Assembly (NCBI GenBank): GCA_035538515.1
Contig: DATLKF010000010.1
Location: 194,679-258,678, forward strand
Length of the DNA stretch: 64,000 nucleotides
Origin: Gemmatimonadales bacterium
GTDB taxonomy: Bacteria; Gemmatimonadota; Gemmatimonadetes; Gemmatimonadales; GWC2-71-9
Direction: 5' to 3'
Shown here: one piece after another, positions 1 through 64,000 of the stretch
Position numbering within the stretch: the first letter of the stretch is position 1
How the letters are laid out: each line of letters begins with the position of its first letter
Notes under the pieces: generated by a model
Told to the model about the DNA's origin: nothing
Database searches by the model: none
The model's input: only the letters and a program-made list of their open reading frames with translations
Translations under genes and position numbers: made by a program

Positions 1-724
1 GGTCGACGTGCTCAACACCAAGCCGAATGCTGTGCTCGGCATGGCGACGGGGTCCACGCCGCTCGGCCTGTACCAGGAGCTGGTGCGGCTGCACAAGGAG
101 GAGGAGCTCGACTTCTCTCGCGTGACGACCTTCAACCTCGATGAATACGTGGGCCTGCCCGTGAATCACCCGCAGAGCTACCACTATTTCATGCACGAGC
201 ACTTCTTCCAGCACGTGAACATCCCGCGGCAGAACATCAACATCCCCTCGGGCACCACCAGCAACTACCCCGCCTTCTGCCAATGGTACGAGAAACGCAT
301 CGCGGAATGCGGCGGGATCGATCTGCAGATCCTGGGCATCGGCTCCGACGGCCACATCGCCTTCAATGAACCCGGCAGCTCCCTCAGCTCCCGGACGCGA
401 CTGAAGACACTGTCCAAACAGACCATCGACGACAACGCCCGATTCTTCGACCGCCGCGAGGACGTGCCGGTGTACGCGATCACCATGGGCGTCGGGACCA
501 TCCTCGACGCGCGCAAGCTGGTGTTAGTCGCGAGCGGCAAGCACAAGGCGAAAGCGATAGCGCAGGCGGTGGAGGGGCCGGTCACCAGTATGGTGACGGC
601 CAGCGCGCTGCAGCTGCATCGTGATGCGATCGTGATCACCGACGAGGAAGCCGCGACTGATCTGACGATGCGCGACTACTACGAGTTCATCTACGCGGCC
701 AAGCCCGCGGCGCCGAAGTTCTGA
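1..724 (+). CDS. nagB: Glucosamine-6-phosphate deaminase, 5' end cut by window edge
   Basis: The frame of ORF 8..724 is open to the window start. Motifs GMATGSTP, FNLDEYVG and GIGSDGHIAFNEPGSS are typical of NagB. Confidence 0.9.
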   Translation, partial: VDVLNTKPNAVLGMATGSTPLGLYQELVRLHKEEELDFSRVTTFNLDEYVGLPVNHPQSYHYFMHEHFFQHVNIPRQNINIPSGTTSNYPAFCQWYEKRIAECGGIDLQILGIGSDGHIAFNEPGSSLSSRTRLKTLSKQTIDDNARFFDRREDVPVYAITMGVGTILDARKLVLVASGKHKAKAIAQAVEGPVTSMVTASALQLHRDAIVITDEEAATDLTMRDYYEFIYAAKPAAPKF

Positions 725-798
725 AATGTGGGGGACGCCGCGGCGGCGCAGGGCTCGCGCCGACCCGCTGCTCGCTGACGGTTGGGGAGCGTCGCACG

Positions 799-1668
799 TT
801 ACGTCTCCGCAGGGACTGACTCCAGGGTCAGCGCCCGGGTACGGAAGAACCGGTAGAGCAGCCACAGGTCGAGCAGGCCCACTGCGGCGAGCACAGTGAA
901 TGCGGCCCCGGTTTCGACCAGGCGCAGCTGCTGCAGCAGCGTCGAGATGCCATAGCCCACGACCCAGGCGTCAAAGCTCATGCACGCGCGCCGAAACGTC
1001 TCCGGTCGCACGTGGCGAATCAGCTGGACACCGAGCGGGATTCCTACGACGAGACTCGGGAGAATGTAGCGCACGAGACCGGCGCTCTCGACCGAAAACA
1101 TTCCCGCCCAATAGTACGCCAGGGCCGTGAACGTCGATTCCGCGAGCCGGACCAGTCCCAGCCCGGCCCGGAAGTCTTGCTTCATGAGCCCTTGATTGCT
1201 CAGCATCAGGGCCAACGGGGGACCGGAGATCGTAGTCACAGAGTAGAGCACGCCGAGGCCGCCTCCGAGCGCCAGCCCGACGGGGCGCTCGGCCCGGATC
1301 GGCCGGCGGTATCCCGCCGCCTGGAAGAGAATCAGCGGCAGCAAGACGGCGAAGGTCGCGAGCTTGAGCCACCCTGGGTGCACCCGGTGCGCTAGAGACG
1401 TTCCTACCACGACGCCGGGCACCAGCCCGAAGACTATCGGCAGGACCCGGCGCCAAACGCGCGGAACGCTCGCGCGATTGACCCAGAGGACGTACGCATT
1501 TAGAACCACCTCGATCCACACGAGCACTGGGTTGAGGATGCGATTCGTGTAGAAGAGCAAGGCTACCGGCACCGTGATCGATGAGAATCCGTAGCCCAGC
1601 GCGCCGTTGACGATCGCGGCCACGAGCGTGATGAGGATCAAGACGATGGCACTTGGACTCACATGCAT
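799..1668 (-). CDS. TauE/SafE (TSUP) family sulfite/anion exporter-like membrane protein
   Basis: 289-aa polytopic ORF. The N-terminus ALGYGFSSITVPVALLF and the Gly-rich helices are typical of the TSUP family. It is transcribed divergently from the sulfate assimilation operon. Confidence 0.8.
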   Translation of the reverse strand: MHVSPSAIVLILITLVAAIVNGALGYGFSSITVPVALLFYTNRILNPVLVWIEVVLNAYVLWVNRASVPRVWRRVLPIVFGLVPGVVVGTSLAHRVHPGWLKLATFAVLLPLILFQAAGYRRPIRAERPVGLALGGGLGVLYSVTTISGPPLALMLSNQGLMKQDFRAGLGLVRLAESTFTALAYYWAGMFSVESAGLVRYILPSLVVGIPLGVQLIRHVRPETFRRACMSFDAWVVGYGISTLLQQLRLVETGAAFTVLAAVGLLDLWLLYRFFRTRALTLESVPAET

Positions 1669-1690
1669 CCCTGTTGCGGTTCTCGTTGGT

Positions 1691-1731
1691 GTGTAAACAA
1701 AGGGCCCGACTCACGCTGGGGTGGTCGGGCC
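1691..1731 (-). promoter_or_regulatory. Terminator/attenuator-like hairpin in the 5' leader of the TauE/SafE gene
   Basis: The minus strand reads GGCCCGAC-13 nt loop-GTCGGGCC followed by CTTTGTTTAC. It ends about 34 nt upstream of the ATG at 1668. Confidence 0.35.
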
Positions 1732-2128
1732 TGGGAGCTCGAGGGGCGAGGAGGCTTGGTGTTACCTCATGTCGTCACTGGATGCGCCGGGACGTCCGTC
1801 CGACCCCTGGGGTGGAGGTGGCGATTACAACAACAGGCCAGAAGAATCGACGTGGTACGCATCCGAGCAGCAAGGTAGGAACGGCGTCGCTGCGTGTCAA
1901 CGATGCCCGTGCGCCCCTCCCCCTACCCGAGTGGGTGGCTTGTCACGTCGAGGTACGTGGTGTAAATAGCCATGCACAAGGACCCATGATCACTCACCGC
2001 GCCACCACGAACTGTTGTCCGACCTGTCGGATGATGTGTGCTCGCTCCTCGGGGAGCGGACGCGGTTGTGGCGCTGTGGTTGCCGGCATCGGATGACGTT
2101 CGACTAAACGGCACGCGCGACTCGATCT

Positions 2129-2170
2129 CGGGCCCGCTCCCCACTGGGGAAGCGGGCCCGATTCATTTCC
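2129..2170 (+). promoter_or_regulatory. Terminator/attenuator-like hairpin in the 5' leader of cysC
   Basis: CGGGCCCGCT(CCCC)-ACT-(GGGG)A-AGCGGGCCCG forms a stem of about 14 bp with one bulge, followed by ATTCATTTCC. It sits directly upstream of SD GGAGG (2171-2175) and ATG 2184. Confidence 0.4.
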
Positions 2171-2183
2171 GGAGGTTCGAGGC

Positions 2184-2768
2184 ATGGCTCACGCCGAAGT
2201 GGTCGGGAGCAGGGGTCGCATCACACAGGCGCACGGCTTTACCCTGTGGTTCACCGGCCTGTCGGGCGCAGGAAAGTCGACGCTCGCGGGCGCTGTGAGC
2301 GCCGAGCTGCACGGCCATGGGATGCGCGTCGAGGTGCTCGACGGGGACGATGTGCGTCGGAATCTCTCCAAGGGCCTGGGATTTTCGCGCGAGGATCGGG
2401 ACACCAACATTCGCCGCATCGGCTACGTGGCGAAGCTGCTCACGCGGAACGGCGTCGTCGTGATCACCGCCGCGATCTCTCCCTATCGCGCCATTCGGGA
2501 CGAGGTGCGTGGGGAGATCGACGCCTTCGTCGAGGTGTACGTGAAGGCCTCGCTCGACGAGTGTATCCGCCGGGACACCAAGGGATTGTATCGTCGCGCG
2601 CTGGCTGGAGCGATCCCCCAGTTCACCGGGGTGTCAGACCCGTACGAAGAGCCGCTCGCTCCCGAGCTGGTGATCGAAACCGAGCGCGAGGAAGTCGCCG
2701 AAAGCGCCACCCGCGTGATCGATCGTCTGCTCGAGCTCGGCCACCTCGCGCGCGGTGACGATGTTTAG
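2184..2768 (+). CDS. cysC: Adenylylsulfate (APS) kinase
   Basis: P-loop GLSGAGKST. LDGDDVR and FSREDRDTNIRR motifs. 194 aa. Confidence 0.93.
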   Translation: MAHAEVVGSRGRITQAHGFTLWFTGLSGAGKSTLAGAVSAELHGHGMRVEVLDGDDVRRNLSKGLGFSREDRDTNIRRIGYVAKLLTRNGVVVITAAISPYRAIRDEVRGEIDAFVEVYVKASLDECIRRDTKGLYRRALAGAIPQFTGVSDPYEEPLAPELVIETEREEVAESATRVIDRLLELGHLARGDDV

Positions 2769-3456
2769 CGCGGCGCAGGTTCGCGAGCAGGCCGTGGCTC
2801 TGCAAGGGGCCGATCCCGCGACGACGCTCACCTGGGCGATAGACACGTTCCCCAAGAAGGTCGCCCTGACGGTGAGCTTCGGCGGGGGCGGCGTGGTGCT
2901 GGCGTACCTTATCAGCCGCATCGACCGCACGGTGCCGGTGCTCTTTCTCGACACGCGCTTCCATTTCGCCGAGACCTACGCCTTCAAGCGACGGTTCGTC
3001 GAGCAGTACGGCCTCAATCTCGTGGAACTCGAGCCCGTGTCGGAGCCGGGTCCGCTATACCGAACCGATCCCGATCGGTGCTGCTTCATTCGCAAGGTCC
3101 AGCCGCTCGAGCGGGCCATCGTGGGATACGATGCCTGGATCAGCGCCGTACGGCAGGATCAGTCCGTTTCCCGCACGGCAACCGAGCTGCTCGAGTACCA
3201 CGAGGTCGGCGGGCGCCCGATCGTGAAGATCTTTCCGCTTGCTCACTGGAGCAGGGCCGACGTGTGGCGCTTCATCCGCGACAATGGCGTGCCGTACCAC
3301 CCGCTGCTCGATCAGGGCTACACGAGCATCGGCTGTTGGCCGTGCACGCGGCCCACGCTCCCCGGCGAGGCCGAGCGGGCGGGGCGGTGGAGCGGCACCG
3401 GCAAGACCGAGTGCGGGCTCCACACGTTCACCGTCAAGCGCGGGGAGGGAACATGA
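2755..3456 (+). CDS. cysH: Phosphoadenosine phosphosulfate/APS reductase, Fe-S (CC...CxxC) type
   Basis: PAPS_reduct fold with the C-terminal ECGLH motif. The Cys pair DRCCFIRK plus SIGCWPCT is the signature of APS-reductase-type CysH. It overlaps cysC by 14 nt. The start is GTG 2755 or ATG 2761. Confidence 0.9.
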
Positions 3457-4598
3457 CGATAGCGCCGCACGGCGGCACGCTGGTGAAGCGGTTGATCAAG
3501 GACGAGGAGCAACCGGCCGCGCTGGAGCTGGCCGCCGGGCTGCCGTCCGTCACGCTCGACGCGCGTGGCGCCGCGGATCTCGAGCTGATTGCGACGGGCG
3601 CCTACAGCCCCCTCACGGGCTTCATGGGGTTGGCCGACTACCAGCGCGTGACTCATGAGATGCGCCTCGCGAGCGGCCTGCCGTGGTCACTCCCAATCAC
3701 GCTACGGGTGACGGATGCCAAGGCGCTGCGCGAGACTGTCGCGCTCAAGGGCCCGGACGCGACGATTCTGGGCCTGCTCGACGTAACAGACGTCTACACC
3801 CATCCGAAGGACGAGGAAGCGCAGCTCGTGTTCGGGACGAGAGACGTGAGGCATCCGGGCGTGGCGCAGCTGCTCGCACAGGGCGAGGTTCTCGTCGGCG
3901 GCGACATCCTCCTGCTGCGGCGCACCGCACCCCTGTTTGCCGAGCTGGCGTTGGATCCGGCCGAGACGCGGCGCGTATTCGCCGAGCGCGGCTGGCGCAC
4001 AGTGGTCGGGTTTCAGACGCGGAACCCCGTGCACCGCGCGCACGAATACATCCAGAAAGCCGCGCTGGAGACCGTCGACGGCTTGTTGTTGCATCCGCTG
4101 CTCGGGCCCACCAAAGACGACGACGTTCCCGCCGCGGTGCGCGTCCAGAGCTATCGCGTTTTACTCGAGCGTTACTATCCGCGGGACCGCGTACTCCTGT
4201 CCGGGTTTCCGGCCGCGATGCGGTACGCCGGCCCGCGTGAGGCCGTGTTTCACGCGCTCGTGCGCAAGAACTACGGCTGCACCCATTTCATCGTGGGCCG
4301 GGATCACGCGGGCGTCGGGAATTACTACGGCTCTTATGATGCCCAGCGCATCTTCGACCGGTTCGCGCCGGGCGAGCTCGGTATTCATCCCGTCTGTTTC
4401 GAGCACACGTTCTACTGCCAGCGCTGCGGCGGCATGGCCTCGCCCAAGACCTGCCCACACGACGCGGCGTCTCACGTCACGCTCTCGGGCACCAAAGTGC
4501 GGGAGATGTTGCGCAGCGGCTCGCTCCCGCCCCCCGAGTTCAGCCGTCCGGAGGTGGTGCAGGTGCTCGCCGACGGATTACGGGAGGCAGTCGCATGA
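3453..4598 (+). CDS. sat: Sulfate adenylyltransferase (ATP sulfurylase, Sat type)
   Basis: Motifs [11 protein letters not shown] and [11 protein letters not shown] 3453 overlaps the cysH stop (ATGA). The upstream part of ORF 3078..4598 is rejected as an extension. Confidence 0.92.
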
Positions 4599-4745
4599 CG
4601 CTACCGAGGGTGGGCGGGACTCTACGCCGGATCGCACGCTTGCTGCGCCGTGTCATGGCCGGGGTGCAGCCCTGGGACTGGGACGAATTACCGGTTCGTC
4701 ACTGGTGGGATGTCTACACGAAATGAGTGTGAGGGGAGCGGCTCG

Positions 4746-6452
4746 ATGGCTGACGAGCAGCAGCTGAGCGCGGTCGAGAAGGTGAAGGAGGAGAGCGTCG
4801 GTTTGCGAGGGCGTCTCGCCGAGCAGCTCGCCTCGGATACCGACCATTTTTCCGACGCGAGTGCGCAGCTCCTCAAGTTCCACGGGACGTATCAACAGGA
4901 GGATCGTGACGAGCGCCGCCAGCGACGCGGCACCGACGCCGAGCCCGCCCACCAGTTCATGGTGCGCTGCAAGATTCCCGGTGGTGTCCTCACGGGCGCG
5001 CAGTACCTCACGATCGACGAGCTGGCCGACCGCTACGGCAACGGCACGCTACGCGTGACCACCCGCCAGGGGAATCAGTTTCACGGCGTGCTCAAGGGCG
5101 ATCTGAAGGCGACGATCCGCACCGTGAACGCCGTCCTGGTCACGACGCTCGGCGCTTGTGGCGACGTGGTGCGGAACGTCGTGTGTTGCCCCGCACCCGT
5201 GACCGGCGGACTGCGAAACGACGTGTTGCAGGTCGCCCGGCGGCTCTCAGATCACCTGCTTCCCCGGACACGCGCGTACCACGAGATCTGGCTGGACGGC
5301 GAGCAGGTCGCGGCGGGGGCGGGTGGGGAGCCGGAGCCGATCTACGGGACTCGCTACCTGCCGCGGAAGTTCAAAGTCGCGTTCGCGTTCCCGGACGACA
5401 ACTGCTGCGACGTGCACTCGAACGACTTGGGTTTCCTTGTCGTCGCCGAGGGCGGCGGCCGACTGCGCGGGTTCAATGTGCTGGTGGGCGGGGGTATGGG
5501 GAGGACCTATGGCAAGACGGATACCTATCCCCGGCTCGCCGATGTGCTGGGATTCGTCGCCACCGACGAGGTAATCGAGGTCGCGGAGGCGGTGGTGACG
5601 GTGCAGCGCGATTACGGAAACCGCGGTGACCGCCGCCATGCGAGACTCAAGTACCTGCTCGACAGGCGGGGACTCGACTGGTTCCGGGGTGAGGTGGAGC
5701 GGCGGCTCGGCCGCGCCCTGGCGGCGCCCGCACCCGTCCAGATCTCCGATATCGAAGATCACCTGGGCTGGCATGAGCAGGGCGGCGGGCGCTCGTTCCT
5801 GGGGCTGTTCATCGAGAACGGTCGCATCCGGGACGGCGATGGTCAGAAACGGCGGAGCGCGATACGCCGGATCGTCTCGGTACTCGACTGCGGCGTCCGG
5901 CTGACTCCCCAGCAGAATCTGCTGCTGACGGATGTCCCGAGTCGCCACCACCGGCTGGTGGAGCGGATCCTGGCCGATCACGGCGTGCCATGGGCGGGGG
6001 AGGCCGGGGGGGCGCCGTCCGCCGTACGGCGCTGGTCCCTGGCGTGTCCCGCGCTCCCGACGTGCGGGCTCGCGCTCGCGGAGGCCGAGCGTGTGCTCCC
6101 CGACGTGATCGCGGAGCTGGAGCGGGAGCTCGACAGGCTCGGCGTGGGTGACACGGCGCTCACGGTGCGGATGACCGGCTGCCCCAACGGCTGCGCCCGG
6201 CCCTACACGGCGGACCTCGCGTTCGTGGGTCGCTCGCTGCACAAATACGCCGTGTTCGTGGGTGGCAGCATGCTGGGTACGCGCCTCGCGACGCCGTACG
6301 CGGATCTGGTCCCGCGGGACCGGCTCATCGCCACTCTCCGGCCGCTGTTCGAGCGGTACCGCGACGAGCGACTGGAAAACGAGCGGTTCGGCGACTTTTG
6401 CCATCGTGTCGGTATCGAGGCGCTGCGCTCCGCGCTGCCGGTGAGCCCTTGA
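4746..6452 (+). CDS. cysI: Assimilatory sulfite reductase hemoprotein (CysI/Sir family)
   Basis: LKFHGTYQQEDRD N-terminal motif. C-terminal siroheme/4Fe-4S Cys cluster (ACPALPTCGLA ... MTGCPNGCARP). ATG 4746 is preceded by GAGGGGAG. Confidence 0.9.
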   Translation: MADEQQLSAVEKVKEESVGLRGRLAEQLASDTDHFSDASAQLLKFHGTYQQEDRDERRQRRGTDAEPAHQFMVRCKIPGGVLTGAQYLTIDELADRYGNGTLRVTTRQGNQFHGVLKGDLKATIRTVNAVLVTTLGACGDVVRNVVCCPAPVTGGLRNDVLQVARRLSDHLLPRTRAYHEIWLDGEQVAAGAGGEPEPIYGTRYLPRKFKVAFAFPDDNCCDVHSNDLGFLVVAEGGGRLRGFNVLVGGGMGRTYGKTDTYPRLADVLGFVATDEVIEVAEAVVTVQRDYGNRGDRRHARLKYLLDRRGLDWFRGEVERRLGRALAAPAPVQISDIEDHLGWHEQGGGRSFLGLFIENGRIRDGDGQKRRSAIRRIVSVLDCGVRLTPQQNLLLTDVPSRHHRLVERILADHGVPWAGEAGGAPSAVRRWSLACPALPTCGLALAEAERVLPDVIAELERELDRLGVGDTALTVRMTGCPNGCARPYTADLAFVGRSLHKYAVFVGGSMLGTRLATPYADLVPRDRLIATLRPLFERYRDERLENERFGDFCHRVGIEALRSALPVSP

Positions 6453-7957
6453 CGGCGTTTTACCCGGTGTTCCTCAATGTCCGGGGACGGCGCGCCGTGG
6501 TGGTTGGTGGCGGCGCGGTCGCGGAGCAGAAGGTGCGCGGGCTGCTCGCGGCGGGCGCGCACGTCACCGTTGTGAGCCCGGAGACGACCCACCACTTGGC
6601 TGATTTGGCCGCGCGAGGCGCGATCGACGTCCGGCGCCGCCCGTATCGCAATGGTGATCTCGCCGGCGCGTGGCTGGGGGTTGCCGCAACGGACGATCGC
6701 ACGGTCAACGGCGCGGCATGGGCCGAGGCCGAGCAGCGTGGCGTGCCGTTCAATGCGGTAGACGACCTCGAGCATTGCAGCTTCATCGCGCCCGCTATTC
6801 ATGAGGAAGGGGACATCACGGTCGCGGTCTCGACCGCGGGGAAGAGCCCGGCGCTCGCCGTTCGGCTGCGCGACCGCATCGCCCGGCTGATCGGCCGCGC
6901 CGAGGCGCGATTCTGCCGGCTCCTAGGCGACCTGCGGTCAGAGCTTGCCGCGCGCGTGCCCGATGCCGACGCACGCAAAGCGCTCTGGTACCGCATTGTC
7001 GATTCCGACGTGATCGAGTTCGTGCGCAGCGGAGACGAGGAGGGGGCGCGGCGGCGAGTGGATGACCTTCTGGGGGTTGTGCCCTCGGTTGCGCGGCTGA
7101 AGCCGCGGCTCGGCCCTGCCGCTCAAGCGGCGAGTGTACGCCCGTTTACGGGCAAACGCCGAGCCGCGAGTTCACTCGCGCACGAAGCGGGGATCGTCTA
7201 TCTCGTGGGCGCCGGCCCCGGTGATCCCGGCCTGATTACCGCGAAGGGACTGGAGTTGCTCCGATCGGCTGACGTGGTCGTCTATGATCGGCTCGTCGAT
7301 CCGACTCTCGTCGAGGAGGCGTCACCAGACGCGGAGCGGGTGTGGGCGGGCAAGCATCCCCATGGAGTGGGGGCGCCCGGGGTATCGCAGGAAGAGATCA
7401 ATGCCCTGCTCGTCGACCGGGCGCGACGCGGGCTGGTGGTCGTGCGGCTCAAGGGGGGCGATCCGTTCGTGTTCGGTCGTGGCGCTGAGGAGTGCGAGGC
7501 GCTCGAGGCCGCGGGCGTGCCGTTTCACGTGGTCCCCGGTGTGACTTCCGCGATCGCGGCGCCCGCCGCGGCGGGGATACCCGTCACCCACCGGCGGCTC
7601 GCGTCGGCATTCGCCGTGGTCACGGGGCACGAGTGTGAGGGCCTGTCGGACCTGGACTGGGAGGCGCTCGCCCGCGTGCCGACGCTCGTGGTGTTGATGG
7701 GGCTGCGGGCGCTCGCCGCGATTACGGCCCGGCTGATCGCACGCGGCATGCGGCCCGAGACGCCGGCGGCGGTGATCGCGAGCGCCACGCTTCCAAACCA
7801 GCGGACCGTGACAGGCAGCCTCGCGACGATCGCCGGGCGGGTGCGGGCGGCGGGGCTCGAAGCTCCCGCGACGCTGGTCGTCGGCGAAGTCGTCAAGTCG
7901 GCTGCGCTCACCGAGCCGCACCCAGAAGAACTGGCGGAGGTTTCCGCCCCGAAGTAA
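6398..7957 (+). CDS. cysG: Siroheme synthase (precorrin-2 dehydrogenase/ferrochelatase + uroporphyrinogen-III C-methyltransferase)
   Basis: N-terminal Rossmann motif VVVGGGAVAEQK. C-terminal SUMT motif VGAGPGDPGLIT..VVVYDRL. An alternative TTG start at 6449 overlaps the cysI stop. Confidence 0.88.
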   Translation: MPSCRYRGAALRAAGEPLTAFYPVFLNVRGRRAVVVGGGAVAEQKVRGLLAAGAHVTVVSPETTHHLADLAARGAIDVRRRPYRNGDLAGAWLGVAATDDRTVNGAAWAEAEQRGVPFNAVDDLEHCSFIAPAIHEEGDITVAVSTAGKSPALAVRLRDRIARLIGRAEARFCRLLGDLRSELAARVPDADARKALWYRIVDSDVIEFVRSGDEEGARRRVDDLLGVVPSVARLKPRLGPAAQAASVRPFTGKRRAASSLAHEAGIVYLVGAGPGDPGLITAKGLELLRSADVVVYDRLVDPTLVEEASPDAERVWAGKHPHGVGAPGVSQEEINALLVDRARRGLVVVRLKGGDPFVFGRGAEECEALEAAGVPFHVVPGVTSAIAAPAAAGIPVTHRRLASAFAVVTGHECEGLSDLDWEALARVPTLVVLMGLRALAAITARLIARGMRPETPAAVIASATLPNQRTVTGSLATIAGRVRAAGLEAPATLVVGEVVKSAALTEPHPEELAEVSAPK

Positions 7958-7967
7958 ATCCTCCAGC

Positions 7968-9041
7968 TTGAGACTGGCCATTCCGTGCCCGGTCCTGGTC
8001 CCGCTCGTGCTTCACGCGAGCGTAGGACTCGCGCAGCAGGAGCGGCTCGATTCGCTCTGGTCGCCGGGCGCTTCACACACCACTGCTTCTCTCCGCGGGC
8101 TGGCCGTTACGCCCGGGATCGTGTGGGCAAGTGGGCAGCGGGGGACGTTCCTACGCTCCACCGACGCCGGCGCGACCTGGATCACGGATTCGGTTCCCGG
8201 CGCCGCCGCGTTCGACTTCCGTGGCGTGGCGGCGCTTGACGCGCGCACGGCGCTCCTGATGGTGGCGGCCCAGGACACGGCTCGGATTTATCGGACAACG
8301 GATGCCGGACGAACTTGGGCCGTCGTGTACGACGATCGGCGGCCCGGCGCCTTTCTGGACGCGATTGCGGTCTGGGATCGCAGACGCGCGATCGCGCTCG
8401 GCGACCCGATGGATGGCGTTTTCGTCGTCCTGCTGAGCGACGACGATGGCGCCCATTGGACGCGAGCCCCCCCGACGGCCCTGCCGCGCGCGCTCCCTGG
8501 CGAAGGCGCGTTCGCTGCGAGCAATAGCTGCCTGATCACCGGTCCCGGCGGCACCGCCTGGTTCGCGAGCGGCGGCGGCGCGGTTGCTCGGGTGTTCCAC
8601 ACGACGGACTTCGGGCGCAGCTGGAGCGTAGTCGATACGCCGCTCCCGGCAGGAGACGGGGCTTCGGGCATCTTCTCGCTGGCGTTTCGTGACTCCCTCC
8701 ATGGCGTGGCGGTCGGCGGTGACTATCAGGCATCGGACTCGGTGCGGGCGAATGTGGCCCTCACGAGTGACGGGGGACGGCACTGGACGCTCGCGGACCC
8801 AGCCCGCGCAACGAGGTTTCTCTCGGGGGTCGCGTACACCGGCTCGTCGCCTGATGCCCCAGTCGTGGCCGTCGGTACCCGGGGCACCTGGGTATCACTC
8901 GACGGCGGCCTCATATGGTCGTGGACCGGCTCGTCGCCCTACAACGCGGTCGTGGCGACCGGCGGGACGGCGGTGGCCGTCGGACCTCATGGCGCCGTGG
9001 CGACCTGGTCGGCCTTCGATTACCTTCGCCGCTCTCACTAA
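7968..9041 (+). CDS. Secreted BNR/Asp-box repeat beta-propeller protein (Ycf48/sialidase-like)
   Basis: Signal peptide followed by repeated SxDxGxTW boxes (STDAGATW, TTDAGRTW, SDDDGAHW, TTDFGRSW, TSDGGRHW, SLDGGLIW). TTG start. Confidence 0.75.
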   Translation: MRLAIPCPVLVPLVLHASVGLAQQERLDSLWSPGASHTTASLRGLAVTPGIVWASGQRGTFLRSTDAGATWITDSVPGAAAFDFRGVAALDARTALLMVAAQDTARIYRTTDAGRTWAVVYDDRRPGAFLDAIAVWDRRRAIALGDPMDGVFVVLLSDDDGAHWTRAPPTALPRALPGEGAFAASNSCLITGPGGTAWFASGGGAVARVFHTTDFGRSWSVVDTPLPAGDGASGIFSLAFRDSLHGVAVGGDYQASDSVRANVALTSDGGRHWTLADPARATRFLSGVAYTGSSPDAPVVAVGTRGTWVSLDGGLIWSWTGSSPYNAVVATGGTAVAVGPHGAVATWSAFDYLRRSH

Positions 9042-9046
9042 ATCCT

Positions 9047-9777
9047 ATGTCACCCTTCCTAGCTGAAGTGCTCGGCACCATGCTGCTGATCGTCCTGGGC
9101 GACGGCGTGGTCGCGAACGTGGTGCTCGCCAGGACCAAGGGCCAGAACGCGGGCTGGATCGTCATCACCGCAGGCTGGGCGTTCGGCGTGACGGTCGCGG
9201 TGTATGCCGTCGGGACGTTCAGCGGCGCCCATCTGAACCCCGCGGTGACCATCGGCCTCGCCTCCATCGGCAAGTTCCCCTGGGCCTCAGTGCCCGGCTA
9301 CATCGTGGCGCAAATGCTCGGGGCATTTCTTGGTGCAAGCGCGGTGTGGCTCGCCTACTTGCCCCATTGGTCGCTCACGAGAACCAGGCGTCGAAGCTGG
9401 CGGTCTTCTGTACCGGCCCCGCCATCCGCAACTCCGGCGCGAACCTCGTGACCGAGATCATCGGGACCTTCGTGCTGGTGCTCGGCGTGCTGGCGATCCT
9501 GACGCCGAAGAATCTCAACCCGACGCACGGTTGGGATGTGGGATTCGGGCCATTCCTGGTCGGCATCATCGTGTGGGCGATCGGCCTGTCGCTGGGCGGG
9601 CCGACCGGCTACGCAATCAACCCGGCGCGGGACCTGGGCCCCCGGATCGCGCACTTTCTCTTGCCGATCCAGGGTAAGGGACACTCCGACTGGGGCTACG
9701 CGTGGGTCCCGGTCGCCGGACCGATCATCGGCGGCCTGATCGCCGCTTTCCTTTATAGAGTGGTGTGGCCCACATGA
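9047..9777 (+). pseudogene. glpF: Glycerol uptake facilitator (aquaglyceroporin), split by a 1-nt frameshift (or sequence indel)
   Basis: The N-half with the first NPA box ([10 protein letters not shown]) lies in ORF 8915..9451, starting at ATG 9047. The C-half with the second NPA box (YAINPARD) lies in ORF 9346..9777, in another frame. The junction HWSLT|ENQASKL implies one missing base near 9377-9380. Confidence 0.8.
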
Positions 9778-11264
9778 AGTACATCCTGGCCCTCGACCAG
9801 GGCACGACCAGCTCTCGCACCATCGTGTTCGACCACGCCGGCAGTGTTGTTGCGTCGGCGCAAAAGGAGTTTCGCCAGATCTTCCCCCAGCCTGGATGGG
9901 TGGAGCACGACGCGAGCGAGATTTGGGCGACGCAGCTTCAGACGGCGGCCGAAGCGATCGCCAAGGCCGGACTGACCGCGGCCGACATCGCGGGCATCGG
10001 CATAACGAATCAACGGGAAACCACCGTGGTCTGGGACCGCGAAACCGGCGAGCCGATCCATCACGCCATCGTGTGGCAGGATCGCCGCACCGCCGCGGCG
10101 TGCGACCGCCTCAAGGCACGCGGGCTCGCGCCGATGATCAAGCGCAAGACGGGGCTGGTGGTGGACGCCTATTTCTCCGGCACGAAGCTGGAGTGGCTGC
10201 TCCGCCATGTCCCACGGGCCCGCGCCAATGCAAACGCCGGCAAGCTGGCATTCGGCACCGTGGACTCCTGGCTGGTGTGGAACCTGACGCGTGGCCAGGT
10301 ACACGCGACCGACCCCAGCAACGCGTCGCGCACGATGCTGTTCAATCTGCGCACCGGAGACTGGGACGACGAGCTGCTGGAGGTGTTCGGGGTCCCACGC
10401 TCGGTGTTGCCGGCGGTGCGGTCGTCGAGCGAAGTGTACGGCGAAACGACGCTGTTCGGCGGCTCGGTCCCGATCGCCGGAATCGCCGGCGATCAGCAGG
10501 CGGCCCTGTTCGGCCAGGCGTGCACCGAGCCCGGCATGGTGAAGAACACCTACGGCACTGGGTGCTTCATGCTCATGAACACCGGCGCGCAGGCGATTGC
10601 GTCGAAGAACAATCTCCTGACGACCGTCGCCTGGCGCATCGGGCGCCGGACCGAGTACGCGCTGGAGGGAAGCATTTTCATCGCGGGTGCGGTCGTGCAA
10701 TGGCTGCGCGACGGACTGGGGATCATCAAGTCGTCGTCCGACGTCGAGGCGTTGGCCTCGCAAGTGACGGACCCGGAGGGCGTGTATCTCGTTCCCGCCT
10801 TCGCCGGCCTCGGCGCACCGCATTGGGATCAATATGCCCGCGGCATCATCGCGGGCGTCACGCGCGGTACGACGGCGGCTCATATCGCGCGCGCGGCGCT
10901 CGAGGGCATCGCGTTTCAAGTCGACGACGTGCTGCGCGCGATGGAGGCGGACGCCAAGATCAAGTTGAAGGAGCTACGCGTGGACGGCGGCGCGTCGGCG
11001 AACAACCTGCTGATGCAATTCCAGTCCAATCTGCTCGGCGTTCCCGTCGTGCGGCCGAAGGTCACCGAGACTACGGCGCTCGGCGCGGCGTATCTCGCCG
11101 GATTGGCGGTGGGCTACTGGAAGGATCAGCGACAGATCGCGGCGCAGTGGCAGGTGGACCGCCGCTTCGCCCCCGCGATGAAACCTGCCCGGCGCAAGCA
11201 GCTCGAGGCCGGTTGGCGCAAGGCGCTCGAGCGGGCCCGACGCTGGGAAGAAAAGGAGAGCTGA
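9774..11264 (+). CDS. glpK: Glycerol kinase
   Basis: [16 protein letters not shown]-terminus and FGGY kinase motifs throughout. ATG 9774 overlaps the glpF stop (ATGA). Confidence 0.95.
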
Positions 11265-11268
11265 GCCG

Positions 11269-12078
11269 CTACTGGTTGGGCGTGTTGTCGAGCGCCGGCG
11301 CGAAGGTGCCGGACGTCCTGGTGGTGTCGCCTCTCGCCCCGATGGTGTACATGTGCCCGCGGATGAACGACAGGTTCGCTCGCGTGATGACGCTCCGGTT
11401 CGAGCCGGTGTAGCGCGTAATCAGGTTGTACACGCCGTTCGGGACGGCGGTGAACGGACCAGCCGCTTTGTAACCGACTGCGCCGCCCACCGCGATCGAG
11501 TCCTTCGTCACGGTCGTATCGGTATTCTTCGCGTACAATGTCATCGGGTTCGCATTGTAGATCGCGTTCACGAATCGCACGTAGGCGACCGAATAATCCT
11601 GTTGCGCTGGAATCGGGTCCTCGACGGCGAAGGCATCCACCTGCTTGGCCGTGGCATCGTACACGCCACTCAAATAAAAGGAGTATGCCTTCCCGTCCCC
11701 GAGCGTCGCGTGGAGCGTGTCGATTGGGAGGTTGTGAACGTTGCTGGTCGTGTCAGCGATCCGCCCCGTCAGCAGGTACTGGCCGGGCATGATGGCAGAA
11801 TAGATTGCGCCGTTCCCCGCCTGGCCGTACGCCGTGCCGCTGGGGGATTCCGTCCCGCTGCTCGAGGAGATGGCGGTAATCTTGGTCTGGTCGGCGTAAA
11901 AGTTCACGGCGGGCGCACTGACTCCAAAATTGAAGAACAGGATGCGCGCCGCCGGAATGGGCGCCAGCGGAAGCTGCTGGACCGTGTTCTTGTCGCAGGA
12001 GACGATCCCAGTGGCACAGAGCAGCGCCGCGAGCGCACGGGGGTGATTGATCGGCCGGGTCATGGTTTGGTGATCCAC
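11269..12078 (-). CDS. DUF4397-like lipoprotein downstream of SusD
   Basis: Lipobox LLCATGIVSC. Repeated strand pattern (ARILFFNFG..VNFYAD; YVRFVNAIY..MTLYAK) resembles DUF4397. Last gene of the SusC/SusD locus. Confidence 0.55.
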   Translation of the reverse strand: MDHQTMTRPINHPRALAALLCATGIVSCDKNTVQQLPLAPIPAARILFFNFGVSAPAVNFYADQTKITAISSSSGTESPSGTAYGQAGNGAIYSAIMPGQYLLTGRIADTTSNVHNLPIDTLHATLGDGKAYSFYLSGVYDATAKQVDAFAVEDPIPAQQDYSVAYVRFVNAIYNANPMTLYAKNTDTTVTKDSIAVGGAVGYKAAGPFTAVPNGVYNLITRYTGSNRSVITRANLSFIRGHMYTIGARGDTTRTSGTFAPALDNTPNQ

Positions 12079-13634
12079 AAGGTATCGGTGTGATAGTCGC
12101 TCGCCAGCGCACCGATGGCGGCGAGGCCCGCCTGGTTCCAGACGTACTCCGAGTTGTACCTCGGCCGGATTCGTTGCACCACCTTGTTCTGGTTGTCGGG
12201 GAAGAGGTTCGTGGGAGGTGCGAAGCCGCGGAATACCTCAACGCCGCTCACCGGGTCGAGATCCGTGTAGTGATAGCGGCGCATGTCCATCCAGATCTCG
12301 TTGTGCCCCCAGCCCCATAGCGCGATGAATTTCTGCGACATGACGTGGGACCGGGTGACGATCGCGGGGACGATATTGGTGTCCGCGAGAAACGTCGTCT
12401 TCTCCGTCCCCGTGATTTGGGTCGGCGTCTGGCCGGCATCGAGATTGCGCGCGTTCACGAAGTCTATGGACGCGGAGATCCCGTTGATATACGCGGTCCG
12501 CGCGGTCGCCTGATCACCCTTGCGCAGCGCGGCCTCGGCCTTGATGAACTGCAGCTCCGCGTACGTCATCACCGGGATCTTCGAGCGGTCGGCGAAAATG
12601 TACCGGGCCGGCAAGCCCAATCCGCCCGTGCCCGGATAGCCGAAGAAGTTCTGCGGCTGCTGCGCTGTGGTGAGCGCACCGAAGCCGAGGACGTTGGGAT
12701 CGAGGCCGCGGTACTGGCCATCGGGCGACGGGGAGAGCATGCGCGTCATGCGCGGGTCCACGACGCCGCCGAACTGCGTCCCGTTCATGAGATTGAGCGT
12801 GAACAGCGTCTGGCGGTAGAGCGTCGCGTTGTTCCTCGTGCGTCCCCAGAAGTTGTAGTCCTGTAAGTCCGTGCTGGTCGCCGGATACGCGAGCAACGCG
12901 TCGTCGCCGTTGCTCCGGAACGAAGAATCGACCGCGGCGATCACCGAGTCCGGCTGATAGCTACTCTTGTTCGAGAAGTGGTTCAACACCAGCGCTTTCA
13001 GGCCCCACGCGAAGCGGAGCCACTGTACCCGATTCCCGTTGTAGATATGGTCACCCTTGGCGAGGTAGGACGCGTCCACAGCGCCGTCGGTCCGCCGCAG
13101 CAGCACGATCGCACTGTCCAGCAGGCGTTGTACCTCCTGATACGCGTAGTCCTGGGTATCGTAGTCGAACGTGGTGCGCGACTGATCGAACGCTTCCTTG
13201 ATGATGATCTCGCCGTGCAGGTCAGTGAGCACCTGCCAGCCCCACGCCTTGAGGGTCAGCCCCACGCCCAGCAGGTCCCAGCGCTGCTCGGCCGTGGCCT
13301 TGGCGTTCATATCAACGAGGTTCTGCCCCAACGACCAGTACACGTCGCGCCATTGCTGTCCGCCGTTGTCGCTCGCGGCATCGTATCCCATCCGACCCCA
13401 ACTCTGCGCCGGACTGAAGTTCGCCGACGTCGAGATCCACTCCTGGGCATAATGTCCCACGAAGCGCCCATCGAACTGCGGCGACGTCACCAGCCAGTGC
13501 AACATCGGCGGCAAGTACAGGTTCGCCGTTACAGACTGCGGCCCGTTCGGGTTGTTGTTGACGTCCAGGAAGTCGTGACAACCCCCCGCGATGCTGACCA
13601 CGCCAACCAGGAGCGCCAGTTGTCGCTTGTTCAT
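12060..13634 (-). CDS. SusD/RagB family nutrient-binding outer-membrane lipoprotein
   Basis: Lipobox SIAGGC followed by DFLDVNNNPN. 524 aa. It lies immediately downstream of SusC (2-nt gap). Confidence 0.85.
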   Translation of the reverse strand: MNKRQLALLVGVVSIAGGCHDFLDVNNNPNGPQSVTANLYLPPMLHWLVTSPQFDGRFVGHYAQEWISTSANFSPAQSWGRMGYDAASDNGGQQWRDVYWSLGQNLVDMNAKATAEQRWDLLGVGLTLKAWGWQVLTDLHGEIIIKEAFDQSRTTFDYDTQDYAYQEVQRLLDSAIVLLRRTDGAVDASYLAKGDHIYNGNRVQWLRFAWGLKALVLNHFSNKSSYQPDSVIAAVDSSFRSNGDDALLAYPATSTDLQDYNFWGRTRNNATLYRQTLFTLNLMNGTQFGGVVDPRMTRMLSPSPDGQYRGLDPNVLGFGALTTAQQPQNFFGYPGTGGLGLPARYIFADRSKIPVMTYAELQFIKAEAALRKGDQATARTAYINGISASIDFVNARNLDAGQTPTQITGTEKTTFLADTNIVPAIVTRSHVMSQKFIALWGWGHNEIWMDMRRYHYTDLDPVSGVEVFRGFAPPTNLFPDNQNKVVQRIRPRYNSEYVWNQAGLAAIGALASDYHTDTLWITKP

Positions 13635-13636
13635 GG

Positions 13637-16600
13637 TCAGAACCCCATCCTGATGCCGAAATTGACGCCCCGCGGCATGGGGAAGTTGCCGAAGTCGATT
13701 CCCACGCCGCCCGAGCCGCCCACCGCCGCGGTGTTGCCGTTCACTATTGGATCGAGCCCCGTATAGTTGGTGATCAGCAGCAGAGCCGTGCCCTTGATGA
13801 AGGCGCTGGCGTGGCGGGAGCCGAGGAAGCCCTCGGGCAGCTCATAACTCAACTGCACGTCCCGCAGCCGCAGCCAGTTGATATCCTTCTCGATGAACAG
13901 CTCCTCGCTCATGTTGGTGTAATAGGCCGGGTTCGCGCTCGGGACGACGACGATCGTGTTGACGGTCGGGTGAGCGGTGTTCTCCTTTCCGTCCCTCAGC
14001 ACGCCTTGGATCACCCGCGGTTGGTCGCGATCGAGGGTCTGCAGGCTCACGCCATGCGTCGTAAGGAAATGATCGGTTGCGTCGAAGACATCTCCCCCCT
14101 TGCGAATGTCCACCAGGAGGTCGAGGGTGAAGCGCTTGTACCGCAGGGTGTTCGCGATCCCGATCGTGAAGTCGGGTTGGCGATCGTAGCCGGCGTCGAT
14201 GAAGCTGCTGGAGCGGACCGGGAGACCCGTGGTCGGATCGATCAGGAGTTGGCCTCTGCGGCCCGCGCTGTCGGAGGCGACCCGCAGGTAGAACAGCCCG
14301 GTGAGCGACATCGTGGATTGGCCTGGCGCGGTTCCGTTGCGGACGTTGCCGTACAACCACGTATCCGACACATAGGATTCCGGGATGTTACGGGGCAATG
14401 ACGTGACGATCTCGCCCGCGCTGGCCCAATTCGCTTCGACGTCCCACGAGAAGTTCGGCGTCACGACGGGCGTGCCCCGCACGGTGAGCTCCAGCCCGCG
14501 GGCGCGTGTCGAGGCCCCGTTCAAGTTGAAGAGAATGAACCCGGTCCCGTAGCTGCCGCGGACGTCGTTGACGATCTGGTCCTGGGTCACCTTGCGGTAC
14601 ACGGTGCCATCGAGCCCGAGCCGATTGTTGAAGAAGCTCACCTCGGCGCCGATCTCCCAGGACTTCGCGAACTCGGGCTTGAGCCCCAGGTTCGGCCCCC
14701 AAAAGTTGTAGCCGTATCCGCCGAACGACGTCGTCTTGAATTGCAGGGCGGGACGGAAGGCATACGGCCTCGCGTCCTTTCCGGCTTCGGCGTAGGCGGC
14801 GCGGAGCTTACCGGTCATGAATCGGCCGATCGCGGGAAAGGCGTCGGAGAACACGAAGCTCGTGGACACGGACGGGTAGAAGAACGAGCCGGCTCCCGGC
14901 GGCATGGTCGACGTCCAGTCGTTGCGGCCGGTGACCGTCAGATACAGGTAGTTCCGGTATTCGAGCACCGCTTTCCCGAACACACTCACGAGCCGGCGCT
15001 GCTCGGTGGTCGGCTGCGGGAACCGCTGGCCCGTGTTGTTGATCGAAACGAAATTCGGATCCAGGAACTGCGTGCCCACCACGGCGTCCGTCGTCGCCTT
15101 GTGGTCGGAGATGTAATGGCCCACGAGGCCGCTGACCGAGAGGTCACGCGTGAGCGCCTGACTATTGATGTTCAGCACCGTCTGCGCGTCGAGGTTGCGC
15201 GTGACCACGTCCGCTTGATCGAGCACTCCGCCCGTTGAGAAGCCCGCCGCGCTTTCGGGATTGCGCAGCACCAGATTCTGGTTGGTGTAGGAATCCGACC
15301 CGAGGTTGGTCTTGAGGCTTCCCCACGAAAGCGGCGTCACCAGGAAGCCGAGGTTGACCATGATACGGCTGGTCTTGGCGTTGACCTTGTTCTTGTTGAT
15401 GTTGAAGTACGGGTTATCCTGCTCGTCCCCCGCCGACAGACCCGTCAAGCGGCGCCGCAGGCCGGACGGAGTGAGGTAGTCCTTCGCGTTGTCGGTTTGC
15501 GGCCACAGCATCAGGTCGATGAGAGGCCCCAGCACACTGGCGCAACTGCTGATGGCTCCGCACGTACCCTTGAAGACCTGATTGTTGTTGTCATAGGTGT
15601 AGGCCATCGACGCGTCGCTGTTCAGCCAGGGAGCGATCTGGGCCTGTGACGCCGCCGTGATGTTGATCCGGCCGTAGTCCGAAGTCGGCACGACGCCATC
15701 TTGCTTGTCCCCGGCCGTCGCGAGTCGGTAATTGATGCGGTTGTCCGAGGTGGCTCCGCTGAACGTCACGCTCGTCGCCGCGGCGGTGCCGGTACGGAGG
15801 AAGCCGTCGATGTTGTCGTAAAACTGTGTTCCGGCGGGATACGGGGCTACCGAAGTAAAAGAACGAGCCGAGGGTGCCGTCTGTTGACACGGCGGAGGGG
15901 CCGTACACGCGTTGTAGCTGAGGCTTCGCCCCGCTCCATTCGACCCGGCCGCTGCTCGAGTATTCCACGCCGCCGCCCGCTCGGCCCCGCTTGGTCGTGA
16001 TGACGATGGCGCCGTTCCCGGCGTCGATGCCGTACAGCGCCGCCGCTTCCGGGCCCTTCAACACGGTGAGCGTCTCGATGTCGTTGGGATCCAAGTCCGC
16101 CGCCCGGTTGGTGAAATCGACCCCCCGGTTCGAGAGCGCCGTATTGGAATTCGCATCTGACGCGAGCAGCCCCGTGTTGAGCGTGCGGTTGTCCATCGGC
16201 AGGCCGTCCACGATGATCAGCGGTTGGTTGCTGCCGCTGATCGAAGTAACCCCGCGAATGACAATGGATGAAGACGCACCCGGCACGCCCGAGGTGCTCG
16301 TCACGTCCACGCCGGCGATGCGTCCCTGCAGCGCGTTGACGAAGTTCTCTCGCTGGGTCTCGGCGACTGCGGTGCCGAGAATGCTCTGTTGGGAGTATCC
16401 CAACGACCGCTGCGTGGTGGTTTGGCCGAGCGCCGTCACCACGACGGCATCGAGATCGAGCGCCGCCCTGCGGAGCTGGACGTCGATGACGTCCGGCTCA
16501 CCGACCGTCCGTTCCACCAACGCGGTGCCGATGAAGCGGAACTGCAGGGTCTGACCAACCTCGGTGACGAGTGAATAGTTGCCCGCGGCGTTGGTCGAGG

Positions 16601-16754
16601 TCCCTCTGGTCGTTCCCTTGATGACGACGGATACGCCGGACAGCGGCGTACCCTGCTCGCTCGTGACGGTACCCGTCACCGTCTTCTGCTGCGCGATGGC
16701 TTGGGAAGCGATGAGCAACGCCCCCCCCAACAGTGTGAATACTCTGGTTCTCAA
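13637..16754 (-). pseudogene. SusC/RagA TonB-dependent receptor, interrupted by a 1-nt frameshift (or sequence indel)
   Basis: The N-part (ORF 15591..16754) has a signal peptide, a CarboxypepD_reg domain and a TonB plug (IVIRG..PLIIVDG..LKGPEAAALYG). The barrel lies in ORF 13637..15769, whose frame stays open upstream. Reading ...SFFYFGSP|YPAGTQFYDNIDGFLRTG requires removing one C from the C4 run (G4 on the + strand at 15843-15846). Confidence 0.85.
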
Positions 16755-16822
16755 GATGACGGCACGGGTCGTGGTGGAAGGAGAGAATTACCGCGCGATT
16801 CTGAAGGCCGCAAGAAGGTGCT

Positions 16823-19477
16823 ATGTTGGTCTGCGTGTCCGACCCACTCGCGCGGCTCACCGCGGCGCTCGCCGAGCGCTACACCATCGAGCGCGAAGCC
16901 GGCGTCGGGGGCATGGCCACCGTGTATGTGGCGCGCGACGTGAAGCACGACCGCCGCGTCGCGCTCAAGGTGCTGCGACCCGAACTCGCGGCGTTGCTCG
17001 GCGTGGAGCGGTTCCTGAGCGAGATCCGGGTCACCGCCCACCTCCAACACCCGCACATCCTGCCCCTCTTCGACTCCGGCCAGGCGGGCGGGCTCATTTA
17101 CTACGTCATGCCGCACGTCGAAGGCGAGTCATTGCGCCAGCGCCTCGAGCGCGAGAAACAGCTGCCGCTCGAGACCGCCATCGAGATCGCACATGCCGTG
17201 GCGAGTGCGCTCGACTACGCCCATCGCCACGACGTGATCCACCGCGACATCAAGCCGGAGAACATCCTCTTCCAGGACGGCCAGGCGGTCGTCGCCGATT
17301 TCGGGATCGCGCTCGCGCTGACCGCGGCCGGTGGCTCGCGCTTGACAGAGACCGGGCTGTCCCTCGGTACGCCGCAGTACATGAGCCCCGAGCAGGCGAC
17401 GGGCGAGCGCACCCTCGACGCGCGGAGCGACGTTTACTCCCTCGCCGCCATCCTGTACGAAATGCTCGCGGGCGAGCCGCCGCACTCCGGGCCCACCGTG
17501 CAGTCGGTGATCGCGAAGGTCCTGACCGACCGGCCACGGCCGTTGCGGGTACTCCGCGAGTCGGTGCCGCCGTCCGTCGAATTCGCCGTCCAGAAGGCGC
17601 TCGCGAAGGTGCCGGCGGACCGGTTCGCATCGGCGGCGCAATTCGCCGAGGCCCTGACACGTCCGGGGGCGGCGTCCGAGGCGCTCGAGGGCGTGGTGAC
17701 GCTCGAGCGTCAGCTCCGCGCCTCAGGCGTGGCCGCAGTGCCCTGGGCGTTCGCTGTCCTCGCTGCGGGTGCCGCGGTGTGGGGGTGGTTGCGGCCGACA
17801 CCGCGGCCCTCCGTAGCGCCGGTCGTGCGCTTCTCCCTCGCGTTCCCGACGGGGTTCCAACCGGTCGACTCCCGCGGCTCGACCGTCGCCCTGTCTCCCG
17901 ACGGGTCGCGCATTGTCTACGTCGGCAGCGATTCGCTCGGAGGGAGGTGGCTCTTCTCGCGCGGCCTCGAGCGGATGGATCCCGTGCGGATCCCCGGTAC
18001 CCAAGGGGCCGCACAACCGTTTTTCTCCCCCGATGGCCAGTGGATCGGGTTCTGGCAGGACGGCCGACTGCGCACGCTATCCCTCTCGGGCGGGGCGGTC
18101 GCGACGATCTGCGAGGTGCCGAGCCTCGAAGGAGCGACGTGGGGGGTGGGCGGCGTGATCGCGTTCGCCGCCTCTGGGCCTCTTTACCGAGTGGCCGCCG
18201 CGGGCGGCAAGCCGGACGTCGTGGCCACGCCGGATACCGCGCGAGGGCAAGCGTATCGGTGGCCAGAGTTCCTCTCCGACGGTCGCGCGCTGCTGGTCAC
18301 CCTCGTGGACGGGTCCGGAGCCAACCTCGCGGCGGTCTCGCTCGACGGCAAGAGCGTCCGATCGCTCGGCCAGACGGGGATGACTCCGCACTACGGGGAC
18401 CGGGGAGTCGTGGCGTTTGGCCAGAGCGACGGCACCCTGTTCGCCGCCCCCTTCGATCCCGGTCGCCTGCGCTTCTCTGGGGCGGCGGAGCCCGTCGCCG
18501 AAGGCATCCGCGTCGGGCAGCTTGCCGTCGCCAAGTTCGGGATGTCTCGGACGGGCGCGCTCGCCTACCTCCCGGGCGATGCGGCCATGCGCGAGCTGGT
18601 GATGGTCGACCGCGCCGGTCGGTCGCAGGTGCTGCCCACGCCGCTTAATCGCTACCGGGCCCCCCGGTTCTCACCCGACGGCCGGCGCATTGCCGTCGCG
18701 ATCGAGCACGGCACGGGGTCGGTCTCCAACAGCGACATCTGGGTGTACGAGCTCGGCGCGCGCAGCCTGTCGCGGCTGACGTTCGACTCCATTAACGCGT
18801 TCCCGGAGTGGATGCGCGACGGCCGGCGCGTCGCGTTCGTGCGGCAACTCGGCGCGATCACGCGCGAGGGCCTGTTTCGCATAGCGGCCGACGGGAGCGG
18901 CGTGCCCGAAACCCTGCTCGTCCGCCCGCAACCCGTCTGGGAGGTTCAGTTCACGCCGGACGACCGCACAATGGTGTTCCGTGAGAATCATCCCCAGACA
19001 CGTCGCGACATCTGGGTGATGCCCCTGGACAGCCCGTCTGCGGCAAAGCCGCTCCTGAGAACGCCATTCGAAGAGCGCGCGATGGCCCTGTCTTCCGACG
19101 GTCATTGGCTGGCCTACACCTCCAACGAAACAGGCACCGACGAGGTCTATGTGCGACAGCTTCGGGAAGGGAGCGCTCGGTGGCGCGTCTCGGCACACGG
19201 GGGTTCGGAGCCGCGCTGGGGGCGAGACGCCCGCGAGTTGTTCTTCCGGAACGGAGACTCCGTGTACGCCGCGGCAATCCAGCTCGGGGCAGAGGTGAGG
19301 ACAAGGCCACCGCGGGCGCTGTTCGGTGGTAGGTACCAAACGGGGTTCGCTGGCCACAGCGTATCGTACGACGTGTCTCCGGACGGGAGCCGGTTTCTGT
19401 TGGTGCGCGATCCGGGCACCGGTGACCAGGAGCTGAACGTGGTGCTCAACTGGTTCGACCACTTCCGTCGCCACTAA
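16823..19477 (+). CDS. Ser/Thr protein kinase fused to TolB/PD40-like beta-propeller repeats
   Basis: Kinase motifs GGMATVY, VALKVL, HRDIKPEN, DFGIA and SPEQ, followed by a TM segment and a long WD40-like/PD40 region (FSPDG repeats). Confidence 0.9.
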   Translation: MLVCVSDPLARLTAALAERYTIEREAGVGGMATVYVARDVKHDRRVALKVLRPELAALLGVERFLSEIRVTAHLQHPHILPLFDSGQAGGLIYYVMPHVEGESLRQRLEREKQLPLETAIEIAHAVASALDYAHRHDVIHRDIKPENILFQDGQAVVADFGIALALTAAGGSRLTETGLSLGTPQYMSPEQATGERTLDARSDVYSLAAILYEMLAGEPPHSGPTVQSVIAKVLTDRPRPLRVLRESVPPSVEFAVQKALAKVPADRFASAAQFAEALTRPGAASEALEGVVTLERQLRASGVAAVPWAFAVLAAGAAVWGWLRPTPRPSVAPVVRFSLAFPTGFQPVDSRGSTVALSPDGSRIVYVGSDSLGGRWLFSRGLERMDPVRIPGTQGAAQPFFSPDGQWIGFWQDGRLRTLSLSGGAVATICEVPSLEGATWGVGGVIAFAASGPLYRVAAAGGKPDVVATPDTARGQAYRWPEFLSDGRALLVTLVDGSGANLAAVSLDGKSVRSLGQTGMTPHYGDRGVVAFGQSDGTLFAAPFDPGRLRFSGAAEPVAEGIRVGQLAVAKFGMSRTGALAYLPGDAAMRELVMVDRAGRSQVLPTPLNRYRAPRFSPDGRRIAVAIEHGTGSVSNSDIWVYELGARSLSRLTFDSINAFPEWMRDGRRVAFVRQLGAITREGLFRIAADGSGVPETLLVRPQPVWEVQFTPDDRTMVFRENHPQTRRDIWVMPLDSPSAAKPLLRTPFEERAMALSSDGHWLAYTSNETGTDEVYVRQLREGSARWRVSAHGGSEPRWGRDARELFFRNGDSVYAAAIQLGAEVRTRPPRALFGGRYQTGFAGHSVSYDVSPDGSRFLLVRDPGTGDQELNVVLNWFDHFRRH

Positions 19478-19725
19478 CCGAAGCCGCGCAGGCGTGGCGC
19501 GGGCACCACGAAACCGTCGCAACAACCAGCCGAGCCGCACCCCTCCTCTCCAGCCGGGCACGCCGCCGATGACCTGAACAGCCGCCCAACGGGCCTGCCG
19601 ACCCCGAGTCCTGTGATCGCCAACACCAAATACCGTGATTTTGGTGCTCGTCGCTGCGGGATTTGGGCAACGTCGAACGTCTGCCACATTGCCCATTCGG
19701 ATGTGTCGGTCACGTGCGTTACGGT

Positions 19726-22011
19726 ATGGGGTTTGCGCGCAAGACAGCTGGCAAACCCGCGGAGGGCAGGGTGCCCAGGCTCCCCCGACAGATTCAGTGC
19801 GCGGTTGGCTTGCTGGCGTCGGGCTCAGTCGCCCAGGCGGTCGCGCAGGCGTCGCCAAGACAGGGCCGCGAGGCCGTCCTCACCGTCCCCCGTGTGGACC
19901 AGGCGCCGCGGCTGGAAGACTTCGTCGGCGACGATCCCCCGCCGGGCGCCGTCAGTGTGACCGACTTCCGACAGCGCGAGCCCGGCGACGGCGTGCCGGT
20001 GAGCCACCCAACCGCCGCCTACCTGAGCTACGACGATCGCAACCTTTACGTCGTCTTCGTTTGTGCCGACGACCCGACCAAGGTTCGGGCCGGGCTCGCG
20101 AAGCGCGAAGAGATCCTTGTCGACGACGCGGTCGCCGTCTACCTCGACACGTTTCACGATCGTAAACGCGCGTACCTCTTCCAGGCGAACCCGAACGGCG
20201 TGCAGCTCGACGGCATCGTGACCGAGGGGCAGGACGACGACTACAGCTTCGACGCGGTATGGCAGTCGGACGGCCGTCTCACCGCTCAGGGTTACGTGGT
20301 GCGGTTCGCCATCCCGTTCCGCAGCCTGCGCTTCGCCAACACGCCGACGCAGAGCTGGGGAATCGGACTCGCCCGCTTCATCCGTCGGACCAACGAAGAG
20401 GCGTACTGGCCCGTGGTGAGCAAGCGGCTGGCTGGATTCGTGCCGCAGTTCGCCGCGCTCGAAGGCCTGCACGACATCTCGCCGGGTCGAAACATCCAGG
20501 CCATTCCCTACAGCGCCTACACCGGAGGCCGCTTCCTCGACATGGACGTGCCCGAGTTCCGCGTGGCGAGCGATCATCGCATGGGGCTCGACCTCAAGGC
20601 GGTCGTCCAGGACGCGCTCACATTCGACGGGACGGTGAACCCCGACTTCAGTCAAGTGGAGTCGGACGAGCCCCAGGTGACGATCAACTCGCGGTTCGAG
20701 ACGTTCTTTCCCGAGAAGCGCCCGTTCTTCATCGAGAACGCCGGGTACTTCCAGACCCCCGTGAACCTGATGTTCTCGCGTCGCATCGCGGACCCTGGCG
20801 CCGGGTTGCGACTCACCGGCAAGGCGGGCCGCTGGGCGCTGGGCGCGATCGCGATCGACGACCGTGCCCCCGAGGAGTTCCTAGACGCCGGCCTCGAGCA
20901 AACCCCACGGGCCGGGATCGGGGTCGTGCGCCTGCAGCGGGAAATCGGGCGCGAGTCCGCCGTGGGGATGTTCGCGAGTAACCGCCAGGTCGCGGGCGGC
21001 TCGAACCGCGTCGTCTCCGCCGACGCCCGGCTCGCGCTCACCAAGACCTGGATCTTGAGCGGCCAGGCGATCGCGACGCGCACCGCCGATTCGACGGGGG
21101 CCGGCGTGTCCGGAAACGGCCTCTTCGCCCAGTTGAGCCATGACGGCCGCAACTTCGACTATGCGGCCCAATACTTCGATCTCGGCTCCGCGTTCGACGC
21201 CGCGCTGGGCTTCGTGCCGCGCGTGGGGATCCGGCAGCTGGAACAGGACCTGGAACTGGTGCGGCGGCCGGACGGTCCCATCGTCAAGATCGGGCCGACC
21301 TTCACGACCGTGTTCGCCTGGGATCGGGATGGCGCGCTGCTCGATCGGTCGCTGAAGGGGGTTTGGGAAGTAAAGGTCGTTGGGGGAACCAAGCTCGAAG
21401 TCGGCTACGAAAGCGCCTTCGAGCTATTCAAGGACATGCCGTTCAACACGCACGCCACCAAAGTGACGTTCGAGACCGAGTGGCTGAAGTGGCTCGCGGC
21501 GAAGGCCTCCTACAAGCAGGGAACGGACGTGAACCACAAGCCGCCGTCGGGCGTGGCGCCGTTCCTCGGCGCGACCGGAAAGGCGGAGCTCACATTCGCG
21601 CTGCGGCCGTCGTCCCGGCTGCGCCTCGATCATACCTATCTCTTCAGTCGACTCACGACCCTCCCGGGATGGGGCGCTGGACCACCCACCCGCGTGTTCA
21701 CGGACCACATCCTGCGCGAGAAGGTCAACTACCAATTCAGCCGCCCGCTCTCGGCGCGGGCGATCGTCGATTACTCGACCGCGGCTCGGGACTCGACGCT
21801 CTCGCGGGTTGACCCGGAGCGCCGCTGGGCGGTGGACATGCTGCTCACATACCTGATCAACCCGGGGACGGCCCTCTACCTGGGGTATCGCGACGGCTAT
21901 GAGAACCTGGTCATGCAGGGGACCCCGCCGGCGCTGTATCGCACCGACGAGCCCACACTCTCGGTCGGGCGTCAGGTGTTCGTGAAACTGAGCTACCTGC
22001 TGCAATTCTGA
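19726..22011 (+). CDS. CBM9-like / DUF5916 outer-membrane beta-barrel protein
   Basis: N-terminal block FRQREPGDG..YLSYDDRNLYVVFVC.D..VDDAVAVYLDTFHDRKRAYLFQANPNG. C-terminal aromatic end ...KLSYLLQF. The start is uncertain (the ORF opens at 19663). The stop lies 5 nt before the glycosyltransferase gene. Confidence 0.7.
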   Translation: MGFARKTAGKPAEGRVPRLPRQIQCAVGLLASGSVAQAVAQASPRQGREAVLTVPRVDQAPRLEDFVGDDPPPGAVSVTDFRQREPGDGVPVSHPTAAYLSYDDRNLYVVFVCADDPTKVRAGLAKREEILVDDAVAVYLDTFHDRKRAYLFQANPNGVQLDGIVTEGQDDDYSFDAVWQSDGRLTAQGYVVRFAIPFRSLRFANTPTQSWGIGLARFIRRTNEEAYWPVVSKRLAGFVPQFAALEGLHDISPGRNIQAIPYSAYTGGRFLDMDVPEFRVASDHRMGLDLKAVVQDALTFDGTVNPDFSQVESDEPQVTINSRFETFFPEKRPFFIENAGYFQTPVNLMFSRRIADPGAGLRLTGKAGRWALGAIAIDDRAPEEFLDAGLEQTPRAGIGVVRLQREIGRESAVGMFASNRQVAGGSNRVVSADARLALTKTWILSGQAIATRTADSTGAGVSGNGLFAQLSHDGRNFDYAAQYFDLGSAFDAALGFVPRVGIRQLEQDLELVRRPDGPIVKIGPTFTTVFAWDRDGALLDRSLKGVWEVKVVGGTKLEVGYESAFELFKDMPFNTHATKVTFETEWLKWLAAKASYKQGTDVNHKPPSGVAPFLGATGKAELTFALRPSSRLRLDHTYLFSRLTTLPGWGAGPPTRVFTDHILREKVNYQFSRPLSARAIVDYSTAARDSTLSRVDPERRWAVDMLLTYLINPGTALYLGYRDGYENLVMQGTPPALYRTDEPTLSVGRQVFVKLSYLLQF

Positions 22012-22015
22012 AGAT

Positions 22016-23263
22016 ATGACCGCCGCCTCCACTGCCCCCACCGCCCCCACGGCCCCCGTCGCCCCCGTCGACACCCGCACGATCCTCCTGTACGCGCAGG
22101 ACAACCAGGGGCTGGGTCATATCACGCGGACGCTGACCATCGCGCGGCACGTCCTGGCGCGGTACCCGAACAGCGTCGCCTACATCACGACGAAATCCCC
22201 GATCGCGAGCAACTTCACACTCCCTGAGCGCTGCGACTACATCAAGCTGCCCAGCCTTCTGACGGGGGAGGGAGTGCAGCGGACGGCAGAGGAGGGGGAG
22301 GTGGCGAAACAGCACCTCCGTGCCATCCGCGGCCGGATCTTGCGCGAAGCCGCGCTCGGCTTGGCCCCGGACCTCGTCCTGGTGGATCACGAGCCGCTGG
22401 GGGCGAAGGGCGAGTTCCGTGAGGGGTTGTGGATGCTGAAGGCGCAGCGCCCGGGCACGAAGTTCATCTTCGGGCTGCGCGATATCATGGACGATGAAGC
22501 GCGCATTCAAGCACAGTGGCGGGAGCTCGGGGTGTACGACGCCCTGGAGCGCCTGTACGACGGCATCGCGGTGTACGGGTCGCCCCGGCTGTACGACGTC
22601 GCCCGAGCGTATGCGATCCCGGCTTCGGTCCAGGACAAGCTGCACTACTGCGGGTATATCGTTCGCGAGCCGCCGGCAGTGGATCCCGTCCAGGTGCGCC
22701 GTCGGCACGGGTTGGCCGAGACTGGCCCGCTGATCGTGGCGACCGCCGGAAGCGGTAGCGACGGCTATCCCGTGCTCGCCGTCGCTCGCGACGCCGTGGC
22801 GCGGCTGCAGGCCCAGTCCCCCGATCTCGTGGCGATCATCGTGACGGGGCCCTTCATGCCGGCCCCGGAGCAAGCTCGGCTCCTCTCGGGCGCCACCGAG
22901 CGGTGCCGTGTCGTGCCCACGGCCGACACGCTCCAGCTCATGGCGGTCGCCGACGCCATCGTGAGCATGGGTGGGTACAACAGCGTGTGCGAGGCGCTGG
23001 CGGCGGCGCGCCCCCTGGTGGTCGTGCCCCGCGCGACGCACAAGATCGAGCAGCAGATCCGCGCCGAAACGCTCGCGGCACATGGGTTGGTCCGCTGGAT
23101 TCACCCCCGCGAGCTCGATGCCACACGGCTGGCCGAGGCGCTGGAGTGGGCCCTCGGGCGCGATCGCCGCGCTCACGCGCGCCTGGTGCGCGAGGTGATC
23201 CCGTCGTTCGACGGAGCTGCCCGGCTCACTGCGTATCTCGCCCAGTGGCTCGGGAGCGACTGA
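22016..23263 (+). CDS. GT-B fold glycosyltransferase (GT28/MurG-like C-terminal domain, COG4671-like)
   Basis: N-terminal LLYAQDNQGLGHITR. C-terminal SMGGYNSVCEALAAARPLVVVPR...EQQIRAE nucleotide-sugar-binding region. TAP/VAP repeat at the N-terminus. Confidence 0.75.
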   Translation: MTAASTAPTAPTAPVAPVDTRTILLYAQDNQGLGHITRTLTIARHVLARYPNSVAYITTKSPIASNFTLPERCDYIKLPSLLTGEGVQRTAEEGEVAKQHLRAIRGRILREAALGLAPDLVLVDHEPLGAKGEFREGLWMLKAQRPGTKFIFGLRDIMDDEARIQAQWRELGVYDALERLYDGIAVYGSPRLYDVARAYAIPASVQDKLHYCGYIVREPPAVDPVQVRRRHGLAETGPLIVATAGSGSDGYPVLAVARDAVARLQAQSPDLVAIIVTGPFMPAPEQARLLSGATERCRVVPTADTLQLMAVADAIVSMGGYNSVCEALAAARPLVVVPRATHKIEQQIRAETLAAHGLVRWIHPRELDATRLAEALEWALGRDRRAHARLVREVIPSFDGAARLTAYLAQWLGSD

Positions 23264-24273
23264 TGCGCTTCCGCTTTGAGCCCACCGACGCGCAGGTTGC
23301 CGAGCTCGAGGCGCAGTTGGCGCGGCTACGGGAGCCGGCGGTCGCGCTCGAGATCCTGCGGCCGACGTTGGCGGAGGGGAGGGGCTTCGACCCGACCGCC
23401 GTGGTCTGCGTGCTGCAGCGCGCGCATTCGGATCGCTTTGTCCTGCGGGTGCACCTGCAGTCGGCTGGTGGTGAAGCGCGGGACTATGCGCTGAAGGTGT
23501 ACGCAGACGATTTCGGCCGGCATGTGTGGGCGTACGCTCAGACCTTGGCGCAACACATAGGATCGAATCACAACGGGGTGTGCCTGCCCATTCGGTACGT
23601 GGCCTGTGAGCGCGCCCTCATCTTCCCGTGGGTGGAGGGGGAGGCCGTGACCAAGATCGTGGACGAGCGCAAACTCGAGCTGCTGTCACAAGCGGCCCGA
23701 CTCGCGGCTGACCTGCATCGCTTGTCCATCGTGCCCGAGCCCGTTACGACGGCTCGGACACTCGCCGATCAAGCACGCTTCCAATGCAACTGTCTGCCCG
23801 AGCGTTGGCCCGAAGCGGTGCCGGTCGTCGAACCGGTGCTCGCCGCCATCGAGGACGCGCTCCCCACGCTGGATCCGGCGGCACCGGCACCGGTCCACGG
23901 AGACCTGGCCGCGGGGCAGTTCGTGTGGACCGGCGATCGGCTCGTCCTGCTCGACCTGGATATGTTCGCGTACACCGATCCTGCGTATGATGCGGGGCAC
24001 TTTCTGGGCCAACTGGAGCGGCGCTACGTATCGGACCCCGCGCTTCCGGGACACGCCGAGCGCTGGCTCGCCTGCTTCCGCGACGCCTACCTGACTGCCA
24101 TGCCGCACGTGTCCCCTCGCAACATCGCGTTCTACCAGGGGCTGACGCTCGCGCGTAAGATGTACACCGTGTACCGCAGGCAGCTGCCGGATTGGCCGCG
24201 ATTGGTTCCGCGCCTCGCCGCGCGGGCGCAAGCGGCGTTGGAGGCTGTGGTGTCCCCCGGACGCGTCTCATGA
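23263..24273 (+). CDS. APH/protein-kinase-like fold phosphotransferase paralog K1
   Basis: 336 aa. Beta3-Lys context YALKVY, hinge LIFPWVEGE, catalytic loop VHGDLAAGQFVW, metal-binding LLDLD, then TDPAYDAGHFL. The ATG overlaps the GT stop (ATGA). Confidence 0.75.
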   Translation: MRFRFEPTDAQVAELEAQLARLREPAVALEILRPTLAEGRGFDPTAVVCVLQRAHSDRFVLRVHLQSAGGEARDYALKVYADDFGRHVWAYAQTLAQHIGSNHNGVCLPIRYVACERALIFPWVEGEAVTKIVDERKLELLSQAARLAADLHRLSIVPEPVTTARTLADQARFQCNCLPERWPEAVPVVEPVLAAIEDALPTLDPAAPAPVHGDLAAGQFVWTGDRLVLLDLDMFAYTDPAYDAGHFLGQLERRYVSDPALPGHAERWLACFRDAYLTAMPHVSPRNIAFYQGLTLARKMYTVYRRQLPDWPRLVPRLAARAQAALEAVVSPGRVS

Positions 24274-24312
24274 CGACCGAAGCGATCCGGTTGATCGAGG
24301 GGTACGAGGGAC

Positions 24313-26118
24313 ATGCGGCGTAGCAGGCGAACTCGATTCGGTCAGATCTTCCTCACGCATCTGCGCCAGGTCAAGGGACGCCTGGCGTGGGCCGGCCTGT
24401 GCACGCTGGGCGTGGCGTCGGCCGAGCTCCTGAAGCCGTGGCCGGTGAAGATCATCCTCGATCACGTCATTCAGGACAAGCCGCTCCCCCGTTCGTTGCG
24501 GTTTCTCGCGCCGTTCATCACCGGGGATAAAGTCCACCTGTTGGTGGAAGCCTGCGGCGCCATCATCGTGATCGCCCTTCTGGGAGGACTGTTCTCGTAC
24601 TCTCAGATCTTCATCACATCGTCCATCGGCTACCGCACCGTCTACGCGCTGCGCCGGGAGCTGTTCGCCCACCTCCAGCGGCTGTCGCTATCCTTCCACA
24701 ACCACGCGCGCTCCGGCGATCTCCTCACCAAGATCGCGGGCGACACCAACACGTTGCGGGATCTCTTTGCCGACACGCTGCTGAAGTTTTCGTCCCAGGT
24801 CCTCACGGTCGTCGGCATGTTGGCCATCATGTTCGCCGTCAACTGGCGAGTGAGTTTGATCGCACTCGGGACCATGCCGTTTCTGGGTTACAGCCTATTT
24901 CACGTCTACCGCAAGACCAAGGTGTCGGTGAAGAGGCAGCGGCGCCAGGACGGTAAGGTCGCCTCGCGCATGAACGAGGTGTTGTCGTCGATCCCGCTGG
25001 TGCAGGCGTTCGCCCGCGAGGCGCACGAGATCGAGCGGTTCGACGCGGTCACGGCCGAGACCCTGCGGGAGAGCATTCGCATTGCGCGCCTGGAGGCGGC
25101 GGCCACCCGATCGTCCGAGATCATCACGGCCATCGGAACGGCGGCGGCGTTGTTGTACGGGGCGCTGCAGGTCCTGCGCGGCGGGATGCTGCCCGGTGAG
25201 CTCGTCATCGTCTGGTCCTACCTCACCGGCATGTACAAGCCCATGCGCAGCCTCGCCAAGCTCTCGAGCGACTTCTCCAAGGCCATGGCCAGCGCGGAGC
25301 GTATCTCCGAGATCCTGGATGTCGAGCCCGAGATCCAGGATCGGCCCGATGCGATCGAAGCCGATCGCTTCCGTGGGGAAATCATCTTTCGGAACGTCTC
25401 GTTCGACTACGGCGACGGACGGGACGTGCTGCGCGATGTGTCGTTCGCGGTCTCCCCGGGCCAGCGGGTGGCGCTCGTGGGAGTGTCTGGTGCGGGCAAG
25501 TCGACGCTCGTCAGTCTGATCTTGCGGCTGTACGAGTCCCAGGAGGGGGCCGTGCTCATCGACGGGCGCGACATCCGGCAATACCGGCGGGAATCCCTGC
25601 GCCGTCAGATCGGCCTCGTGCTCCAACAGTCCATCCTGTTCGGCGCCACCGTGCGGGAGAACATCGCCTACGGAAAGCCGGACGCGACCCCGGAAGAGAT
25701 CGTGGCCGCCGCGCGGGCGGCTAACGCCGACGAGTTCATCCGGGAGCTCGAGGACGGCTACGACGCGGTGATCGGCGAGCGCGGGGCGACGCTCTCGGGC
25801 GGCCAACGACAGCGCATTGCGATCGCGCGGGCGCTCATTCGCTACGCGCCGATTCTCATCCTCGATGAGCCGATGACGGGCCTCGATGTCGAGAGCGAGG
25901 CGAAGGTGCGCGAAGCGCTGCAGCGGCTGATGGCGGGCAAGACGTGTCTCATGATCACCCATGACCTGCCGTCGATCGCTAATGCCGACCTGGTGCTGGT
26001 GCTGGAGGAGGGCCGGATGATTGGCCGCGGCACCCACGCCGAACTGCTGGCGACCAACGCCCGATACCGCGAGCTGTACGAGCTGGATCTCCCTCAGCCG
26101 GCGAGCCTCTCGACATGA
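24313..26118 (+). CDS. ABC exporter, fused permease/ATPase (ABCB/MsbA-like)
   Basis: Six-TM N-terminal domain. Walker A GVSGAGKST, signature LSGGQRQR, Walker B ILILDEP. No C39 peptidase domain. Confidence 0.92.
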   Translation: MRRSRRTRFGQIFLTHLRQVKGRLAWAGLCTLGVASAELLKPWPVKIILDHVIQDKPLPRSLRFLAPFITGDKVHLLVEACGAIIVIALLGGLFSYSQIFITSSIGYRTVYALRRELFAHLQRLSLSFHNHARSGDLLTKIAGDTNTLRDLFADTLLKFSSQVLTVVGMLAIMFAVNWRVSLIALGTMPFLGYSLFHVYRKTKVSVKRQRRQDGKVASRMNEVLSSIPLVQAFAREAHEIERFDAVTAETLRESIRIARLEAAATRSSEIITAIGTAAALLYGALQVLRGGMLPGELVIVWSYLTGMYKPMRSLAKLSSDFSKAMASAERISEILDVEPEIQDRPDAIEADRFRGEIIFRNVSFDYGDGRDVLRDVSFAVSPGQRVALVGVSGAGKSTLVSLILRLYESQEGAVLIDGRDIRQYRRESLRRQIGLVLQQSILFGATVRENIAYGKPDATPEEIVAAARAANADEFIRELEDGYDAVIGERGATLSGGQRQRIAIARALIRYAPILILDEPMTGLDVESEAKVREALQRLMAGKTCLMITHDLPSIANADLVLVLEEGRMIGRGTHAELLATNARYRELYELDLPQPASLST

Positions 26119-26145
26119 AGGCGCTCCCCGGGGGCGATTGACGCG

Positions 26146-27156
26146 ATGCGCCTCGAGTTCAAGGCGAGCCGGGAACAGCGCGCCTCCCTGCGCGCCCAAC
26201 GCGCCCGGCTGGAGCAACCGACCGCGGCCCTGGCGGTCCTCGGTCCGACGCTCCCGGCTGACGACCCGGCCGAAGCCGTGGCGTGTGGCGTCCAGAGCGT
26301 ACACCCGGACCGCTTCGTCCTCCGGGCCCGCGTCCGCACGCGGCGCGGCCAGTGGCGCTCCTATGCGCTGAAAGCGTACGCCGACGACTTCTGCGCCGGC
26401 GTGTGGGCGCACGCGCAGGCCCTGGCTGCCTGTCGCGAGATGGCGCCGGGCGACCTGTGTTTGCCGATTCGCTACGTCGCGCGCGAGCGCCTTCTGGTCT
26501 TCCCGTGGGTGGACGGGCGGTGCCTCAGCGACGTCGTGGAAGACGCGGCCCCGGAGCTGTTTCGGCGGGCGGCTCGCCTCACCGCGAGCCTGCACCGCTT
26601 GGCGCTCGCCCCGGAGCCAGCCACCACCCCGGAGCAGCTCGTGGCGCTGGTGGGCGCGCGGTGCGAGCGGCTGCGGCGGCGCTGCCCCGAGGGGGCCCCG
26701 GTTATGGAACCCCTGGTGTCGGCGCTCGCGCACGCCGCAAGCGCGCTCGATCCGGCCGAGCCCGCACTGGTGCACGGGGACCTGTGGGCCGGACATTTCT
26801 TGTGGTCGGGCGAGCAACTGGTGTTACTCGACCTGGACGCCTTCGGCTATACTGATCCGGCGTACGATGTGGGCCACTTTCTGGCACAGGCGGAGCGGGA
26901 AGCGCTCGTGGATCCCGCCCGCGCGGCGCGCGCGGATCTGCTGCGCTCCTGTTTTCTCGACGCCTATCGCACGGCGATGCCCACGGTCTCGTCGCGCAAC
27001 ATCGCGTTCTACCGCGCCCTCACGCTCACCCGCAAGATCCCCACGCTGCGCCGGATCGAGCCGGCCCGCTGGCCCGGGCTCGCGGCCAAGCTGGCGGGGC
27101 GCGCGCGCGCCGCGCTCGAGGAGATGGCCACGCCGGCCGGGGGAGGGGTCTGGTGA
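26146..27156 (+). CDS. APH/protein-kinase-like fold phosphotransferase paralog K2
   Basis: 336 aa and collinear with K1; about half the positions are identical by eye in the aligned blocks. Motifs YALKAY, LVFPWVDG, VHGDLWAGHFLW, LLDLD, TDPAYDVGHFL. Confidence 0.75.
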   Translation: MRLEFKASREQRASLRAQRARLEQPTAALAVLGPTLPADDPAEAVACGVQSVHPDRFVLRARVRTRRGQWRSYALKAYADDFCAGVWAHAQALAACREMAPGDLCLPIRYVARERLLVFPWVDGRCLSDVVEDAAPELFRRAARLTASLHRLALAPEPATTPEQLVALVGARCERLRRRCPEGAPVMEPLVSALAHAASALDPAEPALVHGDLWAGHFLWSGEQLVLLDLDAFGYTDPAYDVGHFLAQAEREALVDPARAARADLLRSCFLDAYRTAMPTVSSRNIAFYRALTLTRKIPTLRRIEPARWPGLAAKLAGRARAALEEMATPAGGGVW

Positions 27157-28169
27157 GCGCGCCGGTCACGCTCGAGTCTCCGGACGTGGCAGCGGCGCTG
27201 CGTACGACGCTCCAGGACGTGAGCGGTCCCGCAGCCCGGCTCGACTCCTGGACCGCGACGCTCGTCACGCACCACGGGCGGCGCCGCGTCGTGCGCTACG
27301 GGCTCGACGCCCATCTCCCCGGCCGCACCGATCCACAGCGCCTCGATTGGGTGGGGAAGTTCTACGACGGGGACGTGGAGGCGCGGCGGGTCGCGGACAT
27401 GCTCGTGAGTCTCGCCGGTTGCGAAGGCAGCCGGCGGGGCGCGTTTGTGGTGCCCACCCTGCTCGGCTACCACGCTGCGCGCTACCTCATCTTCATGACG
27501 TACGAGACGGGCGAGCCGGTGACACCGGCGATCGCGCGTGGGGGCGGTGTGGTGGTCGAGGCCATCGGGCGCGCGCTGGCGGCGCTGCACGCGGCCAACC
27601 CGCCCGTCACGGTTCCCGTGGTGACGACGCCGGCGGTGGTCCTTGAGCACTTGCGGCCCCGTGTCACCGCGATGGCCGAGCGGGTTCCGGAGGCAGGGGG
27701 GAGGGGGGGCGTTGTGCAGCGCGCCTTCGGACGGCTGGAAGGAGCGGCGCCCGTAGCCGATCGCGCTCCGGCGTTTCTGCACGGTGATTTCGGTCCAGCG
27801 CAACTGCTGTGGCGCGGCGATCGGGTCGTGATCTTCGATTTCGACCGCGCGACGCGGGGCGATCCCGCGCTCGACCTTGGGAACCTCCTGACCCAGCTGC
27901 GCCGCAGTGCGCTGCGCAAGCCTGGACGGCTCGGGGACTTCGCTACGCTGCGCACGACCTTCCTCGATGCCTACCAGCGCCGCGCGGGCTGCGACCTGGG
28001 GCTTGCGGATCGGGTCGGCTGGTATGAGCTGGCAACCCTGTTGCGCAAGATCTATTCGTTGTTCTTCGATACCACCCGCCACCCGGAGCCTGCGGCGCTC
28101 GAACGTCGGCGGACCGAGGCGGTGCGTCTACTGGAGGAGCTGGGCGTAGTCGGGTCGCCTGGGCGATGA
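27153..28169 (+). CDS. APH/protein-kinase-like fold phosphotransferase paralog K3
   Basis: 338 aa. Motifs WVGKFY, LIFMTYETGE, LHGDFGPAQLLW, VIFDFD, GDPALDLGNLL. The GTG start overlaps the K2 stop (GTGA). Confidence 0.7.
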   Translation: MSAPVTLESPDVAAALRTTLQDVSGPAARLDSWTATLVTHHGRRRVVRYGLDAHLPGRTDPQRLDWVGKFYDGDVEARRVADMLVSLAGCEGSRRGAFVVPTLLGYHAARYLIFMTYETGEPVTPAIARGGGVVVEAIGRALAALHAANPPVTVPVVTTPAVVLEHLRPRVTAMAERVPEAGGRGGVVQRAFGRLEGAAPVADRAPAFLHGDFGPAQLLWRGDRVVIFDFDRATRGDPALDLGNLLTQLRRSALRKPGRLGDFATLRTTFLDAYQRRAGCDLGLADRVGWYELATLLRKIYSLFFDTTRHPEPAALERRRTEAVRLLEELGVVGSPGR

Positions 28170-29590
28170 GCGCGTTTCCTGCGCCGGCTCGAGATCCCCT
28201 CGCCGCGGTCCGCGGCGAGCAGGGGTTTCCCGCCGACCCGGACTTTCCGCAACTCGAGATCGCGAGCGATCCCGCGCGCATGCTGGAGGTATTCCGCGCC
28301 CACCTCGAGCCGGTCGCGGGGCACGCTTACCACGTCGACTCCTGCGTGCCGGTCCGCTTCCGGTGCCGGCAGTCCACCACGCGCTGCGTCCTACAGTACT
28401 CGCTCCGCGTAGTCGACCGCAGCACGGAACGCGCATTCAACCAGTCGGTCACGGGCGTGGTGTACTCGCGGCGGGGGGAGGCCGAGCGACTGTGGCGGGA
28501 GCTGGGCACGACGCATCCCAGACGTTCGATTTCCGATTGCTGGCTCACCTTCGAGCCGCTCGCCTACGTCCCCGAGCTCGAGATGCTAGTGCAGGTATTT
28601 CCCTATGATCGGCAGCTCCACGGCCTCGGCCAGGTGCTCGCGGGCGAGGGCCGGGAGTTCGCGCCGCTGCTGCAGGCGTCGGCCGGTGCGGGTGATTGGC
28701 GTCCCGGTGCCGGGCGCCTCGACCTCCTGCGGTATCGCGCAGAGATCGGGGCCGCGCTGCGGTACACGCTCGAGCTGCGGGAGGTGCGGTCGGGACGCAC
28801 GGAAACCCGTCGCTGCTACGTGAAGGTGTGCCGCCCCGGGCGTGGCGCGGCGACCTTCCAATTGATGACGTCGCTGTGCGCTGCGCAGGGCGGGGCGACG
28901 TCAGCGTACGCTGTCGTCCGGCCGCTCGCGCATCTCGATGCGCTCGACACGCTCGTCGTGGAGGAGGCGCCCGGCACGGCGCTGCTCGAGCTATTGCGAG
29001 GGCGCGACGATCCGACGCGAGCAGTGCAGGCGGCCGCTCGCGCCCTCGCCGCGTTCAATCTGGACTGCAGCGTGCGCGGACCGCGCGATTTCCTGGCGGA
29101 GCAGATCGACGATATCGAGCGGGGCGCCTCGCTGCTCGCGTGGGCGTGCCCGGAGGTGAGCGGGGATCTCCGGGCGATCGCAGCCACGGTTGTCGCCGAT
29201 TTGACGGACGCGCCGCCGGCGTCGATCCACGGCGACGCGAAGGCCGACCACCTCTTCGTTGCGGGCGATCGGGTGACCTTCATCGATTTCGACCGACTCG
29301 CGGTGGGCGACCCGGTCCGCGACCCCGCCCGTCTCTGCGCATACCTGACGGGTCGCGTCGGACTCGATGCGGTGCCGGCGGAGCGGGCGCAAGCGGCCAC
29401 CGCGGTGTTCGTGGACGAGTACTTCGCTCACGTGCCGGCCGAGTGGCGCGAGCGTTTTTCGCTGCAATACGCGGCGGCGTTGTTGGACGTGGCGAGCGGA
29501 CTGTTCCGCAGCCAGGAGGCCGGATGGCGGGGCAAGGTGAGCGCCGCCGTCGCGGAAGCATGCGGCGCCCTGTCACCACGATGGACATGA
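28166..29590 (+). CDS. APH/protein-kinase-like fold phosphotransferase paralog K4 with N-terminal extension
   Basis: 474 aa. Motifs CYVKVC, LVVEEAPG, IHGDAKADHLFV, FIDFD, GDPVRDPA. About 130 extra N-terminal residues resemble a second, Lys-less N-lobe (RFRCRQSTTRCVLQYSL..VTGVVYSRRG). The ATG overlaps the K3 stop (ATGA). Confidence 0.7.
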   Translation: MSAFPAPARDPLAAVRGEQGFPADPDFPQLEIASDPARMLEVFRAHLEPVAGHAYHVDSCVPVRFRCRQSTTRCVLQYSLRVVDRSTERAFNQSVTGVVYSRRGEAERLWRELGTTHPRRSISDCWLTFEPLAYVPELEMLVQVFPYDRQLHGLGQVLAGEGREFAPLLQASAGAGDWRPGAGRLDLLRYRAEIGAALRYTLELREVRSGRTETRRCYVKVCRPGRGAATFQLMTSLCAAQGGATSAYAVVRPLAHLDALDTLVVEEAPGTALLELLRGRDDPTRAVQAAARALAAFNLDCSVRGPRDFLAEQIDDIERGASLLAWACPEVSGDLRAIAATVVADLTDAPPASIHGDAKADHLFVAGDRVTFIDFDRLAVGDPVRDPARLCAYLTGRVGLDAVPAERAQAATAVFVDEYFAHVPAEWRERFSLQYAAALLDVASGLFRSQEAGWRGKVSAAVAEACGALSPRWT

Positions 29591-29701
29591 GGAGCGCCGC
29601 ACACTATCGAAGGCGACGATCCTCCTCTCCCGCGGCGCCAAAGCTTCCTCCCTTGCGCTTGTTGGCAGACGGCCCGCAGCTTACGCAGCTGGAAGCTCGT
29701 C

Positions 29702-30493
29702 ATGAAACCCATTCTAGTTGGGATGTCTGCCCTAGCCTTGGTGCTGGTCACGGTGGATGCGGCGGCGGCATTGGGGCAAGACCGGACCCGCATGCTCAAG
29801 GGGACGGTGCTGGACTCGGCAGAACACAAGCCGGTTTCCCAAGCGGCGGTTTACATCGGTCGCACCACGATGGGGCAACGCACCGGCAATGATGGGACGT
29901 TTCGCGTGTCGGCGACGGTGGGCCCGCATGCGCTGATCGTACGCCGGCCGGGGTACATTCCCCTTCTCATCACCATCCCCGCCGATACTGTGGCGCCTGA
30001 GACGGACCTCGGTTCGCTGAGTCTTCATCAAGTCAAGACGGATGCCGACCAGGCGGCGGTTCAAGAAGCCGACATGCGGATGTATCCGGAGCTCGTGCAG
30101 TTCTACGATCGTAAGGCGCAGTATCACCAGGGCCTGTTCCTGACGCCGGATGACTTGCAGCGCGTCGGCGGAAGCCTGTTCGCTCTCATCCGCCAGAAAC
30201 CCAACTTTCACTTCATCTGTTTCGTGACACGGCGGGGTGATGTGGACTGCGGGCAGCAGCTCAATCGCGGTCCTACGTCGATTATGCGCGGCAACCCCCG
30301 AAGCGCCGAGCAAGAGCGCTGCCTGCTGGTGGTCTGGACGAATGCCATCGGACCGCGAAGGACGTTGGACGAGTTTCAGATGGACGATGTCTTGGCGGTC
30401 GAAGCATACCCGAGTCCTGGCGTCACGCCGCCGGAGTTCGCGGGAAGCCCGTGCGCGTCGATCATGCTGTGGATGAAGCAAACGGGTTCGTGA
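29702..30493 (+). CDS. Secreted CarboxypepD_reg-like domain protein
   Basis: Signal peptide followed by LKGTVLDS..PVSQAAVYI..TGNDGTFRV (carboxypeptidase-regulatory-like fold). The C-terminal domain is unassigned. Confidence 0.5.
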   Translation: MKPILVGMSALALVLVTVDAAAALGQDRTRMLKGTVLDSAEHKPVSQAAVYIGRTTMGQRTGNDGTFRVSATVGPHALIVRRPGYIPLLITIPADTVAPETDLGSLSLHQVKTDADQAAVQEADMRMYPELVQFYDRKAQYHQGLFLTPDDLQRVGGSLFALIRQKPNFHFICFVTRRGDVDCGQQLNRGPTSIMRGNPRSAEQERCLLVVWTNAIGPRRTLDEFQMDDVLAVEAYPSPGVTPPEFAGSPCASIMLWMKQTGS

Positions 30494-31305
30494 ACGCACC
30501 CATCATCCGCGTCCAGCACGTCGTCAAGTCGTTCGGCAATGTCATGGCGGTCAACGATGTCACCTTCGACATCGGACCCGGGGAGATCTTCGCGTTTCTG
30601 GGGCCGAACGGCGCGGGCAAGACCACGACCATCAAGATGCTCACCACGCTGCTCCGTCCGACGAGCGGGTCGCTTTTGCTCGACGGACTCGACCCGACCA
30701 CGCATCAGACGGATGTGCGCAAGCGCTTCGGCGTCGTGTTCCAGGACCCTAGTCTCGAAGGCGAGCTGACGGCGTGGGAGAACATGGAGCTCCACGGCGT
30801 GCTGTACCACGTGCCGCGGCACGTCCGGCGGGACCGGACGGAAGGTCTGTTACGCATGTTCGAGCTGTGGGAGCGACGCGACGATCTGGTAAAGACGTTC
30901 TCCGGGGGCATGAAGCGCCGCCTTGAGATCGCCCGCGGCCTGCTGCACACGCCCAAGGTCCTGTTTCTCGACGAGCCGACGCTCGGCCTCGATCCCCAGA
31001 GCCGCAATCAGATGTGGACCCACGTGCGGAACCTCAGGACCAGCGAAGGCGTGACGGTGTTCCTCACCACGCACTACATGGACGAAGCGGAGCGCGCCGC
31101 AGACCGTATCGCCATCATCGATCACGGACGCCTCGTCGCCACGGGCTCATCCGCCGAGCTGAAGCAGCAAACGGGGGCCGATTCGCTCGAAGGAGCGTTC
31201 CTCAAGCTCACCGGCACCACCATCCGGGACGAGAGCGCCACCGCCACGGACCAGTTGCGGCAATTCGCCCGCGCGTGGGGCGGGGGCGGGGGCGGGAGGC
31301 GCTGA
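30490..31305 (+). CDS. ABC-2 type transporter ATP-binding protein (DrrA-like)
   Basis: Walker A GPNGAGKTT, signature FSGGMKRRL, Walker B LFLDEPTLGLD. GTG 30490 overlaps the upstream stop; the ORF track opens at 30451. Confidence 0.9.
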   Translation: MNAPIIRVQHVVKSFGNVMAVNDVTFDIGPGEIFAFLGPNGAGKTTTIKMLTTLLRPTSGSLLLDGLDPTTHQTDVRKRFGVVFQDPSLEGELTAWENMELHGVLYHVPRHVRRDRTEGLLRMFELWERRDDLVKTFSGGMKRRLEIARGLLHTPKVLFLDEPTLGLDPQSRNQMWTHVRNLRTSEGVTVFLTTHYMDEAERAADRIAIIDHGRLVATGSSAELKQQTGADSLEGAFLKLTGTTIRDESATATDQLRQFARAWGGGGGGRR

Positions 31306-31309
31306 ACGC

Positions 31310-32056
31310 ATGAGCGTGATCTTCATTCTGTGGCTGCGAGAACTGAGGAAGTATCTACGCTCGCGCGTGCAGATCGTCTCCTCGCTCGGCGCCCCGCTCA
31401 TGTACCTGGGTGTGCTCGGCTTCGGCCTCGGCCCGGTGTTCAAACGCGCGGGCGAAGGCAGCTACCTCCAGTTCATGGCGCCCGGCGTCATCGGGATGAC
31501 GGTGCTGTTCACCGCCATGTTCTCTGGCATCGCGATGTTGTGGGATCGCCAGTTCGGTTTCCTGAAAGAGACCCTGGTGGCTCCCGTACCGCGCCTTGCG
31601 ATCATGATCGGGCGCACGCTGGGCGGAGCGACGGTCGCGGTGCTGCAGGGCGTATTGATTTTCGGCGTGACGCTCATCGCGGGCTTCCGTCCGGTCAGCG
31701 TGCTCGCCGTCCCCCTCGCGTTCCTCGTGATCGGGCTGATCGCCGTGGTATTTGCGGCGCTCGCCACCGCGATCGGCTCGACCCTCAAGGAAATGCAGGC
31801 CTTCCAGCTGGTGATGAACTTCCTCGTTATGCCGATCTGGTTCCTCTCCGGCTCCATCTATCCGCTGAACGGGCTTCCCCGGGCGCTCGCGGCGCTGACG
31901 CGGGTCGATCCGCTCACCTACGGCGTAGATGGCGTCCGCGGCATCTTGATCGGGAACGCGTTCTTCGGCGTCGCATTCGACGTCGCAGTGCTGCTCGCGG
32001 TCGGCGTCGTGTTCGTGGTGGCCGGCGCGTGGCGGTTCTCGAAAATCGAGGCCTAG
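31310..32056 (+). CDS. ABC-2 type transporter permease
   Basis: 248-aa six-TM protein starting 5 nt after the ATPase gene. Typical ABC-2 membrane-protein pattern. Confidence 0.85.
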   Translation: MSVIFILWLRELRKYLRSRVQIVSSLGAPLMYLGVLGFGLGPVFKRAGEGSYLQFMAPGVIGMTVLFTAMFSGIAMLWDRQFGFLKETLVAPVPRLAIMIGRTLGGATVAVLQGVLIFGVTLIAGFRPVSVLAVPLAFLVIGLIAVVFAALATAIGSTLKEMQAFQLVMNFLVMPIWFLSGSIYPLNGLPRALAALTRVDPLTYGVDGVRGILIGNAFFGVAFDVAVLLAVGVVFVVAGAWRFSKIEA

Positions 32057-32057
32057 C

Positions 32058-32094
32058 GCGCCCGAGCGTCCCACCCCAGCCCCACGCGACTTGG
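32058..32094. repeat. 37-nt repeat copy (GCGCCCGAGCGTCCCACCCCAGCCCCACGCGACTTGG)
   Basis: Matches the reverse complement of 48213-48249 at 36 of 37 positions by manual alignment. A more diverged copy lies at about 48350-48385. Confidence 0.85.
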
Positions 32095-32224
32095 ACCGAG
32101 CCACCGATGGCGGCTCCACTCCGCGACGGCTGCGCACGTAAGCATCTGAGGCGGCGCCGCAACACTTGCGCTGCCTCTTCCCATTTCGCAATGCTGCCTT
32201 CGAGAGGCGCTGAAGACGCCGGCG

Positions 32225-35056
32225 ATGAGACACTATCCAGCTATTCTGGTCGTCGAGGGCAACGATGCCCTGCGCGCCGCCATCACACGGCACCTGATGG
32301 CGCGGGGCGACCGGGTGACGGCCGCCGCGAACGGGTTGCAGGCGCTCAGGGCGATCCGGCGGAGCTCGTTCGACGCAGTGATCATCGACCTGCACGTGCC
32401 CGAGCGGGGGGGGATCTGGCTGCGGGAGAGCGCGCTGAAGATCCGCCCGTCGCTGCGAGGGCGGTTCGTGGTTTTGAGCGCGGATCCGTTGCCAGCGCCT
32501 CGGAACATGTCGGTCTTCGTCGACTCGGAGCACTTGGTCCTCAAGCCGTTCTCGCTCGCGACGCTGTCGAATCAGCTAGATGAGATCCTCGAGTCCCGAG
32601 GGGGGGCCCGGGGAGGCAGGGCCACAGCGGGGAGCGGGGGGAGATCGGCGACGGGAGTCCCCTGGCACGAGGTGCTCGCACGCACGAGCCGGGCGCTGGG
32701 CGGACGCGAGGTGGTGGTGTGGGAAGCCGACGGGCGTGAGCGGGGGAGGCTCCACCCCCTGGCTACGAGCTCCGGCCGCCCGCCGGCGCTCGCCGCCGGG
32801 CGTGCGCTCGCGGCGCGACTGCGGCGCTGGAACATCGAGCCCCGTCCTGGGGAGCGCTGGCTTGCCACGCGGGTCGCGGCGAGCCGCTGGTATGTGGCGC
32901 GGGTGCGCGCCGACCTCCCCGCGCCGCCGCCCGCCGGCGCCGCGCAGCGCGCTCAAGCGCGGCTCACGCTCGAGCTCGCCGGGCTGTGCATCGGCCGCGA
33001 GCCGGCGGCACCTTCCGACCCGGAGCAGCTCGGACTGATCGTGGCGCAGGTGCCGGGAATCCTCTGGACCACGGATCCCGCGTTGTGCGTCACCTCGCGC
33101 ACGGGCACGGGGCTTGGCTCGCTCGACGTGCTGCCGGAGCGCATCGTGGGGGCGTCGCTCGTCGAGCAGTTCCAACGGGGCGCGGTGGGGTTCGAGTCGC
33201 TCGACGCGCACCGGCGCGCGCTCCAGGGCGAGTCGGTCTCCTACGTGATTCGTGCCGGATCACGCTATTACGACGCGCACGTCGATCCGTTGCGCGATCC
33301 CGCGGGCAGCATCGTGGGCGTGATCGGGGTCGCGCGCGACGTGACCGACCGCGAGCGCGCGCTCGAGGCCGCGCGGCGAGCCGAGGAGGAGCTCCAGGAC
33401 TTCTTCTACAATGCCCCCGTGGCGATTCACTGGACCGCGCCGGACGGCACGATCTTGCGCGCCAACGATGCGGCGCTCGAGCTGCTGGGCTACGGCGACG
33501 GGGAATTCGTAGGCAAGAACATCGCGGAGTTTCACACCGATCCGGCCGTGGCCGAAGAAGTGCTGCGCCGGGTGGCGACGGGCGAGGACATCCACAACCT
33601 GGAGGCGCGCTTCACGCACAAGGACGGATCGCTGCGCCACGTCTTGGTCGCCGCGAACGGACGATTGGAAGACCAGCGACTCGTGAACGTGCGGGTCATC
33701 ATGCGCGACATCACGGAGCGCAAGACCGTTGAGGAGCGCCTGGCACACGGGGCGCTCCACGACGCCCTCACCGACCTGCCGAACCGCGCCTTCTTCACCG
33801 AGCGACTGGCCCTGGCGGTGGCCCGGGCGCATCGCGACCCGGATTATCGCTTCGCAGTCCTGTTTCTCGATTTCGACCACTTCAAGGTGGTGAACGACAG
33901 CCTCGGGCACATGGCGGGAGATCGCCTGCTGACGGAAATCGCGACACGGTTGCGGGCTTCGATGCGTCCGGGCGACCTCGTGGCGCGGCTGGGCGGCGAC
34001 GAGTTCACGGTGCTGCTCGACGACGTCGTGAGCGCCGCGGCGGTCGAACGCGCGGCGCGGCGCCTGCAGAGCCGGCTGGAGGGGAGGTACATGATCGACG
34101 ACCGGCCGTTGCATGCGAGCGCGAGCATCGGCGTGGTGCTCAACGAGGCCGCGTACGAGACGCCCGACGAGGTGCTGCGGGACGCGGATATCGCCATGTA
34201 CCAGGCGAAGGCGGCCGGCCGGGCGCGCGTCCAGATGTTCGATGTCACGATGCGCGAGTCGGCGCAGGCGCGCTTCGGTCTGGAGGCGGACCTGCGCCGG
34301 GCGCTCGAGCGGGCGGAGTTCGGACTCGTCTTCCAACCCATCGTGGAGCTCGCCACGGGGCGTGTGCATGCCTGCGAAGCCCTGCTGCGCTGGCATCACC
34401 CGGAGCGCGGCACCATGCGGCCGCTGCAGTTCATCCCGCTGGCCGAGCAGCTCGGCCTCATCACGCCGATCGGCCGCTGGGTGCTCCAGGAGGCGTGCCG
34501 CCAGGCGCGCCGCTGGCAGGATGCCGTCCCCGACATCCCCGTCCGGATCACGGTCAACGTGTCCGGGAAGCAGTTGGAGCAACCCGAACTCGTTGCCGAC
34601 GTGCGGGACGCGGTGCGGGACGCGGGAATCGAGCCTCGGGCGCTCGGCCTCGAGATTACGGAGAGTGTGCTGATCGACCGCGACGATCCGACCAAGGCAA
34701 TCCTCGACGAGCTGCGGAGCCTCGACGTGGAGCTCCACATGGACGACTTCGGCACCGGCTATGCGTCGCTCAGCTCCCTGCCGCGCGTGTCGGTCGACTG
34801 GATCAAGGTTGATCGCTCCTTCGTCCATCGGATGGGCGGGCGCCGCACTGATCTGGAGATCGTCCGCTCGATCGTGGACCTGTCGAAGAACCTCGGCCTG
34901 GGCGTGATCGCCGAAGGTGTGGAAACGGCGGCCCAGCGGGAGCGCCTCATGGCCTTCGGGTGCGAGCTGGGGCAGGGGTTCCGTTTTGCGGGGCCCCTCG
35001 ACCCGGATGACGTGCCGGGGGTGCTCGCGGCCGCCGGCGCCGCGCGGGAGCACTAA
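32225..35056 (+). CDS. Response-regulator receiver + PAS + GGDEF + EAL cyclic-di-GMP signalling protein
   Basis: REC domain (ILVVEGND...DAVIIDLHVP), PAS region, RLGGDEFTVLL (GGDEF) and EALLRW...DDFGTGYASL (EAL). Confidence 0.92.
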   Translation: MRHYPAILVVEGNDALRAAITRHLMARGDRVTAAANGLQALRAIRRSSFDAVIIDLHVPERGGIWLRESALKIRPSLRGRFVVLSADPLPAPRNMSVFVDSEHLVLKPFSLATLSNQLDEILESRGGARGGRATAGSGGRSATGVPWHEVLARTSRALGGREVVVWEADGRERGRLHPLATSSGRPPALAAGRALAARLRRWNIEPRPGERWLATRVAASRWYVARVRADLPAPPPAGAAQRAQARLTLELAGLCIGREPAAPSDPEQLGLIVAQVPGILWTTDPALCVTSRTGTGLGSLDVLPERIVGASLVEQFQRGAVGFESLDAHRRALQGESVSYVIRAGSRYYDAHVDPLRDPAGSIVGVIGVARDVTDRERALEAARRAEEELQDFFYNAPVAIHWTAPDGTILRANDAALELLGYGDGEFVGKNIAEFHTDPAVAEEVLRRVATGEDIHNLEARFTHKDGSLRHVLVAANGRLEDQRLVNVRVIMRDITERKTVEERLAHGALHDALTDLPNRAFFTERLALAVARAHRDPDYRFAVLFLDFDHFKVVNDSLGHMAGDRLLTEIATRLRASMRPGDLVARLGGDEFTVLLDDVVSAAAVERAARRLQSRLEGRYMIDDRPLHASASIGVVLNEAAYETPDEVLRDADIAMYQAKAAGRARVQMFDVTMRESAQARFGLEADLRRALERAEFGLVFQPIVELATGRVHACEALLRWHHPERGTMRPLQFIPLAEQLGLITPIGRWVLQEACRQARRWQDAVPDIPVRITVNVSGKQLEQPELVADVRDAVRDAGIEPRALGLEITESVLIDRDDPTKAILDELRSLDVELHMDDFGTGYASLSSLPRVSVDWIKVDRSFVHRMGGRRTDLEIVRSIVDLSKNLGLGVIAEGVETAAQRERLMAFGCELGQGFRFAGPLDPDDVPGVLAAAGAAREH

Positions 35057-35087
35057 CCGGCGCTGCCCCTGCTCCTGAGCCAGGGCC

Positions 35088-35981
35088 TTACTGCGGCGTC
35101 TCCAGCGGATGTTTGCTCCGCTCGTAGAACTCGTTTTGCAAGCGCAGGCTCTCCTGATCAGCCTTGGCCGCACGGATCGCCTGCACGATCCCGTTGATCC
35201 ACGTCTTGGCCTCGTACTCGCCCAGCTCGCGGGTGGCCGCCGCACCTTCGCCGGCATAATGATTCGGGAAACGCGCGTACCACCAGATGCCCGTGTACAT
35301 GCCCTCCGGCAGCTTCAAGCGCGCCTGGTCGGCGCCCGACTCCTGCGGCGCGCGATCCAGGTGTACCAGGTCGGGGCGGGCGATCATGCTCATCGAGGTC
35401 TCGCTCTCGCCGGCGTGCATGTCGGTCGCCGGGTTCGTCTTGTGCTTCGGTTCGCCCGGGCCGCCGCGCATGATGCCCAGCACGTACACGACGTAGTCGT
35501 GCGGTGTGTCGAGCTGCGTCTGCGCGAAGAATGGCAGCAGGCTGTTGTTGCCGCCGTGACCGTTCACGATGATGATCTTCTTGCAGCCATTCCGGGCCAT
35601 CTCGTCGGTCGTCTCCTGCAGTAATTCGAGCTGCAGGCGCCGGCTGTAGGCCACCGTCCCCGGTTGATGCTTCGCCTCGAAAATTTGCCCGAAATAGTAC
35701 TCCGGAAAGACGATCGCGTATTCCTGCTGGGCGGCATTGAGCGCCACGTACCGCACGTTGAGCAGATCGTTCCCCAACGGCAGGTGCGCCCCGTGCTTCT
35801 CCATGATGCCGAATGGGAGCAAGCAGGTGCCCTGCGCGCGGGCGATGCCGTCCTTGAAGTCGGCGGCGGTCAGCTCCTCCCAATGCACCGAGAGTTTGCT
35901 TTGTTGCTGAGCGGCCGGTGACTGCGCCCACACCAGTGAGGCGCACAGCGCGTTGAGGGAAACCAGCAATGACTTGTGCAA
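35088..35981 (-). CDS. Creatininase-family amidohydrolase with signal peptide
   Basis: Motifs VNGHGGN and DMHAGESETS. TTG start at 35981 after GGAGGA. N-terminus HKSLLVSLNALCASLVWAQS. The upstream 413 codons of the 710-aa ORF are rejected. Confidence 0.8.
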   Translation of the reverse strand: MHKSLLVSLNALCASLVWAQSPAAQQQSKLSVHWEELTAADFKDGIARAQGTCLLPFGIMEKHGAHLPLGNDLLNVRYVALNAAQQEYAIVFPEYYFGQIFEAKHQPGTVAYSRRLQLELLQETTDEMARNGCKKIIIVNGHGGNNSLLPFFAQTQLDTPHDYVVYVLGIMRGGPGEPKHKTNPATDMHAGESETSMSMIARPDLVHLDRAPQESGADQARLKLPEGMYTGIWWYARFPNHYAGEGAAATRELGEYEAKTWINGIVQAIRAAKADQESLRLQNEFYERSKHPLETPQ

Positions 35982-36031
35982 GTGTCCTCCTCGAGTAGCG
36001 GGGAAGATCGTCGGAACCAACACCAGAGCGC

Positions 36032-37180
36032 TCAGCGGGCCGCTCCCCGTCCGCGCAGCACGCCGTGGCGCTCGAGAATGGCCGTCACCTCGTTCAGGGG
36101 GAGCGCTTCCACTGTATGGCCGTTGCTCGACACCGTCGTGGCCATGAACAACGAGTTGTAGATCGCCTCCTCGGTGGCCTCCACGGCTGCGGGAAACAAC
36201 GCAGACACGGTATCGTTGCTGAGCTCGGTGAGGGTGAGACGGCTTCCGTCGCTGGGGCGTCGTACCGCTGAGTTCGTGGAAAACGCGATTACATAGTCTC
36301 CCGAGCCGTTCGCTGCGAAGGATCCGGTACGACCGAGCCCGAGGATCGCCCGGAGGGCGAGCCGCCGGAGGTTGCGGTCGGAGAGCGGCGCATCCGTGGC
36401 CACAACGATCATGATCGATCCACGCTCCCGGCCCGGCTCCGCCGCGCCCCGGACGCCCACGCGCCCGAGCTCTCGGCCCACAGGGACGCCGAGGATGTGG
36501 AGATCCCCGCCGAAGTTCGACTGCACGAGCACGCCGACCGTCCAGCCACCTTGGGAGTCCGGCAGGACTCGCGACGCGGTCCCGATGCCGCCCTTCCAGC
36601 CGAAGGCGATCGTGCCCGCGCCGGCGCCCACTGCGCCTTCCGGAACCGCCCCCGTGTCGGCGCCGAGGACGGCCTGCCGGACATCGCGCTCCGTGATCGG
36701 GCGAGACCGGATGGCATTGAGATATCCGTCGTTGGTCTCGCCCACGACCGGGTTGATCGAACGCACGTGCTCCATGCGGGGCAGGGCCAGCAGCAAACTC
36801 ACGAGGGCGTCGGCCGTCTTCCAAACACACAGCGTGCACGTGAGCAGAATGGGTGTCTCGAGTTCCCCCAGCTCCGCGACCTGGGTTACGCCGAGCAGCT
36901 TCCCAAAACCGTTCCCCACCTGGATCGCGGCCGGCACACGGTCGAGAAAAAGGTTCCCGCCGTGCGGCAAGATCGCCGTGATACCCGTGCGAATGGAGTC
37001 CCCCGCGACCACCGTGGCGTGCCCAACGCGCACGCCGCGCACGTCGGTGATGGCGTCGTGCCCTCCGGCGGGGAGGGTCCCGGGAACGATCCCGAGGTCC
37101 CGCGCCCGCATACGCGACTGGCCCGTGAGAGGGGAGGTCGCGACGAGGAGCGTGACGCATATCTTTCGAGTTACCTTCAT
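36032..37180 (-). CDS. DmpA/P1 (S58) family aminopeptidase
   Basis: Motifs ITDVRGVRVGHATV and GWKGGIGTAS. Probable start MKVTRKI at 37180; the ORF opens at 37255. Confidence 0.82.
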   Translation of the reverse strand: MKVTRKICVTLLVATSPLTGQSRMRARDLGIVPGTLPAGGHDAITDVRGVRVGHATVVAGDSIRTGITAILPHGGNLFLDRVPAAIQVGNGFGKLLGVTQVAELGELETPILLTCTLCVWKTADALVSLLLALPRMEHVRSINPVVGETNDGYLNAIRSRPITERDVRQAVLGADTGAVPEGAVGAGAGTIAFGWKGGIGTASRVLPDSQGGWTVGVLVQSNFGGDLHILGVPVGRELGRVGVRGAAEPGRERGSIMIVVATDAPLSDRNLRRLALRAILGLGRTGSFAANGSGDYVIAFSTNSAVRRPSDGSRLTLTELSNDTVSALFPAAVEATEEAIYNSLFMATTVSSNGHTVEALPLNEVTAILERHGVLRGRGAAR

Positions 37181-37205
37181 CGCCACTCCGTCCGAGAGCA
37201 CGCTC

Positions 37206-38648
37206 ATGGCCATGGCGCAACGGTGGGGAACGCCGCTCGCTGCGTTACTCGTCACGACTCCCGCGGTATCCGCCCAAAGTTTCGTGGGAAAACGCGCCGT
37301 TGTCTACACGACGGCCGAGAGCACCAGTTTCCGGCTCAGCCCCAGCGACACCTTGACGTTCCAGCCGTCCGAACCGATCTCGGAGCGGAACGTGTACGTC
37401 TTCGTCGATCCGCGGCGCATGTTTCAAACGATGATCGGCATCGGCGGGGCCTTGACCGACGCCGCCGCCGAGACGTTCGCGAAACTGCCGCCGGCCCGCC
37501 AGGACGAGGTGATCACCGCCTATTACAACCCCGACCAGGGGATCGGCTACACCCTGGGCCGAACGAACATCCACAGCTGCGACTTCTCGAGCGAGAGCTA
37601 CACATACGTGACGGAAGGGGATACGACCCTGTCATCCTTTTCCATCGCGCACGATCTGCGCTACCGCATCCCCCTGATCAAGCGCGCCATGGCGGCGAGC
37701 GGCAACAAGCTGAAGCTCTTCGCCAGTCCGTGGAGCCCGCCGGCGTGGATGAAGGACAATCACGACATGCTGCACGGCGGTCACCTGATGCCGGCGTTCT
37801 ACCGTGCCTGGGCCCTCTATTTCACGAAGTTCATCAAGAGCTACCGGCAGGCGGGGGTGCCGATTTGGGCCATCACGATCCAGAACGAGCCGTTGGCGAC
37901 GCAGACGTGGGAATCCTGCGTGTTTCAGGCGACGGACGAACGCGATTTCCTCAAGCATGCGCTCGGTCCGGTGATGGTGGAGCAGGGACTGCGCGATGTG
38001 CACATCATGGTGTGGGACCACAACCGCGACCTCATCGTGCAGCGGGCGCAGACGATCTTCGACGATCCCGGCGCGGCGAAGTACGTTTGGGGAATCGGCT
38101 TTCACTGGTACGAGGCCTGGTCGGGTGGCACGCAGATGTACGACAATGTCGCGCTGGTGCATCAGGTCTACCCGGACAAGCACATCCTGTTTACCGAGGG
38201 CACTCCGGCCAACTTCGACTCGACGGGATACGAGCGATGGAGCCTGGGCGAGGCGTACGGACGGTCGATGATCCACGATTTCAATTCGGGGACGGAAGGG
38301 TGGACCGACTGGAACATCCTGCTCGATGAGCGGGGCGGTCCCAACCACGTCGGGAACTTCTGTTTCGCCCCGATTCATGGTGACACCCGGACCGGCAAGC
38401 TCATCTACACCAACTCGTACTACTATATCGGGCACTTCTCGAAGTTCATCCGGCCCGGCGCCCGGAGAACTCTCGCGTCGCCGAGCCGCAGCATGCTGTT
38501 GACGACAGCGTTCATCAATGAGGACGGGAAGGTGGCCGTGGTCGTGATGAATCCGACGGCAACGGCGGGAGAGTACAACCTCGTGGTCGGCCCGGCGTCG
38601 GTGCAGATCGCCTCGCGTCCGCATTCCATCCAGACGGTGGTGTTCTAA
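37206..38648 (+). CDS. Glycoside hydrolase family 30 (glucosylceramidase-like)
   Basis: Signal peptide, MIGIGGALTDAAA, ASPWSPPAWMK, ITIQNEP. ATG 37206 lies within the longer ORF 36372..38648. Confidence 0.88.
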   Translation: MAMAQRWGTPLAALLVTTPAVSAQSFVGKRAVVYTTAESTSFRLSPSDTLTFQPSEPISERNVYVFVDPRRMFQTMIGIGGALTDAAAETFAKLPPARQDEVITAYYNPDQGIGYTLGRTNIHSCDFSSESYTYVTEGDTTLSSFSIAHDLRYRIPLIKRAMAASGNKLKLFASPWSPPAWMKDNHDMLHGGHLMPAFYRAWALYFTKFIKSYRQAGVPIWAITIQNEPLATQTWESCVFQATDERDFLKHALGPVMVEQGLRDVHIMVWDHNRDLIVQRAQTIFDDPGAAKYVWGIGFHWYEAWSGGTQMYDNVALVHQVYPDKHILFTEGTPANFDSTGYERWSLGEAYGRSMIHDFNSGTEGWTDWNILLDERGGPNHVGNFCFAPIHGDTRTGKLIYTNSYYYIGHFSKFIRPGARRTLASPSRSMLLTTAFINEDGKVAVVVMNPTATAGEYNLVVGPASVQIASRPHSIQTVVF

Positions 38649-38660
38649 GGGGGTTACGTC

Positions 38661-40634
38661 ATGATCACGCAGCGACTGACACGAGCCGTGCTCGCATCAT
38701 TGGCATTGGTAACGCCTTCGTTGTCGGCGCAGAATGCTGCGGCCCCGGCCGCCCCGTCACCGGATCGCCGGGTGGGACTGCGCGCCGGTTGGTGGGATGC
38801 CGGCCAAGCCGCATGGAACCTGCGCCTGGTCTCGACGAGCCCGCCGACGAAGGACTTCATCCCGGCCACGGCCGGCGATTTCGACTACATGAACTCCGAT
38901 TTGGCGTTCGACGGGCACTACGTCATCCAGGGCAACTTCCGCGGCTTTCAGGTATGGGACGTCGCGGATCCCGCCCATCCCCATCTCGTGCACGCCGAGA
39001 CATGCCCGGAGCAGCAGAATGACGTGTCGGTATACCGCAACCTGCTGTTCCTCTCGGGTGAGTCGCCCAACGGGCGCTTGGACTGCGGCACGCAGGGCGT
39101 GAGCGACCGGGTAAGTCCCGTACGGATGCGCGGGGTTCGGGTCCTCGACATCGGCGATCTCACTCACCCTCGCATCCTGGCGAACGTGCAGACCTGCCGT
39201 GGATCCCACACGCACACACTGGTGACCGACCCGAAGGATACGAGCGTCGTCTACATCTATGTGTCCGGCCAGGCCCCGGTACGTCCGGCCGAGGAGCTGG
39301 CGGGGTGCTCATCCGCGCTGCCGGAGCAGGACACGGCGTCGGCGCGTTTCCGGATCGACATCATCCGCGTACCGTTGGCCCATCCGGAGCAGGCGAGCAT
39401 CGTGAGCCGTCCGCGGATTTTCGAGGCACTGGTCGCGCCGCCCACACACGGTCCCGCGCCCGCCGACTCCGCGGCCGCAGCGCGCTTCGCCGACTCCGCG
39501 CAGGCGAGAGGGGCGTTCGTCGCGAGGTTTCAAGGAGAGCCCGTCGTGCTACCGCCACAATTCACCAACGGCATGCTCGACAGCATCGTGCGGAGTCGTG
39601 GCGGCGCCGGCGCGCCCACGGCAGCCGATAGCGTCGCACTGCGCGGCGCCCTCCAGGGCATCATCGACGCGATGTTCCTGGCGCCCATGGGGCCGGGCGG
39701 TGTGCGGCACGGCCCCGATCAGTGCCATGACATCACCGTGTATCCGGCGCTCGGTCTCGCCGCTGGTGCCTGCGCCGGCTACGGCCTGTTGCTCGACATC
39801 CGGGATCCCATTCACCCCGTCCGTCTCGCGGCCGCCTCGGATTCGAACTTCTCCTACTGGCACTCGGCGACATTCAACAACGATGGGACCAAGGTACTGT
39901 TCACCGACGAGTGGGGCGGTGGTGTGGCGCCGCGCTGCCGGGCGACGGACAAGCCGGAATGGGGCGCCGATGCGATCTTCACGGTGGCGAACCATGGACT
40001 CGCCTTCCGTGGCTATTACAAGCTGCCGGCCATCCAGACGGCGACTGAAAACTGCGTGGCGCACAACGGCAACCTGATTCCAGTCCCCGGCCGCGACATC
40101 ATGGTGCAAGGCTGGTACCAGGGCGGCGTCTCGGTGTTCGACTGGACCGATCCCGCGCACCCGACCGAGGTCGCGTATTTCGATCGTGGGCCGATGGACT
40201 CGACCAAGCTCGAGCTCGCGGGCAGCTGGTCGGCCTACTGGTACAACGGCTACATCTACAGCTCCGAGATCGGCCGCGGGCTCGACGTTCTCGAGCTCCA
40301 GCCCAACGCCCTGCTCACGCAGAACGAGATCGACGCCGCGAAGCTCGTGAAGGCCGCATATCAGAACGTCCAGGATCAGCAGCGGGTGACCTGGCCCGCG
40401 AGCTTCGTGGTGGCGCGTGCCTACCTCGATCAGCTCGACCGGTCGCGCGGCCTGGCGCCAGGTCGCATCAGCGCTGTGCGAACGGCGCTCGCGAGCGCGG
40501 AACGGGCGACCGGCCGCCGGCGGCGGAGTGCGCTGACCGCGCTCACCATGGAGATCGAGCGGGATGCCGCCAGCGCGGCGGATGCGGAGAAGGTGCGCGC
40601 GCTAGCGGGGGCGGTGCGGGAGCTGGCGCGGTAG
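38661..40634 (+). CDS. Secreted LVIVD-repeat-like beta-propeller protein
   Basis: Signal peptide. Recurrent xxVxDxxDPxxP strands (FQVWDVADPAHP, VRVLDIGDLTHP, LLLDIRDPIHP, VSVFDWTDPAHP). Helical C-terminal tail. Confidence 0.55.
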   Translation: MITQRLTRAVLASLALVTPSLSAQNAAAPAAPSPDRRVGLRAGWWDAGQAAWNLRLVSTSPPTKDFIPATAGDFDYMNSDLAFDGHYVIQGNFRGFQVWDVADPAHPHLVHAETCPEQQNDVSVYRNLLFLSGESPNGRLDCGTQGVSDRVSPVRMRGVRVLDIGDLTHPRILANVQTCRGSHTHTLVTDPKDTSVVYIYVSGQAPVRPAEELAGCSSALPEQDTASARFRIDIIRVPLAHPEQASIVSRPRIFEALVAPPTHGPAPADSAAAARFADSAQARGAFVARFQGEPVVLPPQFTNGMLDSIVRSRGGAGAPTAADSVALRGALQGIIDAMFLAPMGPGGVRHGPDQCHDITVYPALGLAAGACAGYGLLLDIRDPIHPVRLAAASDSNFSYWHSATFNNDGTKVLFTDEWGGGVAPRCRATDKPEWGADAIFTVANHGLAFRGYYKLPAIQTATENCVAHNGNLIPVPGRDIMVQGWYQGGVSVFDWTDPAHPTEVAYFDRGPMDSTKLELAGSWSAYWYNGYIYSSEIGRGLDVLELQPNALLTQNEIDAAKLVKAAYQNVQDQQRVTWPASFVVARAYLDQLDRSRGLAPGRISAVRTALASAERATGRRRRSALTALTMEIERDAASAADAEKVRALAGAVRELAR

Positions 40635-41795
40635 TTGTCTGCTTCGCGTCGTCCGGCGCGTGTTGCGAACCAGCTTCCAGAACTGGCGATCACCGATCAC
40701 CGTCACGACGTGTCCCTTCGCGGCAAGGCGCTGGACCTCGATCAGCTTGGTGCCGCCGCCGGCGCCGGCGATCTGGAGCGCGTTGGGTCGCCCGCGCACG
40801 AGGACGTCAGTGGAGCGCCCGGGTTTCGACTGCACGATGGCGCCGGCTCGGCGCGCCGCGGCGATCGCATCGTTGCGGGGACGGCTGAGGAATCCCGTGA
40901 ACGACAGCCGCTTGCCTGCGAGGCTCTGCACCCGCCCGAATTGCGGCGCCGTGCGGGGATGGCGCAGCGCGGTCATCAGCTCGCCTGCGGCGGCGTAGCG
41001 CCGTCCGCGACCGCCCAGGCAGCGGTAAATGACTTCCTTGAGGTGATCGCTGCACGGCAGTTTGCGGACGTCGCGACTGCGAATCGGGCTCATCGTGTCG
41101 CCGCGCAGTAACATCACGGCGATCAGCCCGACCTGGTAGATGTCGTCGCGCTGCTGCCAGCGCCGCACCCTCCCCCAGGCGATCTCGTTCGGGACGTTGA
41201 ACAAATTGAACGCATCGGCGGTCACGCCGCGGCGGCTGAGCTGATGCGTGGCGATCCCAAAATCGCCCAGCTTCAGCTGCTCGTGCTCGCACACGAACAC
41301 GTTGAACGGCGTCAGATCCCGGTGCAGGGCCTGCCCCCGGTGCAGTGCATCGAGGACGGAGAGCACCGCGGCGATCTCACGCCGCACGAACCGTTCGGAC
41401 TGCGGCCCCTTGCCCTCCAGCCACGAGCCGAGATCGCCGTGCTCGGCGTACTCCATCGTCAGGCAATAGCGCGTGCGTCCGCCGTCGACGACGACGAATC
41501 GGTCGTGAATGCGCAGCGCGCGCTGCTCGCGGCTCAGGAGCTCGGCGAAGTAGGCCTCGCGCAGCCAGGGGGACAGTCGGTCGGTGATCTTGACGCACAC
41601 CTTGGGCGGTAGCGCACCCCGAGGGTGGGCCGTGGCTAGGTAGACCTCCCCGAACCCGCCCTTCCCGATCAGCCGCTGCAGACGATAGGTCCGCTCGCTC
41701 TCGCTGCTGACCACGGCGGACGGTGCGGCCTGCGCCGGCTGCTCGGTCGGCTGCGTGGGAGACAGGCGCGTACGTGTCGCCATGCGATGTCGCAA
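40602..41795 (-). CDS. Ser/Thr protein kinase fused to a C-terminal BRCT domain
   Basis: Kinase motifs GKGGFGEVY, VCVKI, HRDLTPFN and LGDFGIA. The C-terminus LAGKRLSFTGFLSRPRNDAIAAARRAGAIVQSKPGRSTDVLVRG...GTKLIEVQRL..VTVIGDRQFWKLV follows the LigA-type BRCT pattern. The 3' end overlaps the convergent gene by 33 nt. Confidence 0.8.
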   Translation of the reverse strand: MRHRMATRTRLSPTQPTEQPAQAAPSAVVSSESERTYRLQRLIGKGGFGEVYLATAHPRGALPPKVCVKITDRLSPWLREAYFAELLSREQRALRIHDRFVVVDGGRTRYCLTMEYAEHGDLGSWLEGKGPQSERFVRREIAAVLSVLDALHRGQALHRDLTPFNVFVCEHEQLKLGDFGIATHQLSRRGVTADAFNLFNVPNEIAWGRVRRWQQRDDIYQVGLIAVMLLRGDTMSPIRSRDVRKLPCSDHLKEVIYRCLGGRGRRYAAAGELMTALRHPRTAPQFGRVQSLAGKRLSFTGFLSRPRNDAIAAARRAGAIVQSKPGRSTDVLVRGRPNALQIAGAGGGTKLIEVQRLAAKGHVVTVIGDRQFWKLVRNTRRTTRSRQLPRQLPHRPR

Positions 41796-41836
41796 GTGCC
41801 GAAGAGTCTACTATTTGGCCCCAGTCACCCGTGCCG

Positions 41837-42610
41837 TCAAGACTTGTAGGTGAAATCCACAGTCTTCGTCTCGGTGCCCGTTACCGTCACCGTGGCCGTT
41901 CGACTCCCGTACTTCTCGTGCCACGCCTCGATCGTGTAGGTGCCGGGCGGCAGGTCCTTGATGGTGAACCTGCCGTCACTGCCCGTCGTTGCGAAGAAGG
42001 GATATGGCAGGACGCCGGCGAAGGCGTGCATCCATCCGTGCACGTTGCACTCAAACGGCAGCATGTCCTCGCGCGCGGTGAAGGTGCGCTCCGTGGTCAT
42101 GCCGGCGGCGGGCTGGCTGATGTTGAACGGGCGGTTCTCCTTCCCCATCGCCTTGATGTTGTGGAGCAGCGGATCGCTGTTCACGATCCTGAGGGGCTGG
42201 CCGACCATGATCCCGAACACCCGCGGATGGTACAGGCATCCCTTTTGGTCGATGACGACCGGCGTCGTGGGCGGAGCGTACGTCGCACCTGCCGGGACGC
42301 CGGTCTTCACGTACACGAACACGTCGGACAGCGTCCCGTTCGGGTTCACGACGGCGATTGGCTCATGCGGCGGGGCGGTGTAGTCACCCTTGCACTTCGG
42401 CTCCTCACTCATGTCGATCGGCGGGTTGGCGGGCGCCCGGCCGACGAACTTCACCTCCCCGGTGACGGTTGCGCCCCCCGCGGGTGCACTGGGTGCTGCC
42501 GCGGGCTGCGCAGGGGCCGACTCCCGTGGGGAGGACTTGTCGCCCTGGCCACAGGCTAGGACGAACACCAGCAGTCCCACTCCTGGTGCGACCGGTCCAA
42601 GGTTGCGCAT
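41837..42610 (-). CDS. Cupredoxin-like (amicyanin-type ligand pattern) lipoprotein with C-terminal CarboxypepD_reg-like domain
   Basis: Lipobox FVLACG. LLHNI ... about 38 aa ... CNVHGWM gives H...C-x2-H-x2-M. The C-terminal TTGSDGRFTIKDLPPGTYTIEAWHEKYG indicates a CarboxypepD_reg-like fold. Confidence 0.6.
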   Translation of the reverse strand: MRNLGPVAPGVGLLVFVLACGQGDKSSPRESAPAQPAAAPSAPAGGATVTGEVKFVGRAPANPPIDMSEEPKCKGDYTAPPHEPIAVVNPNGTLSDVFVYVKTGVPAGATYAPPTTPVVIDQKGCLYHPRVFGIMVGQPLRIVNSDPLLHNIKAMGKENRPFNISQPAAGMTTERTFTAREDMLPFECNVHGWMHAFAGVLPYPFFATTGSDGRFTIKDLPPGTYTIEAWHEKYGSRTATVTVTGTETKTVDFTYKS

Positions 42611-42611
42611 G

Positions 42612-43127
42612 TCAGCGGCTCGCCACCACTGGCTGAATCCGCAGCTGACCGCGCAGCTCGCCGCCGGGGTGGGCGCGCGTGTGCACGGTCACATAGGCGT
42701 CGTCTTTACGGAGTGCTTGCTCGAGCCTCCGCATGGTCGTCCCGTGTAGGTCGTTCGCTCGCAAGGTGCCGCTCGCGAGCAGGCCAGAAACGGGCCCCGC
42801 CTTGAGGCCCTCGAACAGGTCTGCCACGACTGGCTGGTCCTCGCGGGCACGCCCGATGTGGATGTACGCGCCGGTGACGTCCTTCATCGACTCGACGTCT
42901 ACCCGGTAACGCAGCCGCGAGCCATCGAGCGTCAACTCGGTCGTTCCAGTCGCCGCGGTTTCGACCGCCGGGATTTCGTAGCCCCCGCTCAGCACGGAGA
43001 CGAACGTCTCCCGCGATGTGGCATGCCGTGGTTCGGCCTTCTGAGTCGCGGGTTTTTTGGTGGCCTGCGCGCCGGCCGTACCGGCGACGAACAGACTGGC
43101 TAGTGCAGCAAGAAGGGCGTTTCGCAT
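42612..43127 (-). CDS. CHRD domain-containing secreted protein
   Basis: Signal peptide. LSGGYEIPAV..ATGTTEL, AYIHIGRA and YVTVHTRAHPGGELRGQL are typical CHRD motifs. Confidence 0.7.
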   Translation of the reverse strand: MRNALLAALASLFVAGTAGAQATKKPATQKAEPRHATSRETFVSVLSGGYEIPAVETAATGTTELTLDGSRLRYRVDVESMKDVTGAYIHIGRAREDQPVVADLFEGLKAGPVSGLLASGTLRANDLHGTTMRRLEQALRKDDAYVTVHTRAHPGGELRGQLRIQPVVASR

Positions 43128-43184
43128 GTTCTCACTCTCCTCTGGTGACTCCTTGGTGTTCCTCGTTCCTTGTTGACGCGTGTC

Positions 43185-43376
43185 TCAGACGGTGTGGGAC
43201 AGTCCCTGGGTGGCGATCTGCTGCAAGATCTTGCGCAGGAATGTCTCCTTCCGCTTGAGCCGTTCCCGGAACTCGGGCGCGTCGGTATGCGCGATTTTCG
43301 TTCGCAGCTCCGAGAGGTACTCGATGAGGACCTCTTCCAGCACTGCCGCTCCTTCGACGGTCAACGTCAGCTCCAC
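43185..43376 (-). CDS. Small (63 aa) helical hypothetical protein
   Basis: GTG start 9-13 nt after the GGAGGGGGG tract. Amphipathic charged helices (LIEYLSELRTKIAHTDAPEFRERLKRKETFLRKILQQI). No signal peptide. Confidence 0.5.
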   Translation of the reverse strand: MELTLTVEGAAVLEEVLIEYLSELRTKIAHTDAPEFRERLKRKETFLRKILQQIATQGLSHTV

Positions 43377-43382
43377 AAACCG

Positions 43383-43601
43383 TCACCCCCCTCCGCCCGT
43401 CCCCCGGCGCTGCGCGTAGGCCTTCATCTGCGCGACTGCTCGGAGCCCGGCGATCGAGTCTGCCCGTGGCGTTCGGGCGCTCACTAGGGGAACGGGAGCG
43501 GGAACGGGCGCGGGCGTCACCGTCTGGGGTGGAGGGCCGGCACACGCCGCGACCGCGGTCAATAAGCCTGCCGAGATCAGTAGCTCGAGACCCATGATCA
43601 T
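43383..43601 (-). CDS. Small (72 aa) Pro-rich lipoprotein
   Basis: Strong SD GGAAGGAGGAG. Lipobox LLTAVAAC followed by a PxP-rich linker. Confidence 0.5.
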   Translation of the reverse strand: MIMGLELLISAGLLTAVAACAGPPPQTVTPAPVPAPVPLVSARTPRADSIAGLRAVAQMKAYAQRRGTGGGG

Positions 43602-43725
43602 GTTTCACTCCTCCTTCCATGGAGTCACCATGTCCACGGGGAGGAGTCGGGACTACTGGAAGAACTATGGGGAGTGAGGAGGCAGTATCATCCAGGACGG
43701 GGGTGATACGTCCTTCAACCGCGTT

Positions 43726-44379
43726 TCAGATTTCAAAGGCGACGAGGCCGTGTCCAATCGCCCACCGGACCAGCCCGGCGATGTCGTGGATCTCGAGCCG
43801 ATTCATCAAGTCGGCCCGATGTCGTTCCACCGTCTTCACGCTCAGGCCGAGCCGTTGCGCAATCTGTTTCGACGTGCATCCCTCGGCGATGAGCTGCAAG
43901 ATCTCCCGTTGGCGTGGCGTCAGGCGCTCCACATCGCCCGGCCGCTCGGCGTCGCGAGTCAGGTATTCCGGGATGACCCGCTTGGCGACACGCGGGCCGA
44001 GGTAGAGGTCCCCTCGCGCGACGGCGCGGATCGCCAGCTCCAGCTCCGGGCCACTAGCCGTCTTGAGCAGGTAGCCCGTGGCTCCCGCCTTGAGCGCGCG
44101 ATTGACATAGGCCTCGTCGGGATGCATGGACAGCACGAGCACTTTCACGCCGGGGACGTCGCGCAGGATCTGCGCGGTGGCGTCCAATCCGTTCAGGTCC
44201 GGCATCGTGATGTCCATCAGCACGACGTCGGGCCGTTGCTGGCTCGCGAGCTGCCGCGCCTCTCGGCCGTTGGACGCCTCCGCGACGACCGTGATCCCCG
44301 AGAAGCCGTTGATCAGCGCCCGCAGCCCGGATCGGAACAGGGCGTGGTCGTCAGCGAGCAGGACGCGAATCGTACTCAT
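43726..44379 (-). CDS. NarL/FixJ (LuxR-type HTH) response regulator
   Basis: REC domain (IRVLLADDH...DVVLMDITMPDLNG) and HTH (LTPRQREILQLIAEGCTSKQIAQRLGLSVKTVERHR). The ATG overlaps the HK stop (ATGA). Confidence 0.92.
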   Translation of the reverse strand: MSTIRVLLADDHALFRSGLRALINGFSGITVVAEASNGREARQLASQQRPDVVLMDITMPDLNGLDATAQILRDVPGVKVLVLSMHPDEAYVNRALKAGATGYLLKTASGPELELAIRAVARGDLYLGPRVAKRVIPEYLTRDAERPGDVERLTPRQREILQLIAEGCTSKQIAQRLGLSVKTVERHRADLMNRLEIHDIAGLVRWAIGHGLVAFEI

Positions 44380-45140
44380 CGGCTGGTGACCGGATCGCCC
44401 ACACGCAGCGGGAAGCGAGCGCACACGAGCGTTCCCGCGGCCGGCCGCGAGTCGATCTCGAGCTCTCCACCGACGTACTGCGCGCGCTCGCTCATCCCCA
44501 CGAGTCCGAGCCGGCGCTCGACCGGAGCCGTGGCCTGCAGGGTGGGGGCGTCGAATCCGACGCCGTCATCCCGCACCGCGAGCCGCAGGCAGGCATCATC
44601 CGTGCGGAGGTCGACCTCCAACCGTTTAGCCCTGGCATGACGCACCACGTTGGTGACCGCTTCCTGAACGATGCGGAAGCACGCCACTTCGACCTCCTTA
44701 GAGACTTGACCGTCAACCGAGATCGCAAGACCGAGTGACAACTTCGTGGGTGCCGTCTGGCGCTTGATGTACGCGTCCACCGCCGCCGCCAGGCCCAAGT
44801 CGTCGAGCAACGAGGGCCGAAGGTCGAACGACAGGGTCTGCACCTGCTCCACGGCACGCTTCACGGCCGCGATCGACTCGCTCACCCGTGCCAGCAGTGC
44901 AGGATCCCGAATGTCCCGGTGGAGCGACTCCAGGTTCACCTTCACCGCGCTGAGCGTCTGACCGATCTGGTCGTGCAGCTCCCGCGCGATGAGTGTACGC
45001 TCCATTTCCTGCACCTCGACCAGGCGGCGGGACAGCGCTTGCAGCTGATGCCGGCTATCCTGCCGTGAGCGTCGCTTCATGAAGCCAATATAGACGATGG
45101 CCGCGCTGGGCCGAGCGGCAAGTCGCAAAACACTGTGCAA
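44376..45140 (-). CDS. Short cytoplasmic histidine kinase (HisKA_3 + HATPase_c only)
   Basis: H-box IARELHDQIGQTL and ATPase N-box/G-box (VTNVVRHA, DDGVGF, GLVGMSERA). No TM segment or recognisable sensor domain. Alternative start at 45080. Confidence 0.85.
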   Translation of the reverse strand: MHSVLRLAARPSAAIVYIGFMKRRSRQDSRHQLQALSRRLVEVQEMERTLIARELHDQIGQTLSAVKVNLESLHRDIRDPALLARVSESIAAVKRAVEQVQTLSFDLRPSLLDDLGLAAAVDAYIKRQTAPTKLSLGLAISVDGQVSKEVEVACFRIVQEAVTNVVRHARAKRLEVDLRTDDACLRLAVRDDGVGFDAPTLQATAPVERRLGLVGMSERAQYVGGELEIDSRPAAGTLVCARFPLRVGDPVTSR

Positions 45141-45208
45141 CAGGCGGGGAAATCACCCAGATCGGCGGACTGGGAGGTTCTCCCCGGCGCCTGTGGGCGA
45201 ATGCCCTC

Positions 45209-47089
45209 ATGGTCTCCGCCCGCGGCTCCTGCCAACGTGCCTGCATGTCTGGTACCGGCGTCGTGGACGACGGCGGGCTCGGCGATTTCACCGCGGACGC
45301 GCGGATCCTCCCGCTGAGCCTCATGGCCGCCCTGATCGGGGTCGTGAGCGCATTCGTGGCGCTCGCGTTGGTCCGCCTGATTGGCCTGTGCACCCACGTC
45401 TTCTATTACCATGAATGGGGCGGCTCTCTCGTCTCGCCTACCACGAATCGACTCGGCTTATGGGCCGTTCTGATTCCGGTCACCGGTGGGCTGCTCGTGG
45501 GGCTGATGGCGCGCTTCGGCACGGAGCAGATCCGCGGCCACGGCATCCCGGAAGCCCTCGAAGCGATCCTCATCGGGCGCAGCCGCATGTCGGCGCGGGT
45601 CGCCGTGCTCAAACCGCTCTCCTCGGCGATCTCGATCGGGACCGGCGGGCCGTTCGGCGCCGAGGGGCCGATCATCATGACGGGCGGGGCGTTCGGCTCG
45701 CTGTTCGCCCAGGCGTTTCAGCTCTCGGAAGCCGAGCGGAAGACGCTGCTCGTGGCCGGGGCGGCGGGCGGCATGGCCGCCGTGTTCGCCACTCCGGTCG
45801 CCGCGGTGCTGATCGCCGTCGAACTGCTGCTGTTCGAGTGGAAGCCGCGGAGCTTCATTCCGGTCGCGACAGCCGCCGCCGTCGCCGGACTCGTCCGCGT
45901 GCCGCTGCTCGGAGCAGGGCCGATGTTCCCCGTCCCGCCCCACACGAATCTGCCGCTGAGCACGCTGGGCGTGGGGCTGGGCATCGGGCTCGCCGCCGGG
46001 TTCGGCTCGGGTCTCCTGACCTGGCTCGTGTACGCCTGCGAAGATCTGTTTCGGAAGCTCCCGATCCATTGGATGTGGTGGCCGGTGTTGGGGGGCCTCG
46101 TGGTGGGCGTCGGAGGGCTGTTCTATCCGCGAGCGCTCGGCGTCGGCTACGACACGATTCACGACCTCTTGGCCGGCCAGCTCGTGGGTCGGCTGCTGCT
46201 CGGCCTGCTCCTGACGAAGGCCCTGATTTGGGCCGTCGCGTTGGGCTCCGGGACGTCCGGAGGAGTCCTCGCCCCGCTCCTCATCATGGGGGGCTCGCTC
46301 GGAGCGCTCGAGGCCCATTGGATCCGCTTCGGCAATCCTGGGTTATGGGCCGCCATCAGCATGGGCGCCATGATGGGTGGCACGATGCGTTCCCCTTTCA
46401 CCGCGTCCGTGTTCGTGCTCGAGCTCACCCACGATATCCAGGTCTTGCCGTCCCTGTTCGTCGCCTGCGTCGCCGCGGATGCGGTCACAGTGCTGCTCAT
46501 GAAGCGGTCGATTCTGACGGAAAAAGTGGCGCGGCGGGGCACGCACGTCATGCGGGAGTACATCGTGAGCCCGCTGCATCAGCTGTGCGTGGAGGACGTG
46601 ATGGAACGGGACGTGCCGGCGGTGCCGGCGAGCCTGCCGGTGGACACGATGTTCCGACGCCTCGCGAACGTCGACCCCATCGTCAGCCGCCGGCAGGCGT
46701 GGCCCCTTGTGGACGACCATGACAGGCTGATAGGAATCATCACCCGGGGTGATCTGGTGCGAGCGCTGGAACGGCTCGACGGCGACGGTCAAACCGTCCT
46801 CGACGCGGGGACGCGGTCTCCGCTCGTCGTCACGTATCCGGACGAATTGCTCGAGCGCGCGACGCAGAAGATGCTGGACCGTGACATCGGCCGGCTCCCC
46901 GTGGTGAGCCGCGAGGACCCGACGCGATTGGTCGGCTACCTCGGGAGGACCGGCATCATGGCAGCCTGGCTGTACGCCACGCAACAAGAGCGGGTGCAGG
47001 AGGACGGGTGGCTGACCGAGCAGTTACGAGTGCTCAAGAGCAAGCTCCGGACGCTGCTCGCGGGGAGGGGACGTCGGGAACCGCCTTAG
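45209..47089 (+). CDS. ClC family chloride channel/antiporter with two C-terminal CBS domains
   Basis: Motifs GHGIPEA, GTGGPFGAEGP and GTSGGVLAPLL, followed by a CBS pair (VEDVMERDV..., IGIITRGDLV...). The start could be ATG 45245. Confidence 0.9.
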   Translation: MVSARGSCQRACMSGTGVVDDGGLGDFTADARILPLSLMAALIGVVSAFVALALVRLIGLCTHVFYYHEWGGSLVSPTTNRLGLWAVLIPVTGGLLVGLMARFGTEQIRGHGIPEALEAILIGRSRMSARVAVLKPLSSAISIGTGGPFGAEGPIIMTGGAFGSLFAQAFQLSEAERKTLLVAGAAGGMAAVFATPVAAVLIAVELLLFEWKPRSFIPVATAAAVAGLVRVPLLGAGPMFPVPPHTNLPLSTLGVGLGIGLAAGFGSGLLTWLVYACEDLFRKLPIHWMWWPVLGGLVVGVGGLFYPRALGVGYDTIHDLLAGQLVGRLLLGLLLTKALIWAVALGSGTSGGVLAPLLIMGGSLGALEAHWIRFGNPGLWAAISMGAMMGGTMRSPFTASVFVLELTHDIQVLPSLFVACVAADAVTVLLMKRSILTEKVARRGTHVMREYIVSPLHQLCVEDVMERDVPAVPASLPVDTMFRRLANVDPIVSRRQAWPLVDDHDRLIGIITRGDLVRALERLDGDGQTVLDAGTRSPLVVTYPDELLERATQKMLDRDIGRLPVVSREDPTRLVGYLGRTGIMAAWLYATQQERVQEDGWLTEQLRVLKSKLRTLLAGRGRREPP

Positions 47090-48201
47090 TGCTGGGAGGG
47101 GGCGGGGCGCACGCGGCCTACCAGGTGGGGGTCCTAGCAGCCATCGTCGAGCGCACACCGGGCCTCGAGTTTCCGATTCTGACGGGAGTCTCGGCAGGCG
47201 CGATCAATATTGCCTACCTCGCGGCGTACCGCGGACCGTTGGTGGGAGCAGTGGAGGCGTTGCGCAGCGAATGGGGACGCCTGACCGTGGAGCGAGTCTA
47301 CCGGCTGCGCGTCGCGCGCCTGGCGCGAGCCGGACTGCTGTGGCTGGCTCAAATGGCACTCGGCGGGCACGGGGGTCCGTCCCTGGTCCGAGGCTTGCTG
47401 GACATGCAGCCGCTGCGCGAGTTCCTGGCACGGGGTCTCGACTTCGACGGGGTGGACGCCAATATCGCCACGGGCCGTCTCCGAGCCGTTGCCCTCAGCG
47501 CCACCCCCTACACGTCCGAGCAAACCGTCACGTTTGTCCACGGCGCCAGCGACGTCCCGATGTGGCGCCGGGCGCTGCGGTACTCCGTCAAGACCCGACT
47601 AACGCTCGATCATGTGATGGCGTCCGCGGCCATTCCAATCCTGTTTCCCGCAGTGCGGATCGGCGATCAGTTCTACGGCGACGGGAGCATCCGGCAAACC
47701 GCGCCGCTCGCGCCCGCCATTCACCTGGGCGCGACGGCGCTGCTCGTGATCACCACGCGCTCGGATCCGCAGGCAACACCGCCGCAAGTGGTGGGCAGCG
47801 CGCGCGAGTACCCGTCGGTCGCCGAGGTCATCGGCATGCTGCTGCACTCGGTGTTCCTGGATGAGCCGGATGCCGACGCCGAGCGGCTGGAGCGCATCAA
47901 CCACCTGCTCGAGACGTGTCCGGTTAACACTCCGGCGTCGCATGGCCTGAGGCCCGTGCGACTGCTGTTGCTGCGGCCGTCGCGAGACGTCGGAGGCCTC
48001 GCGGTTGGGCGGCGCGTGCGGTTACCGCGCCTGGTGAACTGGGCGGTGCGCGGTATGGGGGGTCATCGCGCCGCCGCCGCCGACTTCCTCAGCTACCTCC
48101 TGTTCGACCCGGCGTATACGTCGGCCCTGATCGAGCTGGGGTACGACGACGCACGGAGCCAGTGGCCGCGCATCGAGCGGTTCCTGTCAGGGTCCTCTTA
48201 A
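47008..48201 (+). CDS. Patatin-like phospholipase
   Basis: Motifs LGGGGAHAAYQVG (oxyanion), GVSAGA (GxSxG) and YGDGS (DG). An alternative GTG start at 47089 abuts the ClC stop; ATG 47008 would overlap ClC by 82 nt. Confidence 0.88.
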   Translation: MADRAVTSAQEQAPDAARGEGTSGTALVLGGGGAHAAYQVGVLAAIVERTPGLEFPILTGVSAGAINIAYLAAYRGPLVGAVEALRSEWGRLTVERVYRLRVARLARAGLLWLAQMALGGHGGPSLVRGLLDMQPLREFLARGLDFDGVDANIATGRLRAVALSATPYTSEQTVTFVHGASDVPMWRRALRYSVKTRLTLDHVMASAAIPILFPAVRIGDQFYGDGSIRQTAPLAPAIHLGATALLVITTRSDPQATPPQVVGSAREYPSVAEVIGMLLHSVFLDEPDADAERLERINHLLETCPVNTPASHGLRPVRLLLLRPSRDVGGLAVGRRVRLPRLVNWAVRGMGGHRAAAADFLSYLLFDPAYTSALIELGYDDARSQWPRIERFLSGSS

Positions 48202-48402
48202 GGAATCTCTGCCCAAGTCGCGTGGTGCTGGGGTGGGACGCTCGGGCGCTTTACACGCGAGGGCACGCCAAAGGCGAAACTCCAAAGCCGAAGGCCGGCG
48301 ACACCTGCATCGTGCCGCGTTGCATGTTTCGGTGCGCCCTCGCGTGTAGGCGCCCAGCGTCCTACCCCAGCACCACGTTCCCTTGCAGAGATTCCTTAGA
48401 GG
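48194..48402. repeat. Long imperfect palindrome (arms of about 70 nt, central segment of about 60 nt) between convergent genes
   Basis: Left arm CCTCTTAAGGAATCTCTGC...GTGGTGCTGGGGTGGGACGCT...ACACGCGAGGGC. Right arm GCCCTCGCGTGT...AGCGTCCTACCCCAGCACCAC...GCAGAGATTCCTTAGAGG. The stop codons of patatin (48199-48201) and DoxX (48396-48398) lie inside the outer stems. Confidence 0.85.
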
Positions 48403-48791
48403 AGAACGAGCTTCCCGCCGCCGGTCGTAACGATGACCAGATTCATCACGGCCAGCATGAGATCGTAGTGCCAGCCGTACGCGTGGCCTCCCCAAAACCC
48501 GATCTTCCACACGACGATCTTCCTCTGGATCGCGCCAAGCATGATCAGAATGAGCCCAATGGCGGCGAGCTGCGTGAGGACTCCGAGCGCCACGCCAATG
48601 CTCCCGGCCACTTCCGCGCTGCCGAGGAACACCGTGAAGCCGGTGCTTGCACCAATGCTTTTTGATCGCTCGACAGGATTCCTCAGGTGGTTCCATCCGC
48701 TATCCAGGAACACCGCGGCGACCATTAGGCGCAGCAGCAAGAGACCGGCGTCCGAGAATTGCAGTAGCGCAGGAAATGTGGGGCTCATCAT
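48396..48791 (-). CDS. DoxX family membrane protein
   Basis: 131 aa with four TM helices. LLLLRLMVAAVFLDSGWNHL is typical of DoxX. Confidence 0.8.
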   Translation of the reverse strand: MMSPTFPALLQFSDAGLLLLRLMVAAVFLDSGWNHLRNPVERSKSIGASTGFTVFLGSAEVAGSIGVALGVLTQLAAIGLILIMLGAIQRKIVVWKIGFWGGHAYGWHYDLMLAVMNLVIVTTGGGKLVLL

Positions 48792-48804
48792 CGTCTCCTT
48801 GCCC

Positions 48805-50619
48805 TCAGTTGGTCTTCTTCGAGGTGGGGAGCTGCGCGAGGGCCGCGAGCACGTACGCCAGGTTCGCGGTGCCGTCCATGATCGGCTCGTTGGTGGAATA
48901 GTCCCCTGCGTCGTCGTGATAGACGATGAAGCCGGTGTTGAAGGGAGCGTACTCGTCAGGAGCGGTCAGCCGAATCCCGCGCAGATGCTCGAAGATCGAG
49001 CGGTACACGGGGCCATCCACGAGCCCGCCAGTGAGCTGTAGTCCCAGCTGCTGGGAGACGACCGAGTGCGGGGTCCGCGGGAATGTCGTCCCCAGCCCAA
49101 TGACCATGGACACGCCCCACGGATTCGTGCCGAACAGCCAGTCGAGCGCCGCGGTCTCGAACTCGAGATAGGTCGAGTCGCCCGTCATGCGCCGATAGAA
49201 ATGGCCCTGCGTCGCGAACGATGCCAGCAGGTTGTTCGAGCACCAAATGAAGGGTATCCCCACGCGAAAGCCGTTGTCCGCCCGCCGCGCCACTGCTTCG
49301 AGTCCGCGACGATAATACTCGGCCACGAGCCGCCGCGCGCTATCCGGCCCTTCGTGCCAGATCTCGTAGTGGCCGTTGTTGTGCCAGGGATACCATTGAT
49401 AATGCCGCGCGGTGTCTTGCCCCATCCACGGCTTCACGGGCTCGAGCGCGGCGTACTCGAGCGCGGCGGCGAAATAGCGAGATTCGTGCGTCAACCCATA
49501 CAGCTCGGCGGCGCCGAGCTCCATGTCGTCCGCCCAGTCGTCCTCCTCATAGAAGTAGGGCGACCGCGCCGGCGCGGTCTGGCACACCCCGGGATGCGCG
49601 ACGCCAAGCACGTACACCGCCCGCGCCCGCGTGGCGAGCCGGTTGGCAAACGCGGTATCACGCTCGGCGAAGATCTGGGCGCCCAGCGCGAAAGCGGCTG
49701 CATATTTTCCCGCGGTCGAGGCAAAGCCGGTGGAGCGGTTCTTGTACTCGAACAAGCCCTGTGGCTTGCCGGTGCAAGGGTACACCGGCCGGTAACGGCC
49801 GCGTCCCCAGCCGTAATCGGAGGAATCATGGACTGGCACGTCCCAGAAGGTGTGGTCGCGGTCGTCGCCCAGCTGGTTCAAGAGCAGGTCATCCTGGGGG
49901 TACATCTTGAGCAGCCATTCGAGCCCCCATCGGGCCTCGTCGAGCACATCGGGGATTCCGTTCGCGCCGGGGAGACCGCTTGCCTGGAAGCGATCGGCAA
50001 AGGTGCCGGGATGGTCACGGTACGCGAGCAGCAGCATGGTGGTTGCGTGCGCCGTCGTCGTCCCATACTGGAGATAATCCGATGCGTCGGCCCACCCACC
50101 GCTCACCGGGATAAACTGGCCACTTCGGGTCGGATGGTCGACGAGGATGCCGTCCGTGTGCTGGTGCACGGAGTCGCGGAACACCGGGTTGTAACCCGAG
50201 CGCTGCTCCCGCAGGTAGGCGAGCAGGGAGTCGGACGCGCCGCGGTACGCGTCGGCCGCGATCCGCACCGGGAGCGAGATCGCGCCGCCTGCGACGACCC
50301 GGTAAGTCCCGGGCTGGCGGACGCCTGAGAAGTCGAGCCGATACGTAGCGGCACAGGGGCCGAACGGCCCGGTGGAGCGCGCCGCTCGCGGCCCGAAGAT
50401 CGTGCGGTCGTGCGCGTCAATCACACTAAAGGTCGTGATGTTTCGCGCCTCGAGCGCGCACACCACCGCTATCTTGGGCGCTTCAGGCAGATAGCCGACT
50501 TGGTTGACGCGGATCGCGACGTTGGAAGCTGCACCGGGGACCGGAGAGCGAGGAGAGTGGCATGCGCCCAAGAGCGCCACGATGATGGCTGTGATGCACG
50601 GGACCCGGAACTTAGTCAT
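48805..50619 (-). CDS. Glycoside hydrolase family 9 (endoglucanase-like) lipoprotein
   Basis: Lipobox ALLGAC, N-terminal Ig-like region (RVNQVGYLP), SGGWADASDYLQYG, DVLDEARWGLEWLLKM and STNEPIMDGTANLAYVLA. Start MTKFRV at 50619; the ORF opens at 50700. Confidence 0.82.
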   Translation of the reverse strand: MTKFRVPCITAIIVALLGACHSPRSPVPGAASNVAIRVNQVGYLPEAPKIAVVCALEARNITTFSVIDAHDRTIFGPRAARSTGPFGPCAATYRLDFSGVRQPGTYRVVAGGAISLPVRIAADAYRGASDSLLAYLREQRSGYNPVFRDSVHQHTDGILVDHPTRSGQFIPVSGGWADASDYLQYGTTTAHATTMLLLAYRDHPGTFADRFQASGLPGANGIPDVLDEARWGLEWLLKMYPQDDLLLNQLGDDRDHTFWDVPVHDSSDYGWGRGRYRPVYPCTGKPQGLFEYKNRSTGFASTAGKYAAAFALGAQIFAERDTAFANRLATRARAVYVLGVAHPGVCQTAPARSPYFYEEDDWADDMELGAAELYGLTHESRYFAAALEYAALEPVKPWMGQDTARHYQWYPWHNNGHYEIWHEGPDSARRLVAEYYRRGLEAVARRADNGFRVGIPFIWCSNNLLASFATQGHFYRRMTGDSTYLEFETAALDWLFGTNPWGVSMVIGLGTTFPRTPHSVVSQQLGLQLTGGLVDGPVYRSIFEHLRGIRLTAPDEYAPFNTGFIVYHDDAGDYSTNEPIMDGTANLAYVLAALAQLPTSKKTN

Positions 50620-50748
50620 GCGATGGTGGATTGATTGGGCGCATATGCATAGCACTAACGCCGGTCCCGAGGAAGAAGCCCTTGCACCCGAGTGGCCCAA
50701 CGGTCATGATGTGACGGGAAACCTCGAGACGAAACGGAGGGACAACCG

Positions 50749-51708
50749 ATGAGACGACTCATGCATGAGCAGCTCGCTCGCGGTGTCGTTGGGGGAATCC
50801 TCGCGGGCCTGGTTGTCGCGATATGGTTTCTCGTCGTTGACGTCATTGCCGGCCAACCGTTTCATACGCCGGCGGCGCTCGCCGGCGCACTTTCGAACCA
50901 GGCGATTCCCAGCCCGACCGTTCGGCTTGTCACCGTTTACACGGTGCTGCACTTCGGTGTGTTCGCCTGTCTGGGCGTCGCGGCCGTTTGGGCCCTGGAC
51001 GCGCTGGCGCTGCACGCCGGGCTGCTCCTGGGTGTGATCTTCGGCATCGTCGTCCAGGAGTTCGTCTTTTACGGGGGTCTGGTGCTCGGCGGCGCGCCGC
51101 CGTCAACGGTCGTCGCGTGGCCGCACGTGATCGGCGCGAACGTCCTGTCCGGCATGGTGTTGATGGCGTACCTCCACCGGTCGGCGCGAGACGACCACCC
51201 GTTCGGCCTCGCCGTGCTCATGCGGTATCCAGCGCTGGCGCGCGGGGTGATCACCGGCTTGGTCGGCGCCGTCAGCGTGGCCGCGTGGTTCCTGGTGCTC
51301 GATGTGATCGCAGGCCATCCGTTCCTCACGCCCGCCGCACTCGGCTCCGCGCTCCTGTTCGGCGGCTCGAACGTAATCGTCGCGATCAACGTGGGCGTCG
51401 TGGCGACGTACACGGTGGTACACGTCATTGCGTTCGTCGTGGCCGGGATCGTTTTCGTGGCGATCGCCGAGCAGATCGAGCGCTCTCCCTCACTCGTCCT
51501 CTTGGCGACGATGACCGCGATCGTGCTCGAGGCCGTGGTGGTGGCGGCCCTGGCGCTCGCTGCGCAATGGGTCCTGGCCATGCTCGGCGTCTGGTCGGTG
51601 CTGGTCGGGAACGTCCTGGCCGTCGGGTCCATGGGATGGTTCGTGTGGCGGACGCACCCGGTGTTACGGCAGCAGCTGCGGCACGAGCTGCTGAGCGTGC
51701 GCATCTAA
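50749..51708 (+). CDS. Polytopic membrane protein of unknown function with internal tandem duplication
   Basis: 319 aa. Residues 9-70 and 163-235 are clearly homologous (LARGVVGGILAGLVVAIWFLVVDVIAGQPFHTPAALAGAL vs LARGVITGLVGAVSVAAWFLVLDVIAGHPFLTPAALGSAL). Confidence 0.65.
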   Translation: MRRLMHEQLARGVVGGILAGLVVAIWFLVVDVIAGQPFHTPAALAGALSNQAIPSPTVRLVTVYTVLHFGVFACLGVAAVWALDALALHAGLLLGVIFGIVVQEFVFYGGLVLGGAPPSTVVAWPHVIGANVLSGMVLMAYLHRSARDDHPFGLAVLMRYPALARGVITGLVGAVSVAAWFLVLDVIAGHPFLTPAALGSALLFGGSNVIVAINVGVVATYTVVHVIAFVVAGIVFVAIAEQIERSPSLVLLATMTAIVLEAVVVAALALAAQWVLAMLGVWSVLVGNVLAVGSMGWFVWRTHPVLRQQLRHELLSVRI

Positions 51709-52091
51709 CGGGAGGCTGAGGACATGACCCGCCGCCTCACGGCGCCGATGTCCTGAATCGCCCGAACTTCGACGCATCCGGTCTCCACCCAGGGAAACTC
51801 CTCCGCCATGCGGACGGCCTCCTCCATGTCCTCGGCCTCGATCAGGTTGAAACCGGCGAGCATCTCTTTGGTCTCTGTGAACGGTCCGTCCGTGACGGTC
51901 CGCCGGCCGTTGCGAACTCGCACCGATCGGGCGGACGGCGCCTTCTCGAGCATCTGCGAATCGAGCAGGCGTCCTTCCTGACGCAGCTCGTCGGCATGGG
52001 CCAGGCAGTCGCGCATCTTCGCGTCGAATTGCCCCGCTGGTAGAGCGTCGAGCAGTTCGGCGTCGGTGTAGATCAGCAGCAAGAATTTCAT
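51705..52091 (-). CDS. YciI (YCII/DGPF domain) family protein
   Basis: MKFLLLIY... and TDGPFTETKE motifs. 128 aa. Confidence 0.82.
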   Translation of the reverse strand: MKFLLLIYTDAELLDALPAGQFDAKMRDCLAHADELRQEGRLLDSQMLEKAPSARSVRVRNGRRTVTDGPFTETKEMLAGFNLIEAEDMEEAVRMAEEFPWVETGCVEVRAIQDIGAVRRRVMSSASR

Positions 52092-52153
52092 GTCATGTCC
52101 TAGAGAGGCTCGAACCGTTGTGTGTGATGTGCTCAGGTGGTCCCGAATGGTAA

Positions 52154-53323
<1,170 letters not shown>

Positions 53324-53428
53324 GCTTGATTGTCTTGGTCGCCTCGTCCCAGGGCCAGGATCTGGACTCGAGTGTCGATTTCGAGGGAGGTGATTCGACG
53401 CTTCAGTGACCAACCACAGGGTACTCAG

Positions 53429-53995
53429 ATGGCAACGCGGAAGCTCAAACTGCAAATGCAGATGACCGTCGACGGCTTTGTGGCGGGACCGGAAGGGCAG
53501 CTCGACTGGATGACGTGGGACATGGACGAGAAACTGCTGGCGTTCATCAACCACCTGACCGACACGAGCGACACCATCCTGCTCGGCAGAAAGATGACGC
53601 CCGGATTCACCAGCTACTGGGAGGCGGTGAAGCCGGAGAGCGCCGAGTACCCGTTCGCCTGCAAGATGGTGGACATGTCCAAGATCGCCTTCAGCAAAAC
53701 CCTCAAGCACATCGACGGCAAGAACGTGCGGGTGGAAAACGGCGATCTCGTCGAGGCGGTGAACCGGCTGAAGCGGCTACCCGGCAAGGACATCGTCGTG
53801 TACGGCGGTGCGACGTTCGTTGGCTCGCTGCTCGGGCACGGACTGATCGACGAGCTGAACATCTTCGTGAATCCGGTCGCGATCGCGCGTGGGATGCAGA
53901 TCTTCACAGACCGTAATGCCCTGCGACTAGCCGGGTCGACTGCCTATGCCTGCGGCATCGTGGTGAATACGTATCAGCCCGCGCCAAGAAAATAG
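53429..53995 (+). CDS. Dihydrofolate reductase-like (RibD C-terminal domain) family protein
   Basis: KLKLQMQMTVDGFVAGPEGQLDWM, ILLGRKM and IVVYGGATFVGSLL. ATG 53429 lies within ORF 53330..53995. Confidence 0.8.
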   Translation: MATRKLKLQMQMTVDGFVAGPEGQLDWMTWDMDEKLLAFINHLTDTSDTILLGRKMTPGFTSYWEAVKPESAEYPFACKMVDMSKIAFSKTLKHIDGKNVRVENGDLVEAVNRLKRLPGKDIVVYGGATFVGSLLGHGLIDELNIFVNPVAIARGMQIFTDRNALRLAGSTAYACGIVVNTYQPAPRK

Positions 53996-54009
53996 ATCCG
54001 CAGGGGGGG

Positions 54010-54035
54010 CCTAGCGGCGATAGTGCCGCAGGCGT
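54010..54035. repeat. 26-bp perfect direct repeat, copy 1 (CCTAGCGGCGATAGTGCCGCAGGCGT)
   Basis: Identical to 54410-54435, exactly 400 bp downstream. Confidence 0.95.
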
Positions 54036-54092
54036 TCCGGCCGAGACGTCTGGTCAGTGCTGCACGCGAGCCGTGGGACCACGGGAGGCGAC

Positions 54093-54414
54093 GTGACAGG
54101 TAATGGGATGCTCGGCGCCATCGGCAATACACCGTCGATTCGGCTCCGCAACGTCGTGCCGGACGGCGCGGCACGGATGCTCCTGAAGCTCGAGTACTAC
54201 AACCCGACGGCTTCCTACAAGGACCGGATGGCCCTGGCGATGATCGAGCGGGCTGAACAGCGCGGTTTCCTCAAGCCGGGAATGACCGTGGTCGAGTACA
54301 CGGGCGGCAGCACCGGCATATCCCTCGCGTTCGTATGCGCGGTAAAGGGCTACGGTGGTCGTGGACAGCGACTTCAAGTACCTGGCCGGGGACCTGTACG
54401 GCGACCCGCCCTAG
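54093..54414 (+). pseudogene. Cysteine synthase/CBS-like (PLP fold type II) gene remnant with internal deletion
   Basis: An N-terminal block of about 85 aa ([46 protein letters not shown]) is joined, with a frame change, to a C-terminal tail ([18 protein letters not shown]). About 200 central residues are missing. Confidence 0.7.
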
Positions 54415-54435
54415 CGGCGATAGTGCCGCAGGCGT
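54410..54435. repeat. 26-bp perfect direct repeat, copy 2
   Basis: Covers the overlapping stop codons (CTAG) of the cysteine-synthase remnant and the convergent MFS gene. It encodes the MFS C-terminus RLRHYRR*. Confidence 0.95.
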
Positions 54436-55655
54436 GCCTCCCGCCGCGCCACTACCGCCGTCGCGAGGAGGCAGCCGAGGCCGCCGCTCACCACGGAGGC
54501 GACCGCGCCGAACAGCTGCGCCACCGCGCCGGCTTCCAGCTCGCCGAGCTGCGGGCCACCCATGAAGAAGACCATGTTGACCCCTGTCATCCGCCCCCGC
54601 AGCTCGTCGGGCGTCTCGAGCTGCCGCACGATGTTGCGGATCACCGTGCTGACGGTGTCCGCGCCGCCCACGGCGGCGAGGCACAGCAGCGTGAGCCAGA
54701 AGTTCTTCGAGATGCCGAACACGACGGTCGCGGCCCCGTACGCCGCCACGGCCCAGAGCAGCATCGCTCCCCGCCGCTCGACGCGATCGATCCAGTACGC
54801 CATCACGACGCCGGCCGCCGCGGCGCCCAGCGATGGCGCCGCGTACAGCCACCCGTAGCCGCGCGCGCCGACGTGCAGGATGTCCTGCGCAAAGATCGGG
54901 AGCAGCGCGGTGGCTGACGCGAAGAAGGTGGCGATGAAATCGAGCAGCATGGTCGAGCGCACGATCGGCTGTGCGAACACGAACCGGAGGCCTTCGCGGG
55001 CGGCGGCCCAGGTGATCCGCGTGGCGGAGGCCGTGGCCTCCTGCGGCCGCGCACGCATCACCAGGAGGGCCGCTATGACCATCAGAAAGGAAGCGGCGTT
55101 GACGGCATACACCCAGGCGATGCCGGGGCCCGCGATCAGGAGGCCAGCCAGGGTGGGACCCGCGACGGAGGCGAACTGGAACATGAGGGTGTTGAGCCCG
55201 ATGGCGTTGGCGAGGTGCTCGCGCGGCACGAGGTTGGGGATGAGGGCCTGGCGTGCGGGGCCGTCGAAGGAGGCGGCGGCCGAGGACGCCGCCGCCAGTA
55301 GATAGATCGGCCAAACGGCGTGCAGGCCAACGAAGGTGAGCGCGGCGAGAGTGGCGGCGAGCAGCGCCATGAGGGTCTGAGTAGCGAGCATCACCTTGCG
55401 GCGATCGAGGGCGTCGGCCACCACGCCGCTCAGCACGGCAAAGACGATGATCGGCACGACCTGCACTGCACCCACGAGCCCAAGGGCGATCCCTTTGCTC
55501 CCCGGAGCCGCGAGCAGCGAGACGTGCCACAGGATGGCGGCGGTCTGCATCCGCGACCCGGAGAACGAGAGGAGCTGGCCGATCCACAGCAGCGTGAAGT
55601 CGCGGTGCCGCAGGGCGGGGAAGGAGGTGGTGATGCGGGTGATCGCCGCACTCAT
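54411..55655 (-). CDS. MFS transporter (EntS/MFS_3-like)
   Basis: 12-TM pattern. N-terminus [26 protein letters not shown]. Start MSAAITR at 55655; the ORF opens at 55817. Confidence 0.85.
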
Positions 55656-55753
55656 CGATTCGGGGTGACCCCTGGAATCTTGCGGTCCCTCGGCATAGGG
55701 CACGATGTTGCAGGTTAGACGAGTGAGGTGTCGCCCAACAGAGGAGGAGACCC

Positions 55754-56008
55754 GTGAGTCTTCTGAATTGGTTCGAGAACAAGTTCGCCGGTGAGCTGAT
55801 CGCCGACTATGGCCCACTCTCCACCGATGCTCAAGGGTTGCTTGCTTCCGCGAGCTTGCGTCAGAAGCCGGACGGGACGCGCTACCTCGTGTTCAAGTGG
55901 GAAGGGAAGAGCACGTTGCGCTGGGTCGATTTCCAAGTCACCCCCGCCTTGCTGGACCGCTTGAGTGCGATCGTCCAGGATGCACGAGCCCGCTTGGGCG
56001 CGGCCTAA
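55754..56008 (+). CDS. Small (84 aa) hypothetical protein
   Basis: GTG start preceded by GAGGAGGAG. Balanced, non-shadow amino-acid composition. No recognisable domain. Confidence 0.45.
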   Translation: MSLLNWFENKFAGELIADYGPLSTDAQGLLASASLRQKPDGTRYLVFKWEGKSTLRWVDFQVTPALLDRLSAIVQDARARLGAA

Positions 56009-56089
56009 GCACTGTTGTCGTCATGGCGTGATTCTACGACAGTTCCCGCGAGTCGCCAGCTTGCAGAACGCGCTGCAAATTTCCCCCCC

Positions 56090-56830
56090 ATGCACAAACT
56101 CCTCGTTCCCCTCGCTCTCGTGGTCTCGGCCATCTCGAGCCCAGCACCCGCGCAGCAGCCGCGGGTGCTCATCTTCTCCAAGACCGCGAAATTCCGTCAC
56201 AGCTCCATCCCCAACGGCATCGCGGCCATCCGTAAGCTCGGCCAAGAGAACGGCTTCGCGGTCGACGCGACAGAGGATGCCGGCGCCTTCACCCATGATA
56301 ACCTCTCGCGTTACAGCGCCGTCGTTTTCCTGAATACGACCGGTGACGTTCTGGAGCCGGCACAGCAGGACGCCTTCGAGCGCTACATCCGGGCGGGGGG
56401 TGGATACGTCGGCGTGCACTCCGCGACCGATACCGAGTACGACTGGCCGTGGTACGGCAGACTGGCCGGCGCGTACTTCAACGGCCATCCCGGCAATCCC
56501 AACGTCCAGAAGGGCAGCTACCGCGTGCTCGACACGACCCACGTGTCGACGAAGGGGCTTCCCGCGCGCTTCGAGCGCGAAGACGAGTTCTACAACTTCA
56601 AGTCGATCGATCCGAGCATCCACGTGCTCGTCGAGATCGACGAGACGAGCTACCACGGAGGAACGAACGGCGCGCACCACCCCATGAGCTGGTACCACGA
56701 TTTCGACGGCGGGCGCGCGTGGTACACCAACATGGGGCATACCGAAGCGTCGTTCACCGAGCCGCTCTTCCTCCAGCACCTGCTCGGCGGGCTGCGCTAC
56801 GCGATCGGCACGGCAAGCCTCAGCCCTTGA
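56090..56830 (+). CDS. ThuA domain-containing protein (secreted)
   Basis: Signal peptide. VLIFSKTAKFRHSSIP, GGGYVGVHSATDT and HPMSWYHDFDGGRAWYTNMGH. Confidence 0.82.
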   Translation: MHKLLVPLALVVSAISSPAPAQQPRVLIFSKTAKFRHSSIPNGIAAIRKLGQENGFAVDATEDAGAFTHDNLSRYSAVVFLNTTGDVLEPAQQDAFERYIRAGGGYVGVHSATDTEYDWPWYGRLAGAYFNGHPGNPNVQKGSYRVLDTTHVSTKGLPARFEREDEFYNFKSIDPSIHVLVEIDETSYHGGTNGAHHPMSWYHDFDGGRAWYTNMGHTEASFTEPLFLQHLLGGLRYAIGTASLSP

Positions 56831-58148
56831 TGGTCTTGCTCGCCGCGTCCCAGGTCACCGCGCTGCGCCGGAAGTAGGACTCGTTCGCCATGTGGCAGGC
56901 CAACGCCGCATGGTGGCCGAACACCACGTCCTCCACCACCGGCTTCCGGGTCCGCACGGCCTCGAAGAAATTCCACAGATGCACCCGGGTACCATCGAAG
57001 TGGGGCGCGGTGAAAGTGATGGTCTCGGCGAACGGCAGGCGCTCGCCTAGTTTTGGGTCGTTCTCCCGGTGCCATTGCTCCTCGTAGGCTTGCCGCAGCG
57101 CGCTCGGATAGCTGTTGGTGTAGTAACTCGGCTCCGTATCGCGGCCGCTCTGCGGGGTTACGGTGAGCTGCGATCCCGCCAGCTCGAGAATCCCCTTGGC
57201 TCCGTGGAAGCGATACGTCTCAGGCAGCTCGGTGCCGAGATTGAGCCGCATCGAGACGGGCAAGTCTCCGTAGTAGAAGTTCGTCAGGTGGACATCGGGC
57301 ATGTTGCGCCCGTCCTTCCAGCGGCGAATGCCGCCGACGGCCATGGCCTGCCGGGGCGGCTCGTTGATGCTCAACATGAACAGCAGGCCGCTGATGAGGT
57401 GGACGAGCAGGTCACCCGCCACCCCGGTGCCGTACTCCTTCCAGCAGCGCCAGCGTGCGAAGATGTTGGGGTCGAAGGCGCGTTTGGACACATCGCCTTG
57501 CCACGTGTCCCAGTCGAGCGTGCGCGGCGAGAGATCGGTGGGCGGAGGATACTCCCACGCGCCCGTGGGATCATTGCGGCCGAGCGAGCCCTCGACCATC
57601 ATCAGGTCGCCGATCGCTCCCTGGGCGATCAGCTCCCGGGCCTTGGCGCAGATCTGCGAGCTGACCCGCTGCGAGCCGATCTGAACGATGCGGTTCGTCT
57701 GTTTCACCGCGTCGACCATCGCGACGCCGTCCGCGGCCGAATGCGACATCGGCTTCTCGCAGTAGATGTCTTTCCCCGCACTCACGGCATCCACGACCAT
57801 GCGCCGGTGCCAGTGATCGGGCACCGCGGCGACGATGCAGTCGATCGTCTTATCGTCGAGCAGCTGTTGATAGCGGCGCGTGACGGGCAGGCTGGCCCCC
57901 GCGATCTCCCGGGCCAACGTGTGGCGCCCATCGTAGAGGTCGGCGGCGCCCGCACACACGACGCCGGGCAGCTTGATCGACTCGCCCAAGAGGCCGGAGC
58001 CCTGCATCCCCACGCCCACCATGCCGAAGCGCACAGTGTCGCTCGGCGGAATACGGCGGCCGCGCAACGGCTTGGTGGCGAGGGACGCGCCCGCGGCGGC
58101 GGCGCTGAGCTCCAGGAATTCACGGCGGGACCAGGTCGGCGTATTCAT
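56820..58148 (-). CDS. Gfo/Idh/MocA family oxidoreductase with twin-arginine signal
   Basis: Tat motif SRREFLELSAAAAGA. Rossmann motif RFGMVGVGMQG. EKP motif (IYCEKPMS). Confidence 0.88.
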   Translation of the reverse strand: MNTPTWSRREFLELSAAAAGASLATKPLRGRRIPPSDTVRFGMVGVGMQGSGLLGESIKLPGVVCAGAADLYDGRHTLAREIAGASLPVTRRYQQLLDDKTIDCIVAAVPDHWHRRMVVDAVSAGKDIYCEKPMSHSAADGVAMVDAVKQTNRIVQIGSQRVSSQICAKARELIAQGAIGDLMMVEGSLGRNDPTGAWEYPPPTDLSPRTLDWDTWQGDVSKRAFDPNIFARWRCWKEYGTGVAGDLLVHLISGLLFMLSINEPPRQAMAVGGIRRWKDGRNMPDVHLTNFYYGDLPVSMRLNLGTELPETYRFHGAKGILELAGSQLTVTPQSGRDTEPSYYTNSYPSALRQAYEEQWHRENDPKLGERLPFAETITFTAPHFDGTRVHLWNFFEAVRTRKPVVEDVVFGHHAALACHMANESYFRRSAVTWDAASKTIKG

Positions 58149-58305
58149 GGCGACTCCCCCTCTCGGTCGCGTGGGGATTGAAGAGTCTCAGGCGTCTCGT
58201 TGTCGAGCAGGACGTCAATGTGCAGGAAGATCACGACGCTCGCCAACCGGTCGTTACCCTTGTTACTGTTCCGTCTCGAGCCACACTCCAGAGGGAGAAG
58301 CATAC

Positions 58306-59013
58306 ATGCGTCGCCAAACCGCGTTTGCGCTCGCCGCCGTCTCAGTTGTCGGCGGTCTTACGGTACCCCGTGCAGGTTCGGCGCAAGATGTCCCGCGGCC
58401 CGTCGCCGGCGGCGGCATTTTTGTCCCCGGGTGGAAAGGAAAGATCGACGGTCAGGAGGAGCGGCGCGGAGCTGCGCTCGCCGGGTCCAAGCTCGTCAAG
58501 GAGGGCGACGCCCTGCACGTGACCACGGGTCCCGCCGTCGTCTACTGGAATCCCGCGAACGTGGCCAGCGGCGACTACACGGTGAAGGCGACGTTTCGGG
58601 AGCCGAAGTACATGAACCTGAACGACCACCCGCATCCCTACGGGATCGTCATCGCTGGCAACGACCTCGGCACGGACCAACAGAGCCTGCTCTACTGCGC
58701 GACGTACGGAAACGGGTACGTGATCGTTCGGGGCTTTGGCCCCCAACCGTTTCAGTTGAACGGACGCAGGGGCGAGCGCAACGCGGCTGTGCACACGGCG
58801 GCCGGACCGGGGCAGCCCGTCGAGCAGGAGATCGCGGTCTCGGTCAAGGGAGACAAGATCACCTGCGCTGTGAACGGCACGGTCATCGGGAGCTACGATA
58901 AGGCGGCCGTGGTGACGGCGGGAAAGCTCAAATCGACCGACGGCATCTACGGCATTCGGTTCGCGCACAACACGGAAGGGCTGATCACGGGACTCACGCT
59001 GACCAAGCCGTAG
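58306..59013 (+). CDS. Secreted LamG/concanavalin-like (DUF1080-type) protein
   Basis: Signal peptide. Jelly-roll-like strand pattern (DYTVKATFRE...YGIVIAGND...IAVSVKGDKITCAVNG). ATG 58306 follows GAGGGAGAAG. Confidence 0.45.
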   Translation: MRRQTAFALAAVSVVGGLTVPRAGSAQDVPRPVAGGGIFVPGWKGKIDGQEERRGAALAGSKLVKEGDALHVTTGPAVVYWNPANVASGDYTVKATFREPKYMNLNDHPHPYGIVIAGNDLGTDQQSLLYCATYGNGYVIVRGFGPQPFQLNGRRGERNAAVHTAAGPGQPVEQEIAVSVKGDKITCAVNGTVIGSYDKAAVVTAGKLKSTDGIYGIRFAHNTEGLITGLTLTKP

Positions 59014-59090
59014 CGAGGCGCGCGTGAAGAAAGGCATCGCCGGGTCCCAGGCCCGCCGCCAGGACGACGAGGGTGGGCACCGTGGTGCCG

Positions 59091-60326
59091 CTAGGGCTCA
59101 AGGTCCAGCACGCTCGCACCCGCTGCCGGCTCAGCGGTGAAGAGGTGCTGTCCGATGTCGCTGGCAGCTCCGCGTGGCGCGTAGAAGCGCTCGCGCAGTG
59201 CGGCCAGGACGTCCGGGGCTCGCTCGGCGCGAGCGAGCACCACGACGCAGCCGCCGAAACCGGCGCCCGTGAGACGGGCTCCGGCCGCGCCTGCCTCGCG
59301 CGCCAACTCCACCAGCCGATCCAGCTCGGGGTGGCTCACCTCGTAGTCGTCCCGCAGGCTGCGATGCGACGCGTCGAGCAGCTGCCCGAAGGTCGTCATG
59401 TCACCCGCGGCCCGGGTCATCGCGGTCTCGGCTTGGTGCACGCGTGTCGCCTCGGTGACCACATGGCGGAACCGTCGTAACAGCGCGCCGGACAGGACCC
59501 CAGCAGCGACATCAAGCAGCTGCTCCACTGACGCAGTGGCGAGCAGGGCCGGGTAGGTCGTGTCCGGCGGCCGGCCGAGCCGCGCGGCCACGAGACGCCG
59601 CGCGGCGTCGCATGCCCTCGTGCGATCGTTGTACGCCTGACGCGCGCCGGCGGACTTCTCGGCCTGGACCATGCTCGACGCCACGAGGAACCGCCACTCC
59701 GCGGGCACGGCCGCCGCGGTGAGCCGCAGCGGGTTGAAGTCGATGCGGGATGCGCATCCGGCCTGCGCCCCAAGGATGATGGCTTGGTCCATCCCCCCCC
59801 CCGCGGTGCCGACATAGCGCTCGCCGCGCGCCAACAGCTCCATCAGCTCGAGCGGCGCCAGCGTCACCTGGTTGGCGAACAGGAGCGCGAGGGCCGTGGC
59901 CACGACGAGCGCGGAGGACGAGCTGAGCCCCGCGGCAACCGGGAGATCGCTCTCGACGAGGGCGTTGACGCCCCGGAGATTCGGGAACCGGTGGGCCACG
60001 GCCTGGGCCGCCGCGCGCGCGTAGTTGCCCCAATCCCCGGCCGAGGCGGGCGGGATGCTCTCGCCGACAGTGAACGTGACCGGCGCGAAGCGAGGGTCGC
60101 GGTTGACGAGCCGCGACTCCCGATCCGGGCGCGATTGAAATGCGATTCGGATCCCCTGCCGCAGGGCCATAGGGAACACCGACAGGCTGCAGTAATCGAT
60201 GTGCTCGCCGATGAGGTTCACCCGCCCGGGTGCCTGGACCGCGTGAACGGGGCTGGGGTCGGATGCACCGAACACGTTTCGGAACGCCGCATCCAGAGCA
60301 GTCGCCCGTGTGGACGTATAGGTCAC
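59091..60326 (-). CDS. galK: Galactokinase (GHMP kinase)
   Basis: APGRVNLIGEHIDY signature, GHMP motif LPVAAGLSSSSALVVA, and GGGMDQ. The start is uncertain (GTG 60326 chosen; the ORF opens at 60494). Confidence 0.85.
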   Translation of the reverse strand: MTYTSTRATALDAAFRNVFGASDPSPVHAVQAPGRVNLIGEHIDYCSLSVFPMALRQGIRIAFQSRPDRESRLVNRDPRFAPVTFTVGESIPPASAGDWGNYARAAAQAVAHRFPNLRGVNALVESDLPVAAGLSSSSALVVATALALLFANQVTLAPLELMELLARGERYVGTAGGGMDQAIILGAQAGCASRIDFNPLRLTAAAVPAEWRFLVASSMVQAEKSAGARQAYNDRTRACDAARRLVAARLGRPPDTTYPALLATASVEQLLDVAAGVLSGALLRRFRHVVTEATRVHQAETAMTRAAGDMTTFGQLLDASHRSLRDDYEVSHPELDRLVELAREAGAAGARLTGAGFGGCVVVLARAERAPDVLAALRERFYAPRGAASDIGQHLFTAEPAAGASVLDLEP

Positions 60327-60533
60327 TATCGCCAGGGTCGTTTCACGGTGTACACGGGGATCTCGGTAATTCCTTCCCTCTCGATCCCCACCAATTGGCG
60401 CCAGAATGCCCCAGCTGCTCCTAATAGTCCGACGAGACGGTACGAGCGGCGGGTGCAGGAACCGTCGGTGGCGTCGCCACCTGTTGTCGTCCACTGGATG
60501 GGTCGGGAGCCCGCGCAGCTCACGCCGTTTCGC

Positions 60534-61577
60534 TCACGCCGTAAGCTGTCGGGTGGATGCGCGGACCACCAGCTCGGCGTCCAGCGAGACCTTCTCCGGC
60601 TCTGCGGTGGCTGGAGTTCGGGACTCGATCTGTCTAATCAGGATCTCCGCCGCCCGCTTGCCCATCTCGTACTTGGGCACTCGCACGGTCGTGAGCGGCA
60701 AGGGGAAATAGTCCAGGAGGTCCAGGCCATCGAAGCCGATCACGGAGACCTCCTCCGGAACGCCAATCCCGAGTTCTCTGAGCGCCCGCAGCAGGCCTAG
60801 TGCCACGAGGTCGTTATAACATGTGACCGCCGTCGGACGGTGCGCTCTCCGGCTCCCGAAGTACTCCAGCCCCACGCGGTGGCCGTCTTCCGCCGACGCG
60901 CCCGTGGGAACGATCATCGCCTCGTCGAAGCGCAGGTGTGACTCGCTGAAGGCGCGGCGCACGCCATCGGTCCGCTCCTGACTGTGCTCGGAGTACGGGG
61001 GGCCGGCGAAATGCACAATCAGCGAATGTCCCCCGTCGATCAGGAATTTTGCCGCCTGGCACGATGCCTTGACGTTGTCTACGTCCACCAGGTTGGCCCG
61101 GATGCCCCGCACTTCCTCCAGCAGCACGAACGGTGCGCCGTGGCGTTTTAACTCGAAGAGGTGTGCGAGGTCCACGTCGTCGCTCAAAATCGGGGTGATG
61201 ATCAACCCGTCCACGTCCCGCTCCATGCTCTGCTCCACGATGCGACGCTCCACTTCGTAACTCCCCTCGGAGCTGCTCACCGCCGTCAGATACCCCTGGT
61301 CGCTCGTGACCTCCTGTACGCCGAGCAGAATCTCGGCGTAATACGGGTTGGCGGCCTCCTTCACGATGAACGTCACGCTCTTGCCCGACGCGGGCCGGAA
61401 CCCGCGGCGCGCGGATGGGCTGGGCCGGTAATTCAGCTCCTCGATGACGCGAACCACCGCGCGCCGCGTGCTCTCTCGGATCTTCTTGTGGTTGAGCACG
61501 GCCGACACCGTGGACTTGGAGACGCCCGCGAGCGCGGCCACATCGGAGATCGTCGGGTTCTTCGCCGGTTTGCCCAA
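60534..61577 (-). CDS. LacI family transcriptional regulator
   Basis: N-terminal HTH TISDVAALAGVSKSTVSAVLN plus a periplasmic-binding-protein-like core. TTG start. Confidence 0.9.
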   Translation of the reverse strand: MGKPAKNPTISDVAALAGVSKSTVSAVLNHKKIRESTRRAVVRVIEELNYRPSPSARRGFRPASGKSVTFIVKEAANPYYAEILLGVQEVTSDQGYLTAVSSSEGSYEVERRIVEQSMERDVDGLIITPILSDDVDLAHLFELKRHGAPFVLLEEVRGIRANLVDVDNVKASCQAAKFLIDGGHSLIVHFAGPPYSEHSQERTDGVRRAFSESHLRFDEAMIVPTGASAEDGHRVGLEYFGSRRAHRPTAVTCYNDLVALGLLRALRELGIGVPEEVSVIGFDGLDLLDYFPLPLTTVRVPKYEMGKRAAEILIRQIESRTPATAEPEKVSLDAELVVRASTRQLTA

Positions 61578-61864
61578 GGGCCAACCCCGTGGAGCTGAAC
61601 CGTTCCAAGCTACTTTCGTGGTTTCGTGGCGACAAGAAGGCCATATGCCCTACGGACGGAGTAGCGCATCCCGCACCACGCCTCCGGCCGGCGATCGGGG
61701 TCTTGCGCATGGGCCAATCAGGGGATATATGCCCTGGAAGTTCCGAACCTTTTGGAGAGATCAAGACCGGTCCAGGTCAGCCATTGAGCGGGATGCCGCT
61801 GCTGCGTCGCCGGCTCGGGAACGGCCAGGCGAGGTGGTTCTTCGAACAGCTCGAGGAGACGTGT

Positions 61865-64000
61865 ATGAGACGACTCCAGTTCATCATCGCCGCGTTGCTG
61901 GCGCAGGGGTGGACGGCGCCGGTCTCCGCCCAAGCGCCGCCCGGCACAGTCCGCGGACGGGTGAGCGACGCCGCGACACGACAACCTCTCGCGGGCGTCA
62001 CCCTCTCCATCGGCAGCCGCGGCGCTCTGACGCAGGCCGATGGGCGCTATGTCATAACAGGCGTGCCCATCGGGACCGACACATTGCGGGCCAGGCTGAT
62101 CGGGTATGCGCGCGCGGCGCAGGCGGTCGCGGTGGCTGGAGGCGATACCATCGCCGTCGATCTCGCCCTCACCGGACAGGCGGTGAACCTGTCGGAAGTC
62201 GTCGTGACGGGCTACGGCACGCAGCAGGCGGGTAATATCACCGGAGCCGTGAAGCAGGTCACGGCGACCGAGTTCAATACCGGCCGGATCATCACCCCCC
62301 AGGCGCTCATCCAGGGTAAGGTGGCGGGCGTGCAGGTCGTCGACAACAACGAACCGGGCGGCGGCCTCTCGATCAGGATTCGCGGCGCAACCTCGGTCAA
62401 CGCGAGCAGCGACCCGCTCTACGTCGTCGACGGGATGCCGGTGACCAGCGTTCTCTCGGCGGGCCGCGATCCCCTCAACGTTCTCAATCCGGCGGACATC
62501 GAGAGCATTACGGTGTTAAAGGACGCCTCGGCCGCGGCGATCTACGGCGCGAACGCTGCCAACGGCGTCGTACTGATCACCACCAGAAAGTCCAGGCAAC
62601 ACGGGCCGGAGATCGAATACACCACCAGCATGTCCTCCTCGTCGGTTACGCGGGTCCCTTCGGTCCTCGACGCGAGTCAGTTCCGCGCGGCGGTGGCAGC
62701 GCAGGCGCCGGCGCGGAGCGCCAGCCTGGGCAACGCGAACACCAACTGGTTCGACTTGATCGACCGCAGCGCCTTCGGACAACAGCACGACGTGGTCGTC
62801 TCGGGCGTGGGGCAAAGCAGCAACTACCGGTTCTCGGTCGGCTACCTCAACCAGGACGGGATCATCCGGACCAGCTCGACGGAGCGGCTGTCTCTCGGCG
62901 TGACGTACGAACAACTCCTCCTGAACGACAACCTGGACATCAAGACGAACGTGCGTGGCGCCCGCACGTCCGATGACTTCCAGGCCCGCGACGTGCTCGG
63001 CAACGCGGTGGCAATGGCGCCCACGCAACCGGTGTATGACCCGACCAACGCGACCGGCTACTGGGACTGGCCGACCACCGGTGCCTCGGCGAGCAACCCG
63101 GTGGCGAGTCTGAACCGGTCCGTGAGCCAGGGCTCTACCTGGCGCAGCATCGGCAACCTGCAAGGCGCCTACCACCTGCCGTTCCTGCGCAGTCTCACGG
63201 CCAACCTCAACCTTGGGTACGATCTCACTCAGGCCAACAACCAAACGTTCATCCCGAACGATTTGGCCGCCCAGATCCGCCAGGGCCAGGGCTTCTTGAG
63301 TCTGTCGAACCGCAACCAGTCGAGTCTGGTGAGCGAGTGGTACCTGAACTATTCCGCCCCGATCACTGCGGTGCCCGGCAATATCGATCTGACGGCTGGC
63401 TACTCGTATACCCGCTCGCACTCCGAGAGCCCCTATTTCCAGGAGACCGGCCTTCCGACCAACCTGCTCGGCATCAATGGCGTTGTGGTGGACTCGACCT
63501 CGGTCGTCCAGAACAGCAATTACGTCGTGGATTACAAGCTGATCTCTTTCTTCGGGCGCTTCAACTACAACCTCAACGACCGCTACCTCCTGGCGGGGAG
63601 CCTGCGCCGCGACGGGTCGTCGCGCTTCGGGCCAGGCCATGAATGGGGCACTTTCCCCTCGGTGTCCGTGGCGTGGAGGATCTCGCAGGAGCCATTCCTG
63701 AGGAACATCACGGCGCTTGCGGACCTCAAGATCCGGGCGTCATGGGCGAGGACCGGCAACCAGGCGTTCGGCGACTACTTGCAATACCCGACCTACACTT
63801 TCAGCAACGCCCAGGCGCAGTATTACTTCGGCGGCCAATTCGTCCCGACGATCCGGCCCGGAGCGGTAGACCCGAACATTCATTGGGAAAGCACCAAGTC
63901 ATACAACGTCGGTATGGACTACGCGCTCTTCGGTCAGCGGATCAGCGGTGCCATCGACTGGTACACCAAGAACACGAGTGACTTGATCTTCACCGTGCCG
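61865..64000 (+). CDS. SusC/RagA TonB-dependent receptor, 3' end cut by window edge
   Basis: Not in the ORF track because no stop is reached. My own translation from ATG 61865 (after GAGGAG) gives MRRLQFIIAALLAQGWTAPVSAQ, a CarboxypepD_reg domain (GTVRGRVSDAATRQPLAGV), a plug (LSIRIRGATS..PLYVVDGMPV..ITVLKDASAAAIYG) and barrel strands to ...DWYTKNTSDLIFTVP. Confidence 0.85.
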   Translation, partial: MRRLQFIIAALLAQGWTAPVSAQAPPGTVRGRVSDAATRQPLAGVTLSIGSRGALTQADGRYVITGVPIGTDTLRARLIGYARAAQAVAVAGGDTIAVDLALTGQAVNLSEVVVTGYGTQQAGNITGAVKQVTATEFNTGRIITPQALIQGKVAGVQVVDNNEPGGGLSIRIRGATSVNASSDPLYVVDGMPVTSVLSAGRDPLNVLNPADIESITVLKDASAAAIYGANAANGVVLITTRKSRQHGPEIEYTTSMSSSSVTRVPSVLDASQFRAAVAAQAPARSASLGNANTNWFDLIDRSAFGQQHDVVVSGVGQSSNYRFSVGYLNQDGIIRTSSTERLSLGVTYEQLLLNDNLDIKTNVRGARTSDDFQARDVLGNAVAMAPTQPVYDPTNATGYWDWPTTGASASNPVASLNRSVSQGSTWRSIGNLQGAYHLPFLRSLTANLNLGYDLTQANNQTFIPNDLAAQIRQGQGFLSLSNRNQSSLVSEWYLNYSAPITAVPGNIDLTAGYSYTRSHSESPYFQETGLPTNLLGINGVVVDSTSVVQNSNYVVDYKLISFFGRFNYNLNDRYLLAGSLRRDGSSRFGPGHEWGTFPSVSVAWRISQEPFLRNITALADLKIRASWARTGNQAFGDYLQYPTYTFSNAQAQYYFGGQFVPTIRPGAVDPNIHWESTKSYNVGMDYALFGQRISGAIDWYTKNTSDLIFTVP

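Follow-up and report, generated by a model that had tools for sequence, protein, structure and literature searches.

A fusion of a Hanks-type protein kinase with a single LigA/RFC1-subclass BRCT domain in Gemmatimonadales

Closest described systems and the gene

Within bacteria, BRCT domains are reported only from LigA and a Pol III epsilon-like protein (PMC4238996, PMC10386641), and FHA is the only conserved kinase-interacting phospho-binding domain named for bacteria (PMC4238996). A bacterial Ser/Thr kinase responsive to DNA damage has a precedent in RqkA (DR2518) of Deinococcus radiodurans, which has been implicated in the DNA damage response and in the phosphorylation of division and repair proteins (PMC6052341; bioRxiv 10.1101/2020.04.06.028845). 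Here we describe a gene from a Gemmatimonadales bacterium of soil, located in a window of 64,000 nucleotides (the whole stretch of DNA analysed), in which a Hanks-type kinase is fused to a single C-terminal BRCT domain; the fusion is real and conserved. The product resembles RqkA in being a soluble Ser/Thr kinase that carries an accessory domain at its C-terminus, and we propose RqkA as a functional analogue, claiming no orthology; the accessory domain of RqkA, however, is a WD40 beta-propeller and not a BRCT domain. PknB-type Hanks kinases supply the nearest solved fold and share the G-loop, VAIK Lys, alphaC Glu, HRD, Asn and DFG elements, but differ from the protein described here in three ways: inspection by eye revealed no apparent transmembrane segment or PASTA/extracellular sensor in the latter, a Thr replaces its catalytic-loop Lys, and its accessory domain is a BRCT. 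The protein is a soluble, cytoplasmic kinase.

The architecture is apparently undescribed so far. The first-pass annotation of this DNA had allowed that it might prove common, already annotated and functionally described. It is indeed common in Gemmatimonadales metagenomes; annotation pipelines label the proteins only 'protein kinase', and no description of the architecture or its function was found in the literature searched.

The open reading frame occupies positions 40602..41795 of the minus strand and encodes 397 aa counted from a TTG codon. Since the N-termini of homologues read MATRT, the ATG at 41783 is the likely start, which would give a protein of 393 aa; a database protein of exactly this length (P0001, named 'protein kinase [Gemmatimonadales bacterium]') is 100% identical. 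No matches to a sigma-70-like promoter or an intrinsic terminator were found around the gene. The first ∼20 residues of the N-terminal leader are variable and of low confidence (AF2 pLDDT <50 at model residues 1–11), while an SSESxRTY segment further along it is conserved and is predicted to form an N-lobe strand (model residues 23–25). The AF2 model, which was built from a 98-sequence alignment, has a pLDDT of 90.3 and a pTM of 0.85; the 24 close homologues alone gave a pLDDT of 50. The pTM suggests that, in the model, kinase and BRCT adopt a fixed two-domain arrangement. Coordinates of the individual features are collected in Table 1.

Table 1. Features of the kinase-BRCT gene, with positions in the window and residues numbered from the TTG of the open reading frame.
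Feature	Position	Strand	Basis or remark
Kinase-BRCT CDS, likely ATG to stop (393 aa)	40602..41783	minus	Homologue N-termini MATRT; mechanical ORF reaches TTG at 41795
N-terminal leader, ORF residues 5–36	41688..41783	minus	Homologue alignment, AF2
Hanks-type Ser/Thr protein kinase domain, residues 37–280	40956..41687	minus	Pfam Pkinase E=1e-21; Foldseek
Kinase motif GKGGFGEV	41643–41666	minus	
Kinase motif VCVKI	41586–41600	minus	
Catalytic loop HRDLTPFN	41301..41324	minus	Thr162 (41310–41312) in place of Lys of HRDLKPxN
Kinase motif DFG	41256–41264	minus	
Inter-domain linker RTAPQFGRVQS, residues 281–291	40923..40955	minus	Conserved in close family; model pLDDT ∼85–90
Single BRCT domain, LigA/RFC1 subclass, residues 292–378	40662..40922	minus	Profile matches; AF2 strand/helix order
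Putative phosphate-pocket residues of BRCT	T300-G301 40893–40898; R307 40875–40877; K350 40746–40748	minus	Conservation in relatives
Arg-rich C-terminal tail, residues 379–397, net +7	40605..40661	minus	Alignment, charge count

The kinase domain and its catalytic loop

The first-pass annotation had recognised a complete Hanks kinase core, and every motif that it quoted was located at verified coordinates. Pfam Pkinase (PF00069) matches the protein with 78 bits against a cut-off of 31.7 bits and also matches 45/45 diverse relatives. When the AF2 model was compared with solved structures by Foldseek, PknB (1mru) was the top match (E=1.9e-15, TM(target) 0.74), as expected of a bilobal kinase fold. 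The Gly-rich loop, VAIK Lys, alphaC Glu, HRD Asp, catalytic-loop Asn and DFG Asp are all present, and among the 45 diverse relatives K69 is found in 44, E80 in 45, D160 in 44, N165 in 45 and D178 in 45. In a small number of relatives the loop reads HGD, or HGG with loss of the catalytic Asp (P0297, P0363, P0389).

The catalytic loop was correctly reported as unusual, the Lys of HRDLKPxN that forms part of the Ser/Thr-kinase signature having been replaced by Thr162. This Thr is invariant in 24/24 close relatives, and the position is T or S in 39 of the 45 diverse relatives (T in 37, S in 2), the remaining 6, all distant, carrying K. As a background set we used 80 loci from a genome scan with a generic HRD pattern, of which 79 were ordinary kinases and one was a true relative (L001), and here T or S occurred in 4 of 98 loops. 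We regard the Lys-to-Thr loop as an atypical feature within Hanks-type kinases and see in it no reason to exclude the protein from the fold. The change has probably retuned phosphoryl transfer without eliminating it; alternatively, it could leave protein kinase activity weak or absent.

The latter alternative would make the Thr-for-Lys domain a pseudokinase or ATPase whose main function on DNA is that of a nucleotide-dependent switch or scaffold. Bud32 and RIO carry HGDL(T/S)xxN loops similar to the one seen here, and weak secondary matches to Bud32, Kdo/WaaP, RIO and ABC1 models were obtained; the invariance of Thr162 in the close family, the dominance of T/S in the wider family, the HGD and HGG loops mentioned above and the poor conservation of the APE Glu (12/45) also agree with such a role. 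Nevertheless we consider it distinctly unlikely, as all other catalytic residues are essentially invariant and the nearest folds in the Foldseek comparison belong to active kinases such as PknB, Aurora and Chk1. Moreover, the canonical Lys is kept in the six most distant relatives and the ancestor was therefore an ordinary kinase.

Identity, subclass and charge of the BRCT domain

The C-terminal region had been assigned to the LigA-type BRCT domains, with a Pfam search proposed as a check. For the single sequence this search fell short: PF00533 gave E=0.061 when the whole protein was searched and E=0.0068 when the search was confined to the C-terminus, corresponding to 14–17 bits where the gathering score is 21.3, and the match is therefore sub-threshold. 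At the level of the family, by contrast, the match was significant, PF00533 being found at E<=0.01 in 32 of the 45 diverse relatives (best 3.4e-8), and the NCBIfam model PRK06195 (DnaQ+BRCT) matched residues 289–377 of the protein itself with E=9e-6. A profile of the C-terminal domain family, made from 40 sequences, matched E. coli LigA (2owo) with E=9e-12 over the whole domain, the Thermus LigA BRCT (1l7b) with E=1.3e-11 and the RFC1 BRCT (2k6g/2k7f/2ebu) with E ∼4e-11 (up to 5e-11). In the predicted structure, residues ∼292–386 run in the order beta-alpha-beta-beta-alpha-beta-alpha, which may correspond to a BRCT fold. A homologue search with the C-terminus only returned contig-end fragments of the kinase-BRCT family and nothing else. 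On these profile matches we consider the BRCT assignment secure at the family level, far beyond chance, and the LigA-type designation upheld.

The LigA BRCT domains (2owo, 1l7b, 1dgs) are not only the best profile match but also share the TG...R...GxK motif, the C-terminal position and membership of the bacterial single-BRCT class. They differ in being joined to a ligase and not to a protein kinase, in lacking two insertions seen here (∼8 aa after beta3 and ∼5 aa before beta4), and above all in charge: the BRCT described here is far more basic, with a net charge of +13 over 91 aa and a pI of 12 (family median +9, minimum +3), compared with 0 for the BRCT of E. coli LigA. The 19-residue tail that follows it is variable in sequence, yet cationic in 24/24 close relatives. 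The BRCT of RFC1/p140 likewise is single and has conserved TG and Arg, and it has been solved with DNA bound (2k7f, of the same sequence as the 2k6g match), but RFC1 is eukaryotic and a clamp-loader component, and the extra N-terminal helix required for DNA binding by RFC1 is a possible further difference.

The motif common to LigA and RFC1 (Thr-Gly after beta1, Arg in alpha1, Lys at the start of alpha2) is present. T300-G301...R307 align with TG...R of LigA/RFC1 and K350 with the GSK Lys of LigA, and the four residues are retained in 43, 41, 40 and 43, respectively, of the 45 diverse relatives. BRCT domains of the RFC1 class are known for binding 5'-phosphate ends. More generally, BRCT domains have been reviewed as binding free phosphates at DNA breaks (PMC10386641).

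The first-pass annotation had suggested docking either on the kinase's own phospho-products or on nucleic acid and repair proteins. In the first case, the BRCT would read pSer/pThr made by its own kinase, on itself or on substrates; trans-autophosphorylation would then lead to dimerisation or scaffolding, and marks on substrates to processive or feed-forward phosphorylation. The TG...K pocket fits a phosphopeptide ligand too: the conserved T300-G301...K350 triad is of the pocket type that binds pSer in eukaryotic BRCTs, and some single BRCTs (TdT, REV1, Lig3) favour phosphopeptides (PMC10386641). The kinase is also of the RD type (HRD), which is usually activated through activation-loop phosphorylation. 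Against this, the domain lacks the second repeat that makes the +3 specificity pocket, the family profile is far nearer to LigA/RFC1 (∼1e-11) than to the phospho-reader BRCTs of Rad4/TopBP1/MCPH1 (E of 1e-3 or worse), the net charge exceeds the need of one phosphate, and a conserved Ser/Thr-x-x-Phe site was not identified. Only the 19-aa tail follows the BRCT, and a tandem reader of the BRCA1/MDC1 type, in which paired repeats build the pSer and +3 pockets that recognise pSer-x-x-Phe, was rejected on the single repeat and the poor reader matches. Docking on own phospho-products is thus the less likely part of the earlier suggestion, given the single BRCT, its LigA/RFC1 profile and its +13 charge, and we regard it as improbable; nucleic acid or repair factors are the better fit. 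We favour DNA tethering over phosphopeptide reading on four grounds: only one BRCT is present, it is of the LigA/RFC1 type, its TG...R...K pocket is retained and it carries a strong positive charge.

A BRCT of the 5'-phosphate-end-binding class might instead position a kinase-fold enzyme on a non-protein substrate, be it a nucleic-acid end, a small molecule or a polymer. Small-molecule kinases of the protein-kinase fold (APH, choline kinase) typically lack the catalytic-loop Lys, and weak APH and Kdo Pfam matches occur in relatives. We hold this to be highly improbable: the HRD...N, DFG and C-lobe architecture agree with protein kinases, we know of no precedent for a protein-kinase fold that phosphorylates nucleic acids, and a 5'-phosphate-binding BRCT recognises the product of a 5' kinase and not its substrate.

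Family range, genomic context and proposed role

The kinase-BRCT family is abundant in Gemmatimonadales and was also found in Vicinamibacterales and in one MAG labelled Nannocystis. Identities of 76–100% over >120 clusters give the appearance of vertical inheritance, and the kinase and BRCT domains are conserved equally at each level of divergence. The gene is chromosomal and stand-alone. No family members were found on the plasmids, phages or IMG/VR viral contigs searched, the viral scan having been made with the close-family alignment; one plasmid match (H1, 83% coverage) was rejected as a kinase-STAND-TPR-LuxR protein without a BRCT. An N-terminal TY-Chap3 domain, of a kind described in conflict systems (PMC9503650), occurs in some distant relatives, and one divergent relative adjoins YbjN-like and DUF932 genes.

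In the window, the neighbouring genes encode a CarboxypepD_reg protein and a secreted protein of 657 aa, and across Gemmatimonadales the kinase-BRCT genes sit among metabolic genes with partial synteny. For comparison of neighbourhoods, labelled references were used and lineages clustered at 95%, leaving 42 lineages. The only recurrent immediate neighbours, both divergently transcribed, were an AlkZ-like gene in 8/42 lineages and a DinB_2 gene in 4/42; both families are DNA-damage-associated, and neither adjoins the gene in the window. Found in less than a third of lineages, this adjacency may reflect shared ancestry. The comparison revealed no conserved operon partner, phosphatase or substrate candidate.

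These data also bear on a possible role as an anti-phage defence kinase of the PD-T4-6 or Stk2 kind, in which the BRCT would sense phage DNA ends and trigger abortive infection by mass phosphorylation. The TY-Chap3 domains and the YbjN-like and DUF932 neighbours noted above favour it, and PD-T4-6/MAD6/Stk2 kinases are indeed the top PADLOC matches (E ∼1e-26; 7.5e-26 for the PD-T4-6 models and 1.1e-25 for mad6). The PADLOC matches, however, span the generic kinase core, and the specific NCBIfam models score far below their cut-offs (MAD6 54.7 bits against 460, PglW 23 against 990). The metabolic neighbours with partial synteny, the location outside defence islands, the identities resembling vertical inheritance and the failure to find members on the mobile and viral sequences searched all weigh against it as well. 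We therefore rejected the identity as a defence system, for generic-core similarity, non-defence context and apparent vertical inheritance, and rate the role itself very unlikely.

We infer that the BRCT and Arg-rich tail together would bind DNA in the manner of the LigA and RFC1 BRCT domains, the most plausible target being the phosphate of a nick or of a recessed 5' end. Binding of this kind would bring the kinase to DNA that is damaged or being replicated and perhaps activate it allosterically, and the kinase could then phosphorylate itself as well as repair, replication or division proteins in its vicinity. We give an even chance to the proposal, founded on sequence comparison, that BRCT and tail tie a kinase of PknB-like fold to DNA, where it would work as a DNA-associated signalling kinase alongside or instead of SOS. 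More tentatively, and with some doubt, we suggest a lesion sensor, in which the BRCT on nicks or 5'-phosphate ends would switch on the Thr-for-Lys kinase to act on repair, replication or division proteins; this would constitute a BRCT-based axis of DNA-damage signalling, eukaryote-like and independent of LexA/RecA, in Gemmatimonadota and in some Acidobacteriota and Myxococcota.

If the protein should prove to be no more than one further soluble kinase that has a DNA-binding tail, the result would still provide a useful annotation fix, the BRCT label being due. The invariant Thr for Lys, with Lys kept in the deepest relatives, provides a naturally occurring test of what this residue contributes. 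The conserved and abundant fusion unites two modules central to eukaryotic DNA-damage signalling. Should the BRCT recruit the kinase to lesions, the protein would offer a compact and tractable bacterial model of damage-coupled phospho-signalling and, beside RqkA of Deinococcus, a second example, in a phylum known from dry soils.

Gene product and kinase domain

All motifs quoted in the first-pass annotation were found in the protein, and their coordinates were verified by translation. A database search returned P0001, 393 aa long and 100% identical, which is named 'protein kinase [Gemmatimonadales bacterium]'. Because P0001 and all close homologues begin with MATRT, the likely start is the ATG at 41783, which lies 53 bp past the stop of the upstream gene. 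The G+C content of the window is ∼66%. No long hydrophobic stretch was seen in the window protein on inspection by eye, and it thus appears to be soluble and cytoplasmic.

Residues 37-237 (numbered on the 397-aa ORF) match Pfam Pkinase with E=1e-21 (78 bits against a cut-off of 31.7 bits). The AlphaFold2 model, built from a 98-sequence alignment, has a mean pLDDT of 90.3 and a pTM of 0.85; its closest kinase structure by Foldseek is M. tuberculosis PknB (1mru, E=1.9e-15, TM 0.74 on the target), followed by Aurora, SIK3, phosphorylase kinase and Chk1, and PknB-type kinases are the closest known counterpart of this part of the protein. Across a diverse set of 45 relatives (28-49% identity) the catalytic and ATP-binding residues are kept almost without exception (K69 and D160 in 44/45; E80, N165 and D178 in 45/45).

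The replacement of Lys by Thr in the HRDLKPxN catalytic loop, also pointed out in the first-pass annotation, holds for the window protein and for 24/24 aligned close relatives. In the diverse set this position is T in 37, S in 2 and K in 6, and since the six Lys-bearing relatives are the most distant members of the family, the ancestor was probably canonical, with Thr fixed later. T or S at this position is rare (4 of 98 loops of bacterial kinases, from 80 loci of a genome scan) and resembles Bud32/RIO-type loops, a likeness that agrees with weak secondary matches to models of Bud32, Kdo, RIO and ABC1. Judged from its sequence, the domain is an atypical Hanks kinase that is probably active. 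The loop substitution and a few degenerate relatives would also suit a pseudokinase or ATPase switch, which we consider unlikely; we judge action on a non-protein substrate highly improbable. In a few family members (P0297, P0363 and P0389 in alignment A3) HRD is altered: HGD takes its place, and in P0389 the loop reads HGG, without the catalytic Asp, which suggests occasional drift towards pseudokinases with the BRCT domain kept.

A BRCT domain of the LigA/RFC1 class

The LigA-type BRCT domain proposed earlier for the C-terminus stands up in profile comparison (∼1e-11 against LigA), although Pfam BRCT scores below threshold on the window sequence alone (14-17 bits against 21.3; E=0.061 for the whole protein and 0.0068 for the C-terminus alone). 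The NCBIfam DnaQ+BRCT model spans residues 289-377 (E=9e-6), and 32 of the 45 diverse relatives match PF00533 at E<=0.01 (best 3.4e-8). A profile of 40 sequences of the C-terminal domain matched E. coli LigA end to end (2owo, E=9e-12), the Thermus LigA BRCT (1l7b, E=1.3e-11) and the RFC1 BRCT (2k6g/2k7f/2ebu, E ∼4e-11), whereas the phosphopeptide-reading BRCTs of Rad4, TopBP1 and MCPH1 gave just 1e-3 to 0.06. In the AlphaFold2 model the secondary-structure order is beta-alpha-beta-beta-alpha-beta-alpha. As judged from profiles, the BRCT assignment is secure at the family level. The JGI pipeline names contig-end fragments 'BRCT domain type II-containing protein' or 'NAD-dependent DNA ligase'; full-length proteins are annotated merely 'protein kinase'.

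Compared with the LigA domain, the kinase-fused BRCT has insertions of ∼8 aa after beta3 and ∼5 aa before beta4. The TG...R...K pocket residues T300, G301, R307 and K350 are kept in 40-43 of the 45 diverse relatives; the first three align with TG...R of LigA and RFC1, and K350 with the GSK Lys of LigA. We take their RFC1 counterparts to be T415/G416/R423/K458, the residues that touch the 5' phosphate of DNA. The window BRCT has a net charge of +13 over 91 residues (pI 12), against 0 for that of E. coli LigA; the family median is +9 and the minimum +3, and an Arg-rich tail that follows the domain is cationic in 24/24 close relatives. At the level of sequence, the domain is shown to be a single cationic BRCT of the LigA/RFC1 class, with its predicted phosphate pocket intact.

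We give about an even chance to a reading in which the BRCT and tail would bind DNA, most plausibly nicks or 5'-phosphate ends, and this binding would bring the kinase to DNA that is damaged or being replicated, and may switch it on there. The first-pass annotation, right about the architecture, was only partly supported in its interpretation: it had proposed a writer-reader module that could dock on its own phospho-products or on nucleic-acid or repair proteins. A phosphopeptide could sit in the same pocket, but the single repeat, the subclass affinity and the charge all make the writer-reader idea doubtful.

Distribution and genomic setting

An exhaustive search of 1.84 billion representatives found 190 clusters (at 50% identity) with E<=1e-30; among the best 150 listed, ∼50 by hand count match the profile over its full length, the others being fragments. 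The close group (76-100% identity, >120 clusters at 90%) belongs to Gemmatimonadales/Gemmatimonadaceae; further relatives come from Vicinamibacterales (L001, 51% identity) and a MAG labelled Nannocystis. Kinase and BRCT identities are equal at each level of divergence (39% and 38% in the diverse set, for example), indicating that the fusion evolves as one unit, and 0/79 ordinary kinase loci from the genome scan carry this BRCT. No family members were found on PLSDB plasmids, INPHARED phages or IMG/VR contigs; the single long plasmid match was a kinase-STAND-TPR-LuxR protein that lacks a BRCT.

Genes at and around the kinase-BRCT locus in the window
Feature	Position	Strand	Remarks
657-aa protein	38661-40634	+	signal-peptide-like N-terminus; no Pfam match at E<=0.001
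Kinase-BRCT ORF	40602..41795	-	397 aa counted from TTG
CarboxypepD_reg protein	41837-42610	-	directly upstream of kinase-BRCT gene
CHRD protein	42612-43127	-	upstream
LuxR-type response regulator	43726-44424	-	upstream
HisKA_3 histidine kinase	44376-45140	-	listed ORF overlaps LuxR-type regulator by 49 nt

The convergent 657-aa and kinase-BRCT genes overlap by 33 nt at their 3' ends; GH30, peptidase S58, creatininase and ClC channel genes also lie nearby. Partial, shuffled synteny (creatininase, peptidases, GH30, ∼655-aa protein) recurs on other Gemmatimonadales contigs, where the direct neighbours are different, and the genes around divergent relatives are unrelated. On Gemmatimonadales contig L084 a protein of ∼654 aa, also without a Pfam match, adjoins GH30; it is a candidate counterpart of the 657-aa protein. 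No obligate partner gene emerged from a systematic comparison of 88 loci, which represent 53 lineages when grouped at 95% identity, and the gene is shown to be conserved and stand-alone, apparently vertically inherited. The commonest direct neighbour, in 8 of the 42 lineages eligible for this count (L091-L170), is a divergent gene for an AlkZ-like DNA glycosylase (interstrand-crosslink family), placed head-to-head with the kinase-BRCT gene; in L082 (5856-6986) and L083 (117-1247) only 14 bp separate the called genes. DinB_2 takes the same position in 4/42. This adjacency hints at a DNA-damage theme, suggestively but weakly, and shared ancestry could explain it. Around the divergent P0394 the contig is kinase-rich (L087, 1603-5172 and 13557-15149): a 1189-aa kinase-WD40 protein lies near the kinase-BRCT gene, as does a sigma-70-like gene with two further kinase genes after it.

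Some longer relatives (500-547 aa; P0256, P0259, P0266, P0268, P0273) have, at the N-terminus and ahead of the kinase-BRCT part, a TY-Chap3 domain (PF22552, YbjN/T3SS-chaperone-like; E down to 1.6e-20). The divergent P0258 (536 aa, with an N-terminal extension) is flanked in L089 by HD_5, YbjN-like (E=2.7e-4) and DUF932 proteins (3-1130, 2886-3431, 3466-4296), so that the YbjN/TY-chaperone association seems to be both fused and adjacent. TY-Chap3 has been described in ADP-ribose-centred conflict systems (PMC9503650). These relatives, and PADLOC matches of a generic kind, would fit a defence kinase, which genomic context and distribution contradict and which we judge very unlikely.

Relation to known systems

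Among known BRCT domains, those of LigA and RFC1 are the nearest; for function, we propose as the nearest analogue the DNA-damage-responsive RqkA of Deinococcus, a kinase-WD40 protein. According to PMC4238996, FHA is the sole conserved domain that has been identified in bacteria as interacting with kinases; according to PMC10386641, most bacteria carry BRCT in just two places, DNA ligase and a protein resembling Pol III epsilon. No description of a bacterial kinase-BRCT fusion or HRDLTP loop was found in the literature searched, which leaves out most subscription journals, so this lack does not prove novelty. The family joins a known kinase fold and a BRCT of a known DNA-binding class in a conserved, apparently undescribed combination.
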